DNA of 64,000 nt from a virus, in the IMG/VR virus record IMGVR_UViG_3300049216_000067; one strand, 5' to 3'. The first letter of the stretch is position 1, and the number at the start of each line of letters is the position of its first letter. A model generated the notes under the pieces. It made no database searches. It saw nothing but the letters and a program-made list of their open reading frames with translations, and had not been told where the DNA came from. Positions 1 through 64,000 of the stretch are shown piece by piece. The position numbers were made by a program, and so were the translations under genes.

Positions 1-9
1 ATTTAGGTC

Positions 10-591
10 TTAAAGAACAACTACAGAGACGTTTTCGTTTGCCTGGATAACATCACCTTGAGCAGCACTGTTGGCAAATATTAATACTTGACCAGTGATT
101 GTGTAGACGTTGACGTTGTTAGGAAGCATTACATTATTATAGATAATAGTAACGTTCGATGTATTGGCAGGTGTGTATGAAAGATAGAAACTGTTCTGGC
201 CTGACAATGCGTAGAAAGTGTCATCTAATACCTGGTTAGTAACATTTGCAGGAAGTGGTTGAGTAACCAATGCGCTAGGACCAACTATAAAGTCTCCTGA
301 AAGGAGTAATGCTGTGTTGGTTCCCGTGTTAGCCACTACAGAATAAATGTAGCTACCGATCCCCATATTAGCCGTATTGGCAGCATCGAGACTAATAATA
401 CTATTGCCATTGGCAGCATCGACTACCGTAATCTTAAGGTTTGCAGATGGGTAATTTGAATAAGGATTCTGACGTACAGCACCAGCGAAAGTGTAATTAG
501 CAACATTAATAGCAGTGCCGTAATCGTTATAAAGTACCATGCTAGTACTGAAATCTGTACCTTGTGTGACGAATAAAGTTTGGGTAGCCAT
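10..591 (-). CDS. Virion structural protein (beta-rich, T4-like neck/fibre region)
   Basis: 193 aa; N-terminus TLFVTQGTDFSTS...INVANYTFAGAVRQ resembles T4-like virion proteins; C-terminal module GQNSFYL...VTIIYNNV...YTITGQVLIF...GDVI is shared with the fibre genes in this window. Confidence 0.6.
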   Translation of the reverse strand: MATQTLFVTQGTDFSTSMVLYNDYGTAINVANYTFAGAVRQNPYSNYPSANLKITVVDAANGNSIISLDAANTANMGIGSYIYSVVANTGTNTALLLSGDFIVGPSALVTQPLPANVTNQVLDDTFYALSGQNSFYLSYTPANTSNVTIIYNNVMLPNNVNVYTITGQVLIFANSAAQGDVIQANENVSVVVL

Positions 592-609
592 GAGAGTTCC
601 TGTTTTGTC

Positions 610-616
610 TATTTAG
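610..616 (-). promoter_or_regulatory. T4-type late promoter CTAAATA overlapping upstream stop codon
   Basis: Plus-strand tatttag; same heptamer recurs before many structural genes. Confidence 0.6.
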
Positions 617-1518
617 ACTATAATCGTCGTATTACATTGAAGGGTGCCGTTCGCATAGAGCTTTATGTTCGGGTAACCTGTTACTAGATTAGCTGAGTGA
701 AGAGTATTATTAGAATACATACGCATTGCTGTATTAGCTGGCAATGGACCTTGTGAGAATAGGTGCGCTTGTATTGAACCGTTTGAGAACATCCTAAAAA
801 CATTCGCTGCCGCTGTCACACTATCAGATAGAGCAACGGTTACAGTCATATAATCATCTGTTCCCGGAGCAGAGAAATAAATCGTATTAGAACCAGGATT
901 GGTAAAGTGTTGTGATTCGATTAAAGCAGAGTTTGCACTTCCCCAACCAAAGCCAGTGTTTTGAGAATTTGCAGCAGTGCCTGGATTAGGTTCAAGCTGA
1001 TTAGCAGCACCTACGCTCAAACCTATTACAATACAGGGATTAGAACCAAGAGCAGCATTTCCTGTTGTTATATTGTTGGTGCCTGATGCTAAACTAACCT
1101 GAACAACATTCTGAGAAGTTATTAGACTATTGGCAGATACACCGGCAACTTCAACGACAGCCATAGCGATATAATCGTCACCGGCTGTATAGTTCTGAGT
1201 GAATGTGGTACCTGAAGGAACAGCATTAGCATTCTGCTTAATGTATAAACCTAATGCTAGGTATGAATCGTTTTGAGTATCTACAAAGTTCTGAAGTTCT
1301 GTATATTGCCCGTTTACCACATCACCGGTAGGGTAACCATCATTCTGAGTGGGATTGATATTTGCTGATGGGCGAGTTCCTGCATAAAAAGAAACAGCAC
1401 CAAATATAAGCAAAGTAGAACCCTGAAGAGTAGCTTCGGGTAATGTAGTTGATATCCAAGCTTGTTCACCTGGATTGCCATAATCAAAAAATTTACATTG
1501 TCTAACGTAGCTAGTCAT
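613..1518 (-). CDS. Putative virion/fibre-associated protein
   Basis: 301 aa, Asn/Thr/Gly-rich beta-type composition, in late structural operon. Confidence 0.5.
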   Translation of the reverse strand: MTSYVRQCKFFDYGNPGEQAWISTTLPEATLQGSTLLIFGAVSFYAGTRPSANINPTQNDGYPTGDVVNGQYTELQNFVDTQNDSYLALGLYIKQNANAVPSGTTFTQNYTAGDDYIAMAVVEVAGVSANSLITSQNVVQVSLASGTNNITTGNAALGSNPCIVIGLSVGAANQLEPNPGTAANSQNTGFGWGSANSALIESQHFTNPGSNTIYFSAPGTDDYMTVTVALSDSVTAAANVFRMFSNGSIQAHLFSQGPLPANTAMRMYSNNTLHSANLVTGYPNIKLYANGTLQCNTTIIV

Positions 1519-1521
1519 GAA

Positions 1522-1788
1522 TTAGCTCGGATATACCATGAAATCCAATGAAACCGCTGCTGCATTGTAAGTGACAGCAAATCGTGAATTAGATTGACCG
1601 TTGGCTTGAGCACCGCCAAATAAAAGCATATTTGAATTAGCAACACGCACATTGGCATCTACGCTCATCATGCTGGCTACAACGTTGTAAGTGATATTTG
1701 CAACTCCAGTCAACGTGTTTGCGTTGTTGAACTGGAGTGTTCCATTACTACTAACTAGATTTATTTGAGCATTGCTAATCTGTTGCAT
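1522..1788 (-). CDS. Small fibre-associated protein
   Basis: 88 aa; GTLQFNNANTLTGVANITY resembles the [12 protein letters not shown] motif of fibre proteins. Confidence 0.45.
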   Translation of the reverse strand: MQQISNAQINLVSSNGTLQFNNANTLTGVANITYNVVASMMSVDANVRVANSNMLLFGGAQANGQSNSRFAVTYNAAAVSLDFMVYPS

Positions 1789-1808
1789 AGTCTAACCTAC
1801 CAAGTCGG

Positions 1809-2432
1809 TTAGACTGGAACTTCTTCCCAAGCAAAACTAAAGTAACCACCTGAGGTACCAGATGCAACTGTGGTGTATGTTTGGACATATGCACCCGGTG
1901 GAAGAATGATTGAGCCTTCTAGATCAACCAAACCGTGGATCATAATAGTTGATATAGCGACAGTAGCAGTAGCATCAAAAATGTACTGAAGCGTGCTAGC
2001 AGTTGGAACTGTCGCAGCAGAAGCCAACAAACCCTGTCCTGATGGACCGCCAACAAAGTTGTTCTTTGGAGTGATAGGTGTGGTCTGGGTGACTGCTGTT
2101 GAACTGTTATAACCATATGCCAATCCAATACCGGCAAGACCCGTAGATACTACATCAAATGCATATCCAAACTTAGACAACACCAAATTGACTGTTGAAC
2201 CCAATGGGTTGGTCAAAATCAAACCTGTGACAGTTGTAGCAAGTGCTGCTGAGGTAGTAACCTGCGCAACAGCACCTGAAAATTTAGCCTTACGATAAGT
2301 TGTTTCGTAATAACGTCCATGAAGTTCTGAAACAATGGCATCACCAAGGTTACCTGAACGCATTGGTGATAAAACACCAGGAGAGATAGACTGAGTTGTG
2401 GCGATTGGTCCAACCTGATTTTGAATTAACAT
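1809..2432 (-). CDS. Putative virion structural protein
   Basis: 207 aa, GGAG RBS, late promoter directly upstream. Confidence 0.5.
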   Translation of the reverse strand: MLIQNQVGPIATTQSISPGVLSPMRSGNLGDAIVSELHGRYYETTYRKAKFSGAVAQVTTSAALATTVTGLILTNPLGSTVNLVLSKFGYAFDVVSTGLAGIGLAYGYNSSTAVTQTTPITPKNNFVGGPSGQGLLASAATVPTASTLQYIFDATATVAISTIMIHGLVDLEGSIILPPGAYVQTYTTVASGTSGGYFSFAWEEVPV

Positions 2433-2459
2433 CTTTAATAATCTCCGAAATGGTTATCT

Positions 2460-2466
2460 TATTTAG
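2460..2466 (-). promoter_or_regulatory. Late promoter CTAAATA overlapping stop codon
   Basis: tatttag on plus strand spanning the TAA at 2463-2465. Confidence 0.6.
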
Positions 2467-4148
2467 TCTATTCCGTATACGCCAACGTTTCCAAGAGTAT
2501 AGGCAGTGCCTCCTGATGAGGCAGTTGAGACAATTAATCGAGCATACTTAGCAGGAAAATTGCTTAATGCTGTCATGAAAGTACCAGCAGCCGTTGGAGT
2601 AACATTAGAGCTAGTGTTAGCCCAGCTAGTACCATCCTGTGAAAGTTGAATAGTTAAAACTGGATTTGTAGAAGGCACGCCACCTGTAACAGTTACAAAA
2701 AATGTATATGCTAAACATCCTTCAACATTGAATAATGTAGTTGTAGACCCTAACGTGGTTAGGACCAAAGAGCTAGCTGTTTGTGTTGTACCATTGATTA
2801 CTGTTGCAAATGGGTTTGTAGCAGAATAATAATCACGGAACTGTCTAGTAAACGGATATGTTCCTGTTGGAAGTTCGAGAGTAGCTACTGACACTGTAAC
2901 AGTTGTTGAAGTACCACCAGCAGAATGAACTGCCCAACGACGACGACCTTGAATAGGTATAGCTGGCACACGAACAATACCGGTTGTTGTAATTGGATCA
3001 GAAACCCAAATATCAGTAAAATTGGTACCACCTGAAGATTCTTGTAGAATTGCAAACACTGCGGTTGCTGAACCAAGAGTCAATGCTGACACGTTGAATT
3101 CGGCACTTATTACGCTACCACCACCCTGTGTAGAAGAAATAACTGTACCGTTGACACGACCAGCACCGTTAAATGCACCAGCACTCACATCAGCCTGAGC
3201 GATAGCAGTTGATTGTGTGACACCAATTGAGTTTTTGGCTGAACCACCACCACCAGCAGCAGCAAGTGTTGTACCTGCGGCATTTACTATATTAATACCT
3301 AACTGTGCTGAAGTAGATGATACAGCTGAACCACCAATTTCAGCCAAGTTAATTGTATCAATAACAGCAGGATCATCTGTTGTACGGAAATAAGTTATGA
3401 TCTGACCAGAAGTTGATGTTCCAGTAAATCTGATGTAACGAGCAGCACATGAGAAAGCTATAATTGCACTGGCAGCAAGCGTAGTAACAATAGCACCGGT
3501 CTGAAGGTTAACACCCTGAGCAGCATACCAGTTTGAACCGTCATTAGAAATTGCTACAGCGGTAGAACCACCACCGTTTTGTTGAACAACAATATTGTTA
3601 TAACCAGTTGTATCGTAGATTTGAACTGTTGATGCGTTTTCTAGAGTTGCTGTAAATGGACCAGCAGCATCTGACAAAAATAATGCACCTGTTCCGTCTT
3701 TCTTTAAATTGTTAATAGCAACAGAAAGTGCAACGTTGCTTGTTGAATCCAATGCTTGTGATATACGATCAGCGGCAGATGGGCCACCACCTGCACGACC
3801 ATAACAAGTAAAATTAATAGGACCATTTGTATAAGATATTCTATAACGAATATATCGAGTAGATGTTTCAAAATGATAATGACCAGCTTGATTAATAGTA
3901 TCTACTTGAGATAATTCTGAAACAGGAAGAGACCAAATAGTAGACCAATAATATTGATCATGAGATCCTTCGATCATAATTTGGTATGCAGAATTTCCTG
4001 AAATTTCCCAAACGATAAAACCTTGACCATTGGTATCAATAGGTGAACCAAAATCTGCATTAGATGCATTAGAGGTGTTACCAGATGTCGTTAAATTAAG
4101 AAGTAAAACGGCATCTTGTGCTGGTGCATTAGAACCAATAACTGACAT
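2463..4148 (-). CDS. Putative virion protein with repeated beta-sandwich modules
   Basis: 561 aa; recurring pattern [IL]xxSxDGxxW...ARYIR (EGSHDQYYW..TRYIRY, AISNDGSNW..ARYIRF, QLSQDGTSW..AKYARL). Confidence 0.55.
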   Translation of the reverse strand: MSVIGSNAPAQDAVLLLNLTTSGNTSNASNADFGSPIDTNGQGFIVWEISGNSAYQIMIEGSHDQYYWSTIWSLPVSELSQVDTINQAGHYHFETSTRYIRYRISYTNGPINFTCYGRAGGGPSAADRISQALDSTSNVALSVAINNLKKDGTGALFLSDAAGPFTATLENASTVQIYDTTGYNNIVVQQNGGGSTAVAISNDGSNWYAAQGVNLQTGAIVTTLAASAIIAFSCAARYIRFTGTSTSGQIITYFRTTDDPAVIDTINLAEIGGSAVSSTSAQLGINIVNAAGTTLAAAGGGGSAKNSIGVTQSTAIAQADVSAGAFNGAGRVNGTVISSTQGGGSVISAEFNVSALTLGSATAVFAILQESSGGTNFTDIWVSDPITTTGIVRVPAIPIQGRRRWAVHSAGGTSTTVTVSVATLELPTGTYPFTRQFRDYYSATNPFATVINGTTQTASSLVLTTLGSTTTLFNVEGCLAYTFFVTVTGGVPSTNPVLTIQLSQDGTSWANTSSNVTPTAAGTFMTALSNFPAKYARLIVSTASSGGTAYTLGNVGVYGID

Positions 4149-4471
4149 TAGAAGCCCTCAGCTGTTGATAGAATAAAATCGAAGCCACCATTTACATTGC
4201 AGCTGACGTACAAAGCATCACCAGTTAATAAGAATTGCTTTTGTGGTTCACCAAAAACGGTTACTGTACTATTAGGAGAAACAATTACATTGTTCATATA
4301 ATAGGTGTTAGCAATAGATCCGGTGTTTGCCCAAACACTTGCGAGCACGCTGTTAGCCGTCTTGTTACAGACTGAACCAGCTATTAAAGCTACTGTATTT
4401 CCAGAAAGAATACCCACATTATTGGGGGTAGTTCCGACAGAAGGGACTAGATATCTATTTGGTGTTGTCAT
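4148..4471 (-). CDS. Small fibre-associated structural protein
   Basis: 107 aa, TAATG-coupled to next gene; xxLxTGDxLxV pattern common in fibre-adjacent genes. Confidence 0.5.
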   Translation of the reverse strand: MTTPNRYLVPSVGTTPNNVGILSGNTVALIAGSVCNKTANSVLASVWANTGSIANTYYMNNVIVSPNSTVTVFGEPQKQFLLTGDALYVSCNVNGGFDFILSTAEGF

Positions 4472-4477
4472 TAATTT

Positions 4478-6529
4478 TTATCCGAATATAAGACTATTTA
4501 GGACCAAATTCTTGGTATAGACTGCTGGAGCTTGAGTCACAGCAATGTTAGATGAAACAAATTCTCTTGATTCAACTATGTCTCCAGCATTTAATGCTGT
4601 AACAAATGTGAGCGAATTATTAACAATGCTATAATGAGTCGTAGGAACTTGTACCAAACCATTAACAGTGACGATGACGTAGCTTGCAGAGCTAACATTA
4701 GCAGTCAGTGTGAAATTAGTTTGACCGGCTGTAGCTGTATTACTTGTGCTATTAATAACAGTAGAAGAGCCGCCACCAGTCGCTGCTGTTGTTTGTACTG
4801 TGTTATCACTGAATCTGATACCAGCGTTTGAAACATTGACTGAATAACTAGGTTGTATATCTAGGTTAGCAGAAATATTAATATAATTAGGATAAGCAAT
4901 TAGTTGTCCGGTGCCGTTAATGTCTAGAATAAAACGAGCATCACTACCATTGATAACTACACCATAGGTGTTTTGGCCACTGATGTACATACCAGTGTAT
5001 GCTCTCGTTACTCCATCAGAACCCTGGAATGTTATATACAGTGGTTCATCAGCACCACTATTAGTTGGAGTAACACCTTGTATCGTTAACTGAGCATCAA
5101 GTAATCCGTTACCAATGATCGTGGTTGGTGACGTATTAAAAATATTTGTTATTGCATTGTAAGCAAGATTAGCATTTGCGGCTAATGCACCACCCAAATA
5201 ATATTGAATTTGTGTGTTAGCACCTGCCGCACTACCACCGCCACCGGATGGACCGGTTGCACCAGTAGGACCTGAAGCACCGGTTGCACCTGTTGATCCA
5301 ATACCTGTAGCACCAGTAGAACCTACGCCAGATGAACCTGTTGCTCCAGTCGGTCCAGTAGGACCTGTAGGGCCTGTAGGACCTGTTGGTCCACCTGTAC
5401 CGGTAGCGCCAGTAGAACCCTGTGTTCCTGCTGTTCCAGTTGCACCTGTTGATCCTTGAGTTCCTGTTGGACCTTGTGAGCCAGTAGGACCGGCAGTTCC
5501 AGTCGCGCCAGTTGATCCTTGAGTTCCAGTAGGACCGGCTGTTCCAGTAGCACCAGTAGAACCTGTTGAACCTTGTGAGCCTGTTGGTCCGGTCGGACCT
5601 GTTGGACCAGTTAATCCTGTAGCACCCGTTGATCCAGCACCGGTTGCACCAGTTGAACCTTGTGAACCTGACGGACCAGCTGTACCTGTTGCACCGGTCG
5701 CACCTTGTGGACCTGTAGATATAGAGCTTGAATTAATACTATATGCAATGTTTGCTTGTGTTGTTCCATTAGCAGTAACATTAACATTGATTGTTGCAGT
5801 ATTGTTAAAGTTAAGATTTGCATTAGCTAAAATAAGATGACCATTAGCTAATACGTCAGCTTGATATGCTCCACCGACTGAAGATGTGTTAACAGCAAAT
5901 GCTATGTTAGCTTCTGTTGTACCATTTGCAGTAATTGTAACGTTGATCGTAGCAGTATTTTGAAAATTAGCATTAGCATTTTGAATGACGACAACATCAT
6001 TTGTTAAAAGTGCAATTATACCGTGAACACCCGTTGCGCCTGTAGATCCGACTGCACCACCAGTTCCGGTTGCACCAGTTGAACCTTGAGATCCTGTAGG
6101 TCCAGTTGTTCCGGTTGCACCCGTTGCGCCTGTAGATCCGGCTGTTCCTGATGATCCAGTAGAGCCGGTTGGTCCTGTAGGTCCTGTAGGGCCAGCTATA
6201 CCAGTGGAACCCGTTGCGCCTGTAGATCCGGCTGTTCCTGATGATCCAGTAGAGCCGGTTGGTCCTGTAGGTCCTGTAGGGCCAGCTATACCAGTGGAAC
6301 CTGTTGCTCCGTTAATTCCAGTGGCACCAGTTGTTCCGGTTGCACCTGTAAAACCGGTGTTTCCGGTTGCACCGGTAGAACCTTGTATTCCTGTTGATCC
6401 TGTTAATCCGGTAGCACCGGTAGATCCCGTAGCTCCTGTTGCACCAGGCTCTCCCGTGTTGCCGCTATTTGGGCCTGTAGCCGCGACTAACTTAAATTCC
6501 GGAGTTTGATTATTGATTACGACTTTCAT
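4478..6529 (-). CDS. Collagen-like fibre protein
   Basis: 683 aa; two long Gly-X-Y (GAT/GST/GPT) tracts separated by two NFxNTATINVxxTANGT modules; C-terminal NGLVQ module. Confidence 0.85.
6121..6300. repeat. Exact 90-bp tandem duplication in collagen tract
   Basis: 6121-6210 is identical to 6211-6300. Confidence 0.9.
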
Positions 6530-6550
6530 TAATAGTTAGCTCTGAGCGGT

Positions 6551-6898
6551 TTAGTTATTTATTAAGTGCCAGGTCGGTATATCTTTTTCCCATTCCAATT
6601 CTTCTGGTGGCAGCTTGTCATAGCCCTCAGGCATTCCATTCAACATCCAGTTCCTGATCACCGTCGCAGGCTCCAGAGCCTCGATCTGGTGTGGGTTAGC
6701 CCAGGCTATGGATGCGATTTGCCCAGCCCGAATCACGCGCTCGTTTGTTCCTTCAGTGAGCAGGATTGAGCCAGCCACCACCTCAACATTGTGTGCCAGT
6801 TCAGGCTCGTGACTGTGCATTGGAATGCCCCAGCCAGCCTCACGGAAGGTGTATTGAATGCCGTATGGTGGACCAGGAATGTGAAGTTGATGGATCAT
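6551..6898 (-). CDS. Cupin-domain protein
   Basis: Probable start ATG at 6898 (115 aa); cupin motifs GWGIPMHSH...HNVEVVAGS and IAWANPHQIEALE. Confidence 0.7.
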   Translation of the reverse strand: MIHQLHIPGPPYGIQYTFREAGWGIPMHSHEPELAHNVEVVAGSILLTEGTNERVIRAGQIASIAWANPHQIEALEPATVIRNWMLNGMPEGYDKLPPEELEWEKDIPTWHLINN

Positions 6899-6923
6899 TG
6901 TCAGGCAATGTTGCTTAGCGCAT

Positions 6924-7703
6924 CTATGCAATGTAGTGGATGTTACAGAACCCAGTACCACCGTTGGTTCCGGCGTGACCGGAACCAGCCAAACCACCAC
7001 CACCACCCTTATTACCAGTGGCATAGGTTCCAGCGACAGCCGCACCACCACCACTTGGACCACCCTGATAGGTGCCAGCATTGCCTGTTTGGTTGGTTGT
7101 TCCACCTGATGCGGTGCCACCTGCTCCACCGGCACCAGATCCACCTCCGCCACCGCCATTGGCGATCATTGATGTGACCGTCAGTGTTCCAGACACAACA
7201 TTGGACTGACCACCAGTGCCACCTGGTGCCGTGCCAGCCGCGCCCAGCTTGATTGTGACTGTCTTGCCAGCCTGACCAGTGACATTGATGGTTGTCTTGG
7301 AATATCCACCAGAACCACCACCTGAACCGGCTTCGGCTCCGCAACCTGTGCCAGTACCTGAACTGCCACCACCACCAGCACCCCACACTTCAATGATCAT
7401 TGAGGTGACACCATTTGGCACCGTCTCAGTATAGGTGGCTGCTGCGTTGTATCTGCTTGTGAAGGCGCAAGTGCCAAGAGCGGCGAACTTGGACTTTAGG
7501 TCAGTGCTACCGGATTGAATGCCTGTGGCAGCACTTTGTGCCGTGCCGTAGGTCAGAGCCGTGAACAGTGTGTTGAGATCAGATCCCGATGACTCGATTT
7601 TGGTGGCTGTCTGTGCAGTCACTGTGCCAACATTGCCACCACTGACATAGGCAGCAAACTTGCTGGACAGATCAACACCAGACACCTGAATGTTGGTCGT
7701 CAT
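6924..7703 (-). CDS. Glycine-rich fibre-tip/adhesin-like protein
   Basis: 259 aa; [19 protein letters not shown]...GGGSGGYSK Gly-rich domain; paralogue of 16135-16977; overlaps the S74 fibre gene. Confidence 0.65.
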
Positions 7704-9688
7704 CTGGTCAGTGCCTTGAGGATGTTGACTTCAGCCCTGAGTGCCTTGACCTCTTCCACCAGCACTGCAATGATGGCATTGTAGTTCAGTGACTTGGTGC
7801 CATCATCATTGGTGACCACTGCCTCAGGCAGCACTCGTTCAACATCCTGTGCGATCAGACCAGCAGATGGAAGCCCGCTGGCTTTCCAGTTGTAGCGCAC
7901 ACCATTTAATCCAGCGATGATGTGACTGCTGTCCTTGATAATTTCGATGTTGGCTTTTAGGTTGGCATCAGATGTGGTATTGAGGATGGTGGCTGAAAGT
8001 GTGCCTGTTGATCCCTGAATAGTGACACTGGCGTTATAGAGCACACTGGTGCCATTAACAAAGGGGACAGAGTAGCTGGTGCTGCCACTGTATGATGTGG
8101 TGGTGACAGTGCTGGCTAGTGTTGCGCTGGCTACTGTGCCTGTGACATTTGCACCTGGAACGGCACCCCAAAGATTGACTGCTTCAACAGTTCCGCAGAG
8201 CAAGTTGTTACCATTCAGACTGAGGTTACCACCGGCAAAATAAAAAGTTGTGCCATCAAAGTATAGGTAAGTGCCAAGGCTTGACTGACCAAAATAAACT
8301 ACACCACCGGCAGTCGTTCCTGTTCGCCAAGTGCGAATATCATTAGTGACGTTCATTGCACCACCTAAGTACTGACTAGTGATGTAAGTGTTTCCAGTAC
8401 CAGTGTTAGAACCGATTACAGAACCACCATCAGTCCACATGTGTGGAGTGTTAGCACCAGGGTTAGATGCATTAAAGTTTGTAGTATCCAAAACACAAGT
8501 ACCTGTTGGTGAGGTAATAGATGTTGGATTTGGGTAAAGCGTTTCTTCTATGCACTCAAGTACATTGATTGATGCAGTAGTGTATTGACCAGACAAGAAT
8601 TTGGCATAAACACTGACTGTTCCATTGGATTCACTGTAGCAGGCTATACCTACACTGGTGGCTGGATAACCCAACAAACTGTGCCTGCCATTGAACTGGC
8701 CTCTGTTGCCCATAATCATCTTGAGGCGGCAGACATTGGTTGAACCCCAACCAGATGAGAGAACGGCATCAATAGTCAAACTGTCATAAGTTCCCGCAGA
8801 TGATGCTGGAAGAGTAACCAGTTTATAGTAAAGAGTGGATGCAGGTGCGGCAGCAGCCAATTGCCAGCCCAACATATTGCTAGGGCTGGTTTGATTGCCA
8901 CCACTGATCAGCACTGGATTACCAACATTGAGTGACTGACCATCAATAAAAGTTAAATTAGAAGTGCCACCAAAAGAACCATTGTTGTTGAACTGCACTT
9001 GTGTGTTGCTACCACCAGGAGTGCCACCGCCGCCAGTAATGCGAGTGTCGATGATTACATTGCTGGCATTGCCACTGATTAAAACATTGCTAGTGTTACC
9101 TGATGTGATGCTTGCAACAAGATTAGCTATGGCACCTGTTGCACCTGTAAAACCGGTTGGGCCTGTAGGACCAGTTGGTCCAGCGATGCCTGTAGCACCT
9201 GTTGATCCCACTCCTGTGGCTCCAGTAGATCCTGTAGCGCCAGAACCAGTAGCACCCGTGGCACCTGTTGCTCCGGTAGCTCCTGCACCCGTGGCACCCG
9301 TGGCACCCGTGGCACCATTTGCACCTGTCGCTCCAGTTGCGCCATTAGGACCTGTTGGACCAGTAGGTCCCGTTGGTCCAGCTGTTCCGGCTGTTCCGGC
9401 TGTTCCGGTTGCGCCAGTAGAACCCTGTGTTCCTGTTCCGGTTGCGCCAGTAGAACCTGTGTTTCCAGTTGGACCTGTTGGACCGGATACTCCAGTCGCA
9501 CCAGTCGCACCTGTGGCTCCAAATCCTCCAGAAAGACGAGTGTCAATAATGACGTTTGTGCTGTTGCCCGTAATAACAAGGTTAGATGCATTTGCTGATG
9601 TAACGTTAGCAACAAGATTCCCAAGCACCACATCTAAATTGACATTGGCAGCGTTACGAATTTGATTAGTAAAGAGTAAGTTTTGCAT
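7700..9688 (-). CDS. Collagen-like tail fibre with C-terminal peptidase S74 intramolecular chaperone
   Basis: 662 aa; Gly-X-Thr tract; [10 protein letters not shown]...[15 protein letters not shown]...[17 protein letters not shown]. Confidence 0.85.
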
Positions 9689-9700
9689 CGAGACCTACCC

Positions 9701-9946
9701 TTATGGAAATCTAGGATACTTCGTCTTTCCTGGTAGAGAAGGAAAAGCGGTTTTCTGATTTTGTGGGAAATACATATATCCAATTTGGGCCATAGCTTGA
9801 TTAGATATACCGGCTTGATATCTTACCATACCACCAGAAAGTTTAACCAAACTAGATGCACCATAAGTGTTGTTTGTGCAATATTGTGGTGACGTATTAC
9901 CGTTATCAAAATACGTTGCAACAGCAGCATTGATAGTATTAGCCAT
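9701..9946 (-). CDS. Hypothetical protein
   Basis: 81 aa, TAATG-coupled to upstream gene. Confidence 0.5.
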   Translation of the reverse strand: MANTINAAVATYFDNGNTSPQYCTNNTYGASSLVKLSGGMVRYQAGISNQAMAQIGYMYFPQNQKTAFPSLPGKTKYPRFP

Positions 9947-10941
9947 TACACTTGTCCAAAGAATTTATAGGTGTTGGTTCCGTTACCATCAATACAGGTA
10001 GCATTGTAAGTAGTTCCACCAATAGTCCATTGTATAACGTCGCCTTTGTACGCAGTACAGTAGCAATAATAGACATCTTTTAACACGCCGCGTTTCCAAT
10101 AATAATTACTCATTGCCACATAAATCTTACTGATTAAAGTTTTTCCACCCAAAAATGGATCATTCAGTGTAGAAGTATTAATGCTGTTAACAAGAGATTG
10201 CCCCTGATTTAGTCCAACTGAAAAACCATATTGAGCGCCATATTGCGTAAAATAATTGGATCGAGTTGTCACACCCGTAACAGAACCCGGATACTGATCT
10301 GAACCAGATCCAAGACTTGTTGAATTCAAATTCATTGCGCAAATTGGATAAGGATCTAATGAAAGTGATTCTGTAGGATCAAAAGAACCGACATACATTG
10401 CCGAACCATATTGAGGTTGTGATGTATTTGCAAACTGAAAAATAACACGATCAACCGTTGCACTAACCCAATATGTGATTCCACCTAAACTCGATATCGG
10501 CATTTGAGCCATAGACGTACAAGACATACTATAATCAAGCAAATTAGTACCTGATGCAAAATTTGCAGAATTTGGTAAAGCATTGTTGCCACTTTGATAT
10601 GTAGACAAAAGAATTCCAGCATTGTTACCATCTATACCATTTGTGGTGTAGTAGGGCATAGCAGCCGGATAATTTGTAGCTGTGTTGGTGCTGACGTTCC
10701 AACCTTCAAATACGGTAGCACCAACGTAGGTGTTGCTAGCATTATCCCATCCCAAAGCAGCATAGAAATCGTTACCGATGTTATTCGTAGCACCTGGTGA
10801 CTTATACACATTCCAGGTGTTGTTACCACTAACCACATTGGTGGATACTTGCGTCCAAGAAACGTTAAGCATCTGTGCTCCTAGATATGCAATAAAATCT
10901 GGAGCAGGTGTGTTAGATAAAATAGTGCCGGTTGTGTACAT
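9946..10941 (-). CDS. Putative virion protein
   Basis: 331 aa behind late promoter and GAGG RBS. Confidence 0.55.
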   Translation of the reverse strand: MYTTGTILSNTPAPDFIAYLGAQMLNVSWTQVSTNVVSGNNTWNVYKSPGATNNIGNDFYAALGWDNASNTYVGATVFEGWNVSTNTATNYPAAMPYYTTNGIDGNNAGILLSTYQSGNNALPNSANFASGTNLLDYSMSCTSMAQMPISSLGGITYWVSATVDRVIFQFANTSQPQYGSAMYVGSFDPTESLSLDPYPICAMNLNSTSLGSGSDQYPGSVTGVTTRSNYFTQYGAQYGFSVGLNQGQSLVNSINTSTLNDPFLGGKTLISKIYVAMSNYYWKRGVLKDVYYCYCTAYKGDVIQWTIGGTTYNATCIDGNGTNTYKFFGQV

Positions 10942-10963
10942 TTAAGAATCCTCGTTGATGCCT

Positions 10964-10970
10964 TATTTAG
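10964..10970 (-). promoter_or_regulatory. Late promoter CTAAATA overlapping stop codon
   Basis: tatttag spanning TAA 10967-10969. Confidence 0.6.
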
Positions 10971-13969
10971 TAGCCGATAGCGAAGTAAGAGGTTGATGTC
11001 CAACCAATCGAGCCGCCTAGATAACCTGTATAGAAAGTGAAAGATGATGCGTTAGAAGCCGTCGTTCCTACTGGTGGCGTACCACCATCAGGGTTTGCAA
11101 TGGCAAACAATGTTCCATTCGGGAATGGGGTATTGTAAGTAATCACATATGGACCAGCCTGACCGGTTCCTGTAAGACCAACCTTACCCCATTGTAGATA
11201 AAGACCGCTGGTTAATTGGATGTACCCATTGGCTGATAATGATTGAGAAAGTGCCGCATTAGCCGCGCTCCAACTACCATCTCCATGAAGAACGCTGTTA
11301 GCGTTGCCTCCAGAGGCAGGAACAATACCAGCAACATTAGCTGTAAAGAAATTCAATCCTTGTGTTGCTATGTTGGTTATCCTACCTCTTGAATCTACTG
11401 TAAGAGTTGGGAAATAGAACTGACTACCATAGCTTCCAGAAGAAACTCCGGTTGCTGCATTAGCCGCGTTAGCTGCTGCATATGCTTCTTCTGCAACTGT
11501 AAGAGCATTATTAATAGATGTATTCAGTGACGCCAAATTAGCTTGGAACGCAACATTAGTCTGCATGGTTCCGTTAGCCGTAATAGAAATATTAATAGTT
11601 GATGTGTTATTAAAATTCAAATTCGAAGCAGCGAGGACCAAATGACCATTAGCATAAACTGCTGTTGTGTTGGCTGCACTGTTTGCTTCAATGTAAGCAG
11701 CTGTTGCAATATTTAAAGCATTGTTAGCGATGTTAGCTGTTTGAGTAACAGTACTTTGACTTGTTCCAGTAAATGCTTCAATCGTGATAGATTTCAGGTT
11801 AAAAGTGTGTGCGTTGCTATCGGTGTTCAAAATACCAATACAAAGATTTTTACTGTATCCATTATCGTTTTCATAATAAAACACACCATTAGCAGTGAAT
11901 GAACCGGTAAGACCATTAGCAGCAAAAAAAACATTGCCGTTTGGACTTCCGGTCAATACCAAATTCCATGGTGCAGAATTATCTGTTGTGATTTTTATAC
12001 CGGTGATCAATCCTCTTTCTGTAAAGTTAGGAATATTGAAATAAGTATAAGGGCCATAACTTCCACTATTGGTGACCGCACCTAAATTATTTGAAAGATT
12101 TATGAATTGAAAACCGGTTCCAACATTACCGTTTGCGTTAGCAGTGTTACCTAATGCTTCTATACGAAGAACATCTAGGTTAAAGGAAGCATTGTTATTG
12201 CGGTTACTAATACCGATATAAACAGAATTAGATGTATATCCATTGGCAGTCAATGCGTCGTTTTCATAATAGAACACTGCACCAGTGTTGTATGAATTGA
12301 CAACACCCGTTGCAGACAAGAAAAGATTTCCAGTTGCAGCTGGAGAACCACGGACAACAATATCGAAACTAGTATTAGTGTTAGACGTAACGCTGAAGTC
12401 GCTTATGAATCCTCTGCCAGCTATGTTAGGAACAGCAAAGTAAGTGTAATTACTCGTGCTTCCATTTGCATTAACTATACCTAACACGGTGTTAGTTTTT
12501 ATTATATGAGTAGTTAAGTTAGTACTTGCATCGATAATTTCTGCACGAACACCAAGAGCAATAAACGTACTTGCATTACTACCTGGATTCATAATACCAA
12601 TGTACATGTTGGTATCTGTCGTATAGTCTGCTTGATAGAAAAACAATTCACTGATTGTGAATGTATTGGTGCTTATACCATTAGCAGAATAAAAAATATT
12701 GCTAGAATTTGCATATCCAGCGATAACAAAATTCCAAGGATATGGACCTAAGTCGTTTGTCTGAATAACAAGACTACTGATAAATCCACTTTGCGCGTTA
12801 ATAGATAATGGAAAGTAAGTGAAGCTGTTTGCTAGGATAGGTGGAGTGCCCAACGTAATGTTGTTTGCGTAATATCTATCTGATCCACCACCTAATGCTT
12901 GTGTTGCGGTTACAGAATCAAAAAATAGTGTGATCAAATTTCCAGTAGAATTACCAGTGATAATAACGTTTGAACCGGCATTACTAAAATTAATTACATT
13001 GGCATTGCCAATCACAAGACTGTTCAATTCAATTGTCACATTGCTTGATGAATTGCTGCTGCCTCCACCGTTGCCACTTCCTGCACCACCCAAAAATTCA
13101 CGGACTTCAACAAAGTCTGTCGCATTGCAGTTAGATGTAAAGGTTAGTGTAGATCCTACAAGTGTGTAGGCATTACCAGGAGGTTGCACAAGACCGTTTC
13201 TTGTGACAATAACATTGTTGGCATTGTTTGGTGTGACAGATAAGGTGAAAATAGTTTGATTAGCTGTGGCCACAAACTGATCACTATCGATAGAAAGATT
13301 AGCAGTTGGACCTGTCGCGCCAGTTGGACCTGTCGCGCCTGTAGAGCCTGTAGCACCTGTTGCGCCTGATGGGCCGCTAGCACCCGTTGCTCCAGAACCC
13401 GTGGCTCCTGTGGCTCCTAATGAGCCTGTAGCGCCTGTTGCGCCAGTAGCTCCCGCTCCTGTAGCACCAGTTGGACCTGTCGCGCCTGTAGAGCCTGTAG
13501 CACCTGTTGCTCCTGTTGATCCATTAGGGCCTGTTGGACCCGTAGGACCAGAAGGTCCGGTTGGACCTACGGCACCAGATGCGCCTGTAGCACCAGCACC
13601 CGTAGCACCGGCAGGACCGGTCGCACCCGTAGCGCCAGTTGCACCCGTAGCTCCGCTACTAATACTGTTGAGGTAAATATTAACGCGGTTGTTGGCATAA
13701 TCGTCCGTGACGATAAGAATCGTATTCGGACCATTAGAAAAATCAAGAGTCGTTGTAGTATTAACAAAGACATTATTGTTTTGAATGGTAAGAGAACCGC
13801 CGCCACCAAGACCACCCCATTCAGTGGTATATCCCTCAAATTCATTAAGACTCGTGTTGTAACGAATGTCTCCTGGCTTTGGATTCGGACGCTGGGCAGT
13901 GTTTCCTGAAGGAAGTCTTAAGGCGTCTGAAGCATTGGAGAAGTCAAATGATGCATTTGATGAGGACAT
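10967..13969 (-). CDS. Collagen-containing tail fibre protein
   Basis: 1000 aa; N-terminal [12 protein letters not shown]...[15 protein letters not shown] anchor motif, Gly-X-Thr tract, three related internal YTYF beta modules, C-terminal [16 protein letters not shown] fibre-tip domain. Confidence 0.85.
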
Positions 13970-13994
13970 GGGATACCTGAAAGGTGAATCCCAT

Positions 13995-14001
13995 TATTTA
14001 G
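13995..14001 (-). promoter_or_regulatory. Late promoter CTAAATA
   Basis: Intergenic tatttag upstream of the fibre gene. Confidence 0.6.
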
Positions 14002-14004
14002 GGC

Positions 14005-15075
14005 CTATCGGGTATACCAGCCGTTGCCACCATGAACATTAAGAACATCCTGGAAGAATTTTTCATACTTGGGTGCAATAGCTTCCAGAGTGTAATTCTG
14101 TGCCTGCTTCAAACAGTTGTCCGTGTCGATGTTATGAATGTTCTCTACGGCTCGACAGAAGTCTCCGAATGTCCTGCATCTGAATCCTGTTACACCTTCA
14201 ATATTGTACTCAGTGAAAGCTCCCCAGTCGGTTGTAATAATAGGAGTTCCACAGAAAAGGTTTTCGATAGCCACACCACCAAACGGTTCAAGGTACAGGC
14301 TAGCCACAAAACTTGCTGTGGCTCCAGACATGAGTTTCTTGCGCTTCTCAACATCCGCGTACCCAACGTATTCCACATGCTTAGGAAATTTAATAGATCC
14401 GTCTGATTGACCAGCAATGACTAACTTTTTACCCATTGCTTCGGTCACTTCGATTGCTATGTTTACACCTTTACCATCATAAACACGCCCAAGGTATAGG
14501 TAATAATCTTCTTTCTTAGCCTGAAATTGAAAATCATCCGGATCAAAATAGTTTGGGATCACCACTTCATACCAGTTCTGTTGACATGTTCCAACAGAAG
14601 TCATACCACAATGAGCATGATAGATTGCATAAGACTCGAAAACTTTCCATTGAGCCGGGGTAACACTTGGATAACCAATTCCAGGCTCGACAATGATCAT
14701 ATCTCTATGAGCTTCACAGACCGGCCAAACACCCCATCCCCAGAAAGGTAATAAGATATCACCAGGCTTTTTTCTTTTGGTTATTTCTTTAATAGCATTG
14801 GCATGAAAAGTAGTATGAGCATGATCAGTAGCATTGTGCTTAAAGAAGTTCTTTCGCCAATCATATGAACCATAGGCAATTTCTAGATCGTTATTTGTGA
14901 TAACCGGAACGTTTTCAGTGCAGGGAACGTCACTATCAGGGTGACCGTAATGAATTACTTCATGACCACGAGCCATCATCATTTTGCCGAACTTCCACAC
15001 CTTTTGTGTGAAAGCACAGGCGTTATATTCTTTACTGGTAACCGTGTGCGGTACACCTAAGATGTGAAATCTCAT
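14005..15075 (-). CDS. Glycosyltransferase (GT-B fold, GT4-like)
   Basis: 356 aa; YLGRVYDGKGV and SLYLEPFGGVAIENLFCGTPIITTDWG (E-x7-E). Confidence 0.9.
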   Translation of the reverse strand: MRFHILGVPHTVTSKEYNACAFTQKVWKFGKMMMARGHEVIHYGHPDSDVPCTENVPVITNNDLEIAYGSYDWRKNFFKHNATDHAHTTFHANAIKEITKRKKPGDILLPFWGWGVWPVCEAHRDMIIVEPGIGYPSVTPAQWKVFESYAIYHAHCGMTSVGTCQQNWYEVVIPNYFDPDDFQFQAKKEDYYLYLGRVYDGKGVNIAIEVTEAMGKKLVIAGQSDGSIKFPKHVEYVGYADVEKRKKLMSGATASFVASLYLEPFGGVAIENLFCGTPIITTDWGAFTEYNIEGVTGFRCRTFGDFCRAVENIHNIDTDNCLKQAQNYTLEAIAPKYEKFFQDVLNVHGGNGWYTR

Positions 15076-15302
15076 ATTGTTTTAACCCATTCTTTGAATT
15101 TGTTTAAGTCTTCTTCTTTCTTGAATTTTATTGTTGTATATCCAAACATTTGATGAACGACGTATGGTGAATTATCAGACCCTTCATGTTCTTCCCAAAA
15201 TGTAATCCACTCATCACCTTTATTATTATGAGTATCACGTAGATACTTGAATATGGTTTCACTCAAAGAGTAGTAGGATCGATCCAGTTTAACTACAAAC
15301 AT
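15072..15302 (-). CDS. Hypothetical protein
   Basis: 76 aa, ATGA overlap with GT gene. Confidence 0.55.
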   Translation of the reverse strand: MFVVKLDRSYYSLSETIFKYLRDTHNNKGDEWITFWEEHEGSDNSPYVVHQMFGYTTIKFKKEEDLNKFKEWVKTI

Positions 15303-15305
15303 TAA

Positions 15306-15530
15306 TCATTCCATTCTGAGCCGCTGAGCGTCTTTATAAAATTTATAAACAGATGGAGAGCAGTATTCATCAAAAATTATTCCACTACCTATTAAAATAG
15401 CATCATCAGGTAATTCTTTTTTTCTGATAATTTTTATCTCGGTTAAAGATTTACGATAAAGAACAAATTTGTCAGGCTCAACGTATTCAGTGCCGACAAT
15501 TTCATCAAACTCTTTAACTTCTATTTCCAT
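15306..15530 (-). CDS. Hypothetical protein
   Basis: Probable start MEIEVKEF at 15530, overlapping the oxygenase stop. Confidence 0.45.
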   Translation of the reverse strand: MEIEVKEFDEIVGTEYVEPDKFVLYRKSLTEIKIIRKKELPDDAILIGSGIIFDEYCSPSVYKFYKDAQRLRME

Positions 15531-16093
15531 TTTGGTCCATCTATCCAACCAGCAATGCTGTAACGCATGCCCATTGTGACTGGGAGGGCTGCATGTTCTA
15601 TAAATGAAGGAAAGAAAATAACTGTGCCTTGTGAACGCAAATCCTCAGATTTAGGATGCTCTTGAACACCATACATTTGAAAATCACCATTATCATATGT
15701 AGTAGGATCTGATAACTGAATAATCACAGAAAGTTTACGATGATACTTAGGATCATTATTCATCCAAAATACATCTTGATGCTTCTTGTACTCGCCACGT
15801 TGATCACCGTCATATTCGGCAATCTGAAGGTAATCGAGTTTAGATAGATGGAAATCGAAAAACTGATTATTGGTTTCCATGGCCATTGCCCAAATATCTG
15901 TAAAAAGGAAACCTAACTGAAGATCACCAGGGTAGACCCAACGGACCTTGGATTTGCGATAGTTATTTGTTTCACTTTCACCGTTAACACCCATTTTGGC
16001 GTCGTTAGCCGGTCTAGATTTGGCAACGTTGATGATGAAATCGCAACGTTCTTTAGGATACTTGTTTTTATAATAGGCCCATTCACCGCGCAT
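15521..16093 (-). CDS. 2OG-Fe(II) oxygenase (prolyl-hydroxylase/PKHD-like)
   Basis: 190 aa; YKKHQD (HxD), RKLSVIIQLSDP, FFPSFIEHAALPVTMGMRYSIAGWIDGP. Confidence 0.9.
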   Translation of the reverse strand: MRGEWAYYKNKYPKERCDFIINVAKSRPANDAKMGVNGESETNNYRKSKVRWVYPGDLQLGFLFTDIWAMAMETNNQFFDFHLSKLDYLQIAEYDGDQRGEYKKHQDVFWMNNDPKYHRKLSVIIQLSDPTTYDNGDFQMYGVQEHPKSEDLRSQGTVIFFPSFIEHAALPVTMGMRYSIAGWIDGPKWK

Positions 16094-16134
16094 AATAAAC
16101 TCCTGGGAAAGAACACATTATATAATAAAGTTTT

Positions 16135-16977
16135 TTAAGAGTATGTAATTAAAACCAATCCAGCTGAGCCATTACCACCATAACCACCACTAGGTTGGTT
16201 ATAACCGCCACCGCCACCGCCACCATTACCATTATTATTTGTACCTGAATAACCACCACTACCCGTAGCGTTTTCACTACTTCCAATGTACAATGCAGCT
16301 GGCAAAAAAGCATTATAGCCAGGAGTTCCACCACCATGTGATGGACCAAAACCTAATGAGCCACTTGATCCATTCAAAGTATTAACACCTGTTGATCCGT
16401 TTGCAGTTCCACCTGCTCCAGGTGTAGTGGTTTGGCTAGCACCAGAACCAGATACTGTTCCTCCACCACCAGGCAACGCATTCATAGAAAGTCCACCAGG
16501 ACCTGTAAGAGTTGTAATACCACCATTAGCACCAGCACCACCGGCAGTAGTTGCACCGGCACCACCGGCACCACATACGTAACTAAAAGTTTGTCCTGAT
16601 GTAACAGCAACATTAATGTGAGCGTAACCTGCGCCACCACCTGAACCTAATGGTGGTGATGCGTTAGTATTAGAAGTACAAGATCCACCACCACCACCGC
16701 CCCAAATTTCAATACAAGCGGTAGTAGCACCTAAAGGTACTGTGTTAGATCCGGAACCTGATGTATATGCAACAAATGTGGCTCCAGCATAATATCCAGC
16801 GCCACAAAAAGTGATAATGTTTAATGTGCCACTACTAGGAATAGTGTGACCACTTCCGTTTGATGAATTTGAAGTAACATATGAACCACCATACAAATAT
16901 GAACGTAAATTTCCAGGGCCACCGTATCTGGCTTTTATTTCTTGAAGTGTTAATGGTGGTGATGAAGGAAGAGTCAT
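16135..16977 (-). CDS. Glycine-rich fibre-tip/adhesin-like protein
   Basis: 280 aa; N-terminal [20 protein letters not shown]...LRSYLYGG typical of genes after S74 fibres; IEIWGGGGGG Gly-rich domain. Confidence 0.7.
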   Translation of the reverse strand: MTLPSSPPLTLQEIKARYGGPGNLRSYLYGGSYVTSNSSNGSGHTIPSSGTLNIITFCGAGYYAGATFVAYTSGSGSNTVPLGATTACIEIWGGGGGGSCTSNTNASPPLGSGGGAGYAHINVAVTSGQTFSYVCGAGGAGATTAGGAGANGGITTLTGPGGLSMNALPGGGGTVSGSGASQTTTPGAGGTANGSTGVNTLNGSSGSLGFGPSHGGGTPGYNAFLPAALYIGSSENATGSGGYSGTNNNGNGGGGGGGYNQPSGGYGGNGSAGLVLITYS

Positions 16978-19900
16978 TATCTACCCTCTAACTTATCAAC
17001 CTTGTCACTGAGTTGCTTGATAGCTTCAATCAGTAGTGGCACTAATTTGTCGTAAGAAACAATAAGTTTTTTATGAGTACCAGTTGATACTGCCTGTGGA
17101 AGAACTTTTTGAACGTCTTGAGCCAAGACACCGACCTGTAATCCTTCTCCACCTATTCCTAGTTCTTTTGCTTCAGTGTTCCACTTAAAGTAGACGCCAC
17201 TCAATTCATTCACAGAATCAAGAGCAGAACCAATTGGTCCCAAAACATCCTTCAAAGTGGCATCAGAGGTAGAAGCAAAGTCAACAGCGACCATCTGTCC
17301 ATTAGCGGTCAAAACATAGACACCTGAATTTGCTTCTGGTGTTTGTGCTGAACCAATAGCTGACGTACCAACCAAATACATGTTTTGTGTTTGTGTTGAT
17401 GCATTGATAGATGTAGCTGGTCCTGTAGGACCTGTTGGACCAGTAGGACCTGTTGGACCTGTTGGACCAGCTGTACCAGTAGCACCGGTAGAACCTTGTG
17501 TACCTGTACCTGTGGCACCAGTAGAACCTTGAGTGCCTGTTGGTCCTGTTGGTCCTGTTGGACCGGCTGTACCAGTAGCACCGGTAGAACCTTGTGTACC
17601 TGTGGCACCAGTAGAACCTTGAGTGCCTGTTGGACCTGTTGGACCTGTTGGTCCTGTAGGACCGGCTGTACCAGTAGCACCCGTAGAACCCTGTGTTCCT
17701 GTTGGACCAGTAGAACCCGTTGCACCGATGACTCCAGTACCAGAAGTGTTAACACTGAATGCAATGTTACTTTCTAATGTTCCGTTAGCCGTGACGCTGA
17801 CGTTAACTGTTGCAGTATTGTTGAAATTGACGTTAGCAGAAGTAAGAATCAAAGAACCGTTTGCATAAACTGCTGCAACACCACCAGATCCCGTTGCACC
17901 AGTTGCACCAGCGGCACCACCAGAACCAGAAGGTCCTGTAGGACCAGCAACACCTGTTGCACCAGTTGCACCGACACCTGTAGCACCAGTAGAACCTTGT
18001 GAACCCGAAGGACCAGCAACACCTGTTGCACCAGTTGCACCAGAACCAGTGGCACCAGTAGAACCTTGTGAACCCGAAGGACCAGCAACACCTGTTGCAC
18101 CAGTTGCACCAGAACCAGTGGCACCCGTAGCGCCGCTAGATCCAGACGCACCAGTTGCACCGGCAGATCCGGCAGTACCAGTTGCACCAGTAGAACCAAC
18201 CAAACCAGGTGTACCTGTTGGACCTGTTGGACCGGTAGGTCCTGTCGCACCCGTTGCACCTGAGCCAGTGGCACCGGTAGCACCTGTAGCACCACCGGCA
18301 GGACCTGTTGGACCTGTTGGACCGGTAGCACCGTTAGATCCTGATGCACCTGTTGCGCCAACTAAAGCTGATGTACCAAGAGCAGCAATGTTGACACTGT
18401 ACTGAACATTAGCTGCACCTAATGTAGAATTTGCAGTAACAGAAACATTAAGAGTTGAACTGTTGACAAAGTTCAATAGTGAATTATTAACTCGAATTAC
18501 ACCATTAGCCATGACTCCAACAGTGTTAGCTGCTGAATTTGCTGCTGTGTATGCAAGATTAATATTGTTGGCATTGTTTGATGCTGCGTTGTTTGCAGTA
18601 TTTGCCAAAGTGTAGGATGCTGCAACAGCGTTAGCAGTAGCAGCATTGGCAACGTCAGTAGAAGTGACGCTGTCAATCAAAAGTGTCACACCTTGTTTAG
18701 CAGTTGTTGCAACGTTCGCAGCTATTGTGCCGGTAGCGGTAATAGGACCGCCACCAACGATATTAAGACCTAAGCCGGTAGCGACTGAGGTTACAGATCC
18801 TGAACCACCACCCGAACCACCTGATCCACCCATATTAGATATGACACGGGTAGAAACAATTTCATTGGCTTGAGTTGATGTAAATAGCGTGAGAACGTTA
18901 CCAGCAACAGAATAAGTTGTAGGGTCTTGGACAAGACCGTTACGAGTTACGATAACAAGATTAGCATTGTTACCAGCGACATTAGCTGGCAATATAAAAT
19001 TGACTTGGTTAGCAGTAGAAACTACTGTGTTGCTAACCAAATTAGCTTGAGAATTAAAGAAAAGATCGACGTTGGCACCGTTAGAAGTAACTCCAACGTT
19101 TACTGTTGTGCTGTTAGCAAAATTAAGTTGCTTTTGACTAAAGAAAGTAGAAAAATTAGAAATTACGTTAACAGTTCCACTGCCGCCACCAGAACTTGAT
19201 CCAGTACCACCGGTAGATCCACCGATATAATATGCACCGGCACTGTCAGTATATAATTGAATTACGTCTACGTATCCTGAACCACCAGTAGACAATGTTG
19301 GTGGAGATCCACCTACCCATTGAATGTTAGTAGGCCATGTAACAGTGTTTGCTAGACCTGACTGACGTAGAATCAAAGTAATAGGATAGGTTACAGAGCT
19401 AGAAAGAGTTCCTGTAAATGCAATGTTAATACTACCGTAAAGAGTATTAGCTAATGTGATATCAAAAACATTAGTATTAGCGATGTTGCAATTGACTGTA
19501 TTTGGTGAATTGACTGTACCAACATAAGTGGTCGCTTCACTGAAGCTCGTCAAAGTAGCACTCAAATTAGAAAGATTTGCTGAGCTAAGAATTGTGCTGA
19601 ATACGTTTGTTGAAACGTTGTTGACTTGCCAATTCTCGTTTATCTCACTCCAGAAAATAAATGCTGGCGTGTTTGTTGGTCCACGATAATTTTCAAGATA
19701 AGCGATACCAGGAGAAGCAGCATTTGCATTAAGAATAATAGCATCAGCGTTAATAGCTGATTGACCTTCGATCAAAAAGTTTCCTGATACGGTCAAGTTG
19801 TTGGCATAAACGTTTGTTGAATACAAACTGTTAGCAACAGAAACAATGTTGTTTGGGCTAGAGAAATTAATGTTGTTGCCGGTAACAGCCAAACTACCGT

Positions 19901-20144
19901 TGATAATTTCACCACCAGCAGTAATAGTTCCAGCGACAGAAGCGTTAGAAGCGACCTGGAGTCCAGTGCCACCAGTTTCAGCAATAATAACCGCACCATT
20001 GGCTACTTCAAGGTTACCATTGTCCTTGAAATATGGGTTACCGTTACGAAGTTCGTTAACAGATCCAATAAGGTTATTGACTGCATTGACCTGATCAGCA
20101 AAAGTGTTTGCTAAGGTCAGTAATTGTATATTTGCATTTGCCAT
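16977..20144 (-). CDS. Collagen-like tail fibre with C-terminal peptidase S74 chaperone
   Basis: 1055 aa; two Gly-X-Thr tracts; TSDATLKDV...[15 protein letters not shown]...[17 protein letters not shown]. Confidence 0.85.
17941..18125. repeat. Near-exact 69-bp tandem repeat in collagen tract
   Basis: ggaccagcaacacctgttgcaccagttgcacc recurs at 17941, 18010 and 18079. Confidence 0.8.
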
Positions 20145-20148
20145 TGAT

Positions 20149-20155
20149 TATTTAG
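20149..20155 (-). promoter_or_regulatory. Late promoter-like CTAAATA overlapping stop codon
   Basis: tatttag spanning TAA 20152-20154; only 4 nt before the next ATG. Confidence 0.45.
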
Positions 20156-20373
20156 ACTATGATTGAAGAATTAGACAACTGACGTAGCATTTCCTTAATT
20201 TCGTTGATGTCACTCTTCATTTGGTTGATATCCAATTCTCGGCTGGATTCTTTTTGAAGATCAGCGACACGTTTTTCGTGACGACGTACTGCCAATTGAT
20301 CAGTATTTAGTACGGCATTTGTGTTCATATCTCTCACCAAATTTTGTTTATCGATTATTTTTGCAGTTTTCAT
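20152..20373 (-). CDS. Conserved small T4-like phage protein
   Basis: 73 aa; LVRDMNTNAVLNTD plus coiled coil DINQMKSDINEIKEMLRQL. Confidence 0.65.
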   Translation of the reverse strand: MKTAKIIDKQNLVRDMNTNAVLNTDQLAVRRHEKRVADLQKESSRELDINQMKSDINEIKEMLRQLSNSSIIV

Positions 20374-20382
20374 TTTAATTCC

Positions 20383-23184
20383 TTATCCGGCAGGTACGGC
20401 AATCGCACGATAGTTTTGAACCAATGGTGGTACCGTTTCATCGTTGGCAAATAAGACAATCTTAATAGCAAAATATTGGAAAGTTCCACCCAATGGGTAT
20501 GTAATTCCGTTTTGAACGTATGACAACTGACCAGTTCCACCAGTGTTGAAGTTCAAAGTAATTTGTGTGTTTTGATCAGCAGAATATAAATCTTGTGCTT
20601 TCTTCATCTGCTGCCAATACTTATTCGTAAACTGATCAGTATCTGTAGCTGACATAACCTTATAGTAAACCTGAATATCGGTTCCTTGTGGCCTGATACA
20701 ATCGACGTAAACTTGTAGATCACCAGCAGCAAAACCCGATGCTAATGTAATTTGCTTAGTAAGGTACCTGGTCAAACCGTTACCACCAGATTGAGAGTTT
20801 TCACCAATGACAACAGCTGTTGCATTAGATGTTGCACCTGGTTCAGAAATGGTAATAGTTGGAGATACAACGTATCCAGCACCTGGATTGATAATGTTTA
20901 TTGCAGTGACAGCATTTGCATTCAATGAAACCACATTAGCTGTTGCTTGAACCGCTAAGTCACCAGTTGGTGCTCCGATGGTAACAATGATGTTTGCTGC
21001 ATTGATATGATTTCCACCACTTGTGATAGAAATATCGGTTGTATCAAGACCACCAGCATTAATAAGGTTAGTGACTGCCAACAAACTTAAACGTTCAGTG
21101 TTAAATATTGGGCTAACATCTGGATCAGAAGTGTATAGAGATGTTTGAAGAACTGTGCTTAGACCATTACCTGCCTGAATAACACGACGACGGTTACTAT
21201 CAAGAGAAGAATTCTTTAAATCTGCACCAAAGTTATAAACACTGTTTGGATCGATTTCAAAATAACCAGTATCCTGTACACCAGTGTTAGCGATTGTGGT
21301 CAACAAAGAGTAATCAATGTTAGCTACTGGGAATGTCAAATCTGAACTATGAAGTACAGCCAAATCCATGTAAGTGTTGCTTACTGGTGATTCGGCCTGG
21401 AAAATCAAATTAACAGGAGTCGTGCTAAACTGTGCTTTGTTAAGAACAAACATCATCATGACGCCTGGAAGTGGATTCCATGCACTTGAATTTTGAGCCT
21501 CGAAAAAGTCACCAACATAACTTGCAGATTGAACAAGAGCAGTACTATTGACCTGAGGTTCACCCGTGTTAGCTACCCATACTTCATAATCAGGAGATTC
21601 AGAGTAGACAATGATTGCATAAGTTGTAGCTGGAGCCAAATAAACCGGATCAGCAAAACTAAATTTAGTAATTGTTGATGCATTGGATGAACTTGGATAA
21701 ACGCCAGTATTAGACTGAGCATTAAAACCAGCGGTTACGTTGACATCTGCACAATCAACCGTTGCAGAAGCAAGAATCGTGGTTGTTGGGATACCGTTGT
21801 CACATTCGGCAAGACGCACTGTGACAGGGAACTGGGTGCTATTGCCAGTTGGCTTGTTCTGAAAGAACAAGTCTATAGAAGTACAGAAGATACCGTTTGA
21901 AATCTTAGCTGTGTTTGGTGTTGGCACAGTAAAAGTCTGAGCCAATGGATCAGGAGAAGCTTGTGGGTTGTTTGAACCTGCGGTATCTGATACTGAACCC
22001 TGAGTCACAGAAGCCTGTGTAACGACTGTGCTGTTGCCAGCTGCTGTTAAGATTGGAGAATGACTGACGACAGGAGTTTGAGCAGAAGTACTGGTTGGAG
22101 CAATAGAACCAGTAGCAGCAAAAATAGCTGTTGCACGCATGGTTGCGTCCGGATCATCGTTTGATACACCATCATTAATAGTAAATAAACGATTACCAGC
22201 AGAGAAATTCAAATTTTGATCTTCTGGAATATTGAATATTCCAGCTACTTTGCCCACATCATCTACAACAGGTTGTCCAATTGCATAACCGGCAGCTAAT
22301 TGAGGGTCGCCATTAACATACAAACCGTATGGAAGAGCAGTATTCAAAGAAAGAACATTACCCAATACGCTGATGATTTTAGCACTTTGTCCAATACCGT
22401 CACCTGATACGATAGAAACAATACTGTTGACTACTGTGCTAGATACGTTAGATGAAATAATAAGATTGCTTGCATTGCTTTGAGCAACGGTAATGACACC
22501 ATGATTGCTTACATAGTTATTAGCAAGGAAGAAGTTGGCAACATTAGTCGTCTGAGTTACTTGTGCGTTTAATGGAAATTTAGCACCTGAAACAATGCTT
22601 ACAGCATTAGCAATACCACCATTAGAAGTAACTAGAGAACCAATCTTGTAAATAATAAGGTTGGAGGTAGCTGTAGAAATCAATCCATTGTTGACTTCAA
22701 CAACAAGAGCCTGATCTTTATAGTTCCAAAATTGAACAGTTCCAAGGAATGTGTTGGCTTCAGAGTTCTGTTTGTTACCAGCCTGATAGACGATATCACC
22801 TGGATTATACCAATCAGAGAAAAAGGTGTTGCTGTTCGCTGGACCGAACGGTGTAACATTAATAGTTACAAAGTTTTCGTTTACGTAGATAAGGTTAGCT
22901 TGGCTAGTATCGATAACTTCAACGTAAGCATGGGTAGTATTGCAATAAAGGGCATCTCCTGCCTCAAAGTTATTAGCATAGGTACCAATATTGGTTGTAA
23001 GGACTGAGGCAGGTTGAATAAACGGATTGACAAACGTATCATCAAAATAGCAGTTGCATGACACGTAAGGTTTAAGGTCATGTGCAGCAAACTCGGTCTT
23101 AATATTACGAATAAGAGGAACAATGCTCTTATCAATCGTGAAGTTACCGGCTTGAACGTCAATCGAATTTGTCAAACTAGCCAT
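20383..23184 (-). CDS. Large virion structural protein (C-terminal part of DUF4815/VrlC-like protein)
   Basis: 933 aa; DPLAQTF, IFCTSIDLFFQNKP, TKFSFADPVYL, RYLTKQITL, FQYFAIKIVL. Confidence 0.75.
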   Translation of the reverse strand: MASLTNSIDVQAGNFTIDKSIVPLIRNIKTEFAAHDLKPYVSCNCYFDDTFVNPFIQPASVLTTNIGTYANNFEAGDALYCNTTHAYVEVIDTSQANLIYVNENFVTINVTPFGPANSNTFFSDWYNPGDIVYQAGNKQNSEANTFLGTVQFWNYKDQALVVEVNNGLISTATSNLIIYKIGSLVTSNGGIANAVSIVSGAKFPLNAQVTQTTNVANFFLANNYVSNHGVITVAQSNASNLIISSNVSSTVVNSIVSIVSGDGIGQSAKIISVLGNVLSLNTALPYGLYVNGDPQLAAGYAIGQPVVDDVGKVAGIFNIPEDQNLNFSAGNRLFTINDGVSNDDPDATMRATAIFAATGSIAPTSTSAQTPVVSHSPILTAAGNSTVVTQASVTQGSVSDTAGSNNPQASPDPLAQTFTVPTPNTAKISNGIFCTSIDLFFQNKPTGNSTQFPVTVRLAECDNGIPTTTILASATVDCADVNVTAGFNAQSNTGVYPSSSNASTITKFSFADPVYLAPATTYAIIVYSESPDYEVWVANTGEPQVNSTALVQSASYVGDFFEAQNSSAWNPLPGVMMMFVLNKAQFSTTPVNLIFQAESPVSNTYMDLAVLHSSDLTFPVANIDYSLLTTIANTGVQDTGYFEIDPNSVYNFGADLKNSSLDSNRRRVIQAGNGLSTVLQTSLYTSDPDVSPIFNTERLSLLAVTNLINAGGLDTTDISITSGGNHINAANIIVTIGAPTGDLAVQATANVVSLNANAVTAINIINPGAGYVVSPTITISEPGATSNATAVVIGENSQSGGNGLTRYLTKQITLASGFAAGDLQVYVDCIRPQGTDIQVYYKVMSATDTDQFTNKYWQQMKKAQDLYSADQNTQITLNFNTGGTGQLSYVQNGITYPLGGTFQYFAIKIVLFANDETVPPLVQNYRAIAVPAG

Positions 23185-26100
23185 TAAAGAACCTTAATTT
23201 CAGCAGGGGAAATAGTTGTAGAATTATCCACAGAACTTCCTGGTGCCAACTGCACGGTGCTTCCGGCTGTTGGGTTAAATGTTGGGGCAGTTGATGAAGC
23301 AGCTACAGCTGATGTCAACTTACCGAACCAATTATTTATAGGGCTAATTACACCATAAGCTGGAGCACTAACTCTGACCAATACTCGACCATAATAATTG
23401 GCTTCTTTGTAATAATAGTCGAATGGTGAGTGCCACAAATCAGCAGCATCGATATAGGTAGATACAACCACAGGTGGTGAAGGTGGTGCTACGTTTGCAG
23501 ATGGTTTCAACGCTGGAGCAGTTGTTGGTGGTGCCAATGGCGGCAACGCTGGATTTGCTGTCGGTGGAGCAATAATTTGTGGTGTCAAACTTGGGCTAAA
23601 CCAGTAATCGGTTTCAGGTGTAAGCTTCATTGTTCCAGTGAACTGAGCAAACAAGAATGGCTGAACAGAAATTGCTGTAGTTGCTGCATTTTGAACAATA
23701 GACGGAACTTCAGTGTATGACAAAGAAATTGTTTTATCGTTTTCACTGTAAGCTGCTGAATTACTATTGAATACAAGATCCAAAGGCGTTTGAATCTTGA
23801 ATGGTGACATTGTGCCTTGCTGCAAATAGCAACGTAGATCTGTAGACAAATTATTAACGTAACTAAAATCACCAAAATCATCAGCGATAATTCCGTATTG
23901 TGGCTTTGGTGTGACACCGTCTTGATAAAGAGTAGATTCTGCTGCTGCTTGTTGTTCGAGAGCACTTAGAGTGCTGTAGTACTCAAGTTGAGTAATACGT
24001 GCATCCAAGCTACCAATATCTTTCATGGTGTAACGCTTATTTTCAACATACTGTAGACCAATTTGTTCTACGTTTGGTGTATAAGCAGGAACACTCATGA
24101 CATACAAAGTCATTGCATCTTGAGAATCAGCTGGAGTTACAGGGTACTGAGAAGGAACACCTTCAATAATTTGGAAAACTCCACCCTTGTTTAAGACCAA
24201 CTTATCGATACGGGGTAGGTAGAACTGATAACTCAACAAGAACGTGTTGTCTGGTTGTGGAAGTTCTAGACCATACAAAGCAAAGTTTGAAGTTAAGGTT
24301 GTAAGAGCATTTGCACGAGTTGGACGGAAATCAATAGAATCTCTCAAAGAGAATGTACCCTTTGCTGGAGAGGTGTAATAAGGGATCAATCCAGAACTGT
24401 AAACGTTGCTAGAGTATGAGTCTGCATCGAAGAAACCATTGGCTGTTCCGTGCTGGAAAAACTGCAACATGACGACGGTTTGACCAGTTGGAGCATTAGC
24501 ACCGGCCTTCAATGTCAAAGATGCATAGTCATAGTAATTGTCGTTTTGACCGGAGTTCAAATAATAGTTGTTAGTTATATCGATAGCATTTAATGCATTA
24601 GGAGCAAAACTTGTGTTACCAGAATCATAGACTTTAATAATATTGAATACGTCTGGAAGATATAGTGACTGACTTGCGCCTGGAGTCTTGGCAACTGCTG
24701 CTTTCGCTGTATCTGTATACCAAACATAACCATTAGCCAAATCGATATAGACGTTCGCTACAGATGTTCCTGTCAAACCAAGAACAGTACCATTGTTGTT
24801 TAGGTAACTATCGGTAGAAGCTAGAACAGTGTTTGAAGAATTACCGCGAAGAGTCTTAGAACGAACTACACTGGTTGCATTGTTTTGTTCGCATGTATAA
24901 TAGATGTCAGCTATAAATCCACTAGATGCAGAAGAAAACACAACAACTTCAGTTGGACTAATTTGATAGATACCATTACCGCTCGTGCCGCCATGGAAAT
25001 TTCTATCCATTACCAAAATTTCACCGTTTGACAAATTGCTTGAAAGAGCATTTGTAACTTGAACGATAAAGTTAGCATTAGCACCAATATCAGTAAGGAA
25101 AGCACCACTAAAGCCAAATGGAAATATTTGGCTTCCAGTCAAAGCTAAAGTGAAATTAGCGTTGCTAAATGATGCTTGATAGTAGCTTTGACGAGCGGTA
25201 AATGTTGAAGCTGTAATTGTACCTTGTGCAACAGGTGCCTGAGGTAATGGAAACACTAAGCAATTAAAGTTGGTGTCAGCAAGTACTGTGTTTCCTGTTG
25301 CAGTCTTACCAGCTGCTGCGATATCCATACATGCATCGTATGGAGTGGTTCCCGTTCCTTGTGTAGCGTAAGTATTTCCTGTTGTGCTTGGAGCGATAAC
25401 AAGAGAATTCAAATCTTTGATACCGTAATTCAAGCTAACATTTGATGTGCTATTTGCTGCAATAGAAAGTGGTTGACTGAAAGTAGCGACGCCAGTTGCA
25501 CTATTAAATGAAGAAATAACTCTGTTATCAATGTAAACACCGGTTGTTACCGTGACTAATACATTAGCTAATGCATTTGCAGCGATACCAATAAATGATG
25601 CACCCAAGTTAGCCGTTGTAGTTGATCCTGATACAGCAGTCACAACGTTTGGTGTAATGTTCATGTTCAGAACATATGCGTAATAGTCACCGAGACCTAA
25701 AAATTCGATATCACGAATTTGGCCAGTACCAATCTTAGTTGCGTTATATGTTCCACTAGAAGCGTTGTTGATTGTGCCTGAAGTTACAACATGAAGATCA
25801 ACGTTTTGAAAAGCTGCTACGTTAAATGATCCGCTGGTGTTACCAGGATGCAAATTGGTTACAGTAAGAATGTTACCAAATTCAGTTGAGAAACTGTAAT
25901 CAGTAACAGTGTTTGTAGACAAAGCTTTATCGGCATAAAGCCTAGTTGGACCAACTGTTTCGTATTCAAAACCCTTAACAAAAGCTTCACCAGGAGAAAC
26001 AATAACACTATACTGATTTGCATTAGCAGAGTTAATGTCAGTGGTTGCAATGAATGGCTTAACAACAAAGTCACCATTGGTATCGTATGTACGTTTTGCC

Positions 26101-26945
26101 AAAGTGTTGTTGATAGTGCCAAGTACAGGGTAATCAATTTGACTTGTGATCAAACCATTTTCAATTGTTACCAAATTGTAGAACGCGCTAGTATCTGTAG
26201 AACTAAAATCGCGATAACTCAATACAAGATCATATTGATAACGATCTGCGCCCGGAGCCTGATAGTTAAATGCACCTTGGGCAGGATCTAGCAACGTGGT
26301 GTCACTAGTAGATGTAATGATGTCTTCTTCAATTTGCAAACCAACATAACAAGTCGGTGTATTGTTGCTTGAAGAAATAAGAATTGTGGTTGGCTCGATA
26401 GTTACGAAGTAACCACCGCTATAAAATATACCATAGTTTATAGAAGCAACAGACGCTGGACTAGATGAATTTGCCGCAACTAATTGAGCCTGAGACTGCA
26501 CACCGGTTGCGACTTGAATAACCTGATTATCTTCAAAAGTTGTACCTGTCAAATATTTGACGATGATAACAGGATTGACTTGAGTATCGTCAACAGCGAC
26601 GACATATGCTTTAACAGTTGTTGCACCACTAGCATTAATAATAAGGGTGTTGTTGCCGTTAACAAAGAAATCTGAAAGATTAATATCTGTGTTGGCGTAC
26701 TGTTGTTGAAGTTGAAGAGCAACTACTGTGCCGTCGAAAGAAACATGTCCACCAGTAACAGGGGAACCGTCCGCAAGAACGAATTGACCAAGTTGGCTAA
26801 CTTGATTTTGAAGAATGCTTTGAAGGAGACCCAATTCGCGTGACTGGACTGCTCGACCTGGACGGAAAAGCAATTGCATGTAATTTTCATCGATTTCGTA
26901 GGTAGAGTCGATAAAGTAAGGTGATACATTAAAAGCTATAGACAT
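23184..26945 (-). CDS. DUF4815/VrlC-like virion structural protein (N-terminal part)
   Basis: 1253 aa; FNVSPYF...LFRPGRAVQSREL, NYQAPGADRY, YLPRIDKL, KRYTMKDIGSLDARI. Confidence 0.8.
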   Translation of the reverse strand: MSIAFNVSPYFIDSTYEIDENYMQLLFRPGRAVQSRELGLLQSILQNQVSQLGQFVLADGSPVTGGHVSFDGTVVALQLQQQYANTDINLSDFFVNGNNTLIINASGATTVKAYVVAVDDTQVNPVIIVKYLTGTTFEDNQVIQVATGVQSQAQLVAANSSSPASVASINYGIFYSGGYFVTIEPTTILISSSNNTPTCYVGLQIEEDIITSTSDTTLLDPAQGAFNYQAPGADRYQYDLVLSYRDFSSTDTSAFYNLVTIENGLITSQIDYPVLGTINNTLAKRTYDTNGDFVVKPFIATTDINSANANQYSVIVSPGEAFVKGFEYETVGPTRLYADKALSTNTVTDYSFSTEFGNILTVTNLHPGNTSGSFNVAAFQNVDLHVVTSGTINNASSGTYNATKIGTGQIRDIEFLGLGDYYAYVLNMNITPNVVTAVSGSTTTANLGASFIGIAANALANVLVTVTTGVYIDNRVISSFNSATGVATFSQPLSIAANSTSNVSLNYGIKDLNSLVIAPSTTGNTYATQGTGTTPYDACMDIAAAGKTATGNTVLADTNFNCLVFPLPQAPVAQGTITASTFTARQSYYQASFSNANFTLALTGSQIFPFGFSGAFLTDIGANANFIVQVTNALSSNLSNGEILVMDRNFHGGTSGNGIYQISPTEVVVFSSASSGFIADIYYTCEQNNATSVVRSKTLRGNSSNTVLASTDSYLNNNGTVLGLTGTSVANVYIDLANGYVWYTDTAKAAVAKTPGASQSLYLPDVFNIIKVYDSGNTSFAPNALNAIDITNNYYLNSGQNDNYYDYASLTLKAGANAPTGQTVVMLQFFQHGTANGFFDADSYSSNVYSSGLIPYYTSPAKGTFSLRDSIDFRPTRANALTTLTSNFALYGLELPQPDNTFLLSYQFYLPRIDKLVLNKGGVFQIIEGVPSQYPVTPADSQDAMTLYVMSVPAYTPNVEQIGLQYVENKRYTMKDIGSLDARITQLEYYSTLSALEQQAAAESTLYQDGVTPKPQYGIIADDFGDFSYVNNLSTDLRCYLQQGTMSPFKIQTPLDLVFNSNSAAYSENDKTISLSYTEVPSIVQNAATTAISVQPFLFAQFTGTMKLTPETDYWFSPSLTPQIIAPPTANPALPPLAPPTTAPALKPSANVAPPSPPVVVSTYIDAADLWHSPFDYYYKEANYYGRVLVRVSAPAYGVISPINNWFGKLTSAVAASSTAPTFNPTAGSTVQLAPGSSVDNSTTISPAEIKVL

Positions 26946-26956
26946 TTATTTTTCTC

Positions 26957-28627
26957 TTAAAATGACATGATCAAACGTATTTCTTCAGTTTGTAAAGGAT
27001 ACCTTTCAATAGGTGCCACGTTTTCAACGTAAAGATCAACGCCTGAGAATGTTTCAACTTCCGGAGAAGTCAATGTAAACGCAGTCGTGGTAATATACGG
27101 TGTCGTATTTGTCGGTGCCCCATAAGACACACCACTAATAGGACTCTGTGGAATAAAACTTCCAGTTCCACCTAGATTATTTAGATGCAGTTCCTGGGTG
27201 CTTGTGTCGTACCAAACAACGGTTCCAAAGAAAGTTGCATTGGCTAGAACACCAGTAGACGGATTCTGATAGGCAATATCACCCATCTGGAAAATATTGG
27301 CGCTGACATTACCTGCAACCTGGATAGTCGTGGTCATATCATAATTGGTATTTGTGGCCACATTACCTGAATTATTAAGAATTGGATTCAAAATCAAGCT
27401 AAGCTGCCTGTATTTGAAATACTCTCCTGCCGCGTCTTCGGTTGGTATTGTGCCGTTTTCAGTATCTGAAAGAGTTGTGCTTATCATCAAAGTCGTAGCA
27501 CCAAGCTCTAGGGCAGCATTAGAACCCCACCCACCTCTAGGACCAATCTTTACAGAGAAAGACGCCCCTGAACCATTAGCGCCGGTATTAGCGATCAAAT
27601 TAGCCGTTGTGTAGCCTGAACCACCGTCTAAGATGTTAATAGCAAAGATTTGACCATTAGCGTTGACTTGAGCGGTAACATTTGCACCGGTTCCGTCTCC
27701 ATAAAGAACCATAATTGGAGCACTGCAAGCAGCAATATTGGAGTTATATCCTCCACCAACATTAATAATATCGATGATATCGATTCGACCATCCGTTGCA
27801 GATTCTGTTACCAAGGCGTCTGAACCAACAGGCATCCAATTGGATGTGAGGAATAATTTCTTTTGACCAGCAGACATGGTGTACAAATATTTCCACTTGT
27901 AGCCATCGTCCGTAATAATGTAAGGATCTGATGGGATAGAACCACCGACACTGATCAACGGCATTGAGTTAGAAACTGCACCACCATTGTTATCCAAACA
28001 AACGAACACTTGATCGTAAATGTTTCGAGCATAGAAATTGTATGCATAGCTAGGATAATTGTTTGCCCAATTTTCAATGCTACTGTTCGTATAAGTCCCA
28101 CTGACGTTTGAATTAACAACCATGTATTGAGAATTGGAAATAGAAATGACTTCTTTCTGAACAGGGTAGGTGTAGATTCCGTCACCCTTAATATTAATAA
28201 TATTGCCAACTTCAAAATCTTCTGTAAAAGTAGTTAAGTTAGTACCAATGATAATATTGCTGTTGCTGACGTTTACTGTACCGTTAGCGGCTTCAACAGT
28301 TACATAGGTGTACATGTTGTTGCCGTTAGCAAAAGCAGTGTAATAGGTGTTAGAAGTCCAATCTGAACGTTGAACAACTAGACTTGCGCTTGAAATAGAA
28401 AGAAGTTTAAGAGCAACAAGATCACGATGAACTTTGTTTAAGTAATCGATTGAATTATATGGAGTACCGATTTCAGTATCGTTATTTGCCCAAATGTAGC
28501 CGCGACCTATTCCCAAATAAACGCTGTCACCAGTGACTCCACAGAGTTGGTTAATAGTATCTTGAGCCTGTTTGACTCGACCTTGTGTCGTTTGCAAAAT
28601 TAGCGGTTGAAGAAGTGGTGTGCTCAT
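26957..28627 (-). CDS. gp8: Baseplate wedge subunit gp8
   Basis: YLGIGR..W, QVFVCLDNNGG, DGYKWKYLYT, YVENVAPIER...QTEEIRLIMSF. Confidence 0.85.
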   Translation of the reverse strand: MSTPLLQPLILQTTQGRVKQAQDTINQLCGVTGDSVYLGIGRGYIWANNDTEIGTPYNSIDYLNKVHRDLVALKLLSISSASLVVQRSDWTSNTYYTAFANGNNMYTYVTVEAANGTVNVSNSNIIIGTNLTTFTEDFEVGNIINIKGDGIYTYPVQKEVISISNSQYMVVNSNVSGTYTNSSIENWANNYPSYAYNFYARNIYDQVFVCLDNNGGAVSNSMPLISVGGSIPSDPYIITDDGYKWKYLYTMSAGQKKLFLTSNWMPVGSDALVTESATDGRIDIIDIINVGGGYNSNIAACSAPIMVLYGDGTGANVTAQVNANGQIFAINILDGGSGYTTANLIANTGANGSGASFSVKIGPRGGWGSNAALELGATTLMISTTLSDTENGTIPTEDAAGEYFKYRQLSLILNPILNNSGNVATNTNYDMTTTIQVAGNVSANIFQMGDIAYQNPSTGVLANATFFGTVVWYDTSTQELHLNNLGGTGSFIPQSPISGVSYGAPTNTTPYITTTAFTLTSPEVETFSGVDLYVENVAPIERYPLQTEEIRLIMSF

Positions 28628-28649
28628 TAATCTATCCTATTGAATTTCT

Positions 28650-28656
28650 TATTTAG
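28650..28656 (-). promoter_or_regulatory. Late promoter CTAAATA overlapping stop codon
   Basis: tatttag spanning TAA 28653-28655. Confidence 0.6.
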
Positions 28657-31349
28657 ACGGCTACGCTAGAGATAATCTGGTAGCTAGCATTAACAATATT
28701 AGGTTCTACAGCCATTAATAGGTTTGCAGAGTTAGAAGCAAAAACAGTGTTAACTGTCAATTCGTTGCTGGTTACACCGACAACGTTTGAATAAACCAAC
28801 GTGTTGGCCACATTCAAAAGAACAATGTCAGAAACTGCAATGTTGCCAATAAAGTCAGTATTAGTTGAAACAATAACATTAGATCCAGCTGTGACGCTAA
28901 CCAAAAAGTCGTAAACAAATTGTGTATTAGATTCAAGGTTCAAACTCGTATTAGACACGACAGCAGTGATTAATTTAGTCTGAAGACGACGAGTAGTATC
29001 ACTGGTATTGAATACAATCATGTCACCAGCAACCACATTGGCTGAACTGAATACTGTTCCGAAAGCGTTTAGGTTTGCAGTCAATGTGTTAGGAGTTACA
29101 TTACCGGTTAATGGGCTGATGTAAACGACGTTGCTTGAAGGTGCAGAAAAGCCACTTGCTGTTGCTGGAATTACGTAAGTTCCAAGCATAGACATACCGG
29201 CAGGATGTGCAAGTTGCATCAAAACGTTCTTGTAATCAGCCAAAGCTTTTTCTACAATAATTTGATAGCTATAATTGTGGTAAGTATTGGCATCTTGTAT
29301 GTACTGATCAGCACTCAAAAAACCATCTGTGTTCAAATAGAAACCTGGATACTGAATCAAACCGTTCAAGAAAATTGCATTTGCTTTAGCCAAACCGTTT
29401 CCATAAGTTGTAACAGGTTGAGAAGCAAATGAGTTAATAGTCACATTGTAAAGACTTCCACTGGTTAGAGTCATCACGAGATTAGAATTTGAATTTATAC
29501 CACCGCGATAATTATACAAACGAAGAACATTATCAGATGGGTTGTAACTATCTACGTATGCGGTGTAAGTAGCATTATTTGCATTACTTCCTTGATAAAT
29601 GATTACATCATTTGCTGGGATTATATTTACAGGAAGAGAATTGATAACAACGTCTTGAATACGTAGTGAAACGTTTGGTGCTGAAATATAATCGAATCCG
29701 CGATTAACCAAATCAAAATCTATGATCTGACCGATCTGGCTAACAGAAAGTTGAAGGTTAGCACCTTGACCGAATCCGTATGGAATTAAGCGAGCATTAG
29801 ATCCAGCAGAAGCATTTTGACTATTAGTGCTATTTGCAACGTAAAGACCAATGTTAGGTAATCCAATATAACCGCAACCTCTGTTAGTTACTATGACCTG
29901 AGTTATAGCGCCACCAACGGTAATAAAATTGAAAGATGCGTCGTATCCAATAGCGGTATTTGTGTAAATTTTATCTGTAACGTTAGAGTAACCAGTACCA
30001 CCATTTAAAACTTGCACAGCAGCAAACATACCAAGATCATCGATGTTTTGGAATGTAGCGTTAGCGGCAGCAGAGTCAGCTTCTACAAGAGCATTAGTCA
30101 AATCTGTGTAATAAACAACTTCCATGTTTGGAATAGGAACACGAGAGTAACCGCCGCCTCCTGCGATAACATTCATAGTTAAAATAGGAGCAAATTCCAA
30201 ATTAGCGTAAGTTAGAGCTTGGCCTATTTGAGTGTTGGCGTTCGTATAGGCACAGTTAGTAAATCCCCATGCATTTCCAGCACCAGAAGATCCAAGTACC
30301 ACATTGGCGTGAAATTCTATACAGTCGATGTTTACATTTACGTAAACAAGATTAGATGTATCGATAGATGAAACAATAGCTTGAGCACCGGCACCGTTAG
30401 CATCTCCAGGAGCGTTAGTGAATGTCACAATAGTATTTGGGTTTTGACGATAGTCATAGCCACCAAAAGCAACATTAATTCCTGTAACAGAACCGGTTGA
30501 AACGTTGCCAACATAAGCAATAGCTTTCTGAGCAGATGAATCGTTAGGTTCTAGACCACCTGTCAAAACAACTGGATCACCAGTCACATACAAAAGACCC
30601 TGGTTATGTGGATCGACAATAATATTGGAAAGAGCAGCAATAATTTTTTCTTCAAAGACAAGATTGTTTCCATTGGCATCTACACCATAAACAACCTGAA
30701 GACTTTCAAGGTCATCAAAAGGCTTTGTTATTTGTGATACGTAAACTTCAACAATTTCAAATCCAAGGTTAGGATCAACTACCTTGTTTACTGATTCAAT
30801 AACGCATTGAGCACCGCTGTTTGATCCAACGCCGACACGTTGAACAAGCTCCTGTACCGGAAAGTCTAGGTTGCTAGTATCGAGAAGCAAACGAAGAGCT
30901 TGTGGAAGTGTCCATTTACCATCAGATAATTTAAGAATATTGTCCTTAGGAAAATAGATGTCTGCGCTCTTTCCATACAAAACTTGAAACAAAAACTGAA
31001 TAGATTGAGGCGTGCCTTTCTGTGTATAAAACTGACGAGCAATCTTGATAAGTTTGCGCTCATCAAGAACAACATCATTTGGAAAATAAGGCAAGAAATC
31101 GTTAATAAAGTATTGAATGAATTGATCGGTTGTCTGATCAACGTCTTTATAGTTCAGTAAGTTTTTTGCCTGATAGACTGTGCTGTATCCGTTAGGTGTT
31201 GGTAAAACTTGTGTTTCAAGAAACTCATAATAAGCTTGCATAAATGCAACGAATGCAGGACTACCTTCTCTCACAAATTCTGGGAATTGTGAAGATACGA
31301 ACGTAGATACTGTGTTCGAAATTACATTTTGATCGAAGTAATTACCCAT
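28653..31349 (-). CDS. gp7: Baseplate wedge subunit gp7-like
   Basis: QFPEFVRE...FMQAYYEFLE, FYTQKGTPQSIQFLF, IQDANTYHNYSY...HPAGM; lies between gp6 and gp8. Confidence 0.8.
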   Translation of the reverse strand: MGNYFDQNVISNTVSTFVSSQFPEFVREGSPAFVAFMQAYYEFLETQVLPTPNGYSTVYQAKNLLNYKDVDQTTDQFIQYFINDFLPYFPNDVVLDERKLIKIARQFYTQKGTPQSIQFLFQVLYGKSADIYFPKDNILKLSDGKWTLPQALRLLLDTSNLDFPVQELVQRVGVGSNSGAQCVIESVNKVVDPNLGFEIVEVYVSQITKPFDDLESLQVVYGVDANGNNLVFEEKIIAALSNIIVDPHNQGLLYVTGDPVVLTGGLEPNDSSAQKAIAYVGNVSTGSVTGINVAFGGYDYRQNPNTIVTFTNAPGDANGAGAQAIVSSIDTSNLVYVNVNIDCIEFHANVVLGSSGAGNAWGFTNCAYTNANTQIGQALTYANLEFAPILTMNVIAGGGGYSRVPIPNMEVVYYTDLTNALVEADSAAANATFQNIDDLGMFAAVQVLNGGTGYSNVTDKIYTNTAIGYDASFNFITVGGAITQVIVTNRGCGYIGLPNIGLYVANSTNSQNASAGSNARLIPYGFGQGANLQLSVSQIGQIIDFDLVNRGFDYISAPNVSLRIQDVVINSLPVNIIPANDVIIYQGSNANNATYTAYVDSYNPSDNVLRLYNYRGGINSNSNLVMTLTSGSLYNVTINSFASQPVTTYGNGLAKANAIFLNGLIQYPGFYLNTDGFLSADQYIQDANTYHNYSYQIIVEKALADYKNVLMQLAHPAGMSMLGTYVIPATASGFSAPSSNVVYISPLTGNVTPNTLTANLNAFGTVFSSANVVAGDMIVFNTSDTTRRLQTKLITAVVSNTSLNLESNTQFVYDFLVSVTAGSNVIVSTNTDFIGNIAVSDIVLLNVANTLVYSNVVGVTSNELTVNTVFASNSANLLMAVEPNIVNASYQIISSVAV

Positions 31350-33418
31350 TAGTTATTGTTCTCGTCGTTCAAAGACACAGTGACAGCATTGTTGTCTGTT
31401 GAATCGAGCGTCAAAATAATTTCATTGTTAGAACCAAAAGTAAGGTTCTGTGGTGGCACATAGATATTCAAAACTCCTAGTTGGTTGTTTATTCCAGTAG
31501 GATTAAAATTGTTTAGAGTAATAACACCATTTAGGTAGTCAATTGTTCCGGCATTTGGATTGATAATTACTTTGTTATTGTTTGTGTCGTAATAGTAAGT
31601 ACGAAGAATACCATATTGACCCTGAAGAACCGCAGTAAACTCTGCACCTAATCCACCACCGCCGCTGGCAGTCACTGTTGCAGTAGTATATTCAGAACCT
31701 GCATTATCGATAGTTACACTATTGACTACACCATTAACAATCGTAGCAATGACATTAGCACCAACACCGTCACCCGTAACCGTCAAAGTTGGTGCGCTTG
31801 TGTAACCTGAACCGGGTACTGTAATTAAAACTTGATCCAATCCAGAATAAGAATTAGGCGTTTCTTCAATGTATGCCTGACGAGCAACACCACCAGCATC
31901 ATTAATAGTGAATGTTGGAGAAGTGTACAAATGAGCACTTGATGTTCCAGGTTGCAACTGACAACCAGTGTTCATCACATAGGTTTGAGATACAGACAAC
32001 AATGGAATTAACTTCTTTTGAAGATAAACAGATGCTGTAGAAGACAACACAGAATTTTCAGAATCATCAACTGTTCTTAGCAAACGAGATAGACGAAATT
32101 CTGAATTAAAAGTGTTCAAATTTAAATTGGCATAATTTTCAACTGCACTAATGATAGTGTTGATCAATTGTGTTTCAGTTAAAGTGGTCTGTGTAGAATC
32201 GTAATCAACATCAAATGAAAGATTTAAGAAGTTGTAATCGGCTTCAACAAACTCTGGAGTAACAGTCAATACACTAATAGGAGCGATGACACTTTGAGTC
32301 AAATATTGCTGTTGTTGAACAGTAATACCGTAACCGTTCTTAGGTTTAGCAGAAATAAAGACCTTACCATACACAGGTGGATTAAGAGTTTCACCACCCC
32401 AAACAGTGACAGCATCAAAATATGGGTAGTTTTTGTTGATTAAGGCTACGTAGTCGTTAATTGTAACGGCACGATTTTGCGCAATATAACTCTTAGGTGC
32501 TGAAAACTTGATAGAAGCCACATCTTCTATTGGTGTTCCACCGTAGCTAGATTGTACTGTAGTGACGTTTGAAGTAGATCCAGACAACAAAGCACTTTGA
32601 AGAGTAAATCCATCAAGATCATTAGCCGCATTGGCACTTGTTGTGATATATGAAATAACAACAATGTTACCGTCTTGAAGAGCAGAGCCAATAATTCCAT
32701 CACCAAAATAAATGTTGTAAGAGGCATTTGCGCCTTCTTCAATGAAGTAAACGTTTGAAGTGCCACTAACCGTAGTGAAATCTTCGGCCAAATTAAAATA
32801 AGTTTTATAAGTGTTAACCGTAGAAGTCTGAACAATAACTTGAAGAGTACTGGTATCAACATTAGCATCAACAATGTTAAAGCTAGCTGTCGGATTAGTT
32901 GAACTATCTGCAATGAATGTTTTGATTACAGGAGAACCTTCAGCAATCTGAACATTATTAAAATAGAAAGTATTACCATCAACACCAGCTGTGGTGTCAT
33001 CAAGTGTTACGAAATTATAAGAACTACCGTTCAACGCATCAGAAGAAAATTGACTGAAGCGAGGAAGTGTAAGAATTGAAGTGTTATCAGTATTAGAACG
33101 TGTTACAGCAACATTTACAGTAGCTTGAGCAGCAACAGCAGAACGAGGCGTGTAACCCAATGCCTTAGCATGAGATACGACTGTAGAACGAAGAACAGCT
33201 GTATCCAAGAACATTTCATTGGCAACGAGGTTCAAATAGATAGCGTTGTAGTGAGTATTGTACGCCAAAATATCTAGAAGAACATTAAAAGCTGATCCAG
33301 TGAAATCGTAATCTTGAAACTCACTTTGACTTTGCAAGTAAGTAATAAGATTTTGTTTGATAGAATCAAAATCAAGACTGGTAAGCTGAAGCTTGCTGGT
33401 ATTTGCTGTGACGCCCAT
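31349..33418 (-). CDS. gp6: Baseplate wedge subunit gp6
   Basis: LDFDSIKQNLITYL...DYDFTGS...LAYNTHYNA, QNRAVTINDY, WGGE..PPVYGKVFIS. Confidence 0.95.
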   Translation of the reverse strand: MGVTANTSKLQLTSLDFDSIKQNLITYLQSQSEFQDYDFTGSAFNVLLDILAYNTHYNAIYLNLVANEMFLDTAVLRSTVVSHAKALGYTPRSAVAAQATVNVAVTRSNTDNTSILTLPRFSQFSSDALNGSSYNFVTLDDTTAGVDGNTFYFNNVQIAEGSPVIKTFIADSSTNPTASFNIVDANVDTSTLQVIVQTSTVNTYKTYFNLAEDFTTVSGTSNVYFIEEGANASYNIYFGDGIIGSALQDGNIVVISYITTSANAANDLDGFTLQSALLSGSTSNVTTVQSSYGGTPIEDVASIKFSAPKSYIAQNRAVTINDYVALINKNYPYFDAVTVWGGETLNPPVYGKVFISAKPKNGYGITVQQQQYLTQSVIAPISVLTVTPEFVEADYNFLNLSFDVDYDSTQTTLTETQLINTIISAVENYANLNLNTFNSEFRLSRLLRTVDDSENSVLSSTASVYLQKKLIPLLSVSQTYVMNTGCQLQPGTSSAHLYTSPTFTINDAGGVARQAYIEETPNSYSGLDQVLITVPGSGYTSAPTLTVTGDGVGANVIATIVNGVVNSVTIDNAGSEYTTATVTASGGGGLGAEFTAVLQGQYGILRTYYYDTNNNKVIINPNAGTIDYLNGVITLNNFNPTGINNQLGVLNIYVPPQNLTFGSNNEIILTLDSTDNNAVTVSLNDENNN

Positions 33419-33421
33419 GGT

Positions 33422-33841
33422 TTAACGGAGCCTCTGAAGAAAAGTGTTAATAGTAATAGGTGTAGAAATACCACCAGCTACCTGGAAAACAATCGTGACG
33501 CTATAGCCGTCTTGTGTATTATTGGTTTGAACGATGACATCCAAAACTTGTGCTCTCGGTTCGAAGTTAGCCAATACGTCTTTAATTTCTGAAGACAATA
33601 AATTGGCTGTAACACCGTCAACCAATTCGAACAACAACTTACGAACGTTGCCACCAATTTCTGGATGAAATGGACGTTCATAGTGGTTAGTAGAAACTAG
33701 ATTGACGATTGATTGGACAACGCTGTTAATACCAGTAACCTTCGTCAAATCCCCAGTCATCGGATTTGGTATGAAATCGATGTTGAAGTCAGAATATTGA
33801 CGAGTTTGAAGCGGTGTACTGAGTGTAGGTGCTGTTGCCAT
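33422..33841 (-). CDS. gp25: Baseplate wedge subunit gp25
   Basis: SIVNLVSTNHYERPFHPEIG...FEPRA. Confidence 0.95.
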   Translation of the reverse strand: MATAPTLSTPLQTRQYSDFNIDFIPNPMTGDLTKVTGINSVVQSIVNLVSTNHYERPFHPEIGGNVRKLLFELVDGVTANLLSSEIKDVLANFEPRAQVLDVIVQTNNTQDGYSVTIVFQVAGGISTPITINTFLQRLR

Positions 33842-33864
33842 TGATACTTCTCTTAAGGATCAAC

Positions 33865-33871
33865 TATTTAG
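33865..33871 (-). promoter_or_regulatory. Late promoter CTAAATA overlapping stop codon
   Basis: tatttag spanning TAA 33868-33870. Confidence 0.6.
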
Positions 33872-35877
33872 CTAAGGAAAAGTGTTTTTTCTTTCATACG
33901 TCTTGTTGTCAATCCTGGAAGTACCTTACCAGCCGCCTTGTTCCAAAGAAGGAATGCTGAACCAGCGGCACACCACTGTTGAGCGTTGATATTCTTAAGT
34001 ACAGAACTTTTAAGCCAATTGTTTGGACCAATGTTGTAGATAAGGCTAAGACAAGCATCGAGCATGTTTTGCGTGATCTGAACATTAATACTTTTTTGGA
34101 GAACTGGAAGGAACGCATTTTCAACACATGTTCCAAGATAATCCAATGCGGTAGCGCGACTAATAGTGTCACCCAAACTGATTGGTTTACCCAATGCAGC
34201 TTGAGTTGTGCCATAACCGATTGTGATAGGTTGTGCGCCGGTTGCTGGATCGGGGTATGCAGTGACTGTGTCTGGACTGATAACCTTTGCAAAACCTTCT
34301 GCTGATTGAATAAGGTTCAAACCATTCTGACTGATAGACCATTGAGATGAATCTGTAAGAAAAGTCTTTGTGGTTGCATCAAACATACAACCGGCAGTAT
34401 TAATGTTTGCAGTGTTAGCATCCGGAGCAACCAAATTATTGTTGGCAACCGTGTTGTTAGGACCGGAATCCAGGAACAAACGCTGAACGTAAGCAGAACC
34501 AGTAATAGGATCAAGCTGAACACTATTAATGTTAAATGGAACTGGAACTTCTTCTGGTGGAGCAACGCCCGTATTCTTCGTAAGAGCGGACATACCACCT
34601 GGGATGCCAGATGGGGTACCTGCCGTTGCTGTCCCGGCTCCTGAGGCAGTAGGTGCGCCCTGGTTAACGCTGGTAAGAGTGGCTATTTGCACTTCACCTG
34701 AAATACCAACCGTAACACCGGTCAAAGCAGCCTGACCTGACGCTAATATGTTAACATCTGAACCTTCTGCATTGAAATCACCACTGGCATTAAAATTAAG
34801 ATCGCCACCAGAACTAATCGTCGTAACGCCAGCTGTGATATCTACACTGGATTCACCTGTTATGAATGTCTGTTTTCCTATTACCGTGGCAGTTTCTGAA
34901 CCGGATAAATTGATGTTTTCTGCTTGAACGTTAAAGTTACCACCAACAGAAAAATCCATATCACCGGCAACATTAGCGGTTAACTTACCTCCAGATTCTA
35001 AGATCGTGTCACCTTTGACTCGAACAAGGCAGTCACCGTCTACGCTAATAGCAACCGTACCCATGACATGAATATGATCATCTGCCATGACAATTGAGTA
35101 ACGGCTTCTTGTTACTTTTTCAACAACAGAACCGGATGGATAAAATTCAACAAATGACCCAGTACGATGTGCAATATGAATACGTTCTGATCCTGGTGTA
35201 TCATCATATTCGATTACATGACCAGATTCCGTGACTGTGGCGATATCATATGGATATTCAGGGTTATAAGCCGGATATGGTTCTGACCATCTATAGTTGT
35301 TAGCTGATACGACATTCAAATCCAAGTTATTTTTACGAGCGTTGATAACGGTGTTTGCAAGATTTTGGTAACGACTGACACCAGAGATAGAAATTTGATT
35401 CAGTTCATCTGCATTTGGGTGACGTAAAGATTCAAGAACAGCAGCATTAGCTGTATTGGCTTCTGTGATAGTAATACCTGAACCGTCAGTATTATAAGTT
35501 CGGCTTACAGGTACTTTAGGTGCCAAAGCAATGGTTGCTTCACTTCTCAAATCATGGAATCCAGATCCAACGTTAGGTGGATTGGTTTCAAATCCAGGAA
35601 TAATACCTAACATCAAAGGAAGCTGTTTAGATCCATCAAGCCAAACACCAAAAGCTACATCAGATTCTTTTGGTGTAGAGAATGTCTTACCATTAGTGTC
35701 TTGTAATATTTGTGCCCAAGGAAGATTTTGAGAAGGTAGTTCAGTTAAAGAAGGATTATGAACACCGTATATACGAACCTGCACGCGACCCAATTCAAGT
35801 GGGTCTTGACGATTTTCAACAACGCCAACCCAGAATCCCTGGAAATCTTCACCGGCAAAATATTTTGCAATTTGCAT
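33868..35877 (-). CDS. gp5: Baseplate central spike gp5 with C-terminal GH24 lysozyme
   Basis: OB-fold GVVENRQDPLELGRVQVR; TESGHVIEYDDTPGSERI; beta-helix repeats; C-terminal EGF...AYPDP...TIGYG...GLTTRRMKE. Confidence 0.9.
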   Translation of the reverse strand: MQIAKYFAGEDFQGFWVGVVENRQDPLELGRVQVRIYGVHNPSLTELPSQNLPWAQILQDTNGKTFSTPKESDVAFGVWLDGSKQLPLMLGIIPGFETNPPNVGSGFHDLRSEATIALAPKVPVSRTYNTDGSGITITEANTANAAVLESLRHPNADELNQISISGVSRYQNLANTVINARKNNLDLNVVSANNYRWSEPYPAYNPEYPYDIATVTESGHVIEYDDTPGSERIHIAHRTGSFVEFYPSGSVVEKVTRSRYSIVMADDHIHVMGTVAISVDGDCLVRVKGDTILESGGKLTANVAGDMDFSVGGNFNVQAENINLSGSETATVIGKQTFITGESSVDITAGVTTISSGGDLNFNASGDFNAEGSDVNILASGQAALTGVTVGISGEVQIATLTSVNQGAPTASGAGTATAGTPSGIPGGMSALTKNTGVAPPEEVPVPFNINSVQLDPITGSAYVQRLFLDSGPNNTVANNNLVAPDANTANINTAGCMFDATTKTFLTDSSQWSISQNGLNLIQSAEGFAKVISPDTVTAYPDPATGAQPITIGYGTTQAALGKPISLGDTISRATALDYLGTCVENAFLPVLQKSINVQITQNMLDACLSLIYNIGPNNWLKSSVLKNINAQQWCAAGSAFLLWNKAAGKVLPGLTTRRMKEKTLFLS

Positions 35878-37181
35878 TAGCTTGATATTATTTGTTTAAT
35901 AGTTTGAGAGCCGTTTGTAGGTGCTGCTAACTGCGCAGAAACCGTGTCTGATAGAAGTTCTACGATTGTCGCCGCTGTGTCCAAAATAAATTTATGATGA
36001 ACACTAGAAACAAGATAACGGCCTGTTCTCATAGGATCATTAGCCGTAGTTGCGTCCTGAATTTCCATCTTTGGGACTACTACTCCGATTACGGAACCAG
36101 TCTTAAGAAGAATGTCACCAGGAACAACACCCACAATCTTGAATGTATTTAACATGCCCAATCTTGATGTGGTTTGCGGTAACCATTTCTTAAGGTTTGC
36201 TGGATTACTGGTTGTATCGGAATCAGTTGAAATGACAAACTTCAACATGTTTCCATCTGTTTGAAACACTGAATAACCAAACCTATTTGTAAAATCGTTG
36301 CACGGTAGAAAATTATTGAGAATAGCGTTGTTAGAAAGTTGTTTAGCATTAAAATTAACCGCAGTAAATTGTCTATTGACGATATCAAACGTGGCTAAAG
36401 TGGAAGAGAATGCTCCAGACTTCATAGTCTTTAGCATGTCAAAATCTTGCGTGACTTGAATTAGATTGAAAGTGTTACTGTTATAAACAGGATTTTGTCC
36501 TAATTTAATATTGAAACCATAAATCTGATAGGTTGGCTGCTGTAGTAATGTTTCATAAGAAACAAAGTTGAAACCGTCTCTATTTTCAAAAAAGAAATAA
36601 AGATTTTTGGCTGGACCATATGATCTAGGTGTAAGCCAAGATATTGCTTCAAGTGCGGACATGCGCGGAATTATGATGTCGAATACACCAGAAGTTTGTT
36701 CGATAATGTTTATCTTAGAAGGAGATACTCTAAGTTTGTTAAGCAATAGATCGCTGATCATTTGGTCTATTCTTAGACCTTTGTATGACTTACTGATCAT
36801 GCTTTGTGTTGAAAGAAATAACTCTTCAGAGCAAAAGTGTATGGTGTAATTTTGCAAACCATTAGAACCAAGAGATCTGTCGCTAATTTTGTATATGCGA
36901 AAAGTTTTGTTGATTGGTTTGTTTAAGCTAGGTTTATCTACATTTACTTGAATAAATTCATTGCCGTGCATTTTGAAAGAAGATATCAAATCGAGAGCAT
37001 CACCCATGACGACACTTCCAGTCATGACAGGACTCCAAATATCTTCATACAAATTTAGCTCAACTATAAGTCCTCTAATATCAACAATTTTACCGTCACT
37101 AGTAACGATGTTTAACGTGTTGAGTTTGTAATCAGATGAAGCAATTAAACCAATTGTATCTGATGAAGTATTTGATGACAT
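35877..37181 (-). CDS. Baseplate hub protein (gp27-like)
   Basis: 434 aa; LYEDIWSP, FFFENRDGFNFVSYETL, VPGDILLKTG, TGRYLVSSVHH; adjacent to gp5. Confidence 0.7.
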   Translation of the reverse strand: MSSNTSSDTIGLIASSDYKLNTLNIVTSDGKIVDIRGLIVELNLYEDIWSPVMTGSVVMGDALDLISSFKMHGNEFIQVNVDKPSLNKPINKTFRIYKISDRSLGSNGLQNYTIHFCSEELFLSTQSMISKSYKGLRIDQMISDLLLNKLRVSPSKINIIEQTSGVFDIIIPRMSALEAISWLTPRSYGPAKNLYFFFENRDGFNFVSYETLLQQPTYQIYGFNIKLGQNPVYNSNTFNLIQVTQDFDMLKTMKSGAFSSTLATFDIVNRQFTAVNFNAKQLSNNAILNNFLPCNDFTNRFGYSVFQTDGNMLKFVISTDSDTTSNPANLKKWLPQTTSRLGMLNTFKIVGVVPGDILLKTGSVIGVVVPKMEIQDATTANDPMRTGRYLVSSVHHKFILDTAATIVELLSDTVSAQLAAPTNGSQTIKQIISS

Positions 37182-37195
37182 TATCTAAATCTCGT

Positions 37196-37870
37196 TTATG
37201 TTCCAAGAAGGCTTTGGAACTGTGCTTCAATTTGTGGAGCGTAAGAAGCATCAATTAAAGTTATTTCTCTTTTAGCTTCATTGATAGCTACTTCATTATC
37301 GTAAGCAGTCACAGCATTCAACGTTGTAACCGTGTTGACAATAGAACCATCAGATGTAACAACAGTGACATCAGACACAGTAACTATTGGATTATCGATA
37401 GTCGGAAGAGTACGTGAAATAATTTGATTTGTAGCAAAATTGTAGCTGTATGGTTCATCGGTGACTGTTGTTATATATGTAACCGTATTTGATGAACCAT
37501 TGATTGTGGTTGTAACCGTTTCTACCTGTTGTATTACAGCTAACTCACTTTGTGCAGCTTCTATAGAACCGTATGACGCAATGATGTTGTTGGCAAAGTC
37601 GTTTGAGTTCAAAGGCAGATCAAAATAAGGATCTATAATAGTGTTTGCGAATATGATGATCCAATGGCGCAAAGGATCACCATAAAATTTGAAAGCAACA
37701 CTTTCTAATGTATCACCGTCTTTCCATGGGTATTTGTAGTAAACAAGAGAATTGTTTAATACGGCTGAAATTGTATCGACACGAGTAAAGATATTCTTCA
37801 GCACATAAAATTGCTGAAGGTCTTTATCAAATGTATAGTAAATGTTTGGAAATTGTTCGAAATAATTCAT
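37196..37870 (-). CDS. gp53: Baseplate wedge gp53
   Basis: MNYFEQFPNIYY, GDTLESVAFKFYGDPLRHWII, NEAKREITLI. Confidence 0.85.
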   Translation of the reverse strand: MNYFEQFPNIYYTFDKDLQQFYVLKNIFTRVDTISAVLNNSLVYYKYPWKDGDTLESVAFKFYGDPLRHWIIIFANTIIDPYFDLPLNSNDFANNIIASYGSIEAAQSELAVIQQVETVTTTINGSSNTVTYITTVTDEPYSYNFATNQIISRTLPTIDNPIVTVSDVTVVTSDGSIVNTVTTLNAVTAYDNEVAINEAKREITLIDASYAPQIEAQFQSLLGT

Positions 37871-39036
37871 TAGTAGCCGTACTTAGCGATCAACTCGCGT
37901 GTGATGATATCCATTTCTGTAAATTGCAAATCCAAATCGATCTTCAAAGGAGAACCATCATTAAATGTTGTCCAAGTACCAGCACCTGAGTAATTGACTG
38001 TAATTTGAGTCAATGCACAGGTAGAAATTTTTGCGATAGATGGATTTTCCTGCTGCATAAAATAAAAAGAAATGTCGAACTGTGCTGGTGGGATGAAATA
38101 ACGACCACCGGCTTCATTGCTTACTTCAGGAGCAGCAAATGCTTTGAATGTTTTTATGATGTTGTAGATCGCCACAGATTCTTGTTGAGAACGTGGAATG
38201 AAATGAAATATAAAAGAATATTGTCTGTTCTGTGTTTTCTTAAACAACATTTCAATGTGTGGGTTAACAGCTTTACCCTGAGACTTGACGTAAAGATCTG
38301 TAAATCCTTGGCCTACAGCGCCAGTACTTTGAACAAGATCAGCACCCAATTCACCTTCTTGAGCATAATTGAATGATTTATTTGGTTCATCGGAAAACAA
38401 ATTTTTAGCTGCTGTTTCTGCAATATCTTTCAGAGAACTAATAGCACCTTTGAAAGAACCGCCCAACTGAGAGTACTTACCGATATTACCACCGGCTTCT
38501 GTTGCGCTGGCACCTTCCCATTCGTGAGCGTAGGTAGTAGACACCGTTTCAGGCATGTAGATAGAAATTGATTGAGAAATTCTTTGTAGCTTAGGCTGAA
38601 GATTTAAAGTTGTTAACAATCCTGCTCCAGCGACGGCACCGACACTGGCTTTAATGGCCGGATCGACACCAGAATTCACCAATGTGGTTACACCGGTTAA
38701 GAATGTACCGGCAGCAACATTTGAACCGCTACCAACAGGCGCATAGGTACCACCCTGAGAATTAAGCGTGTCATAATTTTGTGATGATGCGCTTTGACCG
38801 TTACCATTTGAACTTGTCGTAGAATTTTGAAAGTACTTAGAAGTAGTTGGAAGATTAATATTAAAAACCACATAGTGCGGGCAATCTGCACCACCAATGC
38901 CTTCTAATGGGAACCTTGCTTGACTAATAGCATATGGGTCTTTGTCTAGAACGGCAGTAGGTCCAACTCCAGAGCTTTGAGCACCCTGAGTAGGAGTACT
39001 TGCTAATGTTGAAGTTGTAAAAGGAATTGCTGGCAT
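37870..39036 (-). CDS. gp48: Baseplate tail-tube cap gp48
   Basis: ISIYMP, VNPHIEMLF...RQYSFIFHFIPRSQQE, CALTQITVNY, LQFTE. Confidence 0.85.
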   Translation of the reverse strand: MPAIPFTTSTLASTPTQGAQSSGVGPTAVLDKDPYAISQARFPLEGIGGADCPHYVVFNINLPTTSKYFQNSTTSSNGNGQSASSQNYDTLNSQGGTYAPVGSGSNVAAGTFLTGVTTLVNSGVDPAIKASVGAVAGAGLLTTLNLQPKLQRISQSISIYMPETVSTTYAHEWEGASATEAGGNIGKYSQLGGSFKGAISSLKDIAETAAKNLFSDEPNKSFNYAQEGELGADLVQSTGAVGQGFTDLYVKSQGKAVNPHIEMLFKKTQNRQYSFIFHFIPRSQQESVAIYNIIKTFKAFAAPEVSNEAGGRYFIPPAQFDISFYFMQQENPSIAKISTCALTQITVNYSGAGTWTTFNDGSPLKIDLDLQFTEMDIITRELIAKYGY

Positions 39037-39065
39037 GAGGATATATACACAATGGAATAATCAAT

Positions 39066-39072
39066 TATTTAG
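39066..39072 (-). promoter_or_regulatory. Late promoter CTAAATA for leftward baseplate operon
   Basis: tatttag about 30 nt upstream of the gp48 start. Confidence 0.65.
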
Positions 39073-39080
39073 TGTGTATT

Positions 39081-39254
39081 ATGGGACGACCTATTGGATC
39101 GAAGAATAAGCAACCATATCCTAAATCTGAAGCTGTTTTGAGAAGATTGGAAGATTCCAAACATTTCTTAAATATAAGAAGACATACCAAAGGTTGGAAT
39201 CATACTGATAAAACTAAACAACTTATGTCAGATTTAAAACGTATTAGTAAGTAA
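39081..39254 (+). CDS. Small NUMOD3-type DNA-binding peptide (possibly frameshifted 5' part of gp4)
   Basis: MGRPIGSKNK and KGWNHTDKTKQLMS motifs. Confidence 0.5.
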   Translation: MGRPIGSKNKQPYPKSEAVLRRLEDSKHFLNIRRHTKGWNHTDKTKQLMSDLKRISK

Positions 39255-39288
39255 TGGGTGGAAACCTCACCCGCGTAGGACTGGAAGA

Positions 39289-39720
39289 ATGGCATATCAA
39301 GGTAAATTTTCATTAACTAACCCCAAAAAATATGTGGGTAATGTAAATCAAGTTTTCTATAGATCACTATGGGAAAGAACCATGATGGTTCGTCTTGATG
39401 AAAGAAATGATGTTATTGAATGGTCTAGCGAAGAATTAAGAATTCCCTATAGAAGTCCTATAGATGGAAAAATACATATTTACTTTCCTGATTTTTTTTG
39501 TAAATATGATACTGGCAGAGTCGAAATAATAGAAGTAAAACCTGCCAAGCAATGTGTAGAACCAATAAAACCTAAAAGAACTACGAAAAAATACATCAAT
39601 GAGATAACCGAATATGGACGCAATTTAGCTAAATGGGATGCCGCTCGTGCTATGTGTGCTGATAAGGGCTGGCATTTTATCATTCTAACCGAGAATGAAA
39701 TCTATGGAAAGAAGCCCTAA
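39289..39720 (+). CDS. gp4: Head completion nuclease gp4
   Basis: YQGKF..TNPKKYVG..YRSLWER, WSSEE..IPY, YFPDF, EVKP, NLAKWDAA. Confidence 0.92.
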   Translation: MAYQGKFSLTNPKKYVGNVNQVFYRSLWERTMMVRLDERNDVIEWSSEELRIPYRSPIDGKIHIYFPDFFCKYDTGRVEIIEVKPAKQCVEPIKPKRTTKKYINEITEYGRNLAKWDAARAMCADKGWHFIILTENEIYGKKP

Positions 39721-39723
39721 ATA
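39717..39723 (+). promoter_or_regulatory. Late promoter-like CTAAATA overlapping gp4 stop
   Basis: ctaaata spanning TAA 39718-39720. Confidence 0.5.
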
Positions 39724-39728
39724 GTTTC

Positions 39729-40250
39729 ATGCCATCATCAAGAAAACCTAATGTAAACGACTCTCGCGAATCCATTCGTTGGTTTGTTCGTATCCTTAAG
39801 AATTTGGATACAAAACAAATAAAACGTGAACAGCTGGGTGAATACGTTAATAGGCCACAACTTGGTAAGCTATGTTGTTATTACTACGATCCAAAAACTA
39901 AGGAAACACTTCCTTATTGGGATAGGTTTCCGTTGGTAATGCCTTTAGATTATCAAGATAACGGCTACATTCTTGGTTTGAACCTACATTATCTTCCACC
40001 AGAAGCCAGAATGGTTTTGTTCGATCAATTGTTTGCTGTTCGTGCTAGAAAAGATCTAACAGTAGAAAATCAAATCCTAATGTCTTACATGGTTTTAAAA
40101 AGAACATCACAATTTCCAGGTTGGAGAGATTGTATCAAGCGTTATATTCCATCTCATATTCAATCTCGTGTTTTAGAAATTGATCCATTGAGTTGGAAGC
40201 TTGCTGTCGCCTTACCCACTCAAATGTTTGTCAAAAAGCGTCCTTGGTAA
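39729..40250 (+). CDS. gp2: DNA end protector gp2
   Basis: YYDPKTKETLPYWDRFPLV, GLNLHYLPP, CIKRY. Confidence 0.92.
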   Translation: MPSSRKPNVNDSRESIRWFVRILKNLDTKQIKREQLGEYVNRPQLGKLCCYYYDPKTKETLPYWDRFPLVMPLDYQDNGYILGLNLHYLPPEARMVLFDQLFAVRARKDLTVENQILMSYMVLKRTSQFPGWRDCIKRYIPSHIQSRVLEIDPLSWKLAVALPTQMFVKKRPW

Positions 40251-40255
40251 ATTAA

Positions 40256-41119
40256 ATGTCATCAAAAAATTTATTCGGTCTTAATGTTAATTTAACCAAC
40301 CAAGGTTTGACTGGATCAGCTAGTCTTAAAATACCTGGCTTGCCTGGTATATCTTTGACTTATCCATTTTTAAGCGGTGTGACTAATCCACCGACGAATC
40401 CTAATTTTAGCATCAATAATTTCATTCAAAATCTAAACCAACACAATGAAACTGCTAGAACCGACAAGTTTGATGTTTTGATTATACCACCAGCAAGTGT
40501 AGCCAATTACGCCGGTCTATCTCCAGCTGCCATTGGTAGAGGATTAAATCTTCAATGTGAAATATCAGAACTTCCTGGTCGTGATATTCAAATGCAAGAA
40601 TATACGATTCACGCATTTGTAAGAAGGGTTCCTCACCAAAATCAATACGGTTCAGCTAATTTTACATTCATTTGTACTGGTGATTTCTGGGAAAAAAGTA
40701 TGTTTGATGCTTGGTTAGATTTGATGGTTCCTGCACAAACAGGTTTAGTAAATTACCCATTAGATGCTAATAACAACCGTAATTACGAGTGTGATATCTA
40801 TTGTAACCAATATGACATGACTGGAACTCAAATTTATCAAGCACAGCTTGTTGATGCTGTGCCGACTTCCGTGTCTGTTTTAAACCAATCATGGGATAAC
40901 GATGCTATCCATCGCTTAAATGTGACGTTTGCTTTCCGTAAGTGGGTTACTGTTGATACTGACTATCAAACAGTTACGACATTTGCTGGATCTAATCCAC
41001 AAGTCCTACCTTCATTAACTAGCGGAATTATCAATACGATTGCTAATTCTCCTATCGTTTCTCAAGATCTTAGAAAAGGAAATGCCGCTCTAAATAGCGC
41101 AATCAAAAAATTAATTTAA
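40256..41119 (+). CDS. Tail-tube-family protein (gp54-like tube initiator)
   Basis: CEISELPGR, EKSMFDAW, LVDAVPTSV..LNQSW...RLNVTFAFRKW. Confidence 0.7.
   Translation: MSSKNLFGLNVNLTNQGLTGSASLKIPGLPGISLTYPFLSGVTNPPTNPNFSINNFIQNLNQHNETARTDKFDVLIIPPASVANYAGLSPAAIGRGLNLQCEISELPGRDIQMQEYTIHAFVRRVPHQNQYGSANFTFICTGDFWEKSMFDAWLDLMVPAQTGLVNYPLDANNNRNYECDIYCNQYDMTGTQIYQAQLVDAVPTSVSVLNQSWDNDAIHRLNVTFAFRKWVTVDTDYQTVTTFAGSNPQVLPSLTSGIINTIANSPIVSQDLRKGNAALNSAIKKLI
41090..41096 (+). promoter_or_regulatory. Late promoter CTAAATA upstream of gp26
   Basis: ctaaata about 30 nt before the gp26 start. Confidence 0.5.
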
Positions 41120-41122
41120 TAG

Positions 41123-41863
41123 GTGATAATTATGAAACTGCCAGAAATGAAGCACCCACAATATGAGGTGCAACTTCTCTCTTATCCTAATCCAATCAAG
41201 TATAGACCATTTACAGTTCGTGAAGAAATGATTCTACGAATGGCTGTTGAAGCTAAAGATTTGGATTCTACTGTCAACGCTTTAAAACAAGTTGTTGAAA
41301 ATTGTCTTGTCTCTGAAATCGATGTTGATAACATGGCCATTGTAGATATGGAAACTTTGTTTCTTCATTTACGTGCTAGATCTATCGGTGAAACAGGTAG
41401 TCAGTTTTTCAAATGTAAGAATGAAGTGACTACTACTGAAGGACAAAAGAAAGAATGTGGAATGTTACTTGAAGTTCCAATCAAATACTTAGAGGTTCCT
41501 GTTATTAACAACAATGCAGAAAGAAACATCAAGTTTAGTGACGATATGGGAGTCACAATGAAGTTTCCTTCTTATAAGGTTGCAAAAGAATTAATAAACC
41601 TAGAACAAGAAGAAGCTGAGGTTACTTTAGTCGCGTTGTGTATTGATAAAATCTTTAGCAGTGAAGAAGTTTTTAATGCTGATGACTGCACCCTAGAAGA
41701 ATTAGTAGAATTCGTATTGAAGCTTCATACCGATAAATATGAAAAAATGAAAGAGTTTTGTTTTAACGCCCCAAAGAATCAGTTAACCGTACAAAAAAAG
41801 TGCGCTAGGTGTGAATATGAGCATTCATTCACCTTGGAGGGTATCCAAGATTTTTTCGGGTAG
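41123..41863 (+). CDS. gp26: Baseplate hub assembly protein gp26 family
   Basis: KYRPFTVREE, FLHLRARSIGE, C-terminal C..C...LEGIQDFF; true start may be ATG 41132. Confidence 0.88.
   Translation: MIIMKLPEMKHPQYEVQLLSYPNPIKYRPFTVREEMILRMAVEAKDLDSTVNALKQVVENCLVSEIDVDNMAIVDMETLFLHLRARSIGETGSQFFKCKNEVTTTEGQKKECGMLLEVPIKYLEVPVINNNAERNIKFSDDMGVTMKFPSYKVAKELINLEQEEAEVTLVALCIDKIFSSEEVFNADDCTLEELVEFVLKLHTDKYEKMKEFCFNAPKNQLTVQKKCARCEYEHSFTLEGIQDFFG
41836..41857 (+). promoter_or_regulatory. Putative -1 programmed ribosomal frameshift signal
   Basis: GGAGG (41836-41840), 10-nt spacer, heptamer T TTT TTC (41851-41857) phased X XXY YYZ in the gp26 frame. Confidence 0.7.
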
Positions 41864-42072
41864 GCTTTGGTAATGATTCGTTAGAGGCTCAGTTTAAACT
41901 GAACTTTAATATGCTGTATCATCAAAAAATTGATTTCACTATGTTTGATGATCGAATGCCTTGGGAAAGGGATGTATACGTTGGTATGCTAATCCGTCAA
42001 GTTGAAGAAGATAATGAGAAAGAAAAGTTGAGGCAACAAGAGAAAAGAGCTAGGGCTAGAACTAGACGTTAA
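41851..42072 (+). CDS. gp51: gp51-like baseplate hub assembly ORF (missed by ORF track; -1 frame relative to gp26)
   Basis: FFRVGFGNDSLEAQFKLNFNMLYHQKIDFTMFDDRMPWERDVYVGML...RTRR*; MPWERxxY signature; first ATG only at 41911. Confidence 0.8.
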   Translation, partial: FFRVGFGNDSLEAQFKLNFNMLYHQKIDFTMFDDRMPWERDVYVGMLIRQVEEDNEKEKLRQQEKRARARTRR

Positions 42073-42074
42073 AA

Positions 42075-44090
42075 ATGGCAGATAAAAAGAAAAATAACTC
42101 AGACTCACCTGGCCAAACAACGTCAGAAACGACCGCTGCTGCTCATGTGATTTTCAATGATCCAGAACAACCTCAGCGTCCGGTTACAGTAGAAAATATC
42201 AACAAAACAGTTAGCCAAGCTGTTGGTAAAGCTTTTGCTGAAAAAGAAAAAGAGGACATGAAAAAGCTGAAGGTTCGTATTAAGAACCCTCCTGCGCCTC
42301 CAACAACACAAAATAAACCAAAACCTAAAATAAAGATTAAACCAGATCAGGTTCCTGTGACTTCTGTTGAGGAAGAAACACAGAAACCTAAGATGAAAAT
42401 TAAGCTAAAGCAGAATAAGCCTGAATCATCTAAAAAGATGAAGATCAGGATGAAGCCTAACGCTCCTGGTGAAACAGAAGAAAAAGTTAACACTCCGACT
42501 GGAATTTCAATAAATCAGTTGGCAGAAAAATTAGCTGATAATATTTCTGATAAAGAAAAACCTAGCAAGCCACGTATCAGGATTAAGCCTGATGCACCCT
42601 ATTGGACAGATACAGAAAAAACTGATCAGAACAAATCTCTTGCTGCTGTAGTTAGTAAAACTGTAGCTAGTAAAGCCGCTGCTCTTGAAAAGAAACCAGA
42701 AACGGTAGAGCCTGTAGCCAATCCACATCGAGAAGACATCCAAGCTTTACAGACGAAGGTTGAAAAATTAGAAGAATCAGCGAAAGTTGAAAAGACTTCA
42801 AAACCAATGACAGAAGAAGAGAAAAAGCAATCAAGGTCTGATGCGGCTGATGCTTTGAAAGCTCTAGGTTTTAAGAAATCTGAATTCCAAGAATTGTTGG
42901 ATAAAGTCGATCATATTGAAGGTACGACTGAAAAGATTCGCATGGTTCTTAAACTTAAGGACAATCCTGCTGCTAAAATTCCTCAAGCAGAAGTTCCGGC
43001 TGCATTAGAAGTTGCCAAAAAAGAAACAAAAGAACCTATTGTAGCTCCTGTAAAAACGGGAACTAAAGAACCAGAAGCACCAAAAGCAACTGAAGTGCCT
43101 AAAGATCCTAACGCTCCTGAACAACTATCATTATTCAAAACTCCTGAAGTGCAAGCTACCAGTCCGTTTGCCGCTGTCACAGTGACACCTAAACCACCAA
43201 CTGTACCTGCACCTAAAAATGTTCAAAACAGTCAATCAGATCAAGATAAAGCAGAAGAAGATAAGAAAAACGCCCAAGAGTTGAAAGACAAGTTGGCTCA
43301 AGCTGAGCGCGACAAACAAATACAGAAGAAGTTGGATGAAATTGAGAAAGCAATTTTTAGCAAAGGTCTTCTTGATAACATTTCTTCTTTGATATCCGGA
43401 ACACTTAAGAGTCTTTTTGGTACTTTACTTGGACCATTACTCAAGCCTTTGATTTCTGCTTTACCTAGCTTAGTAGGTGCTTTGGCTAAATCTGCTCTAC
43501 TAATAGGAGTGGGTGTTGCTGCTTATGAAGGTGCTTCTTACCTATTAAAGAAAGCCGGATATACCGGTGAAACATTAGGTAGTCTTTTTTCTAATCAAGA
43601 TGCTGAAGAACAGAAAAGAGAAAATGCTTGGAACAAATATGGTAACAGGAATGCCATCAATTCTTTGAACACCAAACTTCAAGGTACAGGCTACACTGCT
43701 ATTGGTGCCGGTCAATATAAAGATTCAAAAGGCAATACGGTCAAAAAAGCCGATCTACCACCTGAAGTTCAGCGTAAATTAGACGCTAATGTCGCTAAGG
43801 TTACAAATCCTGCTGAAAGCGTTCCGGCCAAACTTGAAGCACAGGCACCAAAAGCAGCCTCTGACACTGCTTCTCAGAAGCTTACAGACACGCCTACAGC
43901 GGCTCCAACACAAGACGCTCCTGTAGTGCATGTTCACCAAGATAACCGTCAGATAACGGCTCCTGCGCCTCAACCGGTCAATGATGGGGGTGCTTTGATT
44001 CAGGTAAGAAATACTGAGCCATCTGCGTCAGGTATAATAGCAAACCTATTTGACCATCCAGTCACTTATGGTGCTGTTTACCGCATGTAA
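42075..44090 (+). CDS. Probable tape-measure/gp29-like protein
   Basis: 671 aa after gp26/gp51; long hydrophobic Gly/Leu segment LISGTLKSLFGTLLGPLL...IGVGVAAY; low-complexity C-terminus. Confidence 0.6.
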   Translation: MADKKKNNSDSPGQTTSETTAAAHVIFNDPEQPQRPVTVENINKTVSQAVGKAFAEKEKEDMKKLKVRIKNPPAPPTTQNKPKPKIKIKPDQVPVTSVEEETQKPKMKIKLKQNKPESSKKMKIRMKPNAPGETEEKVNTPTGISINQLAEKLADNISDKEKPSKPRIRIKPDAPYWTDTEKTDQNKSLAAVVSKTVASKAAALEKKPETVEPVANPHREDIQALQTKVEKLEESAKVEKTSKPMTEEEKKQSRSDAADALKALGFKKSEFQELLDKVDHIEGTTEKIRMVLKLKDNPAAKIPQAEVPAALEVAKKETKEPIVAPVKTGTKEPEAPKATEVPKDPNAPEQLSLFKTPEVQATSPFAAVTVTPKPPTVPAPKNVQNSQSDQDKAEEDKKNAQELKDKLAQAERDKQIQKKLDEIEKAIFSKGLLDNISSLISGTLKSLFGTLLGPLLKPLISALPSLVGALAKSALLIGVGVAAYEGASYLLKKAGYTGETLGSLFSNQDAEEQKRENAWNKYGNRNAINSLNTKLQGTGYTAIGAGQYKDSKGNTVKKADLPPEVQRKLDANVAKVTNPAESVPAKLEAQAPKAASDTASQKLTDTPTAAPTQDAPVVHVHQDNRQITAPAPQPVNDGGALIQVRNTEPSASGIIANLFDHPVTYGAVYRM

Positions 44091-44112
44091 AAAAGCCACC
44101 TTTCGGTGGCTT
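44089..44112. terminator. Intrinsic terminator between convergent genes (U-tract on minus strand)
   Basis: Minus strand AAGCCACC-GAAA-GGTGGCTTTTTT. Confidence 0.85.
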
Positions 44113-44157
44113 CATAACTCCAGATTGTTGGTGCAAGGAGAAGGAGTTTAAGGAGAT

Positions 44158-45108
44158 TTACTCGTCATCTGCAAGATCATTAAACATGTTCAACATCTTG
44201 TCATCATCTGAAGATGTTTTTGTTGCAGTTGAAGCTAGTTCCTGCCATGGTGGAGTAGAATCAACAGTTTCTTCGACTGGCTTACTCTTAACAGTTTCCT
44301 TAGAAACTGCCTTGCCGCCATCTAATCCAAGAACTTTATTCAACTTCGCTTCTAGTTCCGCGTAGGTCTTAAACTTATCTGGTGTGACCAATTCCTTTAG
44401 CGAATATTCAGACTTCCAGATTCTTTCAATTTCTTCATCAGTTGATGCAATAGGAGTTCCCTTTGCTGGACTTTCAGAAGTTGCCATACCAACAAATTCA
44501 CTGGTGTCGTAGTTTCTGTAACCTTCTACCTTACGAACCTTCAATTTGAAATCATGACCATTATCAAAACTGAACACAGGAACACCAACAAGCTTGATGC
44601 CTTCGAGTGCTGCTGCTTCAATTTCTTCTGCTGTTGGCTTACCTGCACGACGAATCTTTTCATAAATTTTCTTGCCGTATGAGAACAAGAATACCTTACC
44701 TTCGTTTGCTGGGTTAGCTGGGTCCTTAACTACAAGAATGTTTGAAATGTAAGACAAACGACGCTTTTGAGCCTGAGCAATCTTTTTGTTTGCTTCGTTA
44801 CCTGTCTTCCACAACTTACTGTTGTATTCGCTGACAGGGTCAGCCAATCCAAGAGTAGTCAAACTATTTTCGATGTACCATCCACCAGGGCCTTCAAAAC
44901 CATGAGTAAACAATTGGACGAATGGAGTGCCATCTTCACCGTCTACGAATGGTGCTTCAAGAAAGCGAATGATTGCAAAACCATTACCGGCCTTATCGAC
45001 CTGTGGTTGCCAGAATCGTTCATCGTTCTTTTGCTTGTTGGTTTGCTGAAGTGCTTTTGTAAGTTTATCAAGAGATGATGTCTTACGGAGTTGTGCTAAT
45101 GAGTTCAT
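44158..45108 (-). CDS. gp32: Single-stranded DNA-binding protein gp32
   Basis: DERFWQP..DKAGNGFAIIRFL, HGFEGPGGWYIENSLTTLG, GKVFLFSYGKKI, NYDTSEF, acidic tail. Confidence 0.96.
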   Translation of the reverse strand: MNSLAQLRKTSSLDKLTKALQQTNKQKNDERFWQPQVDKAGNGFAIIRFLEAPFVDGEDGTPFVQLFTHGFEGPGGWYIENSLTTLGLADPVSEYNSKLWKTGNEANKKIAQAQKRRLSYISNILVVKDPANPANEGKVFLFSYGKKIYEKIRRAGKPTAEEIEAAALEGIKLVGVPVFSFDNGHDFKLKVRKVEGYRNYDTSEFVGMATSESPAKGTPIASTDEEIERIWKSEYSLKELVTPDKFKTYAELEAKLNKVLGLDGGKAVSKETVKSKPVEETVDSTPPWQELASTATKTSSDDDKMLNMFNDLADDE

Positions 45109-45179
45109 GTGATATTTCCTTTTTGTACCTGTTTTATATGCGTGTATTGTTTTGTTTCACTTTACTCATAATATAAATC

Positions 45180-45187
45180 TATTTATA
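45180..45187 (-). promoter_or_regulatory. T4 late promoter TATAAATA upstream of gp32
   Basis: Exact consensus on minus strand. Confidence 0.6.
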
Positions 45188-45194
45188 CACTTAA

Positions 45195-45350
45195 CGTGTG
45201 TCTCTCCACACCTGTCACGATCTTAATGCCTGTCGTTTGCAAGGATCTGAGTTATCGAGTTCCTATCTCGTCCCGCGTGGTTCGATGCTCTCACCTGATT
45301 TAAACCACTGTGTACAACGCAGTATCAGGAATAGCGGGCTGGCGCATTCT
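45195..45350 (-). ncRNA. Candidate structured RNA
   Basis: GC-richer non-coding segment with stems CCCGC/GCGGG, CCTGAT/ATCAGG, GTGGTT/AACCAC, AATGC/GCATT and GTGTG-GAGAGA-CACAC. Confidence 0.45.
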
Positions 45351-45351
45351 G

Positions 45352-46326
45352 TTATTCGTCGTCTCCAAAGTTGCTAGTGAAACCTGGTCCACCAGCTTTC
45401 TTATCGTTTTCAGATGTTACTTTGATGCTATTCATCTTAATAATGCGAGCAATCGTATCATCAAGATCGTTACCCAAACATTCTACAGCAATAATTACTT
45501 CTCGAATGTGAGCGATAGACAAACCTTTTGTTTCTAATGCCCACTTATTCAATTCTTTCTCTGCATTAGGTTCAGCCAAACGAGGAACCTTAGCTGAGAT
45601 GTACTGCTTACGTGCAGCTTCACTTGGCATACCGATCTTAATAATTTCATCAAATCGGCTTGGGCGATTAACCAAACGCTTATCCATCTTTTCAGGATAA
45701 TTCGTGGTAGCTACAAAGACCACATTATCAATTTGAAGTTCGCCGTCCAACAAATGAAGCAAATGCTGTTCGCCACCTTTATCAACGATTGAATCAATAT
45801 CTTCAATCATGACCACAATTGGTCTGATTGGTTCAATAAGACGGAGCACTCGCAAACCCTCTGCGGTTATTCTTGGGTCGGACAAATAGACTGAGATGCC
45901 GCCACTATCAACAATCTGCTTGCTGAGTTGCTGACATAGAACCGTCTTTCCAGAACCCGGAGGACCATAAAGCATGATTCCTCTTTTCCACAGGAAGCCG
46001 TGCTCCCTAAACTTTGGCTCACAGGACCAAAAATGTGCAATTGATGCCAACACTTTTTCTGCCTTGGAGTCCGGAAGGACCAACAACTTATCTAAGTTGA
46101 TTTCCTTACGGATAAAAAATATTCCCTTGTTATCGCTGTATCCAACAATGTATTGTCCAGGAGGAAGTCTCTTTTCAGTAGTGGCACATGGAATATAAGA
46201 ATCTCCACCACTAACAGCCCACATCTGACTACCACTATAGAACTCACTGAATTTACGATCAGCTTTTGTTTGTGGTGTATCTTCATCAGTCCTAGGAATA
46301 CCGGCATTGTTTAATAAGCTGGACAT
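45352..46326 (-). CDS. AAA+ ATPase
   Basis: GIMLYGPPGSGKT, VMIEDID, ATTNYPE, RPSRFD. Confidence 0.9.
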   Translation of the reverse strand: MSSLLNNAGIPRTDEDTPQTKADRKFSEFYSGSQMWAVSGGDSYIPCATTEKRLPPGQYIVGYSDNKGIFFIRKEINLDKLLVLPDSKAEKVLASIAHFWSCEPKFREHGFLWKRGIMLYGPPGSGKTVLCQQLSKQIVDSGGISVYLSDPRITAEGLRVLRLIEPIRPIVVMIEDIDSIVDKGGEQHLLHLLDGELQIDNVVFVATTNYPEKMDKRLVNRPSRFDEIIKIGMPSEAARKQYISAKVPRLAEPNAEKELNKWALETKGLSIAHIREVIIAVECLGNDLDDTIARIIKMNSIKVTSENDKKAGGPGFTSNFGDDE

Positions 46327-46895
46327 TGTTTCTCCGTGATAAGTTTACGATACATCATTTCATTCATTGGCTGTTGGGCTTCATAGAACGGTTGAAACTT
46401 TTTCAGTTTCTTATATTTCAGATCCCACACCGGCATCCCAGCTAATTCTTTATTCATGTGATCAATTATATTGGTAAATTTGTTTAATATCAATATTGTT
46501 TGATAGTGAATATCACCGTATTGAAGTTTTTGAAAAATAACTTTGGCGTCGTACCCAGTAATCTTAATCATATCCATGCCAAAATTATCCAAATGTTTTT
46601 TACTATAATTCAACCATTCTAATTGGAATCGAGCCTGATCTTCAAAAATGCTCTTAGTGGTTACCCATTTATCTTTGGTATAAAACAACCAAGAAAAATA
46701 GTACTCAAAAAAGTCGGCGTCCTTAGTGGCAAATTCTCGACTCAACTTTACCCAAGAGTATTTGTCTTGACGACTGTTGAAAGCTTCTTCCGTATAAGCA
46801 GTTTTCCCCATGTACTTTTGGTAATCATATTCGGTAGAAAAGTGCAAAAAGACAGAATGATAAATTTTAAATATAGCGAATGGACTTAGGTTCAT
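46311..46895 (-). CDS. gp59: Helicase loader gp59
   Basis: IYHSVFLHFSTEYDYQKYMGK...FNSRQDKY, KYKKLKKFQPF; near gp32 and gp33. Confidence 0.75.
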   Translation of the reverse strand: MNLSPFAIFKIYHSVFLHFSTEYDYQKYMGKTAYTEEAFNSRQDKYSWVKLSREFATKDADFFEYYFSWLFYTKDKWVTTKSIFEDQARFQLEWLNYSKKHLDNFGMDMIKITGYDAKVIFQKLQYGDIHYQTILILNKFTNIIDHMNKELAGMPVWDLKYKKLKKFQPFYEAQQPMNEMMYRKLITEKQCPAY

Positions 46896-47098
46896 TACAT
46901 TACATGAATTGGGCAGTAAAGAGAATTTCTTGTTTCAAACGCACCGTTGGCTTGGATTTCAAGAACTGGAGTAGTCACAACATGCTTAGTGTTAGTAACG
47001 TTCTCAGTATCTGGATGATCTACTGGAACCACAATGGCACAATAGCCTTGATGTAACAAGAGTGTTTGTTTCGGATCAAACCTAACTATTTTCTTCAC
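46895..47098 (-). CDS. Hypothetical protein
   Basis: 67 aa, translationally coupled on both sides; VDHP...VTTPV...FETRNSLY. Confidence 0.6.
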   Translation of the reverse strand: MKKIVRFDPKQTLLLHQGYCAIVVPVDHPDTENVTNTKHVVTTPVLEIQANGAFETRNSLYCPIHVM

Positions 47099-47316
47099 AG
47101 TGGTAGCACTCCGATTCTAGGTAAGAAACGTAAATCTCTAGCTTCTGTTTCTATTTTACTTTTAATAGTAGTATTCAACAAGCTTGCTGCTACTTCGACC
47201 TCCATACCAGATCTTTTGCAATAATCGATAATTGCATCCATGTGTGTAATAGAAAGAGATTGTGCTCTTTCTTCAATCATAATTGAAAAATTATCTTTCT
47301 CTTCGCGTGTTGGCAT
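47095..47316 (-). CDS. gp33: Late transcription coactivator gp33
   Basis: FSIMIEE...ITHMDAIIDYC...IKSKIETEARDLRFLPR. Confidence 0.9.
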   Translation of the reverse strand: MPTREEKDNFSIMIEERAQSLSITHMDAIIDYCKRSGMEVEVAASLLNTTIKSKIETEARDLRFLPRIGVLPL

Positions 47317-47325
47317 TTCTATTCC

Positions 47326-47508
47326 TTATTCTACGTAGGGCGGCAATTCGTAAGATTCTTGATATGTCCATGGACTAAACCAACATCGAATTCTTTCCCA
47401 TCGTGTTAATGGGCGAGGCAGTTCAAAACGAACATTACCTAACCAAATATAATAATGCCAACGGCTTGAGCCATCGGCAGTTTCACCTTCATCATCTATA
47501 GTACTCAT
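47326..47508 (-). CDS. Hypothetical protein
   Basis: 60 aa, fills operon gap. Confidence 0.5.
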   Translation of the reverse strand: MSTIDDEGETADGSSRWHYYIWLGNVRFELPRPLTRWERIRCWFSPWTYQESYELPPYVE

Positions 47509-47660
47509 ACGTTTTTCTTATTTGGTGGACGATCCAAACCACCACGACGAGCAATATATCCGGCTGCTAGCTTGTCCTGTTCTTCTTTAAGCTTGCGCTC
47601 TATGACTCTGCGGTTTATACACTTATCACACATGCATTCTTTCTTGTGATCACTGAACAT
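47505..47660 (-). CDS. Small Cys/His protein (not in ORF track)
   Basis: 51 aa MFSDHKKECMCDKCINRR...PPNKKNV; starts 1 nt after the guaC stop, ATGA overlap downstream. Confidence 0.6.
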   Translation of the reverse strand: MFSDHKKECMCDKCINRRVIERKLKEEQDKLAAGYIARRGGLDRPPNKKNV

Positions 47661-47661
47661 T

Positions 47662-48705
47662 TTATGCTCCGAATACTTGATTCAATTGACGATTAACTTT
47701 TATGAATTCCGGATTGATTGATATTTTTGAAAGATCTTTAACACCCATATACGCACAAGTGCTACGGAGACCACCTAGATATTCTTTAATAGTATTCGAT
47801 ACTGGTCCTTTATAAGGAATCAATACCTCTTTACCTTCGCTGGCTCGATATTCTGCTACGCCGCCATTATGTTTGTCTTGCGCTGGCTTCGAAGCCATTC
47901 CGTAAAACCTACGAAACTCCGGACCACCAAGTTTCATAGATGTACCAGCAACTTCTCCACCACCCTCGTCGTGACCGGCAAATACCCCACCAAGCATCAC
48001 GTAATCGGCTCCTGCGGCTAATGCTTTGGCTACATCACCAGGACAAGTAATACCACCATCGGCAATAATTTTAATGTCAGCTTGATAATTATGTGCTTGA
48101 TCAGCACATTCAATCACTGCGCTAAATTGAGGATAACCAATGCCAGTTAACCTACGAGTTGTACAAACAGATCCTGGTCCGATACCTACCTTAATAATAT
48201 CGGCTCCAGCGTTGGCTAAGCTTGCAACCCCTTCTCGTGTAACTACATTACCAGCAATAATTATGCCGGTGTAATTCTCTCGAAGTTTTCTAACAAAATC
48301 GTGAGTAGATTTCGTATATGCGTTGGCCACATCGACACATACCGCGAATGGCCACTGAAAAGAAGATTGACGAAATACTTCAGTAAATAAACTAAATTTA
48401 TCCCAATCATTAGTTCCCATTGAATAAATGGTATACGGAGCAACAGTAGGATTGTTGCAATAAAAATCCACCAACTCATCAACACTGTAATGTTTATGGA
48501 GTGCAGTCAAAGTATCGTATTTGGATAACTGAATAGCCATCTCAAATGTCCCAACACCATCCATGTTTGCGGCAATGATAGGAACAAAACCATCATCATT
48601 GAATAAATTAACCTCACTCCTAGATTGTGGTGCATCCTTTCCACCGCATTTAGGTAATAACATGACATCAGAATAATCCAGCTTTACATCCGAGTGTATT
48701 TTCAT
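47662..48705 (-). CDS. guaC: GMP reductase
   Basis: [51 protein letters not shown]. Confidence 0.93.
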
Positions 48706-48965
48706 AGGGATTCCATCGCTTCTTTGATGAGAGAATATGGCACAGCATCAGCTATAGTGATGTCTGCTTCTGTTTCGATCCAAAGTTTGGCACCGCATGG
48801 AAGCGGCTTTTCTGGACGATATACGAGCTTACTAGGCCCATTGATCAAGACTTCTTTACAGTAAGTTGTCTTTGGTCCTTCCTGAACTCGACAAACCGGT
48901 AGATTGTTCCCGTGTTTCTTGTTGTGTCGAATCACGTTCACGTTTACGTGGATTATTTTTGTCAA
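48702..48965 (-). CDS. Conserved phage protein
   Basis: Probable TTG start at 48965 after GGAG; KIIHVN...GPSKLVYRPEKPLPCGAKLWIET. Confidence 0.6.
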   Translation of the reverse strand: MTKIIHVNVNVIRHNKKHGNNLPVCRVQEGPKTTYCKEVLINGPSKLVYRPEKPLPCGAKLWIETEADITIADAVPYSLIKEAMESL

Positions 48966-49149
48966 AAGCGAACTCCAAATATTCCATTCGAATCTTAAAA
49001 CAAGTTTGACAAACAGGACACTTACAAAGTGGTGCCGTAAGTCCATCTCCTTTCAGCTTCTTGTGAAGCTTCTTACAGTCTTCAGTGTGGATCTGACCGT
49101 AAGAAGGCAACACAAGATAGCCTAAAGTGTCACATTCTGGACACTTCAT
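48856..49149 (-). CDS. Small zinc-ribbon-like protein
   Basis: CPEC...CPVC; ATGA-coupled to hydrolase gene; 3' end overlaps next gene by about 110 nt. Confidence 0.5.
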   Translation of the reverse strand: MKCPECDTLGYLVLPSYGQIHTEDCKKLHKKLKGDGLTAPLCKCPVCQTCFKIRMEYLEFAFDKNNPRKRERDSTQQETREQSTGLSSSGRTKDNLL

Positions 49150-49835
49150 TGTCGATAAAACAAATGCTGTCCAATGGTTGCCACCAAATTCTCCGGATCT
49201 GCCCAGTTTGGTGCCTTGATGTAAGCAGCATGATAGAGAGTAGCGTCAGCCACATCACCATTACGTTCATGCTTGAAATACACATCACGAGCCATTCTGA
49301 TCACTTTCTGATAAAGACTCGGATGAATCCCAGTCCTAGGCTTACAAGTCCACGAAAACATACAGACTATTTTATCAGAATCTTTTTTAATATGTCGTTC
49401 ATAAACGACTCCACAAACAGTTTTTGGATAATCTTTATCCGCAACTCGATTCATGGTGACAGTAGCGACTGCTAGCTGACCTTCCTCAGGTTCAAATGCG
49501 GCTTCATGATAAATGTTGTCGGCAAGACAGGTGACTTCATTTTGGGTGAAATTCAATCGCGCTTTCTTAATAGCATCCTTCTTGGCTTGTTCTGCCTTCT
49601 TGCGTTCAATCTCGGCAACTTCGTCTTGCTGAGCAAGAAGCTTATCCTGGTAGGACTTGGCCTTACCAATCAACTCTTCGACAGTTGCACGATGCACATC
49701 ACGCTCAACCAACAATTCGTTCTTAAGCTCCTGTGTCCGTACAACGTAGGTAATGGTCACCATAATGGCAACGAAAGTCATGAGCCAAAAGCACATGGTT
49801 TCTTTCGATGCTTTAATAAGGTTAGTCATTGTCAC
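49146..49835 (-). CDS. Cell wall hydrolase (SleB/Hydrolase_2 family) with N-terminal membrane anchor
   Basis: CLADNIYHEA, VATVTMNRV...YPKTVCGVV, FSW, ATLYHA, IGQHLFY. Confidence 0.92.
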   Translation of the reverse strand: MTMTNLIKASKETMCFWLMTFVAIMVTITYVVRTQELKNELLVERDVHRATVEELIGKAKSYQDKLLAQQDEVAEIERKKAEQAKKDAIKKARLNFTQNEVTCLADNIYHEAAFEPEEGQLAVATVTMNRVADKDYPKTVCGVVYERHIKKDSDKIVCMFSWTCKPRTGIHPSLYQKVIRMARDVYFKHERNGDVADATLYHAAYIKAPNWADPENLVATIGQHLFYRQ

Positions 49836-49880
49836 TCCTTCAAATTGAAATGGAGTGACGATGCTACCTTAAGAATTAGC

Positions 49881-50594
49881 TCAGGTCAAATCTTCGTGAC
49901 TTTCTTCGTATTTTATGCGTGCAATAATATACTTCTTTACGAGTAACGATCTTACAATATCTGTGATATCCATCTCAACAAAGCCAAATAAATCAATCAT
50001 CTCAAGGATTCTTTTGAACTTAATATAGCCACTCGTATCATTGCGCTTCTTATTAAGGTCGGTCTGGTAGTAGTCACCCAGGAATAGGACCTTAGAACCG
50101 TCACCGACACGGCTTATGACAGTATTAAGCTCTTCGAATTGCATGTTCTGGAGTTCATCCACAATGATGATCGAATCCTTGAAGCTCATACCGCGTAGGA
50201 AGCTCGTGGTGACGAATTCGATGCTACCCTCTTCCTTGAGGATGTCATAGGCATCAGGACGGTTAAAAAGCTCTGTAAAGATGCCCATGTAAGGGATCTC
50301 ATAGATAGCTGCCTTCTCTTCGGCAGTACCTGGCAAGAATCCAACCTCACGAGCCGGGACAGTTGACCTAAGGATAATGATGCGCTTGTATTGAGTATCT
50401 TCCTTCATTAATTCTTGAAGGGCTAGATAGATACTCAAAAAGCTTTTACCAGTACCTGGACATCCATGGACAAAAAGATTTAAGCCAGTTTGATATGTTT
50501 GGAACAGCTTCTTTTGGTTTGCTGTTAGTGGTTCAATCTCTCTAAGTCTGAGACTGTTGCGCACGAAAACACTCTGCCCTTTCTTTTTAGCCAT
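49881..50594 (-). CDS. phoH: PhoH-family ATPase
   Basis: GCPGTGKS, VGFLPG, TSFLRG, IIVDELQN, GDYYQTDL, DIVRS. Confidence 0.93.
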   Translation of the reverse strand: MAKKKGQSVFVRNSLRLREIEPLTANQKKLFQTYQTGLNLFVHGCPGTGKSFLSIYLALQELMKEDTQYKRIIILRSTVPAREVGFLPGTAEEKAAIYEIPYMGIFTELFNRPDAYDILKEEGSIEFVTTSFLRGMSFKDSIIIVDELQNMQFEELNTVISRVGDGSKVLFLGDYYQTDLNKKRNDTSGYIKFKRILEMIDLFGFVEMDITDIVRSLLVKKYIIARIKYEESHEDLT

Positions 50595-50628
50595 GTTGAC
50601 CCTCTGTTTTTGTTATTAGGAAAGTTCA

Positions 50629-64000: not shown

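Follow-up and report, generated by a model that had tools for sequence, protein, structure and literature searches.

In the dnaX gene of E. coli (tau/gamma), a Shine-Dalgarno (SD)-like element located ~10 nt upstream of an X_XXY_YYZ heptamer stimulates a -1 shift; a strong stem-loop downstream also contributes in dnaX, where the shift yields a shortened protein. For phage tails, the gpG/gpGT frameshift of lambda was reportedly described by Levin in 1993, and Xu, Hendrix and Duda are said to have found in 2004 that a -1 frameshift is conserved in the tail assembly chaperone genes of long-tailed phages. In lambda G/GT, one gene yields two products, a short one in the zero frame and one extended at its C terminus by the -1 shift; a few codons separate the heptamer (G_GGA_AAG) from the zero-frame stop, the second ORF lacks a dependable start, and the gene is placed after a tube-family gene and before that of a long low-complexity protein. 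According to a review by Atkins et al. (2016, PMC5009743), G-T frameshifting is a conserved trait of long-tailed phages, "except T4". The gp26 and gp51 proteins of T4 are listed as hub assembly chaperones in Table 2 of Leiman et al. (2010, PMC3004832). In T4, gp26 (208 aa) and gp51 (249 aa) are products of separate, divergently transcribed paralogous genes; at the locus characterized here, one gene would serve for both forms.

The locus is located in a 64,000-nucleotide stretch of DNA, hereafter called the window, of an 82-kb IMG/VR virus fragment that is about 47% complete and comes from an uncultured T4-like phage. The 82-kb record contains one PF12322 gene; given that the record is about 47% complete, a second long-form gene may exist elsewhere in the genome. 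The gene order on the + strand is gp2, a gp54-like gene, gp26, a short -1-frame ORF and a 671-aa ORF, and gp32 is on the strand opposite to the gp26 cluster. The order gp2, gp54, gp26, small ORF and large ORF is also annotated in Aeromonas phage PX29 and Vibrio phage ValKK3, and Pelagibacter phage HTVC008M and Sinorhizobium phage phiN3 have one small additional gene ahead of the large ORF. In the PX29, ValKK3 and HTVC008M records, the gene at the position of the window's gp54-like gene is named gp54 or tail tube initiator. The window also has a tRNA gene with a CUA anticodon (amber-reading; tRNA-Pyl according to ARAGORN) at 52581-52657 on the minus strand. The features of the locus are as follows.

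39729-40250, + strand: gp2, DNA end protector
40256-41119, + strand: gp54-like baseplate/tail-tube-family protein, 287 aa (phrog_45 and phrog_3629 "tail tube", E 9e-25)
41132-41863, + strand: gp26 short form, 243 aa, zero frame (PF12322 T4_baseplate, E 2e-46; phrog_150, E 2e-49)
41836-41840, + strand: SD-like GGAGG, read directly, 10 nt upstream of the heptamer
41851-41857, + strand: putative slippery heptamer T_TTT_TTC, in phase X_XXY_YYZ, one codon before the zero-frame stop
41857-42072, + strand: -1 extension, 71 new residues, the "gp51" part of the predicted 313-aa long form (phrog_634, E 3e-15)
41861-41863, + strand: gp26 stop TAG, read directly
41911-41913, + strand: first ATG of the -1 frame, no SD sequence, not conserved
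42075-44090, + strand: 671-aa low-complexity protein, probable tape-measure/gp29 analogue as judged by position, size and composition

The window gp26 matched PF12322 with 158.8 bits, where the curated cut-off is 24.5. Its start is likely ATG 41132, GTG 41123 being less favoured, because AGGTG is present 6 nt upstream of that ATG and homologues open with M-x-LP. With this start the two predicted products have 243 and 313 aa, and the sizes of 246 aa and ~316 aa given in the first-pass annotation were corrected accordingly. The 3' end of gp26 reads GAT TTT TTC GGG TAG (41849-41863). Reading the sequence confirmed other parts of that annotation, namely that T_TTT_TTC at 41851-41857 is in the correct phase, that the -1 frame is open from 41821 without a stop until TAA at 42070-42072, and that this frame has no ATG, GTG or TTG ahead of ATG 41911.

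Judged from the sequence comparisons described below, it is very probable that this locus uses a -1 programmed ribosomal frameshift of the lambda G/GT type, giving the 243-aa gp26 and a 313-aa gp26-51 fusion. Most ribosomes would read T_TTT_TTC GGG TAG and release the 243-aa gp26, and a minority would slip back one base with two tRNA-Phe on TTT and TTC (41851-41857). The slipped ribosomes would then continue in the -1 frame (CGG GTA GGC...) and lengthen the protein by 71 residues, resulting in a 313-aa long form comparable to T4 gp51. Pairing of GGAGG with 16S rRNA 10 nt upstream probably aids the slip, as in dnaX, and the zero-frame stop one codon downstream perhaps aids it too; a conserved downstream RNA structure would not be required. 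Both products would be short and long forms of a hub/tail-tube assembly chaperone, analogous to lambda gpG/gpGT. In the gp26 body common to both, a chaperone-like domain at the N terminus would precede a beta-rich domain that has four cysteines and probably binds zinc; this body would hold the tape-measure-like protein encoded next, and the basic, helical extension would attach the complex to another component of the tail or baseplate.

In this arrangement, the window resembles lambda G/GT in having a single gene for a short zero-frame product and a predicted C-terminally extended -1 product, a heptamer shortly before the zero-frame stop, a second ORF without a dependable start, and a position between a tube-family gene and that of a long low-complexity protein. 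On the other hand, no sequence similarity was found between the window gp26 or -1 ORF and lambda gpG or gpT. The body of the window protein is larger than gpG, with 243 aa and a second, predicted beta-rich domain with four cysteines; the heptamer is U_UUU_UUC instead of G_GGA_AAG; and, unlike lambda G/GT, the window has an upstream SD-like element and its gp26 belongs to a family previously known only as T4 "baseplate hub" proteins. The window shares with dnaX an SD-like GGAGG 10 nt upstream of an X_XXY_YYZ heptamer, but differs from it in that no significant downstream structure was found and the shift would lengthen the protein.

We next compared the junction among 80 IMG/VR loci whose gp26 was 30-53% identical to the window gp26. 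An in-phase T_TTT_TT(C/T/A) was present 0-1 codons ahead of the gp26 stop in all 80 loci, its last base being C in 58, T in 20 and A in 2. The first-pass annotation had named variable junction phase and conserved independent starts as findings that would speak against a slip; phase and heptamer were constant in 80/80, and starts were not conserved. Wherever the zero and -1 frames were open together, the overlap being as short as 10 nt, the heptamer was inside it every time. The P-site codon was TTT in 80/80, although elsewhere in these genes TTT accounts for 76% of Phe codons, and the codon preceding it was NNT in 80/80, in seven types (AGT, GAT, AAT, TCT, GCT, GGT and CAT). The A-site codon was TTC in 58 of the 80 loci, compared with 24% of Phe codons gene-wide. 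The gp26 stop itself varied (TAA 38, TAG 30, TGA 12). With the amino acids fixed and codon use taken from the whole genes, the chance of finding NNT + TTT in every lineage was ~1e-15 with 49 clusters at 70% identity and 1e-6 with 23 clusters at 50% identity, values that are to be read as orders of magnitude only because the lineages are partly dependent.

The same junction was observed in cultured phages. An in-phase T_TTT_TTY was found 0-2 codons ahead of the gp26 stop in 10 of 13 cultured single-gene phages, and the heptamer with the -1 phase was seen in cyanophages, Aeromonas PX29, Vibrio ValKK3, Stenotrophomonas Moby, Sinorhizobium phiN3, Ochrobactrum OC and Pseudomonas pf16. Vibrio KVP40-type phages and the cyanophages S-BM3 and S-MbCM100 share this junction. 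Cyanophage junctions read AGT TTT TTC GCG TAG, GAT TTT TTC GGC TAG, AAT TTT TTC GGA TAG and AGT TTT TTC GCG TAA, and the gp51 region was unannotated in three of the four cyanophage records whose junctions were read. A tblastn search with the -1 peptide matched 528 phage records, and the matches begin 13 nt ahead of the gp26 stop. None of the 15 annotated single-gene records that we opened joins gp26 and the -1 ORF, and full-text literature searches found no publication reporting a slip at gp26/gp51. Separately, a homologous -1-frame ORF with the motif MPWHL follows gp26 at L092:3283-3468, L097:3295-3456 and L098:3052-3258, which belong to Ackermannviridae (PhaxI, PP35) and Vibrio phage K393. 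Their junctions read GAG ATT TTC ATT TAA or CTT TTC AAG TAA and have no X_XXY_YYZ heptamer, so that only a single-tRNA T_TTC slip would be possible there.

To the 5' side of the heptamer, the spacing of exactly 10 nt between GGAGG and the heptamer was as the first-pass annotation had it, and the upstream SD-like stimulator proposed there gained support from codon use. In 64/80 loci, GGAG, GAGG or AGGA occurred within the 20 nt that precede the heptamer, versus 9% of in-gene windows, and GAGG ended exactly 10 nt upstream of the heptamer in 49/80. Since the motif overlaps conserved Glu-Gly codons, part of this conservation is at the protein level. The Glu codon at the site was, however, GAG in 50 of 70 cases against 23% gene-wide (8-fold enriched; Fisher p 6e-17), a bias which argues for selection on RNA as well as protein. 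To the 3' side, no significant stem-loop was found downstream of the heptamer in the window (z -0.08 to -0.89). A dnaX-type stem-loop 5-9 nt past the heptamer was absent; the nearest hairpin in the window begins 22 nt past the heptamer, and the related locus L007 does not conserve it. Over 77 relatives, the mean z of the downstream structure was -0.85, with z < -2 in 18/77, indicating a weak tendency. No sigma-70-like promoter or T4 late promoter (TATAAATA) beyond chance was detected before the -1 ORF. Note that a 6-bp hairpin (CTTGGA / TCCAAG) with a terminator-like score adjoins the T run at 41833-41857; it was rejected as a terminator, its stem being lost in the nearest relative.

The residues encoded in the -1 frame were examined as well. 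PHROG 634, annotated as "baseplate hub assembly catalyst" (gp51), covers residues 11-75 of the 83-residue -1 stretch, so that similarity to the gp51 family sets in with the two Phe encoded by the heptamer, and the first start codon comes 20 codons later. The family-like residues that the first-pass annotation had seen upstream of ATG 41911 are thus real; the -1-frame peptide ahead of the first start codon is VGFGNDSLEAQFK. Among relatives, 75 complete extensions gave an alignment that is gap-free from the two Phe of the heptamer across the conserved core, with the consensus FFR....H..L.NYY..NFALMQHHKYSLTELENMIPWERE.YV. Mean column identity was 51% for the extension (71 distinct sequences) and 47% for gp26 itself. 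The extension of the window carries gp51-type features, namely a P-W/F-E-R motif, helical character and a basic tail. Modelled alone, it was predicted to form three helices (pLDDT 78), and a start at ATG 41911 would truncate the first of them. For the fusion of the window, the predicted junction-spanning tryptic peptide is ...SFTLEGIQDFFR.

We then weighed other ways in which the two reading frames could be expressed. One is that two separate proteins are made, with gp51 starting independently at ATG 41911 in the window, or by coupling or re-initiation near the gp26 stop in relatives, and no fusion. This corresponds to the annotation in those records where gp51 is annotated at all, although several cyanophage records could not annotate it. 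ATG 41911 is unlikely to be a real start because no SD sequence precedes it and it lacks conservation; in the nearest relative (L007/L010, 53% identity), CTT replaces it and the first start is found 10 codons later. Over the 20 codons before ATG 41911, 19 of 60 nucleotides differ between the window and this relative, yet 15 of 20 -1-frame residues are kept (6 synonymous and 5 non-synonymous changes), and the zero and +1 frames of these codons contain stops in both. Judged by this pattern, the 20 codons, which encode part of the predicted helix 1, are under purifying selection in the -1 frame, a constraint that runs against a start downstream of them. In the 75 relatives, the first -1-frame start was anywhere between upstream of the slip and 30 codons past it. 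It was within 6 codons of the slip in 28/75, so that a separately initiated short gp51 is possible in those lineages, and at least 7 codons downstream in 41/75. Start positions scatter from -61 to +92 nt relative to the gp26 stop over the 80 loci, whereas the heptamer is invariant, and the nucleotide constraint on NNT TTT TTY would have no role if gp51 were initiated on its own. We therefore regard separate initiation as improbable.

A second way to the same fusion would be transcriptional slippage, with RNA polymerase inserting an extra U at the T run. Since the product is identical for both slippage mechanisms, sequence alone cannot fully separate them, and all 80 loci have 6-8 consecutive T. 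For polymerase slippage to be efficient, runs of about 8-9 or longer are usually required, whereas the T run is just 6 in 60 of the 80 loci. The A-site codon is TTC in 58/80 despite its gene-wide frequency of 24%, and together with the short run this suggests that selection keeps the run short and phased, not long. In addition, GAGG at the dnaX-like spacing of 10 nt and the synonymous bias at this site fit a ribosomal event only, making slippage by the polymerase a poor candidate. Homopolymer runs are error-prone in some sequencing chemistries, and an assembly indel in the T run, or decay of a single long gene into a pseudogene, would also produce two frames. However, the phase, the heptamer and the nearby zero-frame stop recur in 80 independent metagenome assemblies, and the same junction is found in 10 cultured phage genomes from many laboratories, so that an artefact or decay is highly improbable. 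We assign an equally slight chance to stop-codon readthrough, in which the CUA-anticodon tRNA (52581-52657, minus strand) would read the TAG of gp26. The tRNA is present and the stop is indeed TAG, but 6 codons further on the zero frame has another TAG, with a TGA close behind. Readthrough remains in this frame with its early stops, and therefore never reaches the gp51 frame; moreover, the gp26 stop is TAA or TGA in 50 of the 80 relatives. As a separate point, gp26 extended by 6 residues to the second TAG via the amber-reading tRNA is a conceivable side product.

Having favoured the -1 ribosomal frameshift, we examined how its predicted products relate to the T4 proteins. A BLASTP comparison of T4 gp51 with the window gp26 and with the -1 ORF gave no significant match, and profile methods alone showed the relation. 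In T4, as in the window, PF12322 extends over gp26 (E 9e-64), and it also covers residues 1-201 of gp51 (E 4e-52); residues 147-246 of T4 gp51 match phrog_634 (E 1e-23), as does the -1 ORF of the window. By these profile matches, T4 gp51 is a gp26-like PF12322 domain carrying the same extension as that encoded by the -1 ORF. We also built a profile from six standalone gp51 proteins (T4, 44RR, RB16, Octan, Pm5461 and RB49). The conceptual -1 fusion of the window matched this profile as a single domain over residues 23-295, across the junction, with 23.5 bits, compared with 8.8 bits for gp26 alone and 8.7 bits for the +1 fusion.

The heptamer was found in the gp26 gene of none of the seven phages with a separate gene 51; the T4 gene reads GAG TTC TTT GAG TTA CTA TAA. 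Such phages are a natural control, as they have their own long-form gene and have not kept the slippery nucleotides; this two-gene control rests on 7 phages because T4 gp26 fetched only 7 near-identical loci and a broad alignment could not seed the search. An unrooted tree had a 98/95 branch that separated all single-gene forms from T4-type gp26 and gp51, which lay together. This topology fits one duplication on the T4 side, the polarity not being fixed in an unrooted tree. In the record of Acinetobacter phage Octan (L110, MT409116), gp26 and gp51 are both labelled "tape measure protein assembly chaperone", with no frameshift noted.

To obtain a view of the fold, we modelled the window gp26 with AlphaFold2 (pLDDT 94.9, pTM 0.87). 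Neither Foldseek with this model against the PDB nor a gp26 profile search against PDB sequences gave a match. An exhaustive VIA-align search had as its top rows, all matching residues 1-95, 3FGX (Z 7.6), 2OB9 (Z 7.5) and 3KLU (Z 7.0), Z values of 7-7.6 being in the range reachable by unrelated models and below the safe level of VIA-align. The 2OB9 entry is the HK97 tail assembly chaperone, of which 84 residues were aligned, and 3KLU is YqbN. The next unrelated row had Z 4.8, and PLE ORF19 (5IR0), a chaperone similar to 2OB9 (PMC12987554), had Z 4.6. These Z values are suggestive of a gp26 N-terminal domain that resembles the HK97 tail assembly chaperone, which would be a further likeness between the window gp26 and tail assembly chaperones. 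The analogy to G/GT proposed in the first-pass annotation is thereby strengthened, suggestively, by this chaperone-like fold match as well as by the domain make-up of T4 gp51. For the four-cysteine beta-rich half (residues 87-239, 41390-41850), five weak rows of Hsp40/DnaJ peptide-binding domains were seen at Z 3.1-4.0. That the C-terminal half might be a chaperone-like substrate-binding domain is a weak lead from modelling.

Downstream of the -1 ORF, the ATG of the 671-aa gene follows 2 nt past the stop (TAA AA ATG, 42070-42077) and has no SD sequence. Its protein is of low complexity and includes a hydrophobic Gly-rich segment. Positional counterparts in the relatives that we read have 568-741 aa, and in HTVC008M a comparable large downstream protein is annotated "putative tail tape measure". 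No homology to T4 gp29 was detected by BLASTP or hhalign. The ESM Atlas gave a weak lead to PF25671 at 0.87, but PF25671 had no match in the 671-aa protein or in nine positional counterparts. By analogy with G/GT, we lean towards a role of the gp26 pair as chaperones of the tape measure, with a good deal of reservation.

The junction itself is tight, in that the distance from the -1 ORF stop to the start of the following long ORF is between -32 and +10 nt in 70/70 loci. An SD-like tetramer precedes the downstream gene in 21/70 and is absent in 49/70, including the window. The 2-nt junction in the window, together with this tightness, suggests termination-reinitiation coupling to frameshifted ribosomes. 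Since most of these genes have no SD sequence of their own and unslipped ribosomes end ~210 nt upstream, the frameshift could conceivably, beyond setting the ratio of short to long chaperone, also supply most of the translation of the tape-measure-like protein, with slipped ribosomes terminating and re-initiating, which would tie one tape measure to one long-form chaperone as they are synthesized; we consider this extension of the model doubtful.

If the -1 frameshift is real, T4 makes from genes 26 and 51 the short and long forms that its relatives make from one gene, so that the tail-chaperone frameshift would not really be missing from the T4 group. Most T4-related phages, including marine cyanophages, a pelagiphage, and vibrio, rhizobial and pseudomonad phages, would use the frameshift, and T4 itself would have swapped it for two paralogous genes. 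This would give gp26 and gp51 a testable function, and would allow annotation to be corrected in hundreds of genomes in which gp51 is mis-started or missing. The family would then be a natural example of frameshifting and gene duplication solving one stoichiometry problem.
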